A stretch of DNA of 64,000 nucleotides. Origin: Cyanobacteria bacterium P01_A01_bin.123 (GTDB lineage Bacteria > Cyanobacteriota > Cyanobacteriia > Phormidesmidales > Phormidesmidaceae). The notes beneath the pieces are model-generated. The model worked only from the letters and a program-made list of their open reading frames with translations, had not been told where the DNA came from and did not search any database. How positions within the stretch are numbered: position 1 is the stretch's first letter; every line of letters starts with the position of its first letter. Below, in pieces: positions 1-64,000 of the stretch. Made by a program: the position numbers and the translations under genes. The stretch is taken from contig JBCBZT010000012.1 in the NCBI GenBank assembly GCA_039815185.1, positions 121,313 to 185,312 of the forward strand. Reading direction: 5' to 3'.

Positions 1-969
1 GGCTTAACAGCCCTCTTTGTAGGGCTTTCCACTGCTTTTGCCACTGCCAACGCAGCTCCAGATCCAGTCTTTGATTCAGTGATTGACGACATTCGCAGTG
101 AGTTACCTGAAGGTTGGCAATTTCGTTTACCTTCAGAGATGCCACTAGACAGCGAAATCTATCCTTTTGTGAGTGAAGCGAGCGACACCAAGCTGGTCGT
201 CAGTCTGGGCATCACGCCCGACTGTACTTCAGCAGACTGTACGATCGGGGTGATTGGTGCCGTGGATGCAGGCGCAAGCAGTTGGCCTCCTGAAGGCGAA
301 AGCGTGACACCCGTTGATCTGGGCCAAGATGAGCTAGGCCAAGACTTAGAGGGCTATTACCTGCTGCAAGGGGAAGGTACTGCCACGAATCAACTCGTCA
401 TGTGGCAGCAAGATGGGCTCCTGTATGGCATTGTGACCGTTGCAGATGCGCTACCCCAAGAGCAGCTTGTGGCAGTGGCCAGTTCAATGGCGAGTGAACC
501 CCCCATTGACGGTGACGCATCGATGACAGAGCCGCCTATTGACGGTGAGCCCCCTGTTACAGAACCGCCCATTGATGGTGAGCCCCCCGTCACAGAACCG
601 CCGATTACAGAACCGCCGGTTGACAGCGTACCCCCTGTGACCGAACCGCCGATCACCGAACCCCCTGTTGACGGCGTCCCCCCTGTGACCGAGCCACCCA
701 TTGATGGTGAACCCCCTGTCACAGAACCACCTATCGATGGTGAGCCGCCTGTGACCGAGCCACCCATTGATGGTGAGCCGCCTGTCACTGAGCCCCCGAT
801 TACAGAGCCGCCCATTGATAGTGGTGTACCCCCTGTCACTGAGCCACCCATTGATGGTGAACCCCCTGTGACCGAGCCGCCCATTGATAGCGAGCCGCCC
901 GTGACGGAACCCCCGATTGACAGTGAACCGCCTGTAACCGAGCCCCCGATTGAAGATGAAGCACCCTAA
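1..969 (+). CDS. Secreted protein with C-terminal Pro/acidic repeats (PPVTEPPIDGE)n; start lies upstream of the window
   Basis: Frame is open from position 1 (GLTALFVGLSTAFATANAAP, signal-peptide-like); about 14 repeats of PPVTEPPIDGE/PPITE from ~500 to 960. Confidence 0.75.
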   Translation, partial: GLTALFVGLSTAFATANAAPDPVFDSVIDDIRSELPEGWQFRLPSEMPLDSEIYPFVSEASDTKLVVSLGITPDCTSADCTIGVIGAVDAGASSWPPEGESVTPVDLGQDELGQDLEGYYLLQGEGTATNQLVMWQQDGLLYGIVTVADALPQEQLVAVASSMASEPPIDGDASMTEPPIDGEPPVTEPPIDGEPPVTEPPITEPPVDSVPPVTEPPITEPPVDGVPPVTEPPIDGEPPVTEPPIDGEPPVTEPPIDGEPPVTEPPITEPPIDSGVPPVTEPPIDGEPPVTEPPIDSEPPVTEPPIDSEPPVTEPPIEDEAP

Positions 970-1005
970 CGGATCCTCCCGTTAGCCCTTAAGCGCTTTC
1001 CATAA

Positions 1006-1107
1006 CGCTGGCCAGATTGCTTAAGACACCGAGTATCGCTGGGATGCTGAGTATACAAGCAATCTGGCTCGCCGTAGCGCCCAAAGCTTGGGGCGCTACG
1101 GCTATAC
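1006..1107. repeat. Dispersed palindromic repeat (REP/MITE-like), copy A
   Basis: CCAGATTGCTT...AAGCAATCTGG inverted repeat followed by hairpin GCCGTAGCGCCC-AAAGCTTG-GGGCGCTACGGC; closely similar copy at 46420-46526. Confidence 0.8.
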
Positions 1108-1201
1108 CATCCCGTCGCCTTTAGGAATTGCTTGGTTGTTATGGCATTCTCAACGCCCAGTAACATCCAGTCACTAGCGCCTAGCATGACAGTCTCAGCA
1201 C

Positions 1202-1848
1202 CTATTCACCCACGTGCTTTTCTTCTGGAAAATAGCTTTTTAGATAATTGAAGGCGAGTCTCTGCGTTTCCTGCACGAGTCGTTGACGGAAATCAGGTGC
1301 TTGCCCCGAAGAAATCCAGAGTAAATTGCCCATTGCCTTGACGAGAACAAACGCGATCGCCTCGCAGTCTTCTGCACTTAAGACATCATTCAGTTTAGAA
1401 AAAATCCTTACGAATGCCTGAACCAATTGATTATCCGTCGCTTCATTTATTTCAGGCATGCTGGTTGTGATTTCTACAAAAGTAGCGCGGTAGCCAGGAT
1501 TTTCGCGAAAAAAGCCGTTGATTCCCTGGGTTAAGCGATTCACATACTCCGATAGGGGAAGTTGCATCATCGCTTCCGTCTCAAAAACCTGCAACTGCTG
1601 GTTGAGTAAATCCGTATATTGCTCCGCCAAAGCCTGCAAAATCGCTGTCTTATCGGGAAAAACTGGTACAGCGTACCGATCGGTACCTCCGCTTCCGCTG
1701 CGATCTGTTTCGTGGTTGCAGCAGTATATCCCTGCTCAACAAATATTGCTGCCGCCATCTCCAAAATTCGATTAACCCGTTCTAAACTGCGGGCCTGCTT
1801 GGGCTTGCGCCATTTTCGCACGATCGTCTCTGAAGATTGTTCGGTCAT
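1202..1848 (-). pseudogene. TetR/AcrR-family regulator, frameshifted
   Basis: HTH (ILEMAAAIFVEQGYTAATTKQIAAEAEVPIGTLYQFFP) in ORF 1567..1875 and ligand domain in ORF 1202..1639; the frame changes at GGGAAAAA (~1655-1662), where FPDK is expected. Confidence 0.8.
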
Positions 1849-1863
1849 TTCGTCAATTCCTTC

Positions 1864-1917
1864 TTGACATAACATGAGCTTAACTCATATATTCAAAAAC
1901 GTGAGCTTAACTCATAT
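1864..1917 (+). promoter_or_regulatory. Sigma70-like promoter overlapped by two tandem palindromic operators (probable TetR sites)
   Basis: TTGACA 1864-1869, TATATT 1888-1893; TGAGCTTAACTCATAT at 1875-1890 and 1902-1917. Confidence 0.65.
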
Positions 1918-1939
1918 CTTAATTTGAAGGAATATCGGA

Positions 1940-2308
1940 ATGCCACATTCTGGGCAGCTTCGCATCAATCTATTTGGTCATCTGCGATTAACGTTTGAGA
2001 ACCAGCCGATTGCTAGTTTGCGGACGGATCGGTATCAATCGCTGTTGGCCTATTTTGTCCTTCAGGCGCGATCGCCTCAACCCCGCTCTCAGCTGGCTGG
2101 CTTATTTTGGCCAGATATTCCTGAGGCCAAGACTAAAGCCAGCCTTAGACAAGAGCTATACCGGCTCAAAAAGATGCTGCCCCAGGCAGATCAATTTTTA
2201 CAGGTAACCGCAAAGACCGTGCAGTGGTTACCACAGCTTCCCCCAAACTCGTCTCCCAGTCAGAGTGACACGTGCTCAAACGGGGCTAGCTCAGGGATGG
2301 GTATTTGA
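1940..2308 (+). pseudogene. N-terminal fragment of a SARP/AfsR-type (wHTH-BTAD) regulator
   Basis: LRINLFGHLRL...SLLAYFVL...RSQLAGLFWPD...KASLRQELYRLKK; similarity ends after ~100 aa. Confidence 0.65.
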
Positions 2309-2669
2309 TGAGGGTACCTCTCTACCTGTGCAGCTGCGAGTTCTAAACTTCTATGCCAACGGTGACATCACCTACGTAGCAAAAATCAATGGTGTCGGGC
2401 TAAGAGAGGGAGATTTTGTTTCAAAAGGACAGCTCCTGGCTACGATTGACGACCGCAGACAAACCTCTAGCATCGAAACCGCAGAAGCTGATATTCAGGT
2501 GGCTATTAATCAGCGGGAGCAATCAGAAGCTTCGCTTTTACAGGCTCAAGCCAATTTAGATAAGACTGAATCTGATCTGGCCTTAGCACAAACAGAACTC
2601 CAGCGTTATCAATCTCTGTTTGAACGAGGGGTAGTGGCAGAGAGCTATCGCGATGCTGGCGATAGCTAA
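2265..2669 (+). pseudogene. Fragment of an RND efflux periplasmic adaptor (MFP)
   Basis: LREGDFVSKGQLLATIDDR lipoyl-like motif, then helical hairpin ELQRYQSLFERGVVA; truncated at both ends. Confidence 0.65.
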
Positions 2670-2981
2670 TGTTACTTACAACCCTTTTGCAGTTGCTCTG
2701 GTAACAGAATTGGCTCCCAAACCTTCTCTTGGCATTTATCTATCTCTAAATGCTCAATGCTGGACAATTGGTTACTGACTTGGCCCGCTAGTAGGGGGGT
2801 GATCACTCGCTCAAAATGAAAAAATTGCTCATGGGCTTTGGGCTACTGTGTCTCTCAGTACGCTGGTTGGAGTGCTTATGCTAAGGCGACTCACCAGGTT
2901 GCAAAGGACAACTGACTGATTACAATTCGGTTGCATCTAATCAAGCAAATTCCAACCACATATGTGTCGCTTGCTGAAGCG

Positions 2982-3067
2982 AGCTAACGGTGCAGTTGTG
3001 CGGCGGCCAATACTTTTGCATTGATGCCTGAATTGTAAATTCCGTCCGCTCCTGCGTAGGGTTAGAC
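2982..3067 (-). mobile_element. attC: Integron attC recombination site
   Basis: Minus strand: GTCTAAC-5 nt-GCAGGAGC-GGACGG...CCGCC-GCACAAC-6 nt-GTTAGCT; 86 bp with R''/L''/L'/R' spacing, L'' degenerate; IntI remnant 2.6 kb away. Confidence 0.7.
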
Positions 3068-3334
3068 GACAGGATCAAGCAGTTGTCCCATGTCTATCTC
3101 GGGGCCTATGTTAGCCTGAAATCGATTGCTTCAAGGAATTTATGAGAATGGTGCGGTCTTCAAAATTTAGTGGTGAGGCATTATGAAGTTACATCAGAGA
3201 TCGCACCTTACAGCTAAGTTAGACACTTTGTCCTTTACATACGTTTCAACATAAAATTAGGTTCGCAAAAACCTATAATCCATGAGTCTTGTGCCTCAAT
3301 CTGGTTTGTAAAGTGACTGGTTCTCACTCCTTTT

Positions 3335-5074
3335 CTAACTGATTGGTGAATAAGCTGTATCCAGGAGATCTAGTATAGTCTCAGCACTTCCCTGCCCAAT
3401 CACCTGAATTTGTGGACCGTGAAGTGACTCTTTAAATATATCAATCTCTTCTTTGCTAGGGCATTCATGGGCCCCACCTAATTTCTGGCAAGCATATGCT
3501 GCCCAAGCTTGACTATCTTTCACAGCTCTTTGAAGATCGAAAAAAGAGAAGATTGACTCATGCTTGTCAAATAGATGTGATGCAATGGCTGCACCAAAAG
3601 CGTCCCCCGCACCTGTAGGATCTACAATTTTTCCTGGTTTATAAGGAAGTATTAAAATAAGCCCATCTGCACCATCTTTATAGCTACAGACTGCCCCTAA
3701 TTTATCCATAGTAATTACACTTGTAACTCCTTTTTTGTTTAGAGAAGTTACAATCTCCTTCAAAGCAAGATCCTTCTTATCTACCTGGAATAAGCGCTTG
3801 ACTTCATCTAGATTGAGCTGAAAAATAGAAATTTTTGGTAAAAACTCTTGCCAGAAGTCAAATCCATATTCGATTTGACTTCTGCCAAAATTAGCAAGGA
3901 TATCAGCATTAGGGAATCTACTTATCAGTAGCTTTGTACATTTCCCTGAGCCTTCACTATCAGCATAAATATGCCCAATAATAACAGTCTTTATCCTCCT
4001 TTCAACTTCTTCCCCAAGGTCATCTAGGCGATTCGTAAGGTGGCGGAAAAAGTCTCCCTGCTCCACATTTTCGGTAAGAATAGTACGTTTCTCCCCTCTC
4101 ACCAGAATCGTAGAGTAATTTGTTATTGCTCCAGGAATAAAAAAATTTTCAGAACCAACAAAATCATCAATTATTTTTGGCAATTTACTCGTCCGTCTTA
4201 TAGTGTTGAGAAGCTCTTCTTGAATACACTCTCCAAGACGATCCCGACCAACGCCAGGTATTGGGATTACTGGGATGCCAAAGTTCATCAGGCGTATACT
4301 ATAGTTAATACAGCTTCCACCAAAAAGTTTAATAGGATTAACGGTATATTTCCGATCTTCTTTGAACTCTAACGGTAGCTGAATTATATTTTCACCATTG
4401 CTTCCACCAACAACAAGAACATAATTTTCCTGCTCACAAACATTTACTAGCTGGTTTTGTTTTCGGATAGGTAGCAATCTAGTCCAGTAGTCATCTTGCT
4501 GATGAGACTCTGTCTGAAGGTTTCGTAGTTCAGGGAGCTTCTCCAAAACCGCATAGGAAGGAAGAGCACCACCGCCTAAATCGCTAAATTTATCACGAGT
4601 AAAATTAAGAATTCCGCATACTTTACCTGTTCGCTGATTCAACAAGGCAGCCCCGCTCATCCCTTTGCTCACCTGTCCCTGAGCAAACTTGATGAATGCT
4701 GGTTTATCTCCCGTTAACCCCTCACACGTAAACGTCACTGGGCAACCGTTGGGAAAATTATCAGGATAGCCAAATATATATAGTGGGTCGCGGGTTTGAA
4801 CTTCTTCACCCAAATACACACAGGACGGATTGACATTGGTTGGAAGCGTTACCCTAAGTAGAGCCAGATCCCAAGGATCAGGTAAAAGCTGCTCTACAAT
4901 AGCTTCTACGTCGCTCTCTTGGTTTTGCAACCGTATTTGAACAAATTTCTCGTTCTGTACGACATGAGCACAAGTAAGAATATATTCACGGGCCACAAAG
5001 AAACCTGTACCCCTTCCACAGGGACTTATGAGCTTTACCGTGCATAGCTTCAGCAGTTCTTCTAGGCGACTCAT
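3335..5074 (-). CDS. Trypsin-like serine protease fused to a C-terminal PfkB-family carbohydrate/nucleoside kinase
   Basis: Triad motifs GTGFF..TCAHV, WDLALL, GMSGAAL; PfkB motifs GGSCINYS..L, VITMDKLGA, DPTGAGDAFGA. Confidence 0.85.
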   Translation of the reverse strand: MSRLEELLKLCTVKLISPCGRGTGFFVAREYILTCAHVVQNEKFVQIRLQNQESDVEAIVEQLLPDPWDLALLRVTLPTNVNPSCVYLGEEVQTRDPLYIFGYPDNFPNGCPVTFTCEGLTGDKPAFIKFAQGQVSKGMSGAALLNQRTGKVCGILNFTRDKFSDLGGGALPSYAVLEKLPELRNLQTESHQQDDYWTRLLPIRKQNQLVNVCEQENYVLVVGGSNGENIIQLPLEFKEDRKYTVNPIKLFGGSCINYSIRLMNFGIPVIPIPGVGRDRLGECIQEELLNTIRRTSKLPKIIDDFVGSENFFIPGAITNYSTILVRGEKRTILTENVEQGDFFRHLTNRLDDLGEEVERRIKTVIIGHIYADSEGSGKCTKLLISRFPNADILANFGRSQIEYGFDFWQEFLPKISIFQLNLDEVKRLFQVDKKDLALKEIVTSLNKKGVTSVITMDKLGAVCSYKDGADGLILILPYKPGKIVDPTGAGDAFGAAIASHLFDKHESIFSFFDLQRAVKDSQAWAAYACQKLGGAHECPSKEEIDIFKESLHGPQIQVIGQGSAETILDLLDTAYSPIS

Positions 5075-5077
5075 AAA

Positions 5078-5404
5078 TTATTCCCCTTGCTGTACTTCCC
5101 ACTCTAAAGTGATTTCCAGATTAGCTTTGCTGGAACCTTTCACTATTACTGCAGTCAGTTGTCCAGACTCGATTGACAGTTCCATACCAAATTTTACGCT
5201 AGCTTTCTTAGGCTTTACCTTTTGAATCGGGGTGGCAATCATCTGTACCAAGCCCTCAATCGCATCTGCAACAGGCTGAAACTGCTTTTTATCAAAGCTC
5301 GCGCTGGCTTTCTCTAGTCCCGTTTGTGCTACCTCAAATTTGACAGTAGCCCCATTTGGCAGCTGAATTGGAATAGTATTACTGTAAGGATTAGTAAAGG
5401 TCAT
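5078..5404 (-). CDS. Trypsin-co-occurring domain 1 (Trypco1 / CU044_2847-like) protein
   Basis: KPKKASVKFGMELSIESGQLTAVIVKGSSKANLEITLEW signature; ends 3 bp before the trypsin gene. Confidence 0.8.
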   Translation of the reverse strand: MTFTNPYSNTIPIQLPNGATVKFEVAQTGLEKASASFDKKQFQPVADAIEGLVQMIATPIQKVKPKKASVKFGMELSIESGQLTAVIVKGSSKANLEITLEWEVQQGE

Positions 5405-5694
5405 ATTTGTAGATACCTAAGAAGATTAGATTACTATCTTAAAATATCCAGCAGTATTGGCTCCGATTGCGTTCAATGTATACATTGATTTCGGCTTGGT
5501 AATCTAAATAATAGCAGCGTGCATCAGAGATTTGAGTCCAGTGCCTCATCGAGGTAAGAATGGGCCTAGTTAACTATCAATTAGAGAGAACCATTCCATA
5601 TAACTCCCTTAAATGGGTGTTTAAGTAGAAACTTTTCAGCCTAATTCCCTGATTTGGGCGTTTAGGTGGAAATACGTCAGCCTAATACTCTTAT

Positions 5695-5898
5695 ATGGCT
5701 GTGCACCTAGCCAGCATCAATAAACGAGTCGGTTGTCATACGTTTCGCCATAGCTTTGCGACCCACCTTCTAGAAAATGGCTATGACATCCGCACGATTC
5801 AAGAACTGCTGGGCCACAAAGATGTCAAGACAACAATGATTTGTACCCACGTTTTGAATCGTGGTGGTCGTGGCGTCAGGAGTCCCTTGGATGGCTAA
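5695..5898 (+). pseudogene. intI: Integron integrase C-terminal remnant; catalytic Tyr replaced by Cys
   Basis: [57 protein letters not shown] matches the IntI C-terminus (normally TTMIYTH); only 67 aa. Confidence 0.85.
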
Positions 5899-5918
5899 GC
5901 GGGAGTGCGAAAAACCTA

Positions 5919-8459
5919 CTATTCATTCTCCTGCTTCCACTCTGTCAACACCCCATACAATCCCCAAATCGCCATCGGTCGTAAATAATGACACGCCCGA
6001 AACGTGCCCACCGCTGTGATCGCCTCTGGTGTGCGAAACTGCAACCCATACTCATAAATCTGCCGCACCACCGCCTTACTAATAGTCAACGCCTCCTTAA
6101 CCATGCCCGTATGGGCCATAAACGCAGCCAGACCAAAGTTAATCCCCGTCCACACTTCTAGCTGATGAGTATCGTCAAAATGCTCCGGTACGCCGTCTGG
6201 CAAAATGCCATTGGCCGCACCCACCGCCATGCCCAAACTAGCAGTGCTAAAATTCCCCGTTTGCGTCCCTTCAAATCGCTGGTTTTGCACCACCGAATGG
6301 GTCTGCACATATTGATTGAACTTGACAAAACAGGCGTCGTAAATCGTTTCTAGTGCCGATTGGATATACTCTGGTTCTACCAAATCCGGCAGGCCCATCA
6401 ACTGCGCCATGAACTGGCCGCAAAGTTGATCCGCCATCACTACTTCAGAGCCGCTGTGGGTATCCAGACGGTAGTAGCGACCGTTCCACAGTTTGTTTTG
6501 ATAGACAACTTGCCCATGCTTCAACCAGCGGCGATATTGGGTCAGTAAAATCGGCAGATTGCCGGGGGCACGCTGATGTTGGGTGAGGACATCTGCGATC
6601 GCGATCGCAGCTTCCAACGCCGCCAACCATAACCCACCACAATAGGCACTGACGCCCTTAAGCTGCCAGTCATCAAAGGTTTGATCCGGCGCACCGCCGT
6701 TTTCAGGGATGCCGTCGCCGTCTTGGTCAAACCGCTTGAGATAGGTCAGGGTATCTACCACCGCAGGCCAGCAGTCCGCCAAGAAATCAACGTCGGTTTC
6801 TCCAGTCAACTTGTAGGCGCGGTACACCTGCAACACAAAATCACTACCCAGATCTTTCCACTGGTTGCAGTCTTGATAGCTGGTGTAATTGGTCTTTTCA
6901 AACGGGGATTCATTCGGAGCCCCCAAATCGTGGGGGGTTGCCCCTTGCGCTTTGCGAATTGCGGGCGGGCTTTCTTCTCCCATCGTCAGGTAGTAGCCCA
7001 CAATGCGCGGCGTCTGATCCGCTGTAGGAATGGCGCGGGCAAAGGCTCGAATCACCGCTTTTTCGAGTTCAGGCCACAGCATCAATACACCAAAGCCGCC
7101 ATAGAGCCGGACGTCTAGACTTTCATACCAGCGGTAATCCAGGCACTCTAGCACTGCAAATTGCCCCACCGGGTCGCGATCGCTGGCGGCAGTCCATAAC
7201 GTCCCGCCGCTGGTGAGGTCATATAGCTCATTGAACAGGGCCATTTTGAACCAGTTGGGCAAAGCGGTGCGATCGCAGATCGGATCTTGCCAATCTGCGA
7301 TCGCTTGATGCCAAGCCGGATAGTCTTTCAAAGCTGTGATTGCGATTTGCCAAGCGTTACGCCCACTGCGATCAAAGAAATCCGTATAGCGACGGTAAGC
7401 GCTGGTACCCGCTGCAAACTCGGTTACGGGTAAATCCCAGGTGATAACGATGGGCACTCGGCGCGATTGTCCTGGGGCTAGGGTAAATCGCAGCGCGATT
7501 GCCCCCCCAATTTGCTCCCCCGTCACCGCCGGATCGGCATTCCCCAGATTGGGTAGTGAGCCATCTTGGGCAAAGGATTGCCATAAATCTGCGCCATTCC
7601 CGGCTGGGTTCCAGCGACTGTGGTGAAAGATCTCGGTGTTGGGGAGATTAGTGGTGGCGATCGCCCATTGTCCTTCCCCTTCCAGGCAAACTCTGTCCTC
7701 TGCCCGCGCCCCGTCCATCAAAATTCCAACAAACTTTGGATTGTCAACCCAGTGATTGGTACTGCCCTCGCTTTTGTCTAGGGGCGGCACGTAATCATAA
7801 AACGGACTGCCGTCATCCCGCTGTTGCACACTGGGCGATTTGTTGGCATTAGTGAACCAGTTCACCATGTTCTGCCAAGACACCATCAGGCTTAGGGTCA
7901 GTGGCTTATCTGTTGGGTTTTGCACCGTCCACTCAAACACCGCAACGGGATAACTGGCTTCTTGGTAATTGTTGGGCCAGATCGGCGAAAACTGCTCGCA
8001 GGTCACCTTGGCATTGAACACGTTCTCATAGACAAATCCGCTGCGGGGATACAAGGCATAATAAGTCCCCGTAGATTTGGAAGGCTTATCCCCTTGATCT
8101 GATGCGGGATACCACTGCCAGCTGGTTAAAGTACCATCCTGTGGTGGCTGGGTGCAAAGGGCATAGGCTTGAGGCGCTGCCCCTTCAACCTGCTCAAACA
8201 GGCTAAACTGGCAAGCCCCAAATGACTGTTCCGCCGATTGATAAATGTGTTCGCCACCATCAATGTGCCAGAGGGTAAAGTCTCCTCGGGGCGATCGGCC
8301 GATGCAACCCGCCCCGAAACCACCCAGGGGGGCCCCGTGCCAGGGGCCATCGTCAAGGTTACTGGCATAGCGAACCACGTAGGAATTAGCCCAACCTTGA
8401 CCAATCGGTCGGTTCCAGGCGCAGTCGGGGATGTTGGGGAAGATGTCTTGTTTAGCCAT
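5919..8459 (-). CDS. GH116 (GBA2-like) beta-glucosidase
   Basis: GAPLGGFGAGCIGRSPRGDF, FAVLECLDYRWYESLDVRLY, DQTFDDW, EVWTGINF, YLRPMAIW. Confidence 0.9.
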   Translation of the reverse strand: MAKQDIFPNIPDCAWNRPIGQGWANSYVVRYASNLDDGPWHGAPLGGFGAGCIGRSPRGDFTLWHIDGGEHIYQSAEQSFGACQFSLFEQVEGAAPQAYALCTQPPQDGTLTSWQWYPASDQGDKPSKSTGTYYALYPRSGFVYENVFNAKVTCEQFSPIWPNNYQEASYPVAVFEWTVQNPTDKPLTLSLMVSWQNMVNWFTNANKSPSVQQRDDGSPFYDYVPPLDKSEGSTNHWVDNPKFVGILMDGARAEDRVCLEGEGQWAIATTNLPNTEIFHHSRWNPAGNGADLWQSFAQDGSLPNLGNADPAVTGEQIGGAIALRFTLAPGQSRRVPIVITWDLPVTEFAAGTSAYRRYTDFFDRSGRNAWQIAITALKDYPAWHQAIADWQDPICDRTALPNWFKMALFNELYDLTSGGTLWTAASDRDPVGQFAVLECLDYRWYESLDVRLYGGFGVLMLWPELEKAVIRAFARAIPTADQTPRIVGYYLTMGEESPPAIRKAQGATPHDLGAPNESPFEKTNYTSYQDCNQWKDLGSDFVLQVYRAYKLTGETDVDFLADCWPAVVDTLTYLKRFDQDGDGIPENGGAPDQTFDDWQLKGVSAYCGGLWLAALEAAIAIADVLTQHQRAPGNLPILLTQYRRWLKHGQVVYQNKLWNGRYYRLDTHSGSEVVMADQLCGQFMAQLMGLPDLVEPEYIQSALETIYDACFVKFNQYVQTHSVVQNQRFEGTQTGNFSTASLGMAVGAANGILPDGVPEHFDDTHQLEVWTGINFGLAAFMAHTGMVKEALTISKAVVRQIYEYGLQFRTPEAITAVGTFRACHYLRPMAIWGLYGVLTEWKQENE

Positions 8460-8614
8460 CCCCTGATTTTACAGACAACCTGCGTGAGGCGATCGCATTT
8501 CATCTAGAGGGATTGGCGATAGAGGGCCTCGGCATCCCACAACCCTCCACAACATCTGCCTATGTTGAAGTTGCCGCATAGGGTATGAGGCAACTGAATT
8601 GCATCAGATGATAT

Positions 8615-9364
8615 CTATCGTCGATAAGGCACCTTCTGATCAATATCAATATCGTAAACAGAAATGGAGTTCGGCTGGGCACCTTTGGAGTTGAGGCTTT
8701 TGGCCATATTGAGAAACAAGCTGGGATCGCCAGTTTTGGGTTGGCTGTCGTAGGGGCGGAAGTTGCGGACAGACTCTTGCCAGATTGCTTGGGGAAAGCC
8801 TAATTGATTGCGATGATAGGCATCATACCGAGGCGAGGTAATGTTGAAGGGCGTTTCACCCAAAACACGACTGGGCAGAATCCGACGACGGTGATAAGGA
8901 ACGATATTTTCACCAAAGTTCTCGATGTATTCGTCACTGTTCAAGAGGTTATCAATAAACCCTTTAACGCCCTTGCTCATCACCACTGCTGACCAGGCAA
9001 TCTTCTCCGCATTGCTGTAAACTCGACGCCCCAAAACCTTTTGAACACAGTGTTCAACAAAGCGATAATTACTATTTTTGTTGTAAAAACTGTCGATAAA
9101 GGTATTCGACAATAACAATCCACGAACAAAGTCACGAACTGTGATCTGTCTATTGCGAAGTTGAGATTCCAGGACAATCTCACGATCCCATCTAAACGCA
9201 TGAAAAAAGATTTGGCGATAGGCAGCATCTATGAGATTACCCATGTCTGTTGGCGAAAATAGATCATCCGTTGAATAAATAATAGCTTCGTCATCCCGAG
9301 CACCCAGTGCATCTACGCGTTGATTCGGACAAGAAGGGGAATACGCTAATAGAGGAATAGCCAC
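8615..9364 (-). CDS. cpcG: Phycobilisome rod-core linker CpcG
   Basis: GTG start at 9364 (MAIPLLAY); linker domain [26 protein letters not shown]; hydrophilic C-terminus VPYRR, so not CpcL. Confidence 0.85.
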
Positions 9365-9741
9365 GTTTACACAAATCTCCAATTCTATAAAACTTTGCCA
9401 AAAGCGTTCGAATTATACGCTAAGCGTGTAATTCGAATAATCATAATCTAGCAAGGGCTGAAGAGCCCTCCCTATTTAATGAGAGATCGAGTTGTTTAAC
9501 GGCGGTTATTAGGAATCTCAAACTCGGCTTCTAGACTTTACGCAATCATACAAGGACGAGGGAATTTTAATCTGCATGCATCGAATAAAATGTTGCAGAA
9601 TTTAACTTTAACGACCAAAGAAAACACTGAATAAATTTTTTGCAGCAAAAAATAACTCAATGATTTGTAACGCAAATGTTTCCCGCTGCATTGTACAAAC
9701 AGATTACAAGGTTGTGAGTTTATTTTAACCAATAGCTTACT

Positions 9742-9789
9742 GTTTTCTGCACAAATACTGCACAAGTTTTCTGCACAAATACTGCACAA
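9742..9789 (+). promoter_or_regulatory. 24-bp tandem duplication, each unit containing CTGCACA-N4-CTGCACA (L-box-like)
   Basis: GTTTTCTGCACAAATACTGCACAA twice; heptamers at 9747, 9758, 9771, 9782. Confidence 0.5.
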
Positions 9790-9813
9790 ATCAAATAAGG
9801 AGATTTAGATCCC

Positions 9814-10332
9814 ATGCTAGACGCCTTTACTAAGGTTGTTTCCCAATGTGATGTTCGAGGTCAGTTTGTGAGCAATGCTCAAATTGATGCGCTATTGGCC
9901 GTGGTTAAGGATGGTACGAAGCGCACCGATGTTGTGAACCGGATTACAAGCAACGCTTCCACAATCGTGACTAATGCAGCTCGTGCATTATTTGAAGATC
10001 AGCCTCAGTTGATTGCTCCCGGCGGCAATGCTTACACTAATCGTCGGATTTCTGCCTGTATGCGCGACATGGATATCGTCCTACGCTATGTCACCTATGC
10101 GGTGTTTTTAGGAGACGCCAATGTTCTAGAAGATCGCTGTTTGAATGGTCTGAGGGAAACCTATTTAGCGTTGGGAGTTCCTGGATCTTCCGTCGGCACC
10201 AGCATCCTTAAAATGAAGGAAGCTGCCATTGCCATTGCTAACGATAGTAACAATATCCAACCGGGTGATTGTAGCTCTTTGATGGCTGAATTAGCGGGCT
10301 ACTTCGATCGAGCAGCAGCAGCAGTGAGCTAA
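9814..10332 (+). CDS. cpcB: Phycocyanin beta subunit (divergent paralog)
   Basis: [26 protein letters not shown] (Cys82), [17 protein letters not shown] (Cys153); RBS AGGAG. Confidence 0.92.
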
Positions 10333-10473
10333 AAGCCTGTGGACTGACGCACAAGCTTAAGACAGCATTCTCAAAGTCTGTCATGACAAGAAATATATTC
10401 AAGCTAAAGCGGTTTCTCGCTCAAGCTTTTTCCAGATCAAAACTTTCTGAACTATTAGGGAGATATTATTTCA

Positions 10474-10959
10474 ATGAAGACGCAATTAACTGAGGCGGTT
10501 GCCGCAGCTGATTCTCAAGGCCGTTACATAGGCAACACTGAACTTCAAGTTGCATTGGGTCGTCTGCGGTTGGCTACGGCTGACCTAGAAGCAGCCAAGG
10601 CTCTGGGTGCTAAAGCTTCACAATTGGCTGAAGGCGCAGCTAATGCGGTCTACCAAAAGTTCCCCTACACCACCACCATGCAAGGCAACAATTATGCCTC
10701 TGATGCTCGTGGCAAAGCCAAGTGCTTGCGCGACATCGGCTACTATGTGCGGATGATTCAATACTGTCTGATTGCAGGTGGAACAGGCCCTGCTGATGAT
10801 TACCTATTGGCCGGTCTAGCTGAAATGCACAGCAGCTTTGAATTGGTTCCCAGTTGGTATGCTGAAGCGCTCAAGTATATCAAAGCTAACCATGGTTTGA
10901 CGGGTGACCCTGGGCTTGAGGTCAACTCCTACATCGACTACATCATCAACGCACTCTAG
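10474..10959 (+). CDS. cpcA: Phycocyanin alpha subunit (divergent paralog)
   Basis: [27 protein letters not shown] (Cys84), [17 protein letters not shown]. Confidence 0.9.
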
Positions 10960-11097
10960 TCGCGTGCGTTGCCCAGAAAGATAAGTGGTTCTATTAATAG
11001 ATGGCTCTGTTTATCATTCTGGGCAACTTTATAAACAACAAAGTTAAAAATCTGTGAAAAACCGTGTTTATCGATTTTTAGATTAGGGGAAACAACT

Positions 11098-11913
11098 ATG
11101 GCTGGTTTAAAGGAAGCGGGGAGATTAGGAATTAAACCCTTTGAGGAAGCTGAACCTGTTGAATTACGTCCCAATTGGGCTCAAGATGAGGTTCAAGCTG
11201 TGATTTCGGCAGCCTACCGACAGGTGCTAGGCAATGAGCATCTGATGGAGAGTGAGCGATTAGTAGGGGCTGAATCACTTTTGGTGAGAGGCCTTATTTC
11301 GGTGCGAGGCTTTGTTCGGGCGATCGCAGCGTCAGAACTCTATCGCGAGAAGTTTTTGTATCCTAACTTTCATGTCCGCTTTATCGAGTTGAACTACAAG
11401 CACCTATTAGGACGAGCACCTTACGATCAGACTGAGATTTCCTATCATTTGGATCTATTCCTCTCCGAAGGGTATGAAGCTGAGATTGATGCTTATCTCA
11501 ACTCAGAAGAATATCTCAATGCTTTTGGGGATAATATTGTTCCCTATCATCGAGATTTTCAAGTTGATCACCCAGGGCAGCGAGCGGTCGGCTTTAGTCG
11601 TTTGATGCATCTCTATCGTGGCTACGCTAATAGCGATCGGGCACAAGGACAAAAGCAACCCTTGTTAACCTGGGAAGTGGCCAGAAATTCAGCAACCTCG
11701 ATCGCGGCTTCTAGCCCCAGCGCCCTCTCTGGTGGTTTAGGAGGGGCTCGCGGGGACGTCTATCGACTACGGGTGATGCGATCTGCACGCCCCAATTCAG
11801 CTGTTGTACGACAGACCACAACTGAAGTGCTGGTTTCCTATGAACAATTGACGACTAAGCTCCAACAGTTGAGTCGTTCTGGAAGTAAGGTGATCAGTGT
11901 TACCACTGTCTAG
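11098..11913 (+). CDS. cpcC: Phycocyanin rod linker (CpcC2/CpcH-like)
   Basis: [35 protein letters not shown]-terminal CpcD-like domain. Confidence 0.85.
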
Positions 11914-12091
11914 TGATGACATGCCTTAGTCCATCGTTTTCCCTTTAGGGGCGCAAGGCTCTGCGTCCCTACCCCACTCTTCAAATCGGATGGCGTTCAC
12001 CAAAGGGCAATCGATTGCTGATTACCCTTTGGTGAATCAGCCTACCCATTTTCATCTATATCTTTTGGAATTTATTGAAGGAGAATTTCAG

Positions 12092-12961
12092 GTGGCTATT
12101 ACAACAGCAGCATCTCGACTAGGGACGTCGGCGTTTAGTGATGTCGCGCCAGTCGAACTGCGTCCAAATGCAAGTCAGGAAGATATTGAAGCGGTTATTC
12201 TGGCTGTTTATCAACAGGTATTGGGTAATCCCCATCTTCTAACTTCTGAGCGTCTTGTCATTGCTGAGTCTCTGTTACGCGATCGCAAGATCACAGTGCA
12301 GGAATTTGTTCGTCAAGTTGCCAAATCAGATCTGTACAAGCAGAAATTCTTCCACAATAATTTTCAAAGCCGGACAATTGAGCTCAACTATAAGCACCTC
12401 CTCGGGCGGGCACCCTATGAGCAGTCAGAAATTACGGAGCATATGAATTTGTATCAATCCAACGGTTTTGATGCAGATATTGACGCCTACATTGACTCGC
12501 CTGAGTATCAGACCAGCTTTGGTGAATACATCGTGCCCTACTACCGAGACTTTGTGACCACAGGCATGGGTCAAAGATCAAGTGGATTTCCCCGTTTACT
12601 CCAGCTTTATCGGGGTTATGCCAACAGTGATCGGGCGCAGTTGATCGGCAATGCCCCCCGATTGGTCAAGGATCTAGCGCTTAATACTGCTTCTGGGATA
12701 AACCCTCCTTCTGGTGGTGCAGGGGGATTTGCTTTTCTACCCGCCCTAAAAGGTGATGCATCTTTTAGCACCTTTGGCGGTTCAAAAGCTTTCGGATCTA
12801 GTCGGCTCTTCCGAGTTGAAGTTGCAGGCATTAATGGGCCTGGCTATCCCAAGGTTCGCCGGGTTAATAAGGCCGTCATTATTCCCTATGAAGAGCTCAC
12901 CCCTCACATGCAGAGAGTGCAACGCCAGGGCGGTAAGATCGCCAGCATTACGCCACTCTAG
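12092..12961 (+). CDS. cpcC: Phycocyanin rod linker (CpcC1/CpcI-like)
   Basis: GTG start after GGAG ([11 protein letters not shown]); [14 protein letters not shown]-terminal [27 protein letters not shown]. Confidence 0.88.
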
Positions 12962-13178
12962 GATTAGGAAAGCGTAGAGGGTATATCTTAAGGCGAGAAA
13001 CTCCACGGTAAAAAAGTTCTCGCCTATTGATTTGTTGCTTTTAAGTCTTCCGCCTTTTTCGGGGGAAAAATCGCTAAGTCCAAAAGCTGCAATTCGACTC
13101 GAATAATCTCTTGCCAAATAAAAAAATATTGTTTGAACCGCCGCCATAACGAGTGGCTAAATAGCCATGCATTACACA

Positions 13179-13213
13179 ACGATTAGCGGGAGCAAAGTGC
13201 TCCCGCTAATCGT
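13179..13213. terminator. Perfect 16-bp hairpin downstream of the cpc operon (terminator or REP-like)
   Basis: ACGATTAGCGGGAGCA-AAG-TGCTCCCGCTAATCGT; no U-tract. Confidence 0.45.
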
Positions 13214-13630
13214 CATCATTGGGCCTTTTATATTACATCGACTTCGGGTCATTGCGTTTGCGTTGATCAGCCCGCCCATGCCCCGCATAGTCAGATCTCA
13301 CGAATTAGAACAAATGCCTTGATTCGAGAAATACAAACCCTAATCGAAACAGGCTCATCCCAATGTAAGACACCAACACCACAAAAATCACTGCATTCAA
13401 AATACTGCGAACAGAATGCGTTGACATAGGAAGTACCTAACTAATGTTGTTATTGACGCTAACGCAAAGTATCCAAGATCTGCCTTAATCTAACCTGAGC
13501 TAGACATGATTCTTAATGTCAAAAGGCGCGATCGCCCGTGACACTAATCCACATCTCACTATAGTCTAAACGACATGACTACAAGCCATTCAGCCAAGTC
13601 TTAAGCTGATATTAAATTAATAGCAATATC

Positions 13631-13671
13631 AACCGCGTCCCCCTCCAGATCCACCGTTTTTCCTTAAGCTA
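13631..13671 (+). repeat. Dispersed short repeat AACCGCGTCYACATCCAGATCCA family, degenerate copy 1
   Basis: Similar to 27324-27364 over ~41 bp; core also at 31588-31613 (reverse) and 37533-37557. Confidence 0.7.
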
Positions 13672-13705
13672 AACTCAAGGTTTAAAATCAGATGGGGTTT
13701 AGATA

Positions 13706-14062
13706 ATGGTTCGACTCAAAATCATTGAAAAATATGACAGTAGCTTTACTTTGGCCCCTGAGGTGAAAGCGACTTTGTTTGATCTGTTAATGAGCGATAC
13801 CTTTCAACAGCAGGTCTGCCAGCACACTGGGTTTGACCGAGTGGAGTTTACTCAGCTGTTGTTTCAACCCACCCCTTACACGCCGGAAACCCCTTTGGGA
13901 ATGCCCAAGCCCTTTGAGGTATATCACGCTTCAGCAGACCACGTGATTGTCAACGTGCCGCCCAACTTTATGTTTAAAGCTAAAGTATTTAATCCCAATC
14001 GCCTCTGCGCTATCTATCGCCGGATTGGATCGGCTGTTTCCCAATCTGTCGACGCTGAATAG
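13706..14062 (+). CDS. Hypothetical protein
   Basis: 118-aa ORF, 8 bp from the next gene; no recognised motif. Confidence 0.65.
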   Translation: MVRLKIIEKYDSSFTLAPEVKATLFDLLMSDTFQQQVCQHTGFDRVEFTQLLFQPTPYTPETPLGMPKPFEVYHASADHVIVNVPPNFMFKAKVFNPNRLCAIYRRIGSAVSQSVDAE

Positions 14063-14070
14063 GAATACCC

Positions 14071-14610
14071 ATGACTCCTCAAACTTCCCCGACTGTCTTG
14101 GCTGATCTAGCCCCATTCCCCTACATTGATGATGATGGGGCGATTCCGACCCATATACAAGGCAAAGTGGGCATCTACGCCATTTTTGACCAGGCCCAGG
14201 TCTTGCAGTATGTGGGCTATTCTCGGGATGTTTATCTGAGTCTGAAGCAGCATTTAGTGCGCCAACCCCAATCTTGTGACTCGGTGAAGGTGCAAACTAT
14301 TGATCGACCCAGTCGTACCTTGCTCGAAGGCATTCGCGACGCTTGGCTGACTGAAAACGGCAGTATCCCTCCTGGCAACGGTGCAGAGGCAGTGGCTTGG
14401 AACCAACCTATCGATGCCAAGCAAACTATGACCGATGCTGAAAAAGCCGAGTTTGAACGCCTAGAAGAATTGGGACAAATTAAGTATCTGAAAAAGATTG
14501 CCCGTCGGGTTGAGGCCAATATTCTAGAAACCCTAAAGCAACGCAACGTTCAGATGGAACTGCGGTTTAACCCCAAGCTCAAAGAAGCGGGCCTGCTGGA
14601 TTTGAAATAA
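14071..14610 (+). CDS. GIY-YIG nuclease family protein
   Basis: VGIYAIFD..LQYVGYSRDVYLSLKQHL. Confidence 0.8.
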   Translation: MTPQTSPTVLADLAPFPYIDDDGAIPTHIQGKVGIYAIFDQAQVLQYVGYSRDVYLSLKQHLVRQPQSCDSVKVQTIDRPSRTLLEGIRDAWLTENGSIPPGNGAEAVAWNQPIDAKQTMTDAEKAEFERLEELGQIKYLKKIARRVEANILETLKQRNVQMELRFNPKLKEAGLLDLK

Positions 14611-14745
14611 ATAGAGGAACCCTCATTACTCTGAAGAGTCTAGCGAAAGAAACACTCTCCTCATTTCAAGAGATTGCATGGGTGATTCAAAAACGCTCTA
14701 ACGCGACGGTAAGATCGAGAGATCGCGCTGCTCACCCATCTGCCC

Positions 14746-16257
14746 ATGTATCTCGATTACCTCGAACGTATTCTGACTGCTCGGGTCTATGACGTCGCCC
14801 AAGAAACGCCCCTCGACCTAGCGCCTAATTTGTCAGCACGGCTGAATAATCGAGTGTTGCTGAAGCGGGAAGACGTACAGTCGGTGTTTTCGTTTAAGCT
14901 GCGGGGGGCTTACAACAAGATGGCTCAATTACTGCCAGAACAGTTGGCCCAGGGAGTGATTGCGTCTTCGGCAGGTAACCATGCCCAGGGAGTGGCTTTG
15001 GGGGCACGGCAGTTGGGCACAACTGCGATTATCGTGATGCCGACAACAACACCCCAAGTGAAAATTGATGCGGTCAAGGCACGGGGAGGAAAGGTTGTCC
15101 TCTACGGCGAAACCTATGATGATGCCTATGGCCATGCCCGACAGTTGGAAACCGAAAAGGGGCTGACGTTTGTGCATCCCTTTGACGACCCTGATGTGAT
15201 CGCCGGTCAGGGCACCATTGGCATGGAAATTTTGCGTCAGTATCAGCAGCCCATTCATGCGGTGTTTGTGGCGATTGGCGGGGGTGGCTTGATCTCGGGC
15301 ATTGCAGCTTATATCAAGCGGTTGCGTCCCCAGACCAAAATTATTGGGGTTGAACCTGTCGATGCCGATGCCATGCACCAGTCGCTCAAAATTGGTCGAC
15401 GCGTATGTTTGCCTCGGGTGGGTTTGTTTGCTGATGGGGTGGCTGTGCGCCAGGTGGGGGAAGAGACCTTTCGGCTGTGTCAGCAGTTTGTCGATGACAT
15501 TATTTTGGTCGGCACTGATGATACCTGTGCGGCGATCAAAGATGTGTTTGAAGACACGCGATCGATTTTGGAGCCTGCGGGGGCGCTGGCGATCGCGGGG
15601 GCAAAGGCCTACGTCGAACGAGAAGGGATTACGGATCAAACCCTTGTGGCGATCGCTTGCGGGGCCAACATGAACTTTGATCGACTCCGCTTTGTAGCCG
15701 AACGGGCTGAGGTGGGGGAACGACGAGAAGCCATTTTTGCCGTCACTATTCCAGAAAGACCCGGCAGTCTGCGGCAGTTTTGCGATTGTATTGGCAAACG
15801 CAACCTGACGGAATTTAACTACCGGATTGCCGACCAGAAAATTGCCCACATTTTTGTCGGGCTGCAGATTCAAAACCGGGCTGATGCCGCGCAAATGAAG
15901 CAAACTTTTGAAGCCCAGGAATTTGAAACTTTAGATCTGACAGATGACGAGTTAGCTAAACTGCACCTGAGACATATGGTCGGTGGGCGATCGCCCCTGG
16001 CTAAAAATGAACTCCTCTATCGCTTTGAGTTCCCTGAAAGACCGGGGGCACTAATGAAATTTGTCACCTCCATGAGCCCCAACTGGAATATCAGCCTATT
16101 CCACTATCGCAATAATGGCTCAGATTATGGCCGCATTGTCGTGGGCATGCAGGTGCCGCCCCACGAAATGGCAGAGTGGCAAACTTTTCTCAATAGTTTG
16201 GGGTACCGCTATTGGGACGAAAACCAAAACCCAGCTTACCGTCTCTTTTTAGGTTAA
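14746..16257 (+). CDS. ilvA: Threonine ammonia-lyase, biosynthetic
   Basis: FSFKLRGAYN (PLP Lys), SAGNHAQG, two ACT-like repeats PERPG. Confidence 0.95.
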   Translation: MYLDYLERILTARVYDVAQETPLDLAPNLSARLNNRVLLKREDVQSVFSFKLRGAYNKMAQLLPEQLAQGVIASSAGNHAQGVALGARQLGTTAIIVMPTTTPQVKIDAVKARGGKVVLYGETYDDAYGHARQLETEKGLTFVHPFDDPDVIAGQGTIGMEILRQYQQPIHAVFVAIGGGGLISGIAAYIKRLRPQTKIIGVEPVDADAMHQSLKIGRRVCLPRVGLFADGVAVRQVGEETFRLCQQFVDDIILVGTDDTCAAIKDVFEDTRSILEPAGALAIAGAKAYVEREGITDQTLVAIACGANMNFDRLRFVAERAEVGERREAIFAVTIPERPGSLRQFCDCIGKRNLTEFNYRIADQKIAHIFVGLQIQNRADAAQMKQTFEAQEFETLDLTDDELAKLHLRHMVGGRSPLAKNELLYRFEFPERPGALMKFVTSMSPNWNISLFHYRNNGSDYGRIVVGMQVPPHEMAEWQTFLNSLGYRYWDENQNPAYRLFLG

Positions 16258-16262
16258 AGGCT

Positions 16263-17009
16263 CTACAGTTTAGCCGCCGCAACAGCGTTAGGCACTTTGC
16301 TGTCGACTGATGCAACTTCGCTGCCTATCCGTTCTAGATTAAAACGATAGCCGACGTTGCGCACGGTTTGAATGATATTCGGTTGACGGGGATCGTTTTC
16401 GATCTTTTTACGCAAAGACAACACATGGGTATCTACGGTACGGGGGTTGTCAATGGCGTCAGGCCAAGCGCGCTTTAGCAAATCAGACCGACTTAAGGGG
16501 GATCCTGCAGCTTGAGTTAACACGTACAGCAAGCTAAACTCTTGCGGCGTTAGATCAATAAAGGCTTCCTTATAGCGGACTCGACGCTGCACTAAATCGA
16601 TATCGAGCTCGCCATATTTAAGGGAAGCAGGGGCTACAGTCCTCTGGCTGCGGCGAGTGAGGGCTTCTACCCGGGCTAAAAATTCCTGCATGCCAAAAGG
16701 TTTTGACAGATAGTCATCAGCGCCTGCTTTTAAGCCAGTGACAATATCAACCTCAGCATTACGGGCAGACAACATCAGAATCAACGCAGTTCCCCGACGC
16801 TGCATCCAGCGACAAAGCTCTAAGCCATCTCCATCCGGTAACTCTGAATCGAGAATCACCAGATCTGGATCACGGGATTGAAACGTTTCTCGACCCCGGG
16901 TAATGTCCGCCGACTGGTGCACCCAATACCCTGCCTGCTGCAAGTGCCAGCCTAGCAGCGATCGCAGGTGCGGGTTCCCTTCAACAATTTGAATACAAAC
17001 AGATGCCAC
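16263..17009 (-). CDS. nrrA: OmpR-family nitrogen-regulated response regulator NrrA (Rre37-like)
   Basis: IQIVEGNPHLRSLLGWHLQQ, WPDAIDNPRTVDTHVLSLRKK; canonical NtcA promoter upstream; GTG at 17009 is the likely start. Confidence 0.85.
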   Translation of the reverse strand: MASVCIQIVEGNPHLRSLLGWHLQQAGYWVHQSADITRGRETFQSRDPDLVILDSELPDGDGLELCRWMQRRGTALILMLSARNAEVDIVTGLKAGADDYLSKPFGMQEFLARVEALTRRSQRTVAPASLKYGELDIDLVQRRVRYKEAFIDLTPQEFSLLYVLTQAAGSPLSRSDLLKRAWPDAIDNPRTVDTHVLSLRKKIENDPRQPNIIQTVRNVGYRFNLERIGSEVASVDSKVPNAVAAAKL

Positions 17010-17051
17010 AGGGTTTAGTGCTTTTATCACATCAAGGCCTAGTTGAGCTTT

Positions 17052-17093
17052 AGGTTATCAGAGCAGTTGTCATGAATTTGTAACTGCCGTTAC
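17052..17093 (-). promoter_or_regulatory. Canonical NtcA-activated promoter of nrrA
   Basis: GTA-N8-TAC at 17080-17093, 22-nt spacer, then minus-strand TAACCT (TAN3T) at 17057-17052. Confidence 0.8.
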
Positions 17094-17342
17094 GCTGTCT
17101 GATTTTGGACAGGAGGATTCGTAAGCTGTTTGAAGGTCTGTGGTATGGACTGACCCAGACCAAACCTGGTAACATAAGTGTACAAACGCTTGCGTATTTG
17201 TTGTCAAAAAAGCCACATACTTGACTGTGATTTCACTCAATTTTGGGAAATTGAATCTTGGCGTGTGATGTTACCCACAGGGAACTCCGATAGATCTTTG
17301 TCGGTCTGCTTTGATTTTGACGCGGTTGATTAACTATTTGCC

Positions 17343-17588
17343 ATGCTTCAAGACGCACGCGCCATTCGCTACTATCAACGGATCACCGATGCCCTGGTAG
17401 AACAGTGGAATCGAGGGTACCGCAGAAATGATGAGCTTAGGCTTTTCCTCGATGGTTATTTGGCCGCCCTGCGCCATGCCGATGCCATTGAACCCTATTT
17501 GATTCATCGCCTAGAAGAAGACGTCATCCGCTTTCTTCATGACACTTCTAATTTCGCCATGCCAGAGTCAGAACCGGACTATTACTAA
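17343..17588 (+). CDS. Conserved cyanobacterial hypothetical protein (DUF6761-like)
   Basis: MLQDARAIRYYQRITDALVEQWNRGYR; divergent from nrrA. Confidence 0.7.
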   Translation: MLQDARAIRYYQRITDALVEQWNRGYRRNDELRLFLDGYLAALRHADAIEPYLIHRLEEDVIRFLHDTSNFAMPESEPDYY

Positions 17589-18145
17589 TAATTGCGCGGG
17601 TACTGATTACGACTTGCTGTTTGAGGTCAGTTCAGTGTGCGCTCCTCAAGCGCTCTATTCTTGGGTAAACGATTTTGGGCCGCGACCATCGCAATAAAAA
17701 ACCGACAGTGCCGCAAAGCAATCTGTCGGTCGGTTGTGTGTTCCCTGTAGATGACTCGGCTAGAGTTGAGTCATTCTCAGTATGGCTAACACAATGGAAA
17801 AGGCAGGCGATCAGAATCATAGAATCATGTGACTTAGATCACATCCGAAATGAGGTACATACACCTTGCACCCCTTAGATAAGGAGCAGGTACGGGCTGG
17901 ATATGATCTGAAAGTGTTGTCCAGTATCCTTTAAGTGCATTCGCAGTCCATCAGCGGTTGCATCAGGCAGCGCTTTCAAATCAGTGTTTAATCCGCATAA
18001 TTTTTTTAGATTACGATTCCTGTTCCTGAGCGGGGTCTTAATAGCGCTGGGTAAGGTTTAATCATTGATTAACGGAAATCCTGGATGCCCTCACTACAAT
18101 GGAGACTACGGCCCAAGGAGTGTCCAAGCAACGGAGGAACAAGCT

Positions 18146-19315
18146 ATGGCGCGGACTTTACTGGAACAACTTAGGGAGATGACTGTCGTGGTTGCGGATA
18201 CGGGGGATATTCAAGCCATTGAAAAATTTACCCCCCGGGATGCCACGACTAACCCGTCACTCATCACAGCGGCTGCTCAAATGCCGCAGTATCAGGGGAT
18301 TGTTGACGATACATTGCTTAAAGCCAAAGCTGATGCAGGGTCAGAGGCAAGTGATCAAGACATTGCCAATTTGGCCTTTAATCGGTTGGCAGTGGCATTC
18401 GGTCTCAAAATCTTGGCGATCATTCCCGGTCGTGTTTCGACAGAAGTTGATGCCCGATTGTCCTATGACACTGAGGCTACCCTCAAAGTTGCTCGTGATT
18501 TGATCAGTCAATATGAAGCAGCTGGCCTATCACGCGATCGCGTCTTGATCAAAATTGCCTCTACCTGGGAAGGGATCAAAGCCGCTGAGATTCTGGAAAA
18601 AGAAGGGATCCACTGCAACCTAACCCTACTGTTTGGTCTTCATCAAGCGATCGCCTGTGCTGAAGCGGGTGTCACCCTGATTTCTCCGTTTGTTGGGCGC
18701 ATCCTGGACTGGTACAAAAAAGATACTGGACGGGACGAATACCCGGCTGATGAAGACCCCGGTGTGGTTTCAGTAACGACTATTTACAACTATTACAAAA
18801 AGTTTGGCCACACGACCGAGGTCATGGGGGCGAGCTTCCGCAACATTGGCGAGATTACCGAACTCGCAGGTTGTGATTTGCTCACCATTTCGCCTAAGCT
18901 GCTGGCCCAACTGGATGACACGACTGCTGAGCTACCTCGGAAGCTGGATGCTGCCAAGGCTGAGGGCATGGAGATTGAAAAGATTGCCATGGATAAAGCT
19001 GTATTTGCAGCGATGCATGCTGAAAATCGCATGGCTTCTGAAAAGTTAGAAGAGGGCATCAATGGTTTTGCCAAAGCCCTAGTATCTTTAGAAGACCTGC
19101 TTGCGAAGCGTCTAGCGCGTTTAGAAGGGCAGGGCGTTGTCGAAGATATTTTTCGCGTTTACGACCTGGATGGCGATGGCTTCATTACCCGCGAAGAATG
19201 GCTTGGCACGGATGCAGTTTTTGACGCCCTCGATATGGATCACGATGGCAAAATCACCCCAGAAGAAATGGGTGCTGGCCTGGGCGGTACGCAACGGTTA
19301 GCAGGGGTGAGCTAG
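18146..19315 (+). CDS. tal: Transaldolase with C-terminal EF-hand pair
   Basis: [45 protein letters not shown] and [20 protein letters not shown] before ATG 18146. Confidence 0.93.
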
Positions 19316-19346
19316 GCGCTATAGCACTCACTAGCGTGTTTCGTTC

Positions 19347-19375
19347 ACAAACCTCCAGCACTGCTGGAGGTTTGT
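19347..19375 (+). terminator. Intrinsic terminator-like hairpin after tal
   Basis: ACAAACCTCCAGCA-C-TGCTGGAGGTTTGT. Confidence 0.6.
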
Positions 19376-19411
19376 CATTATTGAGGCAATGGGAAATTTC
19401 TGGGATATTCA

Positions 19412-20077
19412 ATGAAAGCCAAGCATTTTATCAATCTGCATAAGGGCACAACGTTCTTTTTTGTATTGGCGTTGATGCTGGTGTATGACAACTTTACGAC
19501 TGCGGCCTGGGTGTATCTGGCGCTGCACGGGACGTATGGATTTTTGTGGTTGCTCAAAGATCGGATCTATCCGGATAAAAGCTGGGAACAGGAGATTTCT
19601 ATCCTGACTGGATTGGCCGGGTTCGGATTTGTCAGCCTCTACTGGGTTGCCCCGTTTATTCTGATCAGTCAGCGAGTTGATCCGCCGTTACCTTTGATGG
19701 CCGGGGCGATCGCGCTCAATGTTGTAGGCATCTTTTTACACTACGTCAGCGATGCCCAAAAGTATTACACGCTTAAGTATCACAAGGGGTTAATTACGGA
19801 AGGTTTCTTCGCCCGCTGCCGCAATACGAATTACCTGGGTGAAATTTGTATCTATGGGTCTTTTGCCCTGCTGACAATGCACTGGTTGCCGTTCGTTATT
19901 TTAGGAATTTCTGTGGCTCTATTGTTTGTGCCAAATATGCTCAAGAAGGAGCAGTCTCTATCTCGTTATCCAGCATTTGAGGCCTATAAATCTCGTTCAG
20001 GGTTTCTGTTTCCCAAGTTGTGGGGCAATGAGCAAGAATCGGATGATGCGTGTTTGTCCTCTGATGCATCGCAATAG
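19412..20077 (+). CDS. DUF1295 / steroid 5-alpha-reductase / ICMT-like membrane protein
   Basis: Several TM segments; SDAQKYYTL, LITEGFFARCRNTNYLGE. Confidence 0.75.
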   Translation: MKAKHFINLHKGTTFFFVLALMLVYDNFTTAAWVYLALHGTYGFLWLLKDRIYPDKSWEQEISILTGLAGFGFVSLYWVAPFILISQRVDPPLPLMAGAIALNVVGIFLHYVSDAQKYYTLKYHKGLITEGFFARCRNTNYLGEICIYGSFALLTMHWLPFVILGISVALLFVPNMLKKEQSLSRYPAFEAYKSRSGFLFPKLWGNEQESDDACLSSDASQ

Positions 20078-20195
20078 GGGACAAATTACGCCACTTTCTG
20101 ATGTTTCGGTGCCGGAACCCGGAACTGTGATTGGGTTGTCCGTTGTGGCTGGAGCTGGCGTTTTGCTTCGAAGTAAGATTAGCCAAACAGAATAA
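20078..20195 (+). pseudogene. Orphan PEP-CTERM sorting tail
   Basis: VPEPGTVIGLSVVAGAGVLLRSK with no upstream gene body. Confidence 0.6.
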
Positions 20196-20254
20196 GGGAT
20201 TCAGCTTTGGAACCAGAGTAATCAAACGAGGGATTGCTGAGCTCACCAAACATA

Positions 20255-21877
20255 CTACTGATTTAGCTCAAAAAGTTCGTCGCCGACGGGTTGGCCGTTT
20301 AGGGGAGCAGGGGTGAGTTGCCAACCCGCATCTTCTAAATAGGCGACAAGCTCTGCGGAGGGTTTGTAGGCAAACGCGGGGCGATCGCTGGGCCAAGTTT
20401 CTAAGACGGCAAAGTCTGTAGACTGCCAGCGCAGCAACAGTTGCACGTCTTCGTCTAAGCGGTAACTGAGGGAAAGCAGATTGCCAAAGTTTGTGTAGGC
20501 GCTGCCTTGGTCGCTCACCACTAAGGGCTGATCAACGCTGTTGATTTGTTTGGCTACCGCCGCATTGTAAAAGCTGGGTTCTTTATTCCACCAAGTTTCA
20601 GCAGGTAGGCTAATGACGTTAGAGGCAATACTCCCGGTGAGCAACAACGGCAACCCAATGCGCCAGAGCCTTTTTTCGGGTTGAATTTGACGACTCAGCC
20701 AGCCGCCCACCGCCAGCTGTAGTCCCGGCATGATCGGCAACACATAACGGCCAATGACTGACCGAACCCCCCCGGTCGTCACATCGGGTATGGCTAGGAG
20801 CAAAAACGGCACGAAAATAATCGTGATTAGATAAAGGGCCTGCGATCGCGGTAGATGCTGCCACAAATACCACAAGGCTAAGGGCAGAACCAACAGTGCT
20901 AAGAGCTTTAAACCTAAACCCACTATGCCAATTTCCGCGGCTGTTAAGTCAAAGTCAAAGTCAATCCACAGGGCCCCAAAGTTGCGGATCCAAAGCTTTA
21001 TCAGCTCTAGTAAGGGAATAGACTGTTGGGTCCAGCCTGTTGCGAGCTGAAAGGTTTGGTTATTGCTGCGAATCACCCAGATCCAGGGGCTGTAGAGGAG
21101 TCCCATAAGTCCGAAGGCAGCGAATAAGCTAACGACTCGTTTTAACCCAGAAGAACGACGACTGGCACGGGGAAAATCAGGGCTGGGCCACTGGTTAAAC
21201 ACCCAGGCAATTGCACCATAGGCCCCATGGGCAATGGGCACGAGCGCGAAGAGCGGATGGGTGTAAAGCCCTAACGTGCTGACAACCGTATACAACCCCC
21301 AGTTGACCCAAGTGGGATACTGCAACGCTCGCATAAAACGCCAATGGGACGCGATCGCGCATACCGTCAATAAACTATATTGTCGGGCGGCTTGGGCATA
21401 CAGAATATCAAAGGGCGACAGGGCCAGCATCACCGTTGACCACCAAGCTGCCGAGGTGGTTTGGAACACGCTCTTCGCCCACTGGTACATCAACGGTAGG
21501 GATAGCAAACTGAGTAGCGCTGGCAAAATGCGGGCGATGACAATGGTGTTGCCAAACAGCTGCATCCATCCCCTGGCTAACAAGAAATAGAGCGGTGGAT
21601 GCTGAGGATCTTCTAAGGCCAGCGACTGTAGCGTATCGACTACCGTGCTGTCAGGCTTGAGCTGCTGAAACGTTTGCAGCTCACTGGCGGGTAAAATCTC
21701 GCCCTGAAAGGCCCGATCCAAAATCTCCTCGGCAAAATACCCCGCCGCACGAAAGGTGGTATAGACTTCATCGTGCCAGTAGAGCTTGTGAGCTAAGTTG
21801 GTAAAGCGTCCAACAATGCCCAATACCAGCAATACAGCAATTAACAGACTAACCCCTCGAACCTGCTGTTTCACCAT
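20255..21877 (-). CDS. GT-C membrane glycosyltransferase (PMT/ArnT-like)
   Basis: YWHDEVYT, EDPQHPPLYFLL, LALSPF..YAQAARQYSL; many TM segments. Confidence 0.8.
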   Translation of the reverse strand: MVKQQVRGVSLLIAVLLVLGIVGRFTNLAHKLYWHDEVYTTFRAAGYFAEEILDRAFQGEILPASELQTFQQLKPDSTVVDTLQSLALEDPQHPPLYFLLARGWMQLFGNTIVIARILPALLSLLSLPLMYQWAKSVFQTTSAAWWSTVMLALSPFDILYAQAARQYSLLTVCAIASHWRFMRALQYPTWVNWGLYTVVSTLGLYTHPLFALVPIAHGAYGAIAWVFNQWPSPDFPRASRRSSGLKRVVSLFAAFGLMGLLYSPWIWVIRSNNQTFQLATGWTQQSIPLLELIKLWIRNFGALWIDFDFDLTAAEIGIVGLGLKLLALLVLPLALWYLWQHLPRSQALYLITIIFVPFLLLAIPDVTTGGVRSVIGRYVLPIMPGLQLAVGGWLSRQIQPEKRLWRIGLPLLLTGSIASNVISLPAETWWNKEPSFYNAAVAKQINSVDQPLVVSDQGSAYTNFGNLLSLSYRLDEDVQLLLRWQSTDFAVLETWPSDRPAFAYKPSAELVAYLEDAGWQLTPAPLNGQPVGDELFELNQ

Positions 21878-21900
21878 CTCAGCTGCCCCACTACTCCCCT

Positions 21901-22746
21901 TTACCCCTCGATTTCACACACCAACCCATCCAATGCTAACTGCATCTGTGTTTCCACCATGGCATAGCATTCATCAACATAGGCCAAATCATTCAAGCAC
22001 TTGCGTCCGTAGTGTTCAAACCAAATGGGGGGACAAATGCGTAGGTGAATCGGGGCAGGCAGAGGCAAATTGGGCAATGGGCCGATGGACAAGCCCCAGG
22101 GTAAACCGAAGTAAATGGGAAACACTTCTGGATCGATGCCGAGCGGCCAAGGTATACCCCGCTGGTGCAGCTGCTTCGCTTGTTCATAAATGTCTGATAG
22201 CACCCACAAGGTATCGTGGGCTCCCCAGGAAATCACTGGCATGATCGGTACCTTTTGGCGCAGGGCTAGCTTGATAAAGCCTTTGCGGTTAGCCAATTCA
22301 ATCCGATGGCGATGGCGATGGGGCCGAAAGGTATCTTGGGCGCCGCCCGGATACACCAGCACGCTAGCGCCTTGATTTAAAGCGGCGATCGCCATTTTAG
22401 GGTGGGCCCGAATTGCCCCAACTTTGGCCATCCCCTGAGCCAGGGGCGGAAAGGCAGCCCACACCTTAGGATGGGCTAGGCCATAAATCAGCCGTTCGGT
22501 GCCGTAGTGACGATACCAGTCGTAGATAGCCATGTGCATGTCTGGGGCGGCTAAACCCCCGTTATGACTCCCGACAAATAGGACATTGTCTTGATTAGGA
22601 ACGTGCTGCCAACCGTCGCTGGTAACCCAGAAATAATGACGATAAAGCCACTCCCATAGCGGCATGATGGAGTGGATAAAGGCCGAGTCGCGATCGCCTA
22701 GCGACCAGCCCTGAAACTGTCCCGGCGGGGCATTGATTTCGAACAA
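21901..22746 (-). CDS. LPLAT/DGAT2-like acyltransferase (Slr2103-like)
   Basis: VGSHNGGLAAPD, VLVYPGGAQDTFRP, RKGFIKLAL, GLPWGL. Confidence 0.8.
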   Translation of the reverse strand: MFEINAPPGQFQGWSLGDRDSAFIHSIMPLWEWLYRHYFWVTSDGWQHVPNQDNVLFVGSHNGGLAAPDMHMAIYDWYRHYGTERLIYGLAHPKVWAAFPPLAQGMAKVGAIRAHPKMAIAALNQGASVLVYPGGAQDTFRPHRHRHRIELANRKGFIKLALRQKVPIMPVISWGAHDTLWVLSDIYEQAKQLHQRGIPWPLGIDPEVFPIYFGLPWGLSIGPLPNLPLPAPIHLRICPPIWFEHYGRKCLNDLAYVDECYAMVETQMQLALDGLVCEIEG

Positions 22747-22806
22747 AAACCGCTGCTCCTCAAAGGGTGTATCTTACCGTGCATTATGCTAATGGTTCAC
22801 AACTAG

Positions 22807-23136
22807 CTACTGTACTATTGCCAACCTGAGCTGTTGCTCAAGGGAGCTAAAGTCTATGCCAAATGCCTGCCGTAGAATCTGAGTTGCTAGCCCGGTGGGA
22901 TGACCAAAATCTTCCATTTCCTCCGTTTCTCTGATGATGCCGAGTAGCAAGTGCTCTGGCGCAACTCGGGATTGTTCTAACTGGTCGGCCTCTTCACGCG
23001 CTAATTCCAGCACGCGTTTTGCTCTGAGGGCAAACGGTAGATGGGGCGGGGTGGGAATTTCTACAGGCGGGGTGGGGCGAGCCCCCAATCTTTCTCGATC
23101 TGCACCAACCCCATCGGATTTTTGGAATTTCGGCAT
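22807..23136 (-). CDS. Stand-alone Clp N-terminal repeat domain protein
   Basis: PFALRAKRVLELAREEADQL..VAPEHLLLGII. Confidence 0.7.
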   Translation of the reverse strand: MPKFQKSDGVGADRERLGARPTPPVEIPTPPHLPFALRAKRVLELAREEADQLEQSRVAPEHLLLGIIRETEEMEDFGHPTGLATQILRQAFGIDFSSLEQQLRLAIVQ

Positions 23137-23208
23137 AGACAGCCCAGATCAAACAGCTATTGATAGAAATCATCACAATATCCATGTTTCATCACACAAA
23201 CGACAAGA

Positions 23209-23224
23209 TGTATCGGTAAATACA
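23209..23224. promoter_or_regulatory. Consensus NtcA-binding site
   Basis: TGTA-TCGGTAAA-TACA in the divergent intergenic region; no -10 box at the canonical 22-nt spacing. Confidence 0.6.
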
Positions 23225-23394
23225 ATTGCCGTCAAGATCTTCCGATTTACTACCTCAGTAAGGAAAGATAGATACTAGTAAATAGCTAGAATCCCGCATT
23301 ATTTTTGCCTCTTTAAAGGCTGAAATTTTGCCGATTTTCTATTTTTTATTTGGAATTTTAGCTTGTGTTTGAATCTATTGGTTCGTGACCTGAT

Positions 23395-24396
23395 TTGCTA
23401 AGGGGTGTTGCCGTGTTGAAACGACGAAAATTCTTCCAATATGCGGGTTTAGGCAGTGTTGGTTTTCTGCTGGCAACCCGTGACGGCATAGCCTCTTCAA
23501 TGGAGAATCCTGCTCTGATTCAGCCAGATCGTCAAACGCTTTCAGATTTAAAAACATTTGAGTTTAGCGTTACGACGGTTGATCAGGCTGGTCAAGTAAA
23601 GCGACGCCAAACTCACACGGCAAAACTCTTTCCAGAACCCCTTAAGGGTGCTGAGAAATTAGAAATGGTGGCGATCGCGTCTGGGCAATTTTGGATGGGA
23701 GCATCGCAAAATCAATCCCGTTCCCAAGGCCCAACGGAAGGCTATGATTTGCCTCGCCATCGGGTCAATCTGCCATCCTTTTTTATTAGCAAATATCCGA
23801 TTACCCAAGCGCAGTGGGCAGCGGTGGCAGCATTACCCCAGGTGCAGCGCCCCCTTGATGCGGCACCGTCCCACTTCCAGGGTCGCGATCGCCCGGTGGA
23901 AAGCATCTCCTGGTTAGAAGCGGTAGAATTTTGCGATCGCCTCAGCCAACACACGGGGCGTCGCTATCAACTTCCTAGTGAGGCCCAATGGGAATATGCC
24001 TGTCGGGCTGAAACACAGACGCCCTTTAACGTCGGAGAAACGGTTACCAGCCAATTAGCCAATTACGTGGGTACCTATACCTACAAAGCTGAATCCGTAG
24101 GCGACTATCGCCAGGCAACTGTGCCCGTAGGCAGCTTTTCCCCCAATGCGTTTGGTCTGCAGGATATGCATGGCAACGTTTGGGAGTGGTGTGCGGATAG
24201 TTGGCATCACAATTACCGAGGGGCACCCACCGATGGCAAAGCCTGGGTCAGTGCTCAGCGGTTCCCAATGCGTGCCATTCGTGGCGGTAGCTGGCTTGAT
24301 GCGCCTGTCAAGACCCAGTCTGCCAGTCGGTCTGGGTATTTCGAAACCGCCCTGAATCGAACCATTGGATTTCGAGTCAGTATGGCATCGCTTTAA
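23395..24396 (+). CDS. FGE-sulfatase (SUMF1-fold) domain protein with twin-arginine-like signal
   Basis: KRRKFF plus hydrophobic stretch; FWMG, YPITQAQW, LPSEAQWEYACRA, NAFGLQDMHGNVWEWC, RGGSW, IGFRV. Confidence 0.85.
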   Translation: MLRGVAVLKRRKFFQYAGLGSVGFLLATRDGIASSMENPALIQPDRQTLSDLKTFEFSVTTVDQAGQVKRRQTHTAKLFPEPLKGAEKLEMVAIASGQFWMGASQNQSRSQGPTEGYDLPRHRVNLPSFFISKYPITQAQWAAVAALPQVQRPLDAAPSHFQGRDRPVESISWLEAVEFCDRLSQHTGRRYQLPSEAQWEYACRAETQTPFNVGETVTSQLANYVGTYTYKAESVGDYRQATVPVGSFSPNAFGLQDMHGNVWEWCADSWHHNYRGAPTDGKAWVSAQRFPMRAIRGGSWLDAPVKTQSASRSGYFETALNRTIGFRVSMASL

Positions 24397-24444
24397 GCCT
24401 GACATTCGCAAGCGCGCACAGTAAATCAAGAGACGTTTGAACCC

Positions 24445-25428
24445 ATGGCATTGATTCAGAAAGTTCCCGTCACGGTGCTTACCGGATATTTGGGAGCGGG
24501 CAAAACAACATTGCTCAATCGCATTCTCACTGAACAACACAACAAACGAATTGCGGTCATTGTTAATGAGTTTGGCGAGGTTGGGATTGATCACCAGTTG
24601 GTGCTGGATGCAGACGAAGAAATCTTTGAGATGAATAACGGCTGCATCTGCTGTACTGTCCGCGGTGACTTGATGCGGATCATCGGTGATTTGATGGCGC
24701 GACGCGAGAGTTTTGACCATTTAGTGATTGAAACAACCGGGTTGGCAGATCCGGCTCCGGTGATCCAGTCCTTTTTTATGGATGAAGTGATGCTCCGGCA
24801 AACCCAGCTGGATGCGGTGGTGACGGTGGTAGATGCCAAACACATTGGCAACCATTGGGACAGCAGTGAAGCCCAGGAGCAAATCGCCTTTGCGGATGTG
24901 ATCTTGCTGAACAAGACGGACTTAGTGCCCGCTGAACACCTGAAAGCTTTGGAATTAAAGGTGCGTGGCATGAATGCGATCGCCACCATTCACCGCACCC
25001 GAAACTGCGATATTGATCTGGATGTGCTTTTAGGCGTCCAGGCATTTGACCTAAAGCATGCCTTGAGCATCGATCCAGAATTTCTCGATGAAGATGCCCA
25101 CGACCACGACGAGTCTGTTTATTCCATCGCCATTACGGAACCGGGCACCGTAGACAGCGACAAGCTCAACCGCTGGCTTTACCAACTGGTGCAAGATCGC
25201 GGCCCCGATATTTTTCGGATGAAAGGCATTTTAGACGTCGATCATGCCGCGCGACGATTTGTATTCCAGGGCGTCCACATGACCCTGGATGGACGACCCG
25301 GCAAACCCTGGCAACCGGGGGAAACCCGCCGCAACCAGTTGGTTTTTATTGGCAGAAATTTAGATGAAGCCGAGCTCCGCGCAGGCTTTCAAGGGTGTTT
25401 TGCCAAAGCTTATGCCCACGCCTCGTAA
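24445..25428 (+). CDS. COG0523/CobW-family metallochaperone GTPase
   Basis: [33 protein letters not shown], short His-rich linker. Confidence 0.9.
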
Positions 25429-25502
25429 CGATCCTCCCCATCATCCCTACCTTCCCCATCACCCCATCTCTACGACCACTCAATTCAGCACACAGCAAAC
25501 CC

Positions 25503-26249
25503 ATGAAACTACAACACAACCTCGGAGGACTAGAAGGACTAGACCCCATTAATACAGAAATCCAGGTCTTCGTCGAACCCTGGGAACAGCGCATTTTTGG
25601 CATTCATACGGCCATGATGGCGCTCAGTAATCACCTGGATACATCATTGCCTGACTATGCCATCGAGCAGGTGCCCACCACGTTCAAAAGTTTTTGGACC
25701 TGGGGACATTTGCGCATGGGCGCAGAAGGGATGCACCCCTTTGAGTACTTCCGGTTGCGCTATTACGAAAAATGGCTTGGGGGTATTTCGGGTTTCTTTG
25801 TGGCAGAGGGCTACATTACTCAAGAAGAGTTGGATACCCGCACCGCCGAGTTTTTAGAAAATAGCGAACAAGCTGAAGCCCCGCTGCCCAGTGGGGGAGA
25901 CCCTAAAATCGATGCTCAAGTGGTGAAATACCTGCGAGAAGGAGATTCTCCGCTGCGACCGTTACCTGACCCGCCTAAATTTAGTGTGGGCGATCAGGTC
26001 AGGGTGAAAGACGTTTCCCCCGCTGCCCATAGTCGCCTACCGGGTAACTTGAGAGGCCGAGTTGCTGAGGTTGTACTGGTGTATGAGGGGGCCTTCACCT
26101 ACTTCTTCCCAACCGCAGATGGGCTTGGCACACCGATGCCGGTCTATAGTCTGGCTTTCAAACCCGAGGAGCTTTGGGATGAATCACTGATTGAACCCAA
26201 TTCGGTGTACTACAACGACATTTTTGAAGTTTATTTAGAGGCCGTTTAA
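25503..26249 (+). CDS. nthB: Nitrile hydratase beta subunit
   Basis: HNLGG, FVEPWE, HLRMGAE, YYEKWL, GYITQEEL, FSVGDQVRV..HSRLPG, FEVYLE. Confidence 0.85.
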   Translation: MKLQHNLGGLEGLDPINTEIQVFVEPWEQRIFGIHTAMMALSNHLDTSLPDYAIEQVPTTFKSFWTWGHLRMGAEGMHPFEYFRLRYYEKWLGGISGFFVAEGYITQEELDTRTAEFLENSEQAEAPLPSGGDPKIDAQVVKYLREGDSPLRPLPDPPKFSVGDQVRVKDVSPAAHSRLPGNLRGRVAEVVLVYEGAFTYFFPTADGLGTPMPVYSLAFKPEELWDESLIEPNSVYYNDIFEVYLEAV

Positions 26250-26260
26250 GGGGAAGCATT

Positions 26261-26884
26261 ATGCCCAGTCAATATCCAGGATTTAAGTATGGTGCCGATC
26301 GCGAGACCTTCAGTGCCGCTAGGGTCAAAGCTCTAGAATCGCTTTTGATTGAAAAAGGTGTGATCACGGGGGACACGGTTGACAACATTCTCGGCTACTT
26401 TGAAACCGAAATGGGGCCGTTTAATGGGGCCAAACTCGTGGCTCGGGCGTGGGTTGATCCAGCCTTTAAGGAACGGTTACTGGCAGATTGCAATGCAGCC
26501 TGTGATGAGCTGGATTTTCCAGAAGGCATGTCTGGGGCTGAGGGCGAACATATGCGCATTGTGGAAAATACACCGGAAGTGCATAACGTCATCGTGTGTA
26601 CCTTGTGTTCGTGCTATCCCTGGCCGACCCTGGGATTGCCCCCCTATTGGTTCAAAGACCCCACCTTTCGGGCTCGGGTGGTGCGTGAACCCCGAGTGGT
26701 TTTGTCTGAGTTTGGAGTGGAGCTAGATGAATCGGTCAAAGTTGCCGTTTGGGATAGCAGTGCTCAGATTCGCTGGTGGGTGCTGCCCATGCGTCCCCCT
26801 GGCACCGAGGGGATGAGTGAAGCAGAATTGGCGGCGTTGCTCACCCCGGAAGCCATGATGGGCGTTGCCACCGTGACGGTTTAA
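26261..26884 (+). CDS. nthA: Nitrile hydratase alpha subunit, cobalt-type motif
   Basis: VCTLCSCYPWPTLGLPP, VARAWVDPAFKERL, VWDSSA, LPMRPPGTEG. Confidence 0.92.
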   Translation: MPSQYPGFKYGADRETFSAARVKALESLLIEKGVITGDTVDNILGYFETEMGPFNGAKLVARAWVDPAFKERLLADCNAACDELDFPEGMSGAEGEHMRIVENTPEVHNVIVCTLCSCYPWPTLGLPPYWFKDPTFRARVVREPRVVLSEFGVELDESVKVAVWDSSAQIRWWVLPMRPPGTEGMSEAELAALLTPEAMMGVATVTV

Positions 26885-26906
26885 TCGACGGCAGGATTTT
26901 CAGCAT

Positions 26907-27263
26907 ATGTTTACGAAATTTGAGCATTTTGCAGCGACGAGTTTAATGGGCTCCCCTGAAGAAGCACCACCGCGCAAAGATGGCCATCTGCACTTTGATC
27001 GCGATTGGGAAAAGATGGCCTTTGGGGTCGCGATCGCCCTTTCAAAACAGGGCCATTATGAATGGGAAACTTTTCGGCAGACGCTAATTGCCACCATTGG
27101 TGAATGGGAGGCCACCCATGATCTGGCTGATCCAGAGTGGGACTATTACCAATGTTGGCTGGCTACCCTGGAGAAACTGGTGATTGAATCTGGGGTGATC
27201 GACGGGGGCGAGTTGGAAGCGGCGATCGCTCAGCTTGTGGACTGTAAAGAAACACCCAATTGA
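26907..27263 (+). CDS. Nitrile hydratase accessory protein (P14K/NhlE-like)
   Basis: PPRKDGHLHFDRDWE..AFG..WETFRQTLI..YYQCWLATLEKL. Confidence 0.85.
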   Translation: MFTKFEHFAATSLMGSPEEAPPRKDGHLHFDRDWEKMAFGVAIALSKQGHYEWETFRQTLIATIGEWEATHDLADPEWDYYQCWLATLEKLVIESGVIDGGELEAAIAQLVDCKETPN

Positions 27264-27320
27264 GCCTCTAATTGAAATTGTTGCACTGAGGCTTAATGCG
27301 GTTGGGTTTCATGCTTCAAC

Positions 27321-27364
27321 CTAAACCGCGTCCACATCCAGATCCATAGTTTTTCCTTAAGCTA
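27321..27364 (+). repeat. Dispersed short repeat family, copy 2
   Basis: CTAAACCGCGTCCACATCCAGATCCATAGTTTTTCCTTAAGCTA. Confidence 0.7.
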
Positions 27365-27387
27365 GAAGAAACAGTGCCAAAAATGAG

Positions 27388-27969
27388 ATGATGGCGACGA
27401 CTAGTACCCTATTAACTCCTATCAAGTGGAGCATTGACGACTACCACCAGATGATTGCATCTGGACTGTTGTGCGATCGCCGGGTTGAGTTATTGGATGG
27501 AGATATTGTTGAGATGGTGCCAGTCGAACCTCTGCATGACGACGTGAGAGAGGAACTGGCCAGCTATCTACGATCAGTGCTAAGCGATCGCGCCAGGGTG
27601 AGAGAGGCGACGGCAGTCACATTGCCTAACCGCAGTGAACCCATCCCTGATATTTCAGTGGTGCGACCCCAGCGCTATCGCGATCGCCATCCCTACGTAG
27701 AAGACATTTATCTGCTAATTGAAATCGCCAACAGCAGACCCGTGCGAGATACAGAGGTTAAACGCCTAACCTATGCCAGAGCGGGTATTCCAGAATATTG
27801 GGTGTTTGACCTAGAGAAAGACGATCTGCGGGTTTTTCGAGATATCCAGGGCGCAGGGGATGAGGCTGATTATCAGCTCGACATCACTTGGGAAGAAGAC
27901 ATGATCGAGATTCAGGCGTTCCCCGATATTGCGTTGTCAGCCACTACAATGAAGCAGTTGATTGCTTAA
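27388..27969 (+). CDS. Uma2 (DUF820) family endonuclease
   Basis: RVELLDGDIVEM, SEPIPDISVV, LIEIANS, YARAGIPEYWV. Confidence 0.88.
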   Translation: MMATTSTLLTPIKWSIDDYHQMIASGLLCDRRVELLDGDIVEMVPVEPLHDDVREELASYLRSVLSDRARVREATAVTLPNRSEPIPDISVVRPQRYRDRHPYVEDIYLLIEIANSRPVRDTEVKRLTYARAGIPEYWVFDLEKDDLRVFRDIQGAGDEADYQLDITWEEDMIEIQAFPDIALSATTMKQLIA

Positions 27970-28292
27970 AGCAGGTTATTTGAGCACTGATAGAGTCATG
28001 ACCCACGACAATTTAGCTGCTCTGTACAATTTAGCTACTCTGTACAATAACGAGTATCCCCACATCCCTCACCCAGCTCACAGTGGAGCAGCAGGTGGTT
28101 GAGTAGAGGTGATGCTTAGGCAGGAAATGTCCAACGATACTGCTCTTTCAAGGCTTCGCAATGGTATTTGAATCAAAATATAAGCAACGCTCATGATCAC
28201 CCCGCTTGCAGAACGCATCACCCGACTGGAGGCCAACATGTCAGAAGTGCAAGCTACCCTTTTGCGATCGACTCAGATGGCCCGATTCATCG

Positions 28293-28505
28293 ATGCCTAA
28301 AAAGATCCGAGAATTAAAAGCGATGCTGCTAAAAGCGGGATTCGACTGTAAGCCAGGTCAAGGAAGCCATACAAGATGGCGGCATTCGCTGCTGCCCGAG
28401 CATCCGCTTACCCTTTCCGGCAAAGATGGCAGTGACGCCAAGCCATATATTGAAAAAGAAGTTGAGTTTCGATTGCGTTTATTAGAGGAGAGAAAGCAAT
28501 CATGA
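28293..28505 (+). CDS. hicA: HicA family toxin
   Basis: MPKKIRELKAMLLKAGF..GQGSHTRWRH; ATGA overlap with the next gene. Confidence 0.85.
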   Translation: MPKKIRELKAMLLKAGFDCKPGQGSHTRWRHSLLPEHPLTLSGKDGSDAKPYIEKEVEFRLRLLEERKQS

Positions 28506-28726
28506 CCTCGCAGTACAGCATGTTAATCATCTGGTCACCTGAAGACGAGGCCTATCTTGTGCATCTACCAGAGTTTAACTTCCAAAAATTTCACACCCAT
28601 GGCCAAACCTACGAAGAGGCCGCGAAGAAAGGACAAGAGGCGATCGAGTCGCTAGTCGACTGGTACGAAGAAGAGGGCAAAAGCCTTCCAGATCCTCAGT
28701 TGCCTCCCTCGTTCAAAGTCGCTTGA
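28502..28726 (+). CDS. hicB: HicB family antitoxin (short form)
   Basis: WSPEDEAYLVHLPEF..THGQTYEEA..SLPDP. Confidence 0.85.
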   Translation: MTSQYSMLIIWSPEDEAYLVHLPEFNFQKFHTHGQTYEEAAKKGQEAIESLVDWYEEEGKSLPDPQLPPSFKVA

Positions 28727-28882
28727 TTAACCATGGCGACTGAAACCCTGGTAATTGACAAACCCGCCAATGCCGCTGTCCTGAGTGTGAACGGCCCGTC
28801 GTTCAGACTCAGCCGCCAAGGGTGCATTGGGATTGCGCGTGCTGTGGGTGGATGAATGATTCGGTGTGAGTAGGGGCGATGC

Positions 28883-29729
28883 TTACTCAAGAAATAGCCC
28901 AGGATACCTCTCTTTCAGGGCTCCGCAGTGGTAGTTGGGATCGAGGTCGATGTAATCGGGCAGTTCTGTTTCGCAGAGTTGTGCCTTGCTGAGCTGCTCT
29001 GGGGTTAAGCCTTCAGCATTGCTGAGACGCGTTCGTGGCAAAACTGCCCCTTCCAGATTCGCGTACTCTAGGACAGCCCCTTCCAGATTCGCGTTCCCTA
29101 GGTTAGCCCCTTCCAGATTCGCGTTCCCTAGGACAGCCCCTTCCAGATTCGCGAACCCTAGGTCAGCCCCTTCCAGATTCGCGAACCCTAGGTCAGCATT
29201 GGGAAGCGAAATGCCTGCCAGGTAAACCCCCGACTCTAGACCTAGAGACTGTTCACCCTCTTCTGAAGCTTCAGCACCATCAACCGAGAGATTAATTCCA
29301 GCTAAACTCTCTCTAGGCCACACACAAAACCGATACGTACAAACCCACGGAAAACGACGTCTCCAGTTGGCCCCTGGTGAAGCGTTCAAAAACTCCAGCG
29401 CCCGTATCCGACCCCCACTGCCTGCTAGAGGTAAGCGTTTGCCATGCATTGAGAACTTCTGCATCCCGCCGTTGCTTTTCTGAACCAACATAGACAGCGA
29501 TCGCAACGATCAGGCCCACATTGCCAATAATGCTCAGGATCTCCAGCAACGCTAATTGCTGAAGCATTTTCAACACGGCTTCTAAGCGGCGTTCTGCCCA
29601 AATGAACGGGCGCAGCGGTATTGGAGCTTTGGGTTTCGATTCAGATTTCTCTGGGGGAATGTAGCGCCCCATCCGTTTTTGCGTTTCAAGGGGAATGTCG
29701 GAGTAGTCGGGCTTACGTTTGCGCGGCAT
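28883..29729 (-). pseudogene. Membrane-anchored pentapeptide repeat protein, frameshifted
   Basis: N-terminal TM and AWQTLTS in one frame; GSGGRIRALEFLN and ANLEG/AxLxx repeats (30-bp tandem units ~29047-29196) in another; shift near 29425. Confidence 0.75.
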
Positions 29730-29920
29730 ATTAGCGTTAGAGAGGGTTATGAGTAGCTTCAATCGCTCAAAGCCTGATTCTGGACGATCTACCACACCTA
29801 GGACACATACAGTTTGGCAGGAGCACATGTGGGAGTGAGCACACCCATTTGGGAACTATGAATCACATAGATATACCAAATAGACGTGGCCCCGGTAGTG
29901 ATGCTGGGGCTTTTTATCAA

Positions 29921-30058
29921 ATGCAAAACTTCAACATCCTCCTCACCGACATCGCAGCAGTTCCCTGGGACATGCGCTCAGTGTTGTTTGCACTGAGCTT
30001 CTTCGCCATCTTTGCCTGGGCGTTGTGGGGCAACTGGAAGGCAGGGCGGTTGAGATGA
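29921..30058 (+). CDS. Small hydrophobic protein (45 aa)
   Basis: One TM-like stretch; ATGA overlap with the next ORF. Confidence 0.4.
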   Translation: MQNFNILLTDIAAVPWDMRSVLFALSFFAIFAWALWGNWKAGRLR

Positions 30059-30291
30059 ACAAGATGCGTGAAACGCCTTATCGGTTTCGATTTGAATGCA
30101 GCGCCCCGACGCCGCAGGCCCAAGCCTTGATGTCTGAAATGGTGCTGGATGAAAGCGGTGTATTTGCTTGTACACCAAGCCATTTAATTTTGCTGGCAGC
30201 CAGTATAGATGCAGCTATGCCAAGATCCAGCGAATGGAAGTTAGTTGATGTCGAGGAGTGCGATCGATGTGGATCGACTGAGGTAGATTAG
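30055..30291 (+). CDS. Small hypothetical protein with C-terminal CxxC
   Basis: ATGA coupling with the upstream ORF; ends CDRCGSTEVD. Confidence 0.4.
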   Translation: MNKMRETPYRFRFECSAPTPQAQALMSEMVLDESGVFACTPSHLILLAASIDAAMPRSSEWKLVDVEECDRCGSTEVD

Positions 30292-30884
30292 CCCAACATC
30301 TCCTCAGCCGCTGCGCTCCACTTCTCCAACACCTCTGACTTAACCTTTTGCTGGCCGCGATACTCACCCTTCTGGATGTAGATCCGCCCATCCAACACCC
30401 AAACAGAAACATAGCTATCAACAGGATTGACAACCCAATACTCAGGTACCTTAGCGTCGGCATAATCTGCCCGCTTATCTTGGGTGTCCGTTTTGACGGT
30501 GTCAGGACTGACAACCTCCAAAACTAGCAGCGGTGCATTATCGCACAAGAATAAAGCCTTTGTCTGATTGACCATAGCCGCCCATTGGGCTTTCGTGCAA
30601 ACCACCAAATCAGGATCTCGACTACTGTCAGGCCGACCCACCTGCGGAATCTGAACACCAGGGCCAGACTTCACGACCAGTTCTAACTTGTGGTCACGAA
30701 AATAGGCTTTGAGCAAGTCCCCCAGGATTTCAATGGTGTCGATATGCAGGGGGCTAGGCTCAGTCATTTCAATAATTTCCCCATCCACGAATTCAGTCCG
30801 CCGCCCGTCGTAGGGCAACAGTAAGTACTGCTCAAACGTGAGCTTTTTGCCCGCCCCTGCCAGAGTCGGGGTTACCTGAGCCAT
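30288..30884 (-). CDS. Uma2 family endonuclease
   Basis: EFVDGEIIEM, RDPDLVV, VLEVVSP, KRADYADAKVPEYWVVNP. Confidence 0.88.
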   Translation of the reverse strand: MAQVTPTLAGAGKKLTFEQYLLLPYDGRRTEFVDGEIIEMTEPSPLHIDTIEILGDLLKAYFRDHKLELVVKSGPGVQIPQVGRPDSSRDPDLVVCTKAQWAAMVNQTKALFLCDNAPLLVLEVVSPDTVKTDTQDKRADYADAKVPEYWVVNPVDSYVSVWVLDGRIYIQKGEYRGQQKVKSEVLEKWSAAAEEMLG

Positions 30885-31175
30885 AAGCTTTCCCAATTGA
30901 TTGCTTATGTAATAAAGTAACAAATCCAGAAGATTGGACGGCTGTTTTTGATTTAAAGATCAGCACACCGTAGTCTTTGGATACCGCTCGCGGATCACGG
31001 AATGACTGAAAGTTGTGGCGGTTGAAGTAAGCGCTATTCATTTGCAGCCCACACGGTAAACCGTATACGGTTCATTCGGCGTATTTTCCCCCTAGTTCAG
31101 GCGGCTTTTCCCACCTGTGCCGAGGCGGTAGATTTGAGATGATGCAACTGCTAACCATAAAATCAGAACACGTCC

Positions 31176-31613
31176 ATGACTAACACTCAACGCATAACCG
31201 AGCATCTGCAACAGCTCAAGACCGAAGGCGGTCAGCGCTCACGAAAGATTGGCAAAATATTTCGTGAGGCCTTTATTGAAGCCGCTACTGAGGTCAAAGC
31301 GGGTACTCAAACCGTTCGCCCCATTACTAAAGACCTCGCCGGTGTCGTTGCTGAAACTGCAAAATTGAAAGGACAAGAGGTCAGCAACAACGTCCGCAAA
31401 GCGTATGCTGAAACTGCCGTTGACGAGCAAGACCAGACTACACGCTGGCAACTCAAGCTGAAAGCCGTCTTCAAAGCCATTCGTGACACGCTTGGGTCAA
31501 GCTGGAACCGCAAGGCTGAAGCTGCACCAATACCAACAGTTGCAAAAGAAACCACTGCCGAGTCCCACGATCGCGTAACCATTGATGTGGATCTGGATGT
31601 AGACGCGGTTTAG
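31176..31613 (+). CDS. Hypothetical helical protein
   Basis: 145-aa ORF; last codons and stop come from a reverse copy of the dispersed repeat. Confidence 0.6.
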   Translation: MTNTQRITEHLQQLKTEGGQRSRKIGKIFREAFIEAATEVKAGTQTVRPITKDLAGVVAETAKLKGQEVSNNVRKAYAETAVDEQDQTTRWQLKLKAVFKAIRDTLGSSWNRKAEAAPIPTVAKETTAESHDRVTIDVDLDVDAV

Positions 31614-31723
31614 ACGTTAAATGGTTGCCTGAGAAGTGCGATCGCGTGTGTCACTCAAACTTTGTTCTCAACTCAATTTGTTGAGCTTATGCCTCCAAGT
31701 TCTCCCTGCAATGAACCTGAAAT

Positions 31724-32020
31724 ATGATTCTTGAAGTTGCCGTTCTAGATATTATTCCTGGGCGAGAAAAAGAGTACGAAGAAGCCTTTGCAAGGGCTTC
31801 AAAAATCATTGCTTCTATGCAGGGCTACCGTTCTCATCAATTAAGGCAGTGCATTGAAAAAGAGAACCGATATTTACTGTTAGTTGAGTGGGAAACTTTA
31901 GAAGACCATACAGAAGGATTTCGTAAATCTGAGGAATATCAAGCCTGGAAACAATTACTACATCACTTTTACGATCCCTTTCCCATCGTTGAGCATTACA
32001 CCAGTTGTTTTTCTCTTTGA
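31724..32020 (+). CDS. Antibiotic biosynthesis monooxygenase (ABM) family protein
   Basis: MILEVAVLDI..YLLLVEWETLEDHTEGFRKS..HHFYDPFPIVEHY. Confidence 0.85.
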   Translation: MILEVAVLDIIPGREKEYEEAFARASKIIASMQGYRSHQLRQCIEKENRYLLLVEWETLEDHTEGFRKSEEYQAWKQLLHHFYDPFPIVEHYTSCFSL

Positions 32021-32090
32021 CCGTAGATTTTTCCGGGTGGGTTGCCCTAGGATAGCGGTGATGATCCCTATCTAAACAGATTCAGTTGTT

Positions 32091-32531
32091 ATGTCGCCGA
32101 AACTGCTAGGGCTGATCGTAGGCGGTGTCTTGCCAGCGCTGTTCTATGGTGTTTCAAGCGTATTTGCGAAAAGCAGTACGAACGCAGGCATGTCGGTGGG
32201 GGGACATTTGTTCTTTATCGGCATTGCCATCAGCGGCGTAGGGCTGCTGTTGAATCTGTTGCTGCCAGGCAGCATCCCGTCGCTAGTTGCTGTTGCCTCA
32301 TCTTCTATGCAGGGGATGTTATGGGCATTAGGCACTGGCTGCGTTGTTCTAGGCTTGCTTAAATATCAGGCTCCTTTGGCTAAGCTAGTTCCCCTTTACA
32401 ACATGAATACGCTGGTTACCTCAGGGCTGGCCTTGATAGTTTTCGCTGAGTGGCGACAGGTGAATCCGGTACAGCTTTTAATTGGCGCTGGGTTAATTAT
32501 CGTGGGTGGGATACTCGTATCAGGGGCATAG
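32091..32531 (+). CDS. Small DMT/EamA-like membrane protein
   Basis: About five TM segments; KLVPLYNMNTL..LIVFAE..GAGLIIVGGILV. Confidence 0.65.
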   Translation: MSPKLLGLIVGGVLPALFYGVSSVFAKSSTNAGMSVGGHLFFIGIAISGVGLLLNLLLPGSIPSLVAVASSSMQGMLWALGTGCVVLGLLKYQAPLAKLVPLYNMNTLVTSGLALIVFAEWRQVNPVQLLIGAGLIIVGGILVSGA

Positions 32532-32580
32532 AAGGATAACGGTTAGTTGTGCTTCTATGCTGAACCTAGGGTCATGGGGG

Positions 32581-33546
32581 CTAACATAGGTCGCCAGGTT
32601 CAGCCGCCGGATTCATGGTCTCGTAGCTGAAGTAGCGATCGGGAACGCCGTTATAAATCAGATAGTCGTCAAAAATGTGGATTCCGGGTGCACCATCGAT
32701 TTTGGCGATCGCGCTCCGCACCGAGCGCAGCTGATCCACGGTCATTTCTAACGGTCGTTCGTAGGGCTGATAGCTGGTGCGCACCAGATAATCTAAACGT
32801 GGGTAAAGGGACATTTCGATGTGGCAACCCAGGAGGTGCTTGATCGGGGAGTGGTCACAAAAGGCGATCATCCGCTCAATACTGTCTGTGAACTCCTGCC
32901 AATCACTCACGTAGAGCCGCCCCGGATAAAACAGATCGCCGGTAAAGAAAATCTGGGTGTAGGGATCATAAATGGAGACCTCAGCGTCTTCGTGGCCAGG
33001 GGTTGCCATCACCTGCAGCGATCGCCCCCCCAACTCAAAGGTTACCAAGTCCTCAGGCCAGTTTTGGAAGCCATAAAAAGCAATCGTGTCTTGCAGGCTT
33101 TTGCCGACAATGATCGTGTTGGGTCGAGCCAAGAACTGGGGATCCGCCTCAAAATGATCGCGATGCAGGTGGGTATGGGCCACCACCAGGGCATAGGACT
33201 CGCGGGGATGGTTGATCAGCCATTGATCGATCAGCTGATCGACGGTTTGCCGCAGGGGGAAATAGTCTGGCGATCGCGTCGCGCCAGTATCGAGCAGGAT
33301 GGCGCGGTCGTTGCCAAATAGTAAAAACATGAACGGTGCTTCTGGGTGCACCGCCATGTTCTGGCGCATGATGATCGTGTGTTCGTTATAAGCGTGAACC
33401 TGAATCTCTGGGTCAGTATTATGCTTTGGCGATACTGACCCAGAGATTCAGCGCACGTCTAAGCTGCCAGGTGCGGCCTGGGGTAGTGTAAAGTTGATCG
33501 GCGTAAAGTTGATCGGCTGCGATCGCGACGTGGAGCGGGTCGTCAT
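32581..33546 (-). pseudogene. MBL-fold metallo-hydrolase with an in-frame TGA near the N-terminus
   Basis: LLDTG, HTHLHRDH, TPGH, FTGD, GCH; the frame continues upstream to ATG 33546 through one TGA at 33450-33448. Confidence 0.75.
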
Positions 33547-33670
33547 GGTTATCAGAGGTAAAAAAATTGTGGCAACGCTCAGAGCTAGCGTTCTACTTGA
33601 AGGTTAGCGTAGCTGTTTTTTGCGGGTCTACTTTGAGCTGTTTTATACAAATCAAGTCAAACGACTAGCT

Positions 33671-36600
33671 TTACTCTTGATCGGCACCCTCTGGTGCGAC
33701 CAAACTCTCCAAAGGATTCGGCGCATCGGCGTCGTTGGGGGAGTCAAGATTGCGTAGGATGGCGGGGGCTTGCTCCAGGCTACCAGCGTCATCGCTGCCA
33801 AAGATTGCCCTCAACGCTTGGTCTAGGGTACCGGCCATGGCAATGCGATTTTGAAAGGTGACGATCACTCGTACTAGGGTGGGCAGGCTGTTTTGTTCGG
33901 CTTCTAAATAGAGGGGTTCGACATACAGTAGCGATCGCTCGATCGGAATCACCAGCAAGTTACCCTGGATCGCCCGTGAACCCTCGGTGTTCCAAAGAGA
34001 AATGCGCTGGGAAATTTCTGGATCTTGGTTGATCCGGGCTTCAATTTGCTCGGGGCCAAACACCAGTTCTTGCTTGGGGAAACGATAGAGCAAAATGCTG
34101 CCGTAGCGATCGCCATCGGAGCGGGCCGCCATCCAAGCAATCAGATTATTGCGTTCGGCTGGGGTAAACGGGCGGAGCTGAATAAACTCCTCAAAATCTC
34201 CCAGGGGCAGCTTCATAATCAGGTAGTAGGGTTCTACCTCCTGGGCTTCGTTGGCGTAAATTTCATTGGGTGCCCGCCACAGATCTTCCCGGTTGTAGAA
34301 CACCTGGGGGTCGGTCATGTGGTACGTCATCAACTGATCTGACTGCACCTGAAATAGATCGCGGGGGTAGCGAATGTGCTGGCGAATTGCAGGAGGCATG
34401 GCTTCTAAGGGTTGAAACATGCCGGGGAGCAGTTTGGCCCAGGTTTGAATCAAGGGATCGCTGGCATCGGCGATGTAAAAGTTGACGGAGCCGTTGTAAG
34501 CATCGACGACCACCTTGACCGAGTTGCGAATATAGTCAAAGTCGTTGTCTCCGGGGTCAGAGTAGGGATAGCGGTTGCTGGTGGTGTAAGCATCTAGCAT
34601 CCAATACAGATAGCTGCGATCCATTGGGAAGGCATCGCGGTTTGCGGCTTCCTCTGGCGGATAGGCTTCAATGGGCGGCGCTTCGGGGTCGGCAACGACG
34701 AGGTAAGGATCGGTGTCGAAGCGCAGAAAGGGCGCGATCGCTTCCACCCGCTCCCGAATATTGCGCCGAAACAGCAGCCGGGTTTCTGGCGTAAAATCGG
34801 CGCTAAACAGCATTTGCCAATCGCGTAGGTGGCGGGAAAACAATAGCCGTCGAACCATAGGCCCGACATTGATGCCCGCAGTGCCATCATAGGTGGTGTA
34901 AACGTTATCGTTGCCGCTGGGGTAGTCGAGTTCGGCTGCCTGGGTGTTGGTCATCACGTAGGTGTTGGTCAACTCACCAAAATAAATCCGGGGTCGCCCT
35001 ACGGGAATGCTTTTGCGGATGGCTTCGCTGCTCGGGACATGGGCAATGTCGCGAATGAAGTAGTCAGGCAGTCCGCCCGTTGCGGTTGTGTTCACCGGGC
35101 TCATGGTGAAGCCGTAGCCGTGGGTATAGATTAAGTGTTCGTTGACCCAGGTTTTGGCCCGATCAGCCACTTGCTCATAGTTCAGTTCTCGGGCTGAAAG
35201 GATGACCTGGCGGAGTTCCCACTGATTATCTTCGGTCAGCAAATGGTAGCGATCGACATTGGCATCATTGAATTCGTAGTAGGAGCGAATTTGCTGGAGC
35301 TGGCGGTTGGACTCTAGTAGCGGACGGGTATCCCACAGCCGGATATTGCGGATGGTTTGTTCGTTATTGTTGAGGTCTTCAGTGGTTAGGGTGCCTTCTG
35401 GGGTAAAAGTCTGGTCATTGACGTTGGTCAGGCCAAACGCAGCGCGGGTAAAGTCAATGGAACGACTGATGAACGGCGTTTCACGAACCAATTCATTGGG
35501 TTGCACCACCAACCGCTGCACCAGTCGGGGAGCCACCAAAATTCCCAGGACTGCCAGCAGGCCATACAAACTCAAGCCCCAAACCAATAGCTGCAGGGTC
35601 GGCGGTTTGCGGGGAATCGGCGGTAAGTGATCGTACTGGTGGCGCATCACTTCAATGCACCAGTCCACCAGGCTGCGCAGCCCCACTGCCCAAAATAAGG
35701 TGCGCCACAATAACGCCAGACCTAAAACCAAAGCTAATAGACTCAGTCCGGTATTTGCGGGCAAATCCAGAGTGACATCGGTGTAGCTGGCACCGTAGGT
35801 GACGCCCCGTTCAGAAAACAGGAGTTCGTAGCGGGCGATCCAGTGGCTAAAGCTGGTAACCAACAGCAGTGCACCAGCAAGCCCATAGAGGTGTCGTTTC
35901 TGAGCCGTTGAAAATCCATAAAATCTTCCCTGACTGAGGCTTTTCCCTGACAGCACGTAGACCAGCGTGACCACCAAAAAACCAAAAAACAGCAGTCCAC
36001 TCAGCCAAAATTCCAGCAGCTCCCACACGGGTAGCGAAAACAGATAGAAGCCAATGTCTTGCTGAAACAGCGGGTCAGTTTGTTGAAATGCGGTGGGTCT
36101 TAGCATGGGCAGCACGGTGGGCCATTGTTCTGAGATCACCAGACCAAAGCACAGGCTCATCACCACAGCTGCGATTGTGCTGAGCACTCGGGGATAAATC
36201 ACAAAGGCGATCGCGCCCAAGATCAATCCGCCGATCACGATTGGCTGAGTCGCAATTGTTTGGATCAACTTCAGCGCACTCTCAGGGGTTGCCCACAGGG
36301 GCAACGGCGGGGTCGGATTGTAAACCGTTGTCGATGTTTGCCAATAGCTCAGCGCCACTTGAGTGTGGTAAACCAGCAGCCCCCCAATCGCCAGCGCCAG
36401 AACCCCGCTTAATCCCAGCAGTTGTCTGAGGCCTAAATGGGGCAAATCAGCCTTTTTCTCAGCCAAGGGTTTAAGCCGCTGAGCCACCCCTAAATTCAGC
36501 AAAGCAAAGCCAAAACTGCCCCCAAAGGCCAGCACCCCCAAACTCAACCGCGCCTGGAGCTGCAACCAAAACGCGGGCAAAAACCCCACCTGGGCAAACC

Positions 36601-36718
36601 ACAACCCCTCTGCCCAAAAATACCGCAGCACATCCAGTAGGATTACCCCCCCGACAGCTAATAGCACCCACTGCCAGCGCAACAAACGACGTTTAGATGG
36701 GGGTGCAGCTTGGGACAT
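33671..36718 (-). CDS. UPF0182 family membrane protein
   Basis: DPLFQQDIGFYLFSLP, NIRLWD, HLIYTHGYG, PRIYFGE, YIRNSVK, GNLLVIP. Confidence 0.9.
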   Translation of the reverse strand: MSQAAPPSKRRLLRWQWVLLAVGGVILLDVLRYFWAEGLWFAQVGFLPAFWLQLQARLSLGVLAFGGSFGFALLNLGVAQRLKPLAEKKADLPHLGLRQLLGLSGVLALAIGGLLVYHTQVALSYWQTSTTVYNPTPPLPLWATPESALKLIQTIATQPIVIGGLILGAIAFVIYPRVLSTIAAVVMSLCFGLVISEQWPTVLPMLRPTAFQQTDPLFQQDIGFYLFSLPVWELLEFWLSGLLFFGFLVVTLVYVLSGKSLSQGRFYGFSTAQKRHLYGLAGALLLVTSFSHWIARYELLFSERGVTYGASYTDVTLDLPANTGLSLLALVLGLALLWRTLFWAVGLRSLVDWCIEVMRHQYDHLPPIPRKPPTLQLLVWGLSLYGLLAVLGILVAPRLVQRLVVQPNELVRETPFISRSIDFTRAAFGLTNVNDQTFTPEGTLTTEDLNNNEQTIRNIRLWDTRPLLESNRQLQQIRSYYEFNDANVDRYHLLTEDNQWELRQVILSARELNYEQVADRAKTWVNEHLIYTHGYGFTMSPVNTTATGGLPDYFIRDIAHVPSSEAIRKSIPVGRPRIYFGELTNTYVMTNTQAAELDYPSGNDNVYTTYDGTAGINVGPMVRRLLFSRHLRDWQMLFSADFTPETRLLFRRNIRERVEAIAPFLRFDTDPYLVVADPEAPPIEAYPPEEAANRDAFPMDRSYLYWMLDAYTTSNRYPYSDPGDNDFDYIRNSVKVVVDAYNGSVNFYIADASDPLIQTWAKLLPGMFQPLEAMPPAIRQHIRYPRDLFQVQSDQLMTYHMTDPQVFYNREDLWRAPNEIYANEAQEVEPYYLIMKLPLGDFEEFIQLRPFTPAERNNLIAWMAARSDGDRYGSILLYRFPKQELVFGPEQIEARINQDPEISQRISLWNTEGSRAIQGNLLVIPIERSLLYVEPLYLEAEQNSLPTLVRVIVTFQNRIAMAGTLDQALRAIFGSDDAGSLEQAPAILRNLDSPNDADAPNPLESLVAPEGADQE

Positions 36719-36794
36719 GGGAGGGTAAGAGGGGACAGTACCCTGATTGTACTGAGCCTGATTTGATTGGGTAAATCAGTTAACCATAGAAGCC

Positions 36795-37403
36795 CTATCT
36801 GACCCCAGCCCACTGCAAAATCTCTTTGCCGACAGCTTCGTAGTCTTGCCAACCCCATTCAGCCCTGGGATCTTTCACCGCATAAACCGGAACCCCAGCC
36901 AAAGCTGCCTTTTGAAACGCGGCTAAGCGTCGAATCCCAGTCTCAAACACGGGCAGATTAGCTTCGGCTAATAGATCACGGACCTCCTGCCCTGCTTTGC
37001 TTGGTTTCGGCGGAATCGCTGTCAACAAAATCTGGTAGTGCTGCATGCGAATTTGGCTCAAATAGTCCACCGTCAACACCAAAGCATCCAAAGCCAATAC
37101 ATCTGGTGTGGTAGGCAACACCAGCAAGTCACAGCTGTTCGCCAGCGCCGCCAGGTCAGCTGGGGTTGGGCGAGCCTGGGTGTCAATTACCACATGTTCA
37201 TAGGGATAAAGCTGTTTCCCCGCCTGCCACTCATCCAACACCGGAAACGGCAATTCCCCCCGCTGTGCCCACCCCGACGCTGACCGATTGGGATCAGCAT
37301 CAATCAACTGCGTTTCGCCTTGACCCTGGAAAAACGCAGCCAAATGGACCGCAGTCGTGGTTTTGCCCACGCCCCCTTTGAAGCTGGCAACGGTGATGAT
37401 CAT
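36795..37403 (-). CDS. Short ParA-family ATPase (orphan)
   Basis: KGGVGKTTT deviant Walker A, IDADPN, VVIDT; no parB nearby. Confidence 0.85.
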   Translation of the reverse strand: MIITVASFKGGVGKTTTAVHLAAFFQGQGETQLIDADPNRSASGWAQRGELPFPVLDEWQAGKQLYPYEHVVIDTQARPTPADLAALANSCDLLVLPTTPDVLALDALVLTVDYLSQIRMQHYQILLTAIPPKPSKAGQEVRDLLAEANLPVFETGIRRLAAFQKAALAGVPVYAVKDPRAEWGWQDYEAVGKEILQWAGVR

Positions 37404-37557
37404 ATTTTTAGGGTAAGGGAGGGAGGCGTTGGAAATTCATTGGAGTGGGAGAAACGCGATCGCCCTTAATATAAAAGAACGCGATCGCCCGTTATTTTGA
37501 ACCGACTGATAGCCCTCAAGCCCTCGGGGATTTAAACCGCGTCCACATCCCGATCCA

Positions 37558-38055
37558 ATGCCTACAACGATCACCCTAGCCCTCCCTACTGCCGAAAGCA
37601 CCCATAGACTGGGGCAGCGCTTGGGGCGATCGCTCCCACCCGACACAATCTTGCTCCTAGAAGGCAACCTGGGAAGTGGCAAAACCACTTTAATTCAGGG
37701 GTTGGGAAGTGGCTTGGAGATTACAGACACGGTCGACAGTCCTACGTTTACGCTGATTAACGAGTACGTTAGCGGACGTATTCCGCTCTATCATGTGGAT
37801 CTTTATCGCCTAGATCCACCGGGTATAGACGGTCTGTACCTTGAAACCTATTGGGGAGGGGTTGAAGTAGAACCCGGTATTTTAGCTATTGAATGGGCCG
37901 ATAAATTAACCTACCGCCCTGCCGATGGGTTGCAAATTACCTTACAGTATTCAGAAGCTACTGGACGCATAGCCCATCTGCAAGCGATCCGCAGCGATCA
38001 CCAAGCTCTGCTCAAGACCCTAGACAGCGATGCGATATTGGCTCATGAAATCTGA
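37558..38055 (+). CDS. tsaE: tRNA threonylcarbamoyladenosine biosynthesis ATPase TsaE
   Basis: LEGNLGSGKTT, SPTFTLINEY, HVDLYRL, IEWA. Confidence 0.92.
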   Translation: MPTTITLALPTAESTHRLGQRLGRSLPPDTILLLEGNLGSGKTTLIQGLGSGLEITDTVDSPTFTLINEYVSGRIPLYHVDLYRLDPPGIDGLYLETYWGGVEVEPGILAIEWADKLTYRPADGLQITLQYSEATGRIAHLQAIRSDHQALLKTLDSDAILAHEI

Positions 38056-38485
38056 ACCCGATGTGTACAGCATCGCGGATTTAGAAAAAGACCAAACGGA
38101 AATTTGGGACGGTATCCGCAATTATCAAGCCCGCAACTTCTTGCGAGATATGGCCGTGGGTGATGTGGCCTTCTTTTACCACTCCAACACCAAACCCCCT
38201 GGTATTGCTGGACTCATGACGATTGTGGAAACAGATGTCGTCGATCCTACTCAGTTTGACGCCAGCAGCAAATACTACGACGCTAAATCCAAGCCAGATG
38301 CCCCCCGTTGGCAAACGGTCACTGTGGGTTACCAAGAAACCTTTACAAACTACATTGCCCTGGATGCACTCAAAGAAAACTTTACCCCAGAGGAACTCCT
38401 GGTGGTAAAGCGCGGCAATCGACTTTCGGTTATGCCTGTAGACGAAGCGGTGGCGAAGAAAATTTTAGCGATCGCCCACAGTTAA
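38030..38485 (+). CDS. EVE domain protein
   Basis: YWLMKSEP, WDGIRNYQARN, FFYHSN, RLSVMPV. Confidence 0.9.
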   Translation: MRYWLMKSEPDVYSIADLEKDQTEIWDGIRNYQARNFLRDMAVGDVAFFYHSNTKPPGIAGLMTIVETDVVDPTQFDASSKYYDAKSKPDAPRWQTVTVGYQETFTNYIALDALKENFTPEELLVVKRGNRLSVMPVDEAVAKKILAIAHS

Positions 38486-38495
38486 ACCATTCCCT

Positions 38496-40148
38496 TTATT
38501 GTCCGTAGGGATAAACGTAAGGCTGCTTCAGACCCTTAGCCAAAAACACATAAAACACCTCCGTGGCTTCCCCGCCCCGCAAAATGGGGGCTGTCCCCAA
38601 CGGTTCTAGCGTTTCGAAATAGGGACGAAAGCGATCGGTAATATCAGACTGCTCGGCAAAGCGTTCTAGGGTGATGTACAAGGCATCTTGGCCCAACCAA
38701 TCCTCAGGTCGGGTCCAAAAGGCAAAGCCACGTGGATCAGGGGTAAAGGCTGTAATTGGCATATCGGTGAGGGGACGTAGGGCCATGTCGATGTAGCCCC
38801 CCAAGTAATATTCATTGGTGAAAATAAACCCAACTGCATCTAAGGCAGTCGCTAAGGATTCCGTATCACGAAAGCGCTGGCGCAGCTCAACAACATTGAT
38901 CAGTTCCCGAGACGGATCGGCCTGGGGGGGGACAACGCCACCGAATAGGGCATATTTCCCAGGTTTTTGCAGAGTACCTGACGCCACATGCAGCAGCGCA
39001 AATAGTAGCAATCCGGCTACCACAGACCCCGTCCCCACCAGCCAGCGGCGAATCCGACGACGAGACTGACGCTGCCAAAGACTGGCGTAGTAGCCCAGCA
39101 ATAAGGTCATCCCCCAAAAGCCTGGTGCGGGCCAGCCGGGCAAGATTTGGGTGGCGCCGCCCAGCAACGTAAATCCCAGCATTACGGGTAGAGAAGTCCA
39201 CAGAATCAAGGCTTGCTTGTCGAGCCAAAAGTCTTCCTTGAAAGAAAAGCTGGCGGGACTAAAACGGTTAATTTGTTGCCGTAGCGATCGCAGCGTAATC
39301 CACCACAGCGGCAAGGCCAGGGTGGGAAACAGATAGCCAATGCCCATGAGCCAGGTCAGCAATACGCCCAGCGGGTTATAACCTCCACCACCACTACCCT
39401 CGAACCGCATCAAGAGCTGAAAGCGAAAGGAAATCCAGTCGTGTTGAGCATTCCAAAACCACAAGGGAAACAGGGTGAGGCCAAACAGGACCAAGGACAC
39501 GGCCATCCAGGGTGACACCAGGGCACGGCGATAGCGGGCACTCGATAGACAAAAACCCAGGATTCCTAATGCCAAGACAAACCCGTGGTATTTACTCAAG
39601 CAGGTTAACCCCAGCAGTACGCCCAGGATAGCCAGGCGATAGCTGGGACTATAGATGTCGTCTGGTTCCGTTTTGGTAGAAGCGCCAGTGACCAGCGTAA
39701 ACGGCGGGAAAAATTCTGCGATCGCGCAGTAGAGCGTTGCTGTCCAAAAGAAGATCAGGCTGTTTTCGGGGGAGGTTAAGATGCCGAAGGCAATATTGAA
39801 GAGTGGGGTGATGGTGGCGATCGCCAATGCAAATCGCCCCGCCTGGGGCGAAAACAGCCGCACAGCGATGCGATAGAACAGGTACAAACTGCCTGTGTAA
39901 AGCAGCAGTGCGCCAATGCGAATAGTGAACTGCGAAATGCTGCCCGTTAAGCTCAACCCCAATCGGGTCGTCAGTGCCACCATGAGGGGATGGTCAAAGT
40001 AGCTCCAATCAAGGTTTCTGGCGTAAAGATAGTAGTAGGCTTCATCAAAGCCAGGAAACAGAAATAGGGCACACAGGGTGCGAAATAACAGCCCTCCCCC
40101 CAACAACCAGATCACCATACGATCGCGTTTTTCGGTCAGTGTTTTCAA
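38496..40148 (-). CDS. ArnT/PMT-like GT-C glycosyltransferase
   Basis: DEAYYY..LDWSYFDHP, LSKYH, WNAQHDWISFRFQ; many TM segments. Confidence 0.82.
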   Translation of the reverse strand: MKTLTEKRDRMVIWLLGGGLLFRTLCALFLFPGFDEAYYYLYARNLDWSYFDHPLMVALTTRLGLSLTGSISQFTIRIGALLLYTGSLYLFYRIAVRLFSPQAGRFALAIATITPLFNIAFGILTSPENSLIFFWTATLYCAIAEFFPPFTLVTGASTKTEPDDIYSPSYRLAILGVLLGLTCLSKYHGFVLALGILGFCLSSARYRRALVSPWMAVSLVLFGLTLFPLWFWNAQHDWISFRFQLLMRFEGSGGGGYNPLGVLLTWLMGIGYLFPTLALPLWWITLRSLRQQINRFSPASFSFKEDFWLDKQALILWTSLPVMLGFTLLGGATQILPGWPAPGFWGMTLLLGYYASLWQRQSRRRIRRWLVGTGSVVAGLLLFALLHVASGTLQKPGKYALFGGVVPPQADPSRELINVVELRQRFRDTESLATALDAVGFIFTNEYYLGGYIDMALRPLTDMPITAFTPDPRGFAFWTRPEDWLGQDALYITLERFAEQSDITDRFRPYFETLEPLGTAPILRGGEATEVFYVFLAKGLKQPYVYPYGQ

Positions 40149-40465
40149 CCGATTTTCCCCTTGTTATTGACGCTAGCGTTTAGCTGAAACGGCTCGATAT
40201 CGAAGAGTTCCATTAAGCCGACAGTGCCAACGAAAAAAGTATAAAAACTGTAGGGTAGCGATCGCTGTTGGCGAGATGGGGCATAAATTGCTGCGATCGC
40301 GCCCTCTAGAGCGTGGGAGATCAAAACAAAACGCCCGAAGCCGATGATCAGATTGGGAACTTGCACCGGAAGACTCAAGGCCAAATTACTGAGCTCAAAC
40401 GCCAAGGTCGCTGATACTAACCCAATTGAAGTGACTTTGATGGCTGTGTAAATCTGCTTTTTCAT
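40145..40465 (-). CDS. Hypothetical membrane protein
   Basis: HALEG..YTFFVGTVGLMEL; 4-bp overlap with the downstream gene. Confidence 0.65.
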   Translation of the reverse strand: MKKQIYTAIKVTSIGLVSATLAFELSNLALSLPVQVPNLIIGFGRFVLISHALEGAIAAIYAPSRQQRSLPYSFYTFFVGTVGLMELFDIEPFQLNASVNNKGKIG

Positions 40466-40761
40466 TGGCAGGCACTGAGTTTGATGTAACGCGGATAGTT
40501 GGTCTTAAACACGGGTATCAAGCAGATCTGTGATAGCTTAGCTCGTTTTTTAATCTAATGCTAAGACCAGATTTAGGGGGATTTCAGCCTGAAGCGTCAT
40601 GCTGATAATCAAGCAGGTATAGCGTCGTCATTAAGCATTATGGCAGTCGCTACCACAGTGCTGCTCTAGTAAAGCAATTCAATGCAACTCGGGGCATCAA
40701 GCAAGGTGGTTAAAACTAGAATCTCTGACCTGCTATCAAAAAACGCTAAGGAGTTTGAATC

Positions 40762-41082
40762 ATGAAACGCATTGTCATTGCCGGTTTTTCAGTATTAGTT
40801 CTATCTTTATCTGCCGTCGCGGCTAAGGCCCAAACCGACTCGACCCCCGTACAAGTTCGTCAACTGACGCCTGCCCAATTGGTCGATTTTGCCTATCGGG
40901 GTCAGATAGACGGCATTCCCGGATTCCAGCGGTTTGTTAGAGCCCGTTATCAGGCTGACGAACTTGTGCAGCAGGCGGCTGAAGCTGGTGCGATCGCTCC
41001 GGAGACAGTTGAGGATGGCCAGTATATCAACGCAGTTAGAAGCCAACTGCGCGGCTTCCGACCCCACCGTTTCAACGATTAG
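40762..41082 (+). CDS. Hypothetical secreted protein
   Basis: AAGGAG RBS; signal peptide MKRIVIAGFSVLVLSLSAVAAKA. Confidence 0.7.
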   Translation: MKRIVIAGFSVLVLSLSAVAAKAQTDSTPVQVRQLTPAQLVDFAYRGQIDGIPGFQRFVRARYQADELVQQAAEAGAIAPETVEDGQYINAVRSQLRGFRPHRFND

Positions 41083-41119
41083 TCGCTGGTAATCATCTTG
41101 GCAATTTACGATCCAACCC

Positions 41120-41230
41120 CTACACGACTGCAGGAGAACTTAAAAGCCACCACAGCAGTACTGCCAGGATAAGGACGCTTAGTTTGACTACGATATAAAG
41201 TGTCCCGGTTGGATGAATGAGGGAATACAT
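41120..41230 (-). CDS. Unannotated 36-aa hydrophobic peptide
   Basis: GGAGG RBS 5 nt before ATG; MYSLIHPTGTLYIVVKLSVLILAVLLWWLLSSPAVV. Confidence 0.5.
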   Translation of the reverse strand: MYSLIHPTGTLYIVVKLSVLILAVLLWWLLSSPAVV

Positions 41231-41657
41231 CGCGACCTCCTTGGATAACAGCCGTTGACGTAGCCGCTCTGTAGGGGCTATGTCAGCTTTCAAGGCTATG
41301 TGCTTAGCGGCTCTGCGCTGCTTTTATTGTCTCGTTTTCCCTGGATTAGGGTACAGCGGATTGACGATTCGTTAGACGTCTAGTTCCCTGATAGCGTTCG
41401 TAGGATTACGGATTTTTAGACGGGTGCTTCAACGAGGCTTTGATCAGAATTGCGTAGTTCTGGCGAAGCTAGTTCTAGTTGCAGAGGCGAGAATAGGTTT
41501 AATTCTGGAGAACGCAACACAGAGGTTGCCAGACATCCATGGGGGCAATTTGGATGGCTTGGTGCTCTGCTGAGGAAAGCGTCCTTACAGGTGAGCTGCC
41601 TGACCCTGGGGGCTTTATAGGGTCAGGCAATTTTTTTCTTTCTACAATTAGATTGCT

Positions 41658-41849
41658 TCAACAATCAGCAGGATTGTTGCGAATGTGGTCAATTGCGGCA
41701 AATAGGGCATCCAGCATGAGCCTAATGCCGAGGGCGCGGGCGACTTGGCTGACCCCAAGGGCTGTTGCGCCACCCTGATCGATACAGGCGATCGCAGCCC
41801 TGACGACATCTTGCTGCGACAGCGAATTTTCTTGAGTTGGACGACCCAT
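41658..41849 (-). pseudogene. TetR-class regulator remnant (internal deletion)
   Basis: LSQQDVVRAAIACIDQGGATALGVSQVARALGIR stops mid-HTH and joins a short C-terminal-like tail. Confidence 0.65.
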
Positions 41850-41855
41850 GGGTGC

Positions 41856-42695
41856 TTACTTCGGTCGAGCGACGTGAAAAGCAGAAACATAGGATAACTG
41901 AACTGCCTCTCCATGTTGCATCAGCACTTGCCGCAATCCTTCAAATAGGGGCTGCTTTTGCTGTGGCTCCAATTTCAAGTGGGGAGAATAGGTACTCAAC
42001 AGCAGCAAATACTCGTCGATCGAGTACGTTACCTCGACCTCCAGGTTTCCAAAGACAACATCTTTGAATTGCCCCGACGCGATCGCCATCTGCCCTAGCT
42101 GATCGAGGATAGCGACTTGGGTATCCCTATCTTCATAGACACGATTGAGCGATGGGGCATGGGTTTGATAAACCGTTAATAGCTGCTGAAAGACTTCGTA
42201 CCGGGGTTGGAGTTCTTTGTTCCACAGTAAAATCAGATGCCCACTGGGGCGCAACGCTGCCGCTGCTTTTGGGTAGCCTGTTTCGGGGGGAATCCAATGG
42301 AACGAACTGGCGGCCAGCACCGCGTCGAATTTTTGAGGGGCCAATTCCCATTCCTCAAACGCGCAGTTTTGGAGCGTGACGTTGGGATACGGTTCGCAAG
42401 TGTGTTGAGCCAGGTGATAAAACTCTGGATTGGGTTCGACACAAGTCATGACACAACCCAGGGCGGCAAAGGCAGGCGTCGCGATTGCAGGCCCACAGCC
42501 GATTTCTAACAGGCTTGACTGGCTAGAAAGTTGGGCAATGTCGATCACCTGGTCAATCAAGGCTTGGGGATAGCGGGGGCGCACCTGTTGGTAGGCTTTG
42601 GCCGCAGGAGAATACCAGGTTTTCCGCTGCGCTAAGTCTCTGCCATGGCAATGTTCACGAAGGGTTTGCTCTAAGTCTTTCATCATCAATATCAA
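41856..42695 (-). CDS. Class I SAM-dependent methyltransferase
   Basis: YQQVRPRYP, LLEIGCGP, CVEPN, FDAVLAASSFHW. Confidence 0.88.
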   Translation of the reverse strand: MILMMKDLEQTLREHCHGRDLAQRKTWYSPAAKAYQQVRPRYPQALIDQVIDIAQLSSQSSLLEIGCGPAIATPAFAALGCVMTCVEPNPEFYHLAQHTCEPYPNVTLQNCAFEEWELAPQKFDAVLAASSFHWIPPETGYPKAAAALRPSGHLILLWNKELQPRYEVFQQLLTVYQTHAPSLNRVYEDRDTQVAILDQLGQMAIASGQFKDVVFGNLEVEVTYSIDEYLLLLSTYSPHLKLEPQQKQPLFEGLRQVLMQHGEAVQLSYVSAFHVARPK

Positions 42696-42803
42696 AAAGT
42701 TAATATCGTTAACTAAATTCGAAATTAATTAACTGATAAAGTGCCAATCGCTGAGAGAAGCGATGAAGCAATTGGGAAAATGCAACTGAGGGGATGTTAA
42801 CCG

Positions 42804-43030
42804 ATGAGTGAACTCGTGTTCTTGCCTGCCTATCAACTGGCTCAGATGATTCGCGATCGCGTTGTTTCTGTAACAGTGGGCATCCTGCTGTGGTCATTCC
42901 CATCGGCCAAACTCAAACTGGATTGCCCATCGGGTTGCAGATTGTTGGTAAGCGCTGGCGCGAGATGGAACTGTTAGCGATCGCCCAAAAGATTGACCAC
43001 ATCGTGGGTCATTTCGAGGCGCCAACATTA
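42804..43030 (+). pseudogene. Amidase-signature family remnant: N-terminus joined out of frame to C-terminus
   Basis: MSELVFLPAYQLAQMIRDRVVS then SGHPAVVIPIGQTQTGLPIGLQIVGKRWREMELL; catalytic core missing. Confidence 0.75.
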
Positions 43031-44269
43031 AAGCAACATCCCCGCGATCGCAGCCGTCATAAAACACGCCAAACTACCCGCAATCATCGCCCGTAACCCA
43101 ATCCTGGCCAAGTCATGCTGACGGCTCGGGGCCATGCCGCCAATCCCCCCGATTTGAATACCGATTGACCCAATATTGGCAAACCCACACAGCGCGTAAG
43201 TTGCAATCACAATTGCCCGGTCGGAAACCGTCGCGGCTTCTTCACTAGCGCCAGGAATCACGCTGGTGCCTTCAATCAGGGTTTGCAAATCTAGATAAGC
43301 AATAAATTCGTTGAGGATCGTCTTCTTGCCTAGCAGTACCCCCACTTGCCCACAATCCGCCCAGGGTACCCCCATCAACCAAGCCACCGGGGCCAAGGCA
43401 TAGGCAAAGATCAGTTCCAACGATAGATTGGGCAATCCTACCAAGCCACCGATCCAGCCCACCAGTGCATTGACCGCTGCCAATAGGGCCAAAAAGGCAA
43501 TCAGCATAGCCGCAATATTGAGGGCCAGCTTCAACCCATCTAGGGCACCCACGGTGATGGCATCAATCACATTGACCGAAGTGCGCTCAACCTCTAGCTT
43601 TACGTCTCCTGCTGTGGGGGGTACTTCAGTTTCGGGGTACATCAGCTTAGAAATAGCTAACCCCGCCGGAGCCGACATCACCGATGCTGCAATCAAATGC
43701 TCTGCCGGAACTCCAAAGGAGATAAACGCTGCCAACACGCCCCCCGCTACCGTCGCAAAGCCGCCCGTCATAATGGCATGTAGCTCAGACATCGTCATTG
43801 ATGCCACATAGGGTTTCACCACTAACGGCGCTTCCGATTGCCCTACAAAAATGTTCGCTGCCGCCGATAGGGATTCAGCCCCAGACGTGCGCATTGTGCG
43901 AATCATCAACTGTGCGATCACCTGCACAATGCGCTGAAGCAAGCCATAGTGGTACAAAATACTGATGAATGCCGAAAAGAAAATTACCGTCGGCAATACC
44001 TTAAACGCAAAGAAAAAGTCTCGGAAATTTTCCCCAAACACAAAGGCAGCACCCGCGTCAGTGAAGTCGAGGAACTGCGTCACCAGATTGCCTAAGAACT
44101 GAAATACCCCTAGCCCAATGGGTGTACGCAAAATGAACAGCGCCAAAATTAGCTGGATGCCAATGCCCCACGCCACCGTTCGCCACCGCACCGCCTGCCG
44201 ATTTACAGACAACCCATAAGCAATGCCCACAAACACCACCAAGCCCAATAGGGAAATGCCCCGCTCCAT
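43028..44269 (-). CDS. NupC/CNT family nucleoside transporter
   Basis: FFAFKVLPTVIFFS, ANIFVGQSEAP, GGFATVAG, NEFIAY, YALCGFAN. Confidence 0.92.
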   Translation of the reverse strand: MERGISLLGLVVFVGIAYGLSVNRQAVRWRTVAWGIGIQLILALFILRTPIGLGVFQFLGNLVTQFLDFTDAGAAFVFGENFRDFFFAFKVLPTVIFFSAFISILYHYGLLQRIVQVIAQLMIRTMRTSGAESLSAAANIFVGQSEAPLVVKPYVASMTMSELHAIMTGGFATVAGGVLAAFISFGVPAEHLIAASVMSAPAGLAISKLMYPETEVPPTAGDVKLEVERTSVNVIDAITVGALDGLKLALNIAAMLIAFLALLAAVNALVGWIGGLVGLPNLSLELIFAYALAPVAWLMGVPWADCGQVGVLLGKKTILNEFIAYLDLQTLIEGTSVIPGASEEAATVSDRAIVIATYALCGFANIGSIGIQIGGIGGMAPSRQHDLARIGLRAMIAGSLACFMTAAIAGMLL

Positions 44270-44357
44270 CTGACCTCCTCAATGAGACTATCGGGCATTG
44301 TCATACAACAGAGGGCCTCGAAACTGTCACCCAGGTATATTCTTCAGAATTTTGACT

Positions 44358-44864
44358 TCAATCGGTTGGTTGCGCCCGCTGCCGAAAATGTTCAAAGTCG
44401 ATCACATTAGAGCTGCGGGCTGTGTGCCAAATGTCGTCGATCAGGTTGTTCAAAGGCGGAATCGCCACCAACATAAACTGCCCGACGTTTTTGCCTGCCA
44501 CTTTCATCACCTGGGGCACATCTGACCAATCGGGCATTACCCAACCCACATCGTCGTTAATCACCACCAAATATTTATCTTTAAGACTCGTGTCAAATCC
44601 ACTCTTGCCTAGAAATTCAACAATTTTGCGGATCGTTTGCAGCGATAGCTTTCGCCTCAGGTGGTTGATGGCTCGAATTTCTAGAATTTGCTCCCAAGTA
44701 TAGACAAGCTGAACCGGATGGAGCTGTTCGCCTTTTTGAGGCACAACAATACCTGTGCGCGCCAGATAAGCCAACCGTGCCGTTGTCGTTTTAGTCAAAA
44801 TCAGCGCCTCTTGGCGCGTAAAGCTTTGCCGGACTGCCGTGTCGGAACTTGAGGAAAGTCTCAT
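44358..44864 (-). CDS. MerR-like HTH protein
   Basis: FTRQEALILT..RLAYLARTGIVVP..YTWEQILEIRAI..LSLQTIRK. Confidence 0.7.
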   Translation of the reverse strand: MRLSSSSDTAVRQSFTRQEALILTKTTTARLAYLARTGIVVPQKGEQLHPVQLVYTWEQILEIRAINHLRRKLSLQTIRKIVEFLGKSGFDTSLKDKYLVVINDDVGWVMPDWSDVPQVMKVAGKNVGQFMLVAIPPLNNLIDDIWHTARSSNVIDFEHFRQRAQPTD

Positions 44865-45039
44865 GGCCGGTGGGGGGAAGGAATGACTCTACCTGTAGCG
44901 GTTTTTAAAGCTATTTTCTATCGGAGAACACTACATCCAAACTAAGCGAGAACCCTAAATAAATAAATGAGAACGCGTGTTCTATATCAGTTACAGATTT
45001 GAGACAACTCCCCATCAGACTGCATTTGGGTCGTTCACC

Positions 45040-45212
45040 AAACACGGTCAAGAAATGTGAACGGGGAAGAGACTACTCCTGACTGTAGCTGCCGCCATAA
45101 GAGCAGGACCGTAAACAGTCCAGAAATCACGAAGGGAGCAGCTTCCAACCTAACCTCAAGTTGCGGTAGACCTACAGCCGCGATCGCACCCCTTCCGTAA
45201 AACCACCTGTGC
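45040..45212 (+). ncRNA. ssrS: Probable 6S RNA
   Basis: Nested pairings CACGG/CTGTG, ACGG..GAAG/CTTCCGT, CTGTAG/CTACAG, CTGCCGC/GCGGTAG give a long rod of ~170 nt; ACTACTCCTG and GGGAGCAGCTTCC resemble cyanobacterial 6S as recalled from memory; ends approximate. Confidence 0.55.
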
Positions 45213-45523
45213 TGATGCTGTAAAACCTGTTTGGCTTAAATGAAATCAGTGCTATTACTTAGTAAATTATATCACCCTAAAAAACGCATAAAGCTCAAAA
45301 CTCCTATTATAAAAGCCAATTAAAGCTCAGTATATGCGGATGACGATCTGGTTTTCGGATTGCTAGGCTAGGGTCACACAGAAATTATCGGTGTCAATTA
45401 ACACTTTTTGTTTGGCCATACGTAGTTTAACGTCGTGGCGATTGCTTTGACACTGGGTGCATCTGCGACTTCTGGAGTGGGTCACACTTCAGCACTGGCA
45501 TAGATTTCAGCAACGGAAACCTT

Positions 45524-46372
45524 ATGAAACACAAAAGACTCAAGCACATTTTAGGAGTCATGTCTGTCGCGACTTGCTTGGTGGCCGCCTCCGGGGGGAA
45601 TGCCCACGCAATTCGGATTGATTTCGACGAAGCAGAACTACCCGGTTATGGCGTGGACATCACCGATCAATTGCAAGCCGAATACGGTTTGACCCTAAGT
45701 GCCTCAAACAAAAACAATCGTAATAGTTCCAAAGATCTGTGGTTGTACAACTCCAGTTGCGATCCCTCTGGTGGTTGTGTCGGCGGCGACCCTGACCTAG
45801 CCACGGGTACAGGGTCTTACAACCATAATGGTTGGAAAATTCGGTACAACACCCCCGATCAAGGCAATGTCTTGATTGTTCAAGAAAACAACCACACGCC
45901 AGATGACGATGCTGGTGGCGGTTGGATTAACTTTGACTTCGATCAAGCCATCGACTTTCGCAATATCGCCTTGTTGGATTTAGACGACGGCGAAGATCCG
46001 AAATTTGAGTTTACTTTTGCCAACGGGGCAACTCACGAATGGACCTTCTCCGACAACGACGACGAAGTCAGCTTTGTTCGGGATAATGAGAACAAAAATT
46101 GGTCGTCTAAGGAAACCAAAGATGGTGAAACGACCCGGAAAAACGAGAACAATTCTCTAAGAGAATATGATTTCTCGGGCCTCAGCGACGATGAACACGA
46201 CTTCACCCAGGTGACAGGGTTTGGCGTACGACTGCCTAGTAGTGGCGCTGTGGCTTACCTAGAGTACTTCCGCGAAGTTGAAGAGCCGAATGTCAAAGTA
46301 CCTGAACCGGCTTCACTGCTGGGGCTAGCTGCCGTCGGCATGTTTGGTTATCGTCTAAAGCGCAAGCGCTAG
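45524..46372 (+). CDS. PEP-CTERM secreted protein, Asp/Asn-rich
   Basis: Signal peptide; C-terminal VPEPASLLGLAAVGMFGYRLKRKR. Confidence 0.85.
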   Translation: MKHKRLKHILGVMSVATCLVAASGGNAHAIRIDFDEAELPGYGVDITDQLQAEYGLTLSASNKNNRNSSKDLWLYNSSCDPSGGCVGGDPDLATGTGSYNHNGWKIRYNTPDQGNVLIVQENNHTPDDDAGGGWINFDFDQAIDFRNIALLDLDDGEDPKFEFTFANGATHEWTFSDNDDEVSFVRDNENKNWSSKETKDGETTRKNENNSLREYDFSGLSDDEHDFTQVTGFGVRLPSSGAVAYLEYFREVEEPNVKVPEPASLLGLAAVGMFGYRLKRKR

Positions 46373-46419
46373 TGGTTGTCCCAGTAAACTTAATAGGCAA
46401 ATCGCGTTTTAGATGATAG

Positions 46420-46526
46420 CGCTGGCCAGATTGCTTAATGCACCTAGTATCGCTGGGGTGCTGAACACACAAGCAATCTGGCTTGCCGTAGCGGTAGCGC
46501 ACAAAGCTTTGTGGCTACGGCTATAC
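46420..46526. repeat. Dispersed palindromic repeat, copy B
   Basis: Aligns by eye with 1006-1107. Confidence 0.8.
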
Positions 46527-47000
46527 ATTTTGCAAACTGTGAAAAAGGTGGCCGGGGGTGATTTTGGTGCAGCCTGCTTCGGTTGCGACCCAATAGAGAA
46601 TGCCCCGCCGCAATCGTGAGTATAGACCACACAGGGTTTTGCCAGCAGGAATAATCCGCGTTACGGTGCTGTAGGTGTCGGCTTCGACAATTCGATAAGG
46701 GACGCCGATGGACTGCAAATAATTGGGCAAGACATGGGTAGGGAAACCCGGTTGTTTTTGATCAAGATTAAATGCCAGCAACTCAAATTCAATGGGAGCC
46801 CGACGTTGCAAATCTGATAGCAGATCAAGCAGGGTATAGGAATCTTTTCCACCCGAGAGACAAACCATGACGCGATCGCCTGCGGTGATCAGACCATAAT
46901 CTGCGATCGCCCGATCCACCAACCCCCGCAGTTTTGTCGCTAACTTTTGGGTTACCCGCCTATTCAAAGCTTGAGATGATTGTACCGGAGGACTGTCCAT
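46521..47000 (-). pseudogene. ttcA: Truncated tRNA 2-thiocytidine synthetase TtcA
   Basis: [28 protein letters not shown]; CxxC degraded to CGLY; ends at KITPGH next to repeat copy B. Confidence 0.8.
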
Positions 47001-47186
47001 ACAGAGGAATGATATGGCTTTGAGAATATTCTAATTAAGGCTACTCCGAAGTAAATAAATGCTCGACCTCGATGGCTGAAGCAAATGGCCTGAAAGAGTG
47101 TGACACTCACGCTACTGACCTAAAGGTTAACGGTTGCTTCTAAGCGCTCGTATAAGATTCCAGGATAGCTTAACCGTCAACAGATC

Positions 47187-47618
47187 ATGCGTGTGCCTAG
47201 CTATTTGTGGTTACCAATTTTTTGGTTGCAGCTCCACAATATTTTGATACTTGTCGGAATTTGCGGTATTGTCTTTTTCACCTACACCGCACCAGATACC
47301 CCAGTAGCCGGGTTGCTGAAGTATCTCACACCTATTATTTGTATAGTTTTGGCAGGTATTGCTGTCTTGACGCAGGCAATCATCTTGATGCTAGTGCGAT
47401 TGACAAAAGGCATGCTCGGTTTGATTATTATTGTCGCTGTATTCTTATTTGTCTGCTCTTCTCGCGCTAGTTTTTTCTTTTCAGCAATTGTTGTATCAGC
47501 CTTCTACCCAGCTGAAGTTCCGGTATTTATAGCTTGGCTATATTTTGTATTGTGGATTGCTAGCATTATGTTGCTTATGCGCCCGAGAACATGGGTGCTA
47601 TTTAGGGAGTCTAGATAG
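47187..47618 (+). CDS. Hypothetical four-TM membrane protein (AT-rich)
   Basis: 143-aa highly hydrophobic ORF. Confidence 0.55.
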   Translation: MRVPSYLWLPIFWLQLHNILILVGICGIVFFTYTAPDTPVAGLLKYLTPIICIVLAGIAVLTQAIILMLVRLTKGMLGLIIIVAVFLFVCSSRASFFFSAIVVSAFYPAEVPVFIAWLYFVLWIASIMLLMRPRTWVLFRESR

Positions 47619-47738
47619 GTTGTTAATGTGCCTAATCGCATGGCTGTTTTGGGTCTAGTCTAGTAACTTTGCATTTCTTGCAGGGTGAGCTAACAATAGT
47701 AAAGCGATCGCCAACAGTCAAACCCTATTTTCTAGTTC

Positions 47739-49358
47739 ATGAAGCGGTTTACGCAACTTTTTCAGCAGGTAGATGCCACCACTTCGACTAACGCCAAAGT
47801 TGCGGCGCTACAGCATTATTTTGAGCAAGCGGAGCCCGTCAATGCGATTTGGGCTATCCATCTATTTCTGGGCAAGACGCGCAAACGGTTAGTGACCTCG
47901 CGGGTGTTGCGGGTTATTTTTTTGCAGATCTCTGAAATCCCAGAATGGCTGTTTGAAGATTGCTATGCCCATGTGGGCGACTCGGCAGAGGTGATTGCCC
48001 TGTTGCTCAAGGACACGCCATTAAAGCATCAAACACCGCTAGATGCCCCGCTCCACGAATGGATGGAGCAGTTGATTCCCCGTGTTAAACAAGTTGATTC
48101 TGAAGAGGCCCAGCGAGATTTGATTGTGTCTTGGTGGGGCTCGCTGCAACCCTTTGAAGTGTTTGTGCTCAATAAGGTGCTAACCGGGGCCTTTCGGGTC
48201 GGGGCATCGAGCAAATTGGTGATTCGGGCGCTGGCCCAGGCTTGTGGCGTCCCAGAGGCGGTGTTGACCCATCGGTTGATGGGGGAGTTTGAACCCACCC
48301 CCGAGTTTTATCTGCAGTTGACGAGTCCAGAAGCAGCAGAAACGGCTCCCAGCCAACCCTATCCTTTCTTTCTAGCAGCGCAAATTGACGACGCTAAGTT
48401 TGCCGAAGAAAATATGGCCCAGTGGCAGGCGGAGTGGAAGTGGGACGGCATTCGGGCTCAGGTGATCAAGCGGGCGGATGAGGTGTTTATCTGGTCGCGG
48501 GGGGAGGATTTAGTCACCCATCAGTTTCCTGAAATTGAGGCGTATTGCTTGGCGAATGTGGATAACGGGATGGTGTTTGACGGGGAGATTTTGTGTTGGC
48601 AACCCGGTGGCGATCGCCCGATGAACTTCAACGCCCTGCAAAAGCGGTTGGGTCGTAAGCGGGTGACGAAAAAGCTACAGCAAGAGAATCCGGTGCGCTT
48701 GGTGGCCTATGACCTATTGGAGCAGGCTGGGCAAGATGTGCGTGAAAAGCCCCTCAGCGATCGCAGACAGATGCTTTTAAGCCTATTACAAACCACTGAG
48801 GGGGATTTGATTACGCCGTCTGAATGTGTGGCGTTTGAAAGTTGGGATGATTTGGTGGCGCTAAGGGGGCGATCGCGCCAAGTGGGCGCTGAGGGGTTAG
48901 TGATTAAAGCGATTAATAGCCCTTATTTGGTCGGACGCAAGCGGGGATATTGGTGGAAATATAAGGTAGACCCGATGAGTCTGGATGCGGTGCTGATTTA
49001 TGCCCAGGCGGGTAGCGGCAAGCGGGCAAACTTGTTTACAGACTATACCTTTGCTCTGTGGAAGGGAGATGAATTGGTGCCTTTTGCCAAGGCTTATTCT
49101 GGGTTAGACAATGCGGAAATCAACAAGCTAGATAAGTGGATTCGCCGCCACACAACAGAGCGGTTTGGCCCAGTGCGCTCGGTAGAACCGCTGCACGTGT
49201 TTGAAATTGGTTTTGAAGGCATCACCCAATCAAATCGGCATAAATCGGGGATTTCGGTGAGGTTTCCCCGCATTTTGCGATGGCGAACGGATAAGCCGAC
49301 TCAGGAGGCAGATAGTTTGGATGCGGCGTTTCAGTTGTTGGAAACTTATCAGGGATGA
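47739..49358 (+). CDS. ATP-dependent DNA ligase
   Basis: EWKWDGIRAQ, FDGEIL, AYDLL, EGLVIK, WWKYK, SVRFPR. Confidence 0.93.
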   Translation: MKRFTQLFQQVDATTSTNAKVAALQHYFEQAEPVNAIWAIHLFLGKTRKRLVTSRVLRVIFLQISEIPEWLFEDCYAHVGDSAEVIALLLKDTPLKHQTPLDAPLHEWMEQLIPRVKQVDSEEAQRDLIVSWWGSLQPFEVFVLNKVLTGAFRVGASSKLVIRALAQACGVPEAVLTHRLMGEFEPTPEFYLQLTSPEAAETAPSQPYPFFLAAQIDDAKFAEENMAQWQAEWKWDGIRAQVIKRADEVFIWSRGEDLVTHQFPEIEAYCLANVDNGMVFDGEILCWQPGGDRPMNFNALQKRLGRKRVTKKLQQENPVRLVAYDLLEQAGQDVREKPLSDRRQMLLSLLQTTEGDLITPSECVAFESWDDLVALRGRSRQVGAEGLVIKAINSPYLVGRKRGYWWKYKVDPMSLDAVLIYAQAGSGKRANLFTDYTFALWKGDELVPFAKAYSGLDNAEINKLDKWIRRHTTERFGPVRSVEPLHVFEIGFEGITQSNRHKSGISVRFPRILRWRTDKPTQEADSLDAAFQLLETYQG

Positions 49359-49413
49359 GCCACCTGCATCAAGACGCAAGAGTTGTGCAAACTACGAAGG
49401 CAGTGCCGTGTTC

Positions 49414-52227
49414 TTAGCTAAAAATGTCAAGTTGCCCGTGGGATTCTTTGGCTTTGGGCGATCGCTTGCCATGCCCATTTCGACTGCGATGCGCTTTCCC
49501 AGAAGCGTCGTGGCCATTGCCCCCTTTCCGTAACCCCACGGCAATCTTGCTGTGCAGTTCGATTTGGCCCATCACCTGCTTGGCCCGCGTAATCACACTG
49601 GGGGGTAACCCGGCTAGCCGCCCTGCTTCAATACCGTAGGAGCGATCGGCTCCCCCCGGACGCACCTGGTGTAAAAAGATGATTTGATCGGGCATTTCTT
49701 TGACCGTTACCTGATAGTTAGCCACGTTGGTCAAAATAGACGCCAACTCATTGAGTTCGTGGTAATGGGTGGCAAAAATCGTGCGCGCCTGAATCACCGA
49801 GGCCAAATGCTCTGCCACGGCCCAAGCGATCGAAAGCCCATCAAAGGTGGCCGTGCCCCGACCAATTTCATCCAGCAATACTAAAGATTGAGGCGTCGCG
49901 TGGTTGAGGATATTAGCCGTCTCGTTCATCTCCACCATGAACGTGGATTGCCCCGTGGCCAGGTCATCCACTGCGCCAACGCGGGTAAAAATGCGATCGC
50001 AAATACCTAGCATTGCTGAACTGGCCGGGACGAAGCTGCCGACTTGGGCCATCAGTTGAATCAGCCCAACCTGGCGGAGGTAGCAGCTTTTGCCGCTGGC
50101 GTTGGGGCCGGTGAGGATGATCAGATCGGGGTTGGGAGGATGGGGAGACGGGGGGATGGGGGGATGGGGGGATGAATCTATTGCACTGGGCGCACGCCGT
50201 GACGCCCCTACAGCATTCTCCTCCCCCACTCCCCCACTCCCCAACCCTGTCGAATTTGGCACAAAGAACCCCGCAGGCAGCGTCTGCTCAACCACGGGAT
50301 GGCGACCGTCTGCAATCACAATGGGGCGACCTTCGACCATTTCTGGACAGCAATAACCTTTGTAGATGGCGACTTCGGCCAATCCGCAGAGGACATCGGC
50401 GGCGGCGACGGCGGCGGCGACTTTGCGGATCAGTTCGGCTTGTTCGCCGACTTCGGTGCGCAACTGGACGAACAGGTCGTATTCCATTTCGTGGATCTGT
50501 TCGCGCAGGTTGAGGATGCGATTTTCTCGATCTTTGAGTTCGGGGGTGATGTAGCGTTCTTCGTTGGTTAGGGTTTGTTTGCGGATGTAGTTGTCCGGGG
50601 CTTGATTGGCCTTGGTGCGGGAAATGCTGATGTAGTAGCCGAAGGCTTTGTTGAAGCCGACTTTCAGGTTAGAAATGCCGGTGCGATCGCGTTCGGTCAC
50701 TTCTAAATTGGCAATCCACTGCTGATCGGCTTCGACTTGCTGGCGCAGATCGTCGAGTTGGAGGTTAACGCCCCGGCGAATCAGGTTACCTTCGGTGAGA
50801 TAGAGGGGGGGATGATCGACCAAATGCGATCGCAACCGTTGGCCCAATTGCTCTAATACGGGCGGTACATGCTGCAAGGCTTTGAGGTAGGCAGACTGGG
50901 TCTTGGCCACAATAAAGGCTAAGTCCGGCAACTTTTCAAAGGAGTCGGCCAGCGCCACTAAATCCCGACCGTTAGCGGTACCGGAGCCCGCCCGCCCGGC
51001 CAGTCGTTCTAAGTCGTAGATTTGCTTCAGCACGGTTTGTAGGGTTTGGCGCAGGTTACCTTGGTTGATCAGTTCTTGCAGCGTCGCTTGGCGAGCCCGA
51101 ATGGCTTTGAGATTCAGGAGCGGTTGCAACAGCCAGCGGCGCAGGGCGCGGCTGCCCATGGCGGTCACGGTGCGATCGAGGGCCCACAGCAAAGAACCGT
51201 TGAAGGTGCCGTCCCGTGCGGTTTGGGTAATTTCTAAATTGCGCCGACTCTGGTGATCGATGATCAAAAATTCAGTCAGCAAATAGGTAGATAGGGGTTG
51301 CAGGGGGGCCTGGGTTTCCTTTTGGGTGTCTTCCAGATAATCCACCAATCCCCCGGCGGCGCGGGTAGCCAGGGGGAGCTGATTGCAGCCAACGCCCTCC
51401 AGCGATCGCAGCCGGAACCGCTCCATTAATCGCTGTCGGGCTTCGTTCAACTCAAAGGCGCGTTGGGGACGCAGGGTGTAGCAAAACTGTCGGGGCAGAC
51501 AGTCGGGCACCCGGTCAGACTTTTCGCCGGGTCGCAGCAGGCCGACGAGATCGGGGGCGTTGGTGGGCAACAAAATTTCGGAAGGTTGCAACCGCATTAG
51601 CTCTTGGGTGAGCTGGTCGAGGTCGCTGGATTGGGTGGTGAAAAATTCCCCGGTGGAAACGTCGGCGTGGGCTAGGCCCCAGTGATTACCCGCGATCGCG
51701 ATCGCGGCCAAAAAGTTATTTTGCCGCGCACTCAGCATCCCCTCTTCAAGTACGGTGCCGGGGGTGATGATGCGGGTGACTTCCCGACGAACCATGCGCT
51801 TTTGGGCCTTGGCCTCAGCCGGGTCTTCGACCTGATCGCAGATGGCCACGGCAAAGCCTTTTTCGACCAGTTGGGTGCAGTAGCGATCGAGGGCATGGTG
51901 GGGAATGCCCGCCAGGGGTACCCGGCCTATTGCTTCACCCGCATCTTTGCTAGTGAGGACGAGTTCTAGTTCGCGGGCGATCGCGATCGCGTCTTGAAAA
52001 AAGGTTTCAAAAAAGTCCCCCACCCGATACATCAACAGGGCATGGGGATGGACATCTTTCAGGTCGGCATAGTGCCGCATCATCGGGGTCAAATCGTCGC
52101 GGTTGACCTGGCGATGATCGGCATATTTTACGGTGTGTTTGGCCAACCGTTCGGGGAGTCCCGTGTCGGGGAGGTCTGGGTTGGGGGGCACTGAGTTGGG
52201 GGGTGATGCATCGGGGGGAACGGTCAT
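49414..52227 (-). CDS. mutS: DNA mismatch repair protein MutS
   Basis: [51 protein letters not shown]. Confidence 0.96.
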
Positions 52228-52466
52228 GGGTGATGACGGAGCACAAATGGTGTTCCTTATTCTAAAGGGGCAGTTTTATTTCAACGACCTAGACTTGGAT
52301 TTTCTTTCTGCTTTAAGCTACCCAATGGGGCAGATCGTTCTCCTGATGTGGCTTGGGTACGCAGAGATCGCTAGCAGGCTTTACCGGAAGCGGCCCGCGA
52401 AAAGTTTCCGCATTGAGTGATTGAAGATATTCGGGCGTGTTTACGCTACGCGATCGCGCTTCAAGA

Positions 52467-52733
52467 TTAAGGAAAAAAGCGATAAATCTTTTTACGGTGG
52501 AGAAACCGTACAAGTATGATTTCGTCACCCATCATTTTAATACCAACTCTAAAGTTGCCGATTCGGATTCGATAGAAGTCATCGTATCCCTTCAACTTTG
52601 AAACATTAGAAACTTGAGGCAAAGATTCAGATGCTTTACGCTGCTCAATCACAGTACTGATCTGAAACAGAAGGTTTGGATCTTTCAGGCGTTTCAAGTC
52701 TTTCTTAAAGCTGCTTCTGAATCGAACTTTCAC
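52467..52733 (-). CDS. RelE/ParE family toxin
   Basis: SFKKDLKRL, KLKGYDDFYRIRIGNFRVG, LHRKKIYRFFP. Confidence 0.85.
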   Translation of the reverse strand: MKVRFRSSFKKDLKRLKDPNLLFQISTVIEQRKASESLPQVSNVSKLKGYDDFYRIRIGNFRVGIKMMGDEIILVRFLHRKKIYRFFP

Positions 52734-52936
52734 GCTTTACCTTGCAGGATAGCTTGGATATCTGCTTCATCCACAAATTCGGTTGCTTCGCCTTCAAGGA
52801 TGGCGTTGGCTAATCCAACTTCTTCTAAGGCATCAAGGACGATTTCATAGAAGACCTCTCGTTTTTGCTGAAGCATTTCTACGAGAACCTCGGTAAGCAG
52901 TGCTTTCATGGCTTCGTTGTCTGAGGTTAGTTGCAT
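52730..52936 (-). CDS. Putative antitoxin
   Basis: Acidic 68 aa (DALEEVGLANAILEGEATEFVDEADI); GTGA overlap with the toxin. Confidence 0.75.
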   Translation of the reverse strand: MQLTSDNEAMKALLTEVLVEMLQQKREVFYEIVLDALEEVGLANAILEGEATEFVDEADIQAILQGKA

Positions 52937-53095
52937 AGCTTTTTGCAAGGAGAGTATGGTTTTAGGATAGCTGAGATTTTCGGAGCATTTCTGTGGGGCA
53001 GATTTTGAAGTGCAGTTTGTGACGATGTTCAATGATTGCTGGCTAAACCTGTTCGTATGGGGATGGTTTCATAGTACTGATTGATAGTCTGCGAT

Positions 53096-53184
53096 CGCTG
53101 CTTGAGCTAATACTTCTAATTTGCCGCCTGCAATGTCACGTGTGAGCTGCTCGTCCCAGCGTTTGTAGTCTAAGTCGAAAAACC
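53096..53184 (-). repeat. 89-bp diverged direct repeat (3' part of a small antitoxin-like gene)
   Basis: Colinear with 55331-55419; encodes FFDLDYKRWDEQLTRDIAGGKLEVLAQA; abuts perfect palindrome 53183-53212. Confidence 0.8.
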
Positions 53185-53247
53185 GCAGCGCACAAAACTT
53201 TGTGCGCTGCGGCTATAGTCTGCAAGCAGTCTATTTTGACAGCTCTC

Positions 53248-55134
53248 TTAGCGTTGACGCTTTAACCCCAACACCGATGCCCCAGCCACAACCAAAGCGG
53301 CTACCGCGCCAGGTTCAGGCACAGATGCAGGCGCTGCCGAACCATCGGCATTGGTGATTAACCTGAGCTGATCGCCATAGACGCGACGCTCAGTACCAAG
53401 CACGTTGTAGTTGCTGTCGAGCAGCGGAAAGCTATAAACCGGCGTGAAGATCACCTCAGCAGAACCGTCGTTTCTGCGTTCCAGATTGACCTCCAAGTGG
53501 CCGTAGTGCTTGCCCCCCTCAACCAACTGCAAGACGCCATCCACTTCTTGCCACAGTTCGGGTTCATCTTGGTCGGCAGTCCACTGGCTAAAAGCGTTGT
53601 ACCCCAGTGGCTGATCATTGTCATCGCGGATTTCACCCCGGAGCCCGTCACCGGCAACGCCGACGTCGTAATACTGGACGCCCATACCGTCGCCGTCTAG
53701 ATCGACAAAGCTGCGTTCAAACATTTCACTATGGCCCGACAAAACCGCCAGCACACCATACGCTTCAAACAAGGGCTGATACTGACGTAAGGGCGTACCC
53801 CCCTGACCGCTAGAAAGCTCATGGTTCATGGGGAAACCATGGGTGCCGCTAGAGTAGGGAGCATGGTGGAATTGCACAAAGATGATTTGCCCTTGGGTGC
53901 GGGCATCGTCTAACTGATCGATCACCCAATTCCATTGGGGGCTACCGGGGTTGAAGTCGGCTAAGTCAGTACCGCCAGCAGCTTCGTATTGCTCACGGGT
54001 GTAGTTTTGCTGGGTGTCAGTCCCTGGCCCGGTAAAGTCCAACCCGCTGATTTTTGGGGGTTGACCTTCCTCGCCATAGTTATCGCGGCTGTCGTCGGGT
54101 TCGCCATTGGAGCTGTCTAGGGTTAAGACGGTGATCGGCCCGTAGTCGATGCGGTAGTAGTTGTCTTGGTGTTCGGGGGTGCCGTTTTCGGGCGCATCGA
54201 AATACGTGTGGAACTTATCGCGACCAAACTTAGGCCCAAAACGACCGTCGGCGTCGATGCCGTACCCGCCGTTGAGGGCGCCAAAGTTTTCCCAGTTGCC
54301 CAGGGCTGGCAGCAGCGGATACTCAGACAAACCACTGTCAAATTCCCCCGCATTGTGACGGAAGAACTCATCCCAACCGGGTTGATAACCGCCGCCCTGC
54401 ATTAGATCACCCGGCATCATCAGGAAGTCTGGATTGCGGCTATTGATGATGGCCAGGTTGTTGGCATAGCCTTCGGTTTCGGTTAGGGCATATTGCAGGC
54501 GAGTCCCCGTAGTGCCAAAGGTCTCAGCCCATTGACTATTGACGGGGTCGGGTCGGGCTTCGGAGCCACTAGCCAGTGCGCCTTGCTGCCAATCACGACG
54601 AGTGACACGACCCGAGGGTTGAGTTTCACTATCAGAGAGGGCAATGAAGCGAATGTTGTCCCAGTCATCTGCGGTGGGTGCCGTCTTAAAGGTGGAATTA
54701 AAAACGCTGCCGCCGACGCTAACGGAATAGTCATAGGTCGTATTGGGCAGCAGTCCCCGCACGTCAACGGTGTATTTGTAGTTCTCGTTATTCAACAGCC
54801 AAGAACCGGGGTCAAGCCCTTCAATTTCTTGGGTTTGCTCGGCAGTGGTGTAAGCCAAGAGCGGTTCTAAAGACGGCGTGCTGTTGAATACCAGCGGGTC
54901 ACTCAACGTTGACCCGGTAAGGGTGAGGGTGGCGGGCTGGTTGGTTTCGGCGAACCAGGTAAAGGCCATACCATCGGCAGAGGGTTGTTGTAGATAGGGG
55001 TTAACCCGGAAGCTGGCTGCTTGGGTAGGGGCGGCAAACAGGTTAATGACGATTGGCAGGAGGATAGCGCTGCCGAGGGTTGCTTTGGAGTTGAGCATCA
55101 TGACTACGGGGGTGGAACCTTTAGATCGGTACAT
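53248..55134 (-). CDS. PEP-CTERM purple acid phosphatase-like metallophosphoesterase
   Basis: FN3-like N domain; LSDSE, PGDL, LGNWE, FHHAPY, SGHSE; C-terminal VPEPGAVAALVVAGASVLGLKRQR. Confidence 0.85.
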   Translation of the reverse strand: MYRSKGSTPVVMMLNSKATLGSAILLPIVINLFAAPTQAASFRVNPYLQQPSADGMAFTWFAETNQPATLTLTGSTLSDPLVFNSTPSLEPLLAYTTAEQTQEIEGLDPGSWLLNNENYKYTVDVRGLLPNTTYDYSVSVGGSVFNSTFKTAPTADDWDNIRFIALSDSETQPSGRVTRRDWQQGALASGSEARPDPVNSQWAETFGTTGTRLQYALTETEGYANNLAIINSRNPDFLMMPGDLMQGGGYQPGWDEFFRHNAGEFDSGLSEYPLLPALGNWENFGALNGGYGIDADGRFGPKFGRDKFHTYFDAPENGTPEHQDNYYRIDYGPITVLTLDSSNGEPDDSRDNYGEEGQPPKISGLDFTGPGTDTQQNYTREQYEAAGGTDLADFNPGSPQWNWVIDQLDDARTQGQIIFVQFHHAPYSSGTHGFPMNHELSSGQGGTPLRQYQPLFEAYGVLAVLSGHSEMFERSFVDLDGDGMGVQYYDVGVAGDGLRGEIRDDNDQPLGYNAFSQWTADQDEPELWQEVDGVLQLVEGGKHYGHLEVNLERRNDGSAEVIFTPVYSFPLLDSNYNVLGTERRVYGDQLRLITNADGSAAPASVPEPGAVAALVVAGASVLGLKRQR

Positions 55135-55318
55135 ACACGGACATATGGTTTGCAGAATACGATCTGCAAATTAAGCGGTGTACAACCTAGCGTTAAACTC
55201 CCTTAAGCTAGGGGTGGCTTCCTATGTTGTTAGCTGTTGTCATGTTTTGGCGCAGACCCCAGGGGTCTTGCCCGCCATAGTCTTAAATATCAGGGCTTAA
55301 AGCAGAACCCTGGGATCT

Positions 55319-55492
55319 TTAACCCTGTAGCGCTGCTTGAGCTAATGCTTCTAACTTGCGGTCTGTAATGTCACGGGCGAGCTGTTCGTTCCAACGTTCG
55401 TAGTCTAAGTCGAAAAACCACTGTCTGAGCTTTTCAAAGTCGTGGGATGAGAGTGAGCGGATGGCGGCTTCGATTTGCTCGATGGTTGACAT
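55319..55492 (-). CDS. Small putative antitoxin-like protein (57 aa, possibly 3'-truncated)
   Basis: MSTIEQIEAAIRSLSSHDFEKLRQWFFDLDYERWNEQLARDITDRKLEALAQAALQG; starts 6 bp after the caspase gene stop. Confidence 0.6.
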   Translation of the reverse strand: MSTIEQIEAAIRSLSSHDFEKLRQWFFDLDYERWNEQLARDITDRKLEALAQAALQG

Positions 55493-55498
55493 GAATAT

Positions 55499-58400
55499 CT
55501 ATTCTTCAATGTTTGGTACTGTGCCGAGAAATGTTATTAGGAAACTAATAATTATTATCGAGGATAAAGGAACAGTAACTGGAAGGAGCAGGCCATACCA
55601 AGCAAACAGTAGAAATGAGAACCCAACAAACAATAGAGACGAAGAAACGCCAATGATTACACCTTTAAGTCTACTTTTTCGAGCGATTACATATTCTACG
55701 TATCCAAAGCTAAATACTATAATTATAATAAAAGCCCCTTCGAGATAAGAATTTTGGAATACAGGATTCAGACTTGTTCCGTATAGGATAGAGCTTATAT
55801 CGTTGGCAAGGACTTCAACTCCATGCATTCCTGAGAATGGGGTTGGATGAAAATCTCCGTGCAAGTCCGCTGTACTTCCTATCAGCACTATCTTATCCCT
55901 AAAATAATCGCCTGATTGCAGTTCGTTTTCCCAAGAATATGAATCAAAAATTTTCCAAAAGGGAACATGCTCAAATGTCTCGCCTGGACCGTAAAAAAAT
56001 ATATTTCTTTGGTACTCTTCGTAGTCACTTATTTGTGCGGCTTTGAGGGTTGCCAAAGAAAAACTGTTTATTTCCGATATTGTTTTTGATTGGCCCTCTT
56101 CATTGAAATTTGCTAAATTTTGAATGCTTAGTATAAAGGTAGAGCCGTTTCTATGTATTCTTCCATCTTCCTCAACATCAAAACCTATAGAACCTAGTTG
56201 AATAGGAGTTTCAAGAAAAGAAGAAATTGGTAGAACAGCACGATAACTGTTTTCCTTTCGCGATATAGAGGTAGCCAATACAACTTGATCCCCCATGCGA
56301 TTCAATACTTCTACCAAAGTTTTGTCATCTTCAGGGCCATAGGTACTAGGGGAACGAAGAACTATATCCAAAGCTACTGATTTTGCTCCAGAGTGTATTA
56401 GTCTTTCAATAGCTATTGCATATGCCTCGCGACGGTAAGGCCACTGATTTATGACATTAAAATCTGGATTTTCCGACTCTTGAAAAAGATTCTGGTAATT
56501 TAATGAATTGTCAATTGCAAGGATGACAATATCTTCTGGGGGAGCTACAGGGCCTCTGAGTTCAAAGAATAAGGTTCGGAGGCTCAAATCGGATAAGCTT
56601 AAAAATGATGGATTTAATAACGAAATAAAACCTCCTATAAGTGAGGTTATAAATATTCCTAGCTTTAGATACCTATCTTTTCTATGATTCTTAAAGATTG
56701 CCTCTATGCTTTCCTTTAAAAAAAGTTCTGTGGTATGATTTATAGAGAACCATTCATAATATGTTTTGTATATTTTTTCTAAGAGTAGAACTTCTTTTTC
56801 CTCTAGTAAAAGTTGCTTGAGCTTGCCTCTTCTTAACCATATGTTAGCTGTCACCTCAAGATGGCGCTTGTAAATCAGTATTCTTCTAGCTTCATCTATC
56901 CATTTACGTAGCAAAGACCAATGATGTATGAGAGCTTCATGCGTTAAATCTATTACAGCAATATGACCGTTGCTGTCGCTACCTATGTCATGAACTAGCG
57001 AATTGGTAATGATTAAGTTGGCATCGGCAAGGTGTTTGACAACATCATTAACGAGCGCTTCTGAATGTTGAGTTGTAATCAAACTTCGTTTTTTGATACG
57101 GCGTCGTGTATCCTCTGCTCCTTCCCCCAAATGGGTCAGACTCAGAAAAATGTGTTTCGCCGTGCGTTGCTGGGCCGGGGTGAGCTGCTGATAGACTTTG
57201 TCGGCCCGCTGCTTCAACGTTCCAGTGACGCCGCCCAACTGGGCATAAGGGGTAAGGCGTAGGGTGTCATCCTGGCGTTGCTGCCACAGTTCAGTCAGCG
57301 TGTATTGCAATAGCGGTAAGCTGCCGGGGGCTTTTTCCACATCGTTCAGCAGCGTCGTCACCAGTTCGGGTTCCAGCGTCAGCCCCACTTGCTCAGCCGG
57401 TTTGACGATCGCATCCCGCAGCTCCTCCCGGCCCATCGGCTTCACCGCCACCAGATGGTTTTGCACCTGTTCAGCCAAACCGCTATAAGTTTGCTCAAAA
57501 CACCGCCCCACAAAATCGGCCCGCATGGCCAAAATCACGCCAAGCTGATTTGCCGTAGTGTTTAACGCCCCCAACACCGTCGCCAAAAACCGCTCCCGTT
57601 CCGCCACATCCTGGCACAGGGTAAACACCTCTTCAAACTGGTCAATCACCAGCAATACTCGTGGTGATTCAGCGGTTTGCACCAGTCGTCGCAGCCCTGC
57701 TGCGCCTTCGTTAATCAGCGCTTCGGCTTTGCCCTGCTGCTCTGCCCGCTCCACCCGCGACAGATTCTCGTCAATAAAAGCTGCCGCTAAATTTTGACAG
57801 GGCGTTTCCCCCGGCACCATCAGCCGGACTTCCCACTGATCGCTGCCAAAGATCCGCCGACCCACCCGCAGTTGGTGCAGCAATCCCGCCCGCAACACGG
57901 ACGATTTGCCACTACCCGACGCCCCAGCAATAGCCACAAAATTAGACTGGCGAACAGCGTCGAGTAGTTCATCGGTCAACGACTGGCGACCGTAGAAATA
58001 GCGATAGTCTTCGTTGTTGTTGTCAAAGTAAGACAGTCCCTTGTAGGGGCAAATGGCATTGTCTGTCTTCGCCGTTTCAGGGGCTGCCGCTGCTGCCTGT
58101 TGCCAGGCCCGCGTCAGGTTAATCGGTTCCCCAGCGTTGTTGCACACCGGGGTTTGAATTTCGGTTTTGAGGGTTTCGTTAATAAAATCCGTCAGGGATA
58201 GGTTAGTCACCCAGCGATCGCGCAACCGAGTCGGCTCCAACCCGTCCAATAGCGCCTGGGTTAAAACGCTATGGTTCCCGGTAGTTTCTTCATAGGCGGG
58301 TTCATAGGCTCTAGAAGCGGCGATGAAACTGCGATCGCGGGCCAAAGCGCGATCGCCCGGATCGGCCTCCCCAAAGCTCAACAGTTCCCCACTATGACAA

Positions 58401-58825
58401 CAATCCAGCCAAATAATCTGCTGTCGTACCGGGCTTTCTGCCAACAACCGCCGCAGCCAGCGCAACGACAACCCCCAAAAATCCTGCTGCGGGTTGACAT
58501 CGCTAGTTGCCAAGTACCCCTCAGCAATCCCTAGCGTTTCTCGCAACCCATGGCCCGAAAAATATAGCAGCGCGGTATCGGCATATTTGTCGCTGTTCGG
58601 CTTAAACAACTTCACCAGCGCCTGCTTCAACTCGGCAAGCGAAACCGCCGTTCGCTGACCGACCGTAGGCTTGCCATCAATCACTACCTCCGGCAACCGC
58701 CACACCCGAAACTCGCCATCTTTTTCAAGCCGTTGGGCGATCGCTTCGGCATCATTGCCAGGGGTTTTGAGATGGGGGATATGCTGATAAGTATCAACCC
58801 CAACCACCAATGCATCTCGCCCCAT
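55499..58825 (-). CDS. Caspase-family peptidase + nSTAND1 NTPase + TM + CHASE2 + three TM
   Basis: YFSGHG and WLDCCHSG dyad; CPYKGL..FYGR, GASGSGKSS, IDQFEE, MRADF, LPLLQ; IVILAID, WP..R, DKIVLIG, GVEVLA. Confidence 0.88.
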   Translation of the reverse strand: MGRDALVVGVDTYQHIPHLKTPGNDAEAIAQRLEKDGEFRVWRLPEVVIDGKPTVGQRTAVSLAELKQALVKLFKPNSDKYADTALLYFSGHGLRETLGIAEGYLATSDVNPQQDFWGLSLRWLRRLLAESPVRQQIIWLDCCHSGELLSFGEADPGDRALARDRSFIAASRAYEPAYEETTGNHSVLTQALLDGLEPTRLRDRWVTNLSLTDFINETLKTEIQTPVCNNAGEPINLTRAWQQAAAAAPETAKTDNAICPYKGLSYFDNNNEDYRYFYGRQSLTDELLDAVRQSNFVAIAGASGSGKSSVLRAGLLHQLRVGRRIFGSDQWEVRLMVPGETPCQNLAAAFIDENLSRVERAEQQGKAEALINEGAAGLRRLVQTAESPRVLLVIDQFEEVFTLCQDVAERERFLATVLGALNTTANQLGVILAMRADFVGRCFEQTYSGLAEQVQNHLVAVKPMGREELRDAIVKPAEQVGLTLEPELVTTLLNDVEKAPGSLPLLQYTLTELWQQRQDDTLRLTPYAQLGGVTGTLKQRADKVYQQLTPAQQRTAKHIFLSLTHLGEGAEDTRRRIKKRSLITTQHSEALVNDVVKHLADANLIITNSLVHDIGSDSNGHIAVIDLTHEALIHHWSLLRKWIDEARRILIYKRHLEVTANIWLRRGKLKQLLLEEKEVLLLEKIYKTYYEWFSINHTTELFLKESIEAIFKNHRKDRYLKLGIFITSLIGGFISLLNPSFLSLSDLSLRTLFFELRGPVAPPEDIVILAIDNSLNYQNLFQESENPDFNVINQWPYRREAYAIAIERLIHSGAKSVALDIVLRSPSTYGPEDDKTLVEVLNRMGDQVVLATSISRKENSYRAVLPISSFLETPIQLGSIGFDVEEDGRIHRNGSTFILSIQNLANFNEEGQSKTISEINSFSLATLKAAQISDYEEYQRNIFFYGPGETFEHVPFWKIFDSYSWENELQSGDYFRDKIVLIGSTADLHGDFHPTPFSGMHGVEVLANDISSILYGTSLNPVFQNSYLEGAFIIIIVFSFGYVEYVIARKSRLKGVIIGVSSSLLFVGFSFLLFAWYGLLLPVTVPLSSIIIISFLITFLGTVPNIEE

Positions 58826-58951
58826 GGCCTCGCCCCCTCAATTTGCCATTGCTGGATAGTGACAGCTTACAGGGTAGCCAATCAGCTCTCGTCACGCATC
58901 GATACAATCAAAGCAACCCGCCCGAGACACAGCCTAATACTGAATCAACCC

Positions 58952-59602
58952 ATGCTCCCCACCATTACCCCCACCCAAATCGACATCCCCCCCGGCGGAG
59001 AAGTCATCCTGCGCCACCAAACCTGGGATGACTACGAAGCGCTACTCCACACTCGCGCCGACAAAGCCGCCATCAAAATCACATTCAACGCCGCCACCCA
59101 AGAGATTCGGTTAATGTCTCCCCTCCCCAGACACGGCAAAGTATCTGCAACCCTAACCGATTTGGTCAAGAGCTTACTCCGATTTCAAGCCTACGACTGG
59201 GAAAGCTTTGACCCAATCACACTCAAGCGCTTTCAACAAAAAGGACTCGAACCCGATCACTGCTTCTATATTCAAAACCGAGCCGCAATTTTGGGTAAAG
59301 AACGGATTGACCTGGATAGTGATCCACCCCCTGACCTGGTGCTTGAAGTTGATTTGACATCTTTGACCGATATTCAAGACTACGAAGATATTGGGGTCCC
59401 TGAAGTTTGGATTTACCGGGCGCGATCGCTCCAGATTTATCAATTCGACGGCCAACACTATCAAGAACAAGAGAATAGCCCCCACTTTCCCCAAATTGAC
59501 CTCAAGCAAATCATCCCAACCTACGTAGAGCAAGCTTGGCTAGAAGGGTCAAGTGTGACCTGGCGGGCCTTTGAACAATATCTAAACGAGATCAAAAACT
59601 AA
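58952..59602 (+). CDS. Uma2 family endonuclease
   Basis: TWDDYEALL, MSPLPRH, GLEPDHCFYIQN, PPPDLVLEVD, GVPEVW. Confidence 0.88.
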   Translation: MLPTITPTQIDIPPGGEVILRHQTWDDYEALLHTRADKAAIKITFNAATQEIRLMSPLPRHGKVSATLTDLVKSLLRFQAYDWESFDPITLKRFQQKGLEPDHCFYIQNRAAILGKERIDLDSDPPPDLVLEVDLTSLTDIQDYEDIGVPEVWIYRARSLQIYQFDGQHYQEQENSPHFPQIDLKQIIPTYVEQAWLEGSSVTWRAFEQYLNEIKN

Positions 59603-61331
59603 GCCATCTGCGATCGCTTGCAGAATATCCTGCCGCCACTGAGCATCCGTTTTGCGATTCGTTTGCAATTCCAAAAGCCGAATCCCCGTTTGAGGCAGTG
59701 GATTAAGCCAATCAACACACTGCTCCCAGGTTTTAATCAGGCGATGCTCAACCCCATAGGTGTGACAAAGCGCAGCAAAATCAATGTTTTGAGGCGTGGC
59801 AAAAAAGGTTTCAAAGGGTGGCTCAAACTGGGCGATGGGTAACATTTCAAAGATGCCGCCGCCATTGTTGTTGATCACAATAATCGTCAGGTGGCCTTGG
59901 AGCTGCGATCGCGCCAAAAAACCATTTGTATCGTGCAACAGCGCCAAATCTCCAGTTAACAACACCGCCTGTTTGTGATGTTGGGCAATCCCCAAAGCAG
60001 TCGATAGCGTCCCGTCAATCCCGTTTGCCCCACGATTGAAATAGGGTCGAATGTGGCGATCATTGGGTTGCCAAAACCACTCCACATCCCGCACAGGCAT
60101 GCTGTTGGCAATCAATAGCGGTGTATTTTCTGGCAGATGGCGGGACAGCAACCAGGCCAATTTGCTTTCAATCGGTAAAGACAGCGCCTGAAACCTCTGA
60201 TCAAGCTGGTGGCGAAACTGATGATCAAAGCTCCGCCACAGCCTAGCGTAGGGCGTCGTTTCAGCGTTTCTTTGAGGGAACTGGGCGGCAAAGTCTTCCA
60301 CAGCGCAGGTAATCGGCATCGTGCTGCCATGGAGGGTATCTAAGTTGCGATCGCCCCCGTCAACCACCCACCGCAGTGGGTTAACCCTAGCCAACCATTG
60401 CCGCAGCACTTTGCTGGTCGGCAGCGGCCCTAGTTGTAGCACCTGCTCGGGCTTAAGCTGTGCTGCCGCATCGTCATTGCGCAAAATGCCGTCGTAAGTC
60501 GAAATCAAATACGGATTCAGTGCGGCATAGTTGCGTAACGGTGAGAGTCCCTCTGCCAGCACGGGCCAGCCTAGAGCTTGGCAGAGGTGGGCGATGGCTT
60601 GGCAGTAGTGCAGGGGGTGGGTGGGTTCGGCAGGGCCGGCGATGATCAGGCCGTGGGGGGATGGGGGGAGTGGGGGAGTGGGGGAGTGAGGGAGTGGGGG
60701 CATCTGGAGATGGACTGGATAGGGGGTGGAAGAAGGGTGTGGGGGTGAGGGTTGGGGCGATCGCGGGGGTGCTGTCATCGGCAATGGGGGGTAGTGGATC
60801 GCGGAAGGGGCAGTTGAGGTGGACTGGGCCAGGGATGGGGAGGCGCGATCGCGTCCAGGCTTGCACTAGGGTTTGGCGCAGATAGGTCAGGAGGGAGATA
60901 TCCGCTTGGGGAACAGCCAGTTCGTGGTACCAATTGGGGAAGTTACCAAACAGTTTTTGCTGATCAATGGTTTGCCCTGAGGCGCAGTCGCGTAGTTCTG
61001 GGGGGCGATCAGCAGTCAGCACGATCAATGGCACTCGACTTTCCCGTGCTTCGATCAGGGCGGGATAAAAGTTTGCGCCTGCGGTACCCGAGGTGCAGAC
61101 GAGAACCACGGGGAGGCAGGCTGCTTTGGCCAACCCCAATGCCAAGAAGCTGGCTGATCGTTCATCTAAAACGGGGATAGCTTCAACCTGGGGATGCCTG
61201 ACCAGAGCTACTGTTAGGGGGGTCGATCGAGAGCCTGGGCAGACCACGGCTTTGTTTAATCCCAACCGCACTAGGGTTTCGACCAGCACAGAGGCCCAGA
61301 GCGAGTTGGTATTACGAAAGTCGAACGTCAT
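59582..61331 (-). pseudogene. menD: MenD (SEPHCHC synthase), split by a frameshift in a repeat tract
   Basis: [35 protein letters not shown] in one frame; NSMPVRD, NRGANGIDG, GDLALLHD, NNNGGGIF in another; may be a sequencing error. Confidence 0.8.
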
Positions 61332-61944
61332 TTAGAGTTTTCGCACACTGCTGGAAAAAGACGCGTAAAATTCCGAGCAAAATGGTCATCTCACCAATGC
61401 CGTGTAGTAGCGTTTCATAGGCTTCTCCATCTACGCTGAGGCGATAAAACTTCCACCCTTCGCCATTGGTAACAATGCCATAGCTGTCGAGCAAGTGCCC
61501 TAACTGTTGATGAATCCATTGACAGACCTGCATTTCAACTAAGCATTGAGCTGCTCCCTGCTCAAAGTTGTCTTTTTTCGCCTCAATTACGCAAACAAAG
61601 GGGGCTTCTAAATAAGCTCGACGCTCAGCGATCAGGTAGTCGGCATTGCCGCAGGTGGCTTCCCCTTCTAGGTAGGCCCCTTTCCAAATCTTCAGCTGAT
61701 TAAACCCTTCTAACTCCTCTTCGCAGATGGCGTCGATTAACCGTGTTTTAGAGACTTCCATGCTCTCCAAATCAAAGCGCTGTAAGCGCGCCAAGCGCTG
61801 CTGGAAGAAGGAACTGATGGGCGCGGGCTGAGCCACAATCGTCCAGCGCTGCAGCTCAGCGATACCCAGCTGCTTGAAGGCGTCTTTGTAGGTAAAGCTA
61901 GAAAAGCTCCGCTTGCGCGATTGAGATGCTTGAACCATGGCCAA
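61312..61944 (-). CDS. PD-(D/E)xK restriction-endonuclease-like protein (HsdR N-terminal-like)
   Basis: [40 protein letters not shown]. Confidence 0.7.
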
Positions 61945-62046
61945 TACCTAAAATGGGCTGAGCTTTTTGCATTAGCGTAACCCAATCATGCCCCTTTGGC
62001 CTTGCCACCTTCTCCCTTAAAAGGAGAGCAAGTCCCATCCCTATTG

Positions 62047-62088
62047 GGATAGCCCCCTTTGCAAGGGGGCGGCGACAGCAGGGAATCT
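62047..62088. repeat. REP-like repeat; second copy at 63458-63498
   Basis: GGATAGCYCCCTTTGCA..GGGGCGGCGACAGCRGGGRATCT. Confidence 0.65.
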
Positions 62089-62572
62089 GCAGGAAACTAA
62101 CAGCAAGGCCACCAATTGAGATCCCCATGGGATTGAGGGCAATGGCCTAACGTTGGCTTAAAACGCTCACCGGCAAACGCGATCGCCCCGCGCTAAAATA
62201 ACGCGATCGCAGCCCATAATAAACTGCATCGCAAATAAACTGCATCGCATCCCCATCTACCTCTCTAGCGTAGTGGGTCGAGGGGGTAATGGACGCGATC
62301 GCCCTTGAGGACCAGTCTTTATTGACCATCGTGGCTGGCAATTCAGGGATTTTGGGATATGGAATTGATGCGTTGTGATGCAACTTACAAAATCAGGCGA
62401 TCGCACTGGATCCGGCTTGGTTGGGAAAATTAGTGGTGGGTTACGGCATCGACTCCTGAAAGCTTAGGAATCGGCAATATAATAGAGCAAATCACAGCTT
62501 GATACCCGATGTTAATAGCCATAGCAAGGGATCACAGGTACAGGAAAGGCTAATGCAAGGAGCGATCGACCT

Positions 62573-63232
62573 ATGACTGTCGCAACTAACCCACCTCCAC
62601 AGCAAAGGCCGCTCAGTGTTGATGAGTTCCTGTCTAGGTATGGTGGTGACAATCGGTATGAATTGATCGACGGAGAGGTTTTTGATTTGGAGCCAACTGG
62701 CCCTCATGTTCGCGTAGCGGCTCCAATGGAGCAACAGGTGGCAGGGTTTATCACCAAGAAAGCTTGCGTTCAAATCGATCTGGCCGATCTCCCTTGGGTT
62801 ATCCTACAACGGCCTCTTTTCCGTCCACCTAATATTGATATGACGGCCTTCCGACCTGATGTGGCTGTAATCGATGAAACTGCTCTGAATAACGAACCGC
62901 TCTGGCATGAACAGTCAATTTTGACGCAGAGTAGCTCAATTAAGCTAATCGCTGAGGTCGTCAGTAGTAATTGGCAAAATGACTACTCTCGCAAACTAGA
63001 GGACTATGAGACCCTAGGTATCCCTGAATATTGGATTGCAGACTATGGGGGGATAGGCGGTACTCGCCACATTGGTAGTCCCAAAAGACCCACGCTTTCC
63101 ATTTGCACTCTGGAAAATGGTCGGTATCAGATTCAGCAGTTTCGAGGAGATAATCTGATTGTGTCTCCCACGTTTCCCGGTCTAACTTTGACGGCTAATC
63201 AAGTTTTGAGAGCCGAACGATCGATTGATTGA
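62573..63232 (+). CDS. Uma2 family endonuclease with a 24-nt in-frame insertion
   Basis: YELIDGE, FRPDVAV, IAEVVSSNWQNDY, GIPEYWIAD. Confidence 0.88.
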   Translation: MTVATNPPPQQRPLSVDEFLSRYGGDNRYELIDGEVFDLEPTGPHVRVAAPMEQQVAGFITKKACVQIDLADLPWVILQRPLFRPPNIDMTAFRPDVAVIDETALNNEPLWHEQSILTQSSSIKLIAEVVSSNWQNDYSRKLEDYETLGIPEYWIADYGGIGGTRHIGSPKRPTLSICTLENGRYQIQQFRGDNLIVSPTFPGLTLTANQVLRAERSID

Positions 63233-64000
63233 CAAAAGTAGTCGATCGTCCTTCTCCCCAATGACTCGATCGCACTTAAACCTCTCTAAAGCGTAGTTTT
63301 TGAGCAGGTTATTGACGCGATCGCTCTTGAGGGCCAGTCTTTGACCATCGCGTTTGAAATTAGAACCATACCAGTTTTTCAAAACTGAACTACATTGAGA
63401 GGCTGGGTCGATCCCCCTTCCCCCCTTGCAAAGCGAGGGCGAGTCCGACCCCAGTTAGGATAGCTCCCTTTGCACGGGGCGGCGACAGCGGGGGATCTTC
63501 AACATCTGGTGTCGCACTTCTGAGATTTGGGATTAGAAAGTCAAAATTTTAAATTGATTTCGACTTTTTTGAATTACTGATTTTGAGTGATGTTGGGTTT
63601 CGCTTTGTGGTATGAATATCAGTTTCTTATCAGAATCAATAAAGCGCGAAATCCAACCTACGGAGAGAGGCGATCGCACTGCAATTCAACCGTCCCCGAT
63701 TTTCTGACAGGCCGATCTGAGGCAAGTGCACTATCTGATGCTATTGAGGAAGAAATGCTTATATCGTTTATGGCTTTTTCCTCTGCCATGTTGACACTTT
63801 CATTGCTGATGACGAATGCCATATTGTTAGCTGCCGATTGGTTTGCCTCAGTTGCTTCATTCAGAGAAGCTGAGCTTTTTAAGACCTTTTAGGAATATTT
63901 TTGTCCCCCATCCTGGCTTCACGCCGTACTCGTTGAATTTACCTAAGAAGGTTTTCTTCGAACTAACTTCGGGATGTTTTAAGTAATAATTTGTCACCTG

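Follow-up and report, generated by a model that had tools for sequence, protein, structure and literature searches.

A natural mosaic gene of a cyanobacterium, with a caspase-nSTAND1 front end and a CHASE2-four-helix tail

Architecture of the gene

A gene of 1108 aa (55499..58825, minus strand) in the 64,000-nucleotide window, the whole stretch of cyanobacterial DNA that we analysed, is a natural mosaic in which a caspase-nSTAND1 front end is fused to a CHASE2-four-helix module. The open reading frame, Pfam and hydropathy give the order caspase, nSTAND1, helical linker, TM1, CHASE2 and TM2-4; the C14, nSTAND1 and CHASE2 matches all exceed curated Pfam cut-offs, while the TM segments were called by hydropathy alone. 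Pfam, motifs and hydropathy thus confirmed the layout claimed in a preliminary description of this DNA: a caspase dyad, a complete nSTAND1 and TM-CHASE2-three TM, ending after the last TM. Sequence comparisons indicate that this four-part architecture is real, rare and under purifying selection.

The caspase-like domain (C14, orthocaspase; aa 5-228; 58142..58813, minus strand) matched Peptidase_C14 (PF00656) at E 1e-15 and carries an intact His92/Cys142 dyad within the dyad motifs, and its model showed fold matches to MALT1 and yeast metacaspase. A p20-like domain with a His-Cys dyad assigns it by sequence to the orthocaspases, for which PMC5756287 cautions that a complete dyad is no proof of activity. 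The nSTAND1 module (aa 260-668; 56822..58048, minus strand), comprising NTPase core, helical domain and winged helix, covered positions 1-376 of the 379 in profile PF20703 (E 3e-123; 412.5 bits against a cut-off of 27.1). Walker A (aa 301-308; 57902-57925), Walker B (aa 392-399; 57629-57652), a sensor-type Arg435, a PLL motif in the helical domain and a HEAL motif in the winged helix fall in columns that are invariant, or nearly so, across 85 aligned sequences. The model (pLDDT 86.7) matched Orc1/Cdc6, NB-ARC, Apaf-1 and CED-4 at E-values of 1e-10 to 1e-6 and also resembled Avs4 and plant resistosomes. By profile, motifs and STAND-type fold (NBD, helical domain, winged helix), the module is an nSTAND1.

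From the winged helix to TM1 runs a linker (aa 669-718; 56672..56821, minus strand; delimited by alignment and model) that is helical in the structure model. TM1 is predicted from hydropathy and charge at about aa 719-742 (56600..56671, minus strand), with a Lys/Arg-rich stretch ahead. It leads into CHASE2 (PF05226; aa 734-1037; 55715..56626, minus strand; E 4e-35) and three predicted TM helices (aa about 1030-1048, 1056-1076 and 1080-1100; 55526..55738, minus strand), after the last of which 8 residues remain and the kinase of the donor family is absent. By Pfam, hydropathy, charge and the model, CHASE2 has one predicted TM ahead of it and three behind it, as in CHASE2 receptors. Lys/Arg clusters ahead of TM1 and in the TM2-TM3 loop fit an N-in, CHASE2-out orientation; caspase and NTPase would then lie inside, and CHASE2 would face the periplasm or perhaps the lumen of the thylakoid.

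The CHASE2 module is 40-47% identical to cyanobacterial CHASE2-Ser/Thr kinases, falls with the kinase type in the tree and found CHASE2 kinases in 119 of the 120 matches listed. These comparisons indicate that the tail is a copy of the sensor from the lineage's conserved CHASE2-Ser/Thr kinase, with the kinase dropped. In such kinases (PMC2176072), the source of TM-CHASE2-3TM, CHASE2 comes first and the kinase domain follows TM4, whereas the fusion lacks the kinase and has an effector ahead of TM1; the sensor module alone is common to both. A donor-type kinase gene is still intact in the same genome (C113), and 139 of 173 family genomes matched the junction query, nearly all at the CHASE2 half in kinase-length ORFs (150 of 155 matches listed). 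Conservation in the captured domain is graded, with 60 of the 71 highly conserved columns kept, 51 of the 81 medium ones and 31 of the 144 variable ones, and two further fusions, P0005 and P0253, described below, show this gradient too; each captured CHASE2 evolves fast yet retains its core. The CHASE2-4TM model (pLDDT 90) had no clear relative among solved structures (Foldseek best E 0.02; VIA-align best Z 7.4, helical bundles), and phmmer with the whole protein gave 0 matches to PDB sequences; these nulls are no demonstration of a new fold.

The preliminary description had singled out the missing C-terminal output. Such an ending is not special: three of the 14 other CHASE2 ORFs in the genome carry the effector first, two of these three end after the last TM, and Trichodesmium YP_720323.1 ends likewise. 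The genome has CHAT-like ORFs similar to the EACC2-caspase(CHAT)-CHASE2 proteins described below. The CHASE2 studied here is not of the effector-first type; its sole matches in the genome are two output-last proteins on C113.

The junction between the two halves

GC3 drops abruptly from 0.63 to 0.294 within the winged-helix part of nSTAND1, best placed at codon 567, with a log-likelihood gain of 64, where 200 shuffles never gave more than 9.6. The step, at codons about 555-580 (57086..57163), probably marks a recombination point: related contigs from runs X4 and X5 match as far as 57102 and carry other sequence beyond. An assembly chimera joining GC-rich and AT-rich contigs, raised as an objection in the preliminary description, is very improbable. 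It would suit the sharpness of the step, the lower contig depth that X2 and X3 show across the AT-rich half and an estimated genome contamination of 6%, but single contigs from these two other samples cross the junction with 0 differences (X2, 56772-57647; X3, 56867-57647), all junction-crossing sequences being contigs rather than reads and from one study. Moreover, the step falls within one unbroken nSTAND1 profile match, and the caspase/STAND-to-CHASE2 layout recurs in unrelated records. The AT-rich half stays open for 541 codons, with a chance of about 1e-17 from base make-up, and the other two frames contain 52 and 37 stops.

Three minor observations concern the same region. The reduced depth in X2 and X3 could reflect GC bias or alternative tails; the CHASE2 half has little or no cover in X4, which we did not count as evidence; and HIP1 sites number 4 in one half against 0 in the other, counts too low to carry weight.

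Relatives and repeated origin

The nearest relatives of the protein have a TM and pentapeptide repeats as their tail, and a TM-like segment lies between nSTAND1 and a WD40, pentapeptide, TPR, FGE or GUN4 tail in 93 of 127 scorable relatives. The expectation that caspase-nSTAND1 proteins usually end in cytoplasmic repeats was therefore not upheld, and CASPASE+nSTAND1+TM+BetaPropeller is already catalogued in the source data of Kaur, Iyer, Burroughs and Aravind 2021 (PMC8195603). Tails at the post-nSTAND1 position comprised WD40, pentapeptide, TPR, FGE, GUN4, Reg_prop and Cas_APE2256, the wide variety that a sensor slot would show. By these alignments the gene represents a single allele within a cyanobacterial caspase/adaptor-nSTAND1-TM family with an exchangeable tail, CHASE2 standing where pentapeptide repeats are usual.

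The same CHASE2 swap was found in two more lineages, P0005 and P0253/P0387/P0388. In each fusion the closest NTPase relative ends in a pentapeptide tail, and the identity between the two breaks down past the winged helix. AU tests under LG+G4 (33 NTPase rows) rejected one NTPase clade for the window protein with P0005 (p 4e-47) and with P0253 and P0387 (p 2e-65). One CHASE2 clade was rejected for the window protein with P0005 (p 4e-21; 50 of 128 CHASE2 rows), and a single CHASE2 origin with P0253 was not (p 0.19; 36 rows). The trees indicate that the swap arose on separate NTPase backbones through at least two separate CHASE2 captures, and the kinase was lost in each. The P0253 type forms three 90% clusters at 76-82% identity. 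P0253 itself has an only weakly hydrophobic TM1 (1.2) and starts with a 75-aa domain for which Pfam gave no match; L046 carries a copy of this domain joined to TIR, which hints at an adaptor.

The CHASE2 end branches of the three fusions measured 1.19, 0.83 and 0.40, against 0.13-0.3 in the nearest kinases; that of the window protein is the longest and compositionally odd. A rival account of the protein, which we regard as unlikely, makes it an integrated decoy or guard. The captured domain would then be bait resembling the ectodomain of the cell's own conserved CHASE2 kinase, and a phage, predator or competitor protein that targets this kinase or its periplasmic partner would make the STAND-caspase fire. 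In its favour count the long end branches in all three fusions, the 74% identity of CHASE2 between P0253 and P0387 when their NTPases are 95% identical, repeated capture with loss of the kinase every time, a donor gene matched in most family genomes and intact here, and the absence of the gene from some co-occurring strains. However, relaxed constraint would also give fast change, and CHASE2 outpaces the kinase domain in ordinary kinases as well. Plant NLRs with integrated domains provide a parallel; we know of no attacker of CHASE2 proteins. The general form of the idea, that cyanobacterial nSTAND1 receptors repeatedly capture a conserved host-kinase ectodomain as an outside decoy and so form a true transmembrane death receptor whose STAND switch fires from beyond the bilayer, a bacterial counterpart of integrated-domain NLRs, is doubtful.

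Genome searches showed the caspase-nSTAND1-TM-CHASE2 architecture to be rare. No match spanning both halves was found in 40 relatives' genomes, in 172 other family genomes (150 of the 155 matches listed, with up to 8 candidates scored in each genome) or, as a weak test with 3 candidates scored per genome, in 400 phylum genomes. Likewise, no fused CHASE2 appeared in the 80+80 loci retrieved with a P0253 query, where the CHASE2 profile was made from kinase-type CHASE2 and other types were therefore possibly missed.

Rarity also bears on the idea that recombination put any TM-bearing module behind the STAND. CHASE2 would then be an anchor without coupling, or a passenger in decay, the trigger being cytoplasmic or a membrane disturbance and the allele perhaps losing function. 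The linker region (aa 661-720) kept 4 of 12 family-conserved residues, compared with 31 of 47 at aa 567-660 and 82-88% in the front half, in an alignment seeded from P0005 and so favouring P0005. This erosion of linker and winged helix, the longest CHASE2 branch, the loss of the donor's output side and the very rare occurrence all suit an anchor or passenger. Set against them are the 541 open AT-rich codons together with a clear conservation gradient, the confident CHASE2 fold model, and independent fusions of which one is kept across three clusters, and we judge this reading rather improbable.

Possible function

We see an even chance that the protein acts as an NLR-like receptor spanning the membrane, whose CHASE2, predicted to face outward, would govern a protease in the cytoplasm, and a STAND-to-caspase relay is the best reading of its layout. 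CHASE2 engagement would cluster receptors or shift TM1 and the helical linker; this would free the STAND switch for nucleotide exchange and oligomerisation, and the oligomer would bring caspase domains together to cut substrates. The cleavage would most likely arrest or kill one filament cell as defence. Counted in favour of a receptor are the intact domains and motifs, the confident fold models, the charge pattern, the topology published for the Trichodesmium protein, the junction-crossing contigs, the long open frame, the conservation gradient, the repeated fusions and the variety of tails. A further point is RQW03303.1 (KSB1 bacterium, 828 aa; nSTAND1+TM+CHASE2+TM+TM+TM), whose gene adjoins a TIR+DrHyd gene in the source data of PMC8195603. 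This record shares the NTPase-to-CHASE2 layout but lacks a caspase. Several points were counted against a receptor: the eroded linker; the donor kinases, which place output after TM4 whereas the fusion requires a signal via TM1; the CHASE2 being of a type other than the effector-first one in this genome; the single CHASE2 origin with P0253 that was not rejected, with the long, odd branch of the window protein; the weakly hydrophobic TM1 of P0253; the lack of a PADLOC Avs or NACHT model and of a conserved defence island or partner; and same-side sensing, since to our knowledge no membrane separates trigger and sensor in the characterised STAND receptors.

The pieces of the fusion have been published separately: caspase-CHASE2 in Trichodesmium, caspase-nSTAND1-TM-WD40, and one nSTAND1-TM-CHASE2-3TM. 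No description of the four-part fusion or of its repeated origin was found in literature on CHASE2 with caspase, STAND or kinase, or on transmembrane caspase-nSTAND1 proteins. In the source-data file of Kaur et al. that lists RQW03303.1, it is the sole CHASE2 record; the main text consulted does not take it up, and neither kinase-sensor capture nor repeated origin was found there. The nSTAND1 conflict proteins in that source share with ours the NTPase clade, an N-terminal effector or adaptor, a TM behind the NTPase and a variable tail; our gene has no EACC1 or EAD partner. YP_720323.1 of Trichodesmium erythraeum IMS101, annotated 'putative Chase2 sensor protein' (Jiang 2010, PMC2853523; Asplund-Samuelsson 2012, PMC3501461), likewise combines a caspase with intact dyad and TM-CHASE2-3TM, and its authors published a TMHMM topology with an outside sensor and inside protease. 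At 783 aa, with caspase at 23-304 and CHASE2 at 375-715, it leaves no space for a STAND module, whereas here a 409-aa nSTAND1 stands between the two. The EACC2-caspase(CHAT)-CHASE2 proteins of TRADD-N neighbourhoods, as presented in PMC8195603, also place a caspase-fold protease before extracellular CHASE2 and TMs; unlike our protein, they have an EACC2 domain, conserved gene neighbours and no STAND. Avs, bacterial NACHT and cyanobacterial caspase-Apaf-1-like proteins (PMC13581612) share the effector-STAND-sensor order, but their sensors are mostly repeat domains, such as the TPR and WD40 described there for STAND proteins, whereas ours lies beyond a predicted membrane span. The seven supplement files of PMC13581612 contained neither CHASE2 nor nSTAND1. 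A TM class sensing intramembrane or periplasmic signals is predicted in the Kibby preprint (10.1101/2022.07.19.500537).

An envelope or environmental cue might instead drive non-lethal regulated proteolysis, with cleavage of a regulator of development, motility or biofilm and the NTPase as a threshold switch, which we think improbable. The protein would then resemble CHAT-CHASE2 and kinase-CHASE2 proteins of the effector-first kind. In support, those CHASE2 proteins that have been characterised serve in housekeeping signal transduction (cyclases of Sinorhizobium, PMC13001267; Dgc2 of Leptolyngbya, PMC10581220), homeostatic roles are argued for orthocaspases in PMC5756287, and effector-first CHASE2 proteins occur in the genome. 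Yet patchy presence, strain-level loss, lack of synteny and rapid tail exchange suit a conflict gene better, and the flanking ORFs include no sigma factor or DUF928-type gene.

Filamentous cyanobacteria commonly carry membrane-anchored caspase-STANDs, and on predicted topology alone these have been portrayed as death receptors. The repeated appearance in the tail slot of CHASE2, elsewhere annotated as an extracellular sensor, supports the view of an outward-facing slot and of a STAND that can be driven across the membrane; no experimental demonstration of such switching was found in the literature consulted. The fusion might offer a life-or-death readout for what cyanobacterial CHASE2 domains detect, and if CHASE2 is only an anchor, the gene would still show clearly how modules are shuffled in NLR-like genes of bacteria. 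Every pairwise domain combination is already catalogued, which tempers interest.

Genomic context

The gene's neighbours are Uma2 and an antitoxin-like remnant, and no defence island, partner gene or synteny was conserved around it or its relatives' loci. The only PADLOC 2.0.0 matches were to a generic model for caspases and, over 20 residues, to mad3, with none to an Avs or NACHT model; NCBIfam caspase_w_EACC1 scored 96 bits, below its cut-off of 140, with no EACC1 neighbour. Promoter and terminator scans at the locus were at or below chance, and no RNA dataset carrying the gene was among the matches listed.

The remnant is a 57-aa ORF (55319..55492, minus strand) starting 6 bp past the stop of the 1108-aa gene, which had been suggested as a possible partner. 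That suggestion was not supported: the ORF is a C-terminally shortened antitoxin-like gene without toxin. It shares 62% identity with a 66-aa gene at G000:C115 that stands ahead of a ParE_like toxin gene, a pairing repeated in the second of the two intact copies examined, in G002. No homologue lay beside another caspase-STAND gene in 212 loci, whose flanks were often short, and an Atlas search returned unnamed clusters only; the ORF is probably a bystander. Both genes lie in a strain-variable segment (55291..58940) with no bordering repeats. In runs X2 and X4, from one study, empty-site contigs join 55290 to 58941 with about 145 other letters between.

Architecture of the fusion protein and source of its sensor

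The open reading frame at 55499-58825 on the minus strand encodes 1108 residues in which Pfam assigned a Peptidase_C14 domain (aa 5-228), nSTAND1 (aa 260-668) and CHASE2 (aa 734-1037). The catalytic residues His92 and Cys142, the Walker A and Walker B motifs, Arg435 and the winged-helix His motif were all found and correspond to conserved columns in the family alignment. Hydropathy placed one segment (TM1) N-terminal of CHASE2 and three (TM2-4) C-terminal, with 8 residues remaining after the last. Together, these analyses confirmed the order given in the preliminary description, a caspase dyad and a complete nSTAND1 followed by TM-CHASE2-three TM. Lys and Arg are concentrated ahead of TM1 and within the loop joining TM2 to TM3, a pattern that fits a predicted topology with the N-terminus inside and CHASE2 outside. 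Structure prediction yielded confident AlphaFold models of both the front half (pLDDT 86.7) and the CHASE2 half (90.0). By structure search the front half is STAND- and caspase-like in fold, resembling Orc1/Cdc6, NB-ARC, Apaf-1, CED-4, Avs4, MALT1 and one metacaspase; the search with the CHASE2-half model returned no clear solved relative.

The host is a cyanobacterium, and the named protein matches come from Leptolyngbya-like filamentous forms. When the C-terminal half was searched, 119 of the 120 matches listed were CHASE2-Ser/Thr kinases, whose gene is widespread in the host family and present as an intact copy in the same genome. The fusion retains TM1-CHASE2-TM2-4 of this kinase without the kinase domain, as do two other lineages of database proteins, one being P0005 (46% identical to the window protein over the length of P0005) and the other P0253, to which P0387 and P0388 are related; P0253 has an unassigned 75-residue N-terminal domain where the caspase would be. 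The same genome also encodes three effector-first CHASE2 proteins, one kinase-CHASE2 and two CHAT-like-CHASE2 (contigs C131:9637-11835, C113:4772-7357 and C78:21501-24221).

Mosaic origin and strain variation

GC3 is 0.63 up to about codon 567, within the winged helix, and falls to 0.294 beyond it; among the 2533 long open frames of the same genome, just 0.3% have a value this low. The objection that the fusion is an assembly chimera fails, since contigs from two further samples of one study (X2 and X3) span the step with no differences; an artefact is thus very improbable. The AT-rich half remains open for 541 codons, where base composition predicts a stop every 15. Related contigs from two other runs (X4 and X5) track the window to 57102 and are divergent beyond, which marks the site of the GC3 step as an exchange point. 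The fusion gene is a mosaic, not an artefact. A joint between 55290 and 58941, present in X2 and X4, represents an allele without the fusion gene, matched at 90% likeness, a level that calls for caution, although over 487 bases the piece from X4 shows just 2 differences. Contig depth is reduced over the AT-rich half, which may reflect GC bias or alternative tails. Other caspase- or adaptor-nSTAND1 genes, at loci L009 and L015/L044 and in the same genome (C94:156750-159173), also have internal GC3 steps or uniformly low GC3, a pattern which suggests that the family as a whole is prone to mosaicism.

CHASE2 as a rare and recurrent tail

Six strong nSTAND1 genes were found in the genome, including the fusion; the tails of the other five are pentapeptide repeats (two), WD40, and short or unassigned. 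Among the best 150 representatives out of 1.84 billion proteins, CHASE2 is carried by two, P0005 and P0253. Such relatives had been expected usually to end in cytoplasmic repeats, but where scoring was possible (127 proteins, the other 23 missing the anchor motif) a TM-like segment follows the NTPase in 93. Within the pentapeptide subfamily it is present in 76 of 83, and Lys/Arg is richer before than after it in 78 of 83. A membrane span is therefore typical of the family, and CHASE2 only rarely fills the variable tail slot, whose contents in 45 proteins scanned include WD40, pentapeptide, TPR, FGE-sulfatase, GUN4, Reg_prop and Cas_APE2256. No match spanning both fusion halves was found in 40 relatives' genomes or in 172 further genomes from the same family (150 of 155 matches listed, at most eight candidates scored per genome).

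Odd tails were seen on the caspase-nSTAND1 proteins P0360, P0337, P0303 and P0250/P0266/P0304/P0322/P0334: Cas_APE2256, a phycobilisome-like domain, Reg_prop and a recurring TM-linked tail lacking a Pfam match. A domain of ~70 residues, likewise without Pfam assignment, stands at the N-terminus of several nSTAND1 proteins (L046:5965-9954, L015/L044, L034) and is found again in a TIR protein encoded downstream (L046:10994-12034); it resembles an undescribed effector-associated adaptor domain.

The nearest NTPases all have pentapeptide tails, pairing the window protein with L002 (78%), P0005 with P0122 (94%) and P0253 with L044. AU tests on the NTPase (33 rows, LG+G4, quick search) rejected grouping of the window protein with either the P0005 or the P0253 lineage. 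The CHASE2 tree places the three in separate positions, and a single CHASE2 origin was rejected for the window protein with P0005 (AU p 4e-21) and not for the window protein with P0253 (p 0.19). Together, these tests indicate three joinings and at least two CHASE2 captures; the fusion is real, rare and recurrent.

Comparison with described proteins

PMC2853523 and PMC3501461 describe a Trichodesmium caspase-TM-CHASE2-3TM protein with no room for an NTPase, whereas the window protein has nSTAND1. Caspase-AAA-TM-WD40 and CHASE2 proteins have been proposed as death receptors by authors who call the evidence lacking (PMC7475262). nSTAND1 was defined in PMC8195603, which lists many CASPASE+nSTAND1+TM proteins and, within 12 of 13 supplements, one KSB1 record of nSTAND1+TM+CHASE2+3TM. 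TM-type sensors have been predicted for NACHT proteins (Kibby preprint, 10.1101/2022.07.19.500537), and caspase-bearing Apaf-1-like proteins occur in cyanobacteria (PMC13581612); the literature covered also included PMC13001267, PMC10581220, PMC2176072, PMC5756287, PMC5587647 and 10.1101/2023.09.22.558884. The fusion belongs to a kind already catalogued, known from sequence records; the four-part fusion, its kinase origin and its recurrence were not found in the literature searched, which covered few subscription papers.

Possible function

The favoured reading, given about even odds, is that the window protein acts as a membrane-spanning NLR-like receptor. An event outside, at CHASE2, would cluster the protein or move TM1, leading the STAND module to oligomerise; caspases would then be activated by proximity, and the cell arrested or killed. 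Each step past the anatomy draws on general STAND and paracaspase biology and on the fold matches. The same caspase could instead carry out non-lethal regulated proteolysis, which we consider unlikely.

Several points count against the simple reading: the donor kinase signals through TM4, whereas a signal in the fusion would have to pass TM1; past the breakpoint the window protein keeps 31 of 47 and then 4 of 12 family-conserved residues; and neither a conserved neighbour gene nor a curated defence-system match was found for it. That CHASE2 is an uncoupled anchor, or the allele decaying, is similarly improbable. CHASE2 branches are long in all three fusion lineages, and each captured CHASE2 retains 77-86% of highly conserved columns and about one-fifth of variable columns. 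Between P0253 and P0387, identity is 95% in the NTPase, 85% in the last three TMs and 74% in CHASE2. The captured CHASE2 might serve as an integrated decoy, as in plant NLRs, which we regard as doubtful; the boldest reading, an NLR that spans the membrane and carries such a decoy, is likewise improbable.

Gene neighbourhood

No conserved neighbour gene of the fusion was found among the fetched loci of relatives, and the locus matched no curated defence-system model: PADLOC yielded just a generic caspase model and a 20-residue mad3 hit, and the NCBIfam model caspase_w_EACC1 scored 96 bits, below its cut-off of 140. The 57-aa ORF 6 bp downstream of the fusion (55319-55492, minus strand), suggested as a possible partner, proved instead to be a shortened antitoxin-like copy with no toxin gene behind it. 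At another site in the genome, a 66-aa gene with which it shares 62% identity overlaps a gene for a ParE_like toxin, and the equivalent pair is present in a related genome (G002). A second, broken remnant of this small gene (53096-53184), 88% identical to the copy beside the fusion, precedes a RelB-like antitoxin and ParE toxin pair (52467-53032, minus strand). The 57-aa ORF is most likely a bystander.

Elsewhere in the window, what we take to be a menD-like gene (59582-61331, minus strand) lies in two overlapping frames, the shift falling in a C-rich repeat at ~60640-60690, either as a real frameshift or as an assembly slip. A 159-aa ORF at 46521-47000 (minus strand), apparently truncated, is presumably a TtcA-like tRNA thiolase. 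A purple-acid-phosphatase-like metallophosphoesterase (53248-55134, minus strand) adjoins the strain-variable segment, and a PEP-CTERM protein is encoded further left (45524-46372, plus strand).
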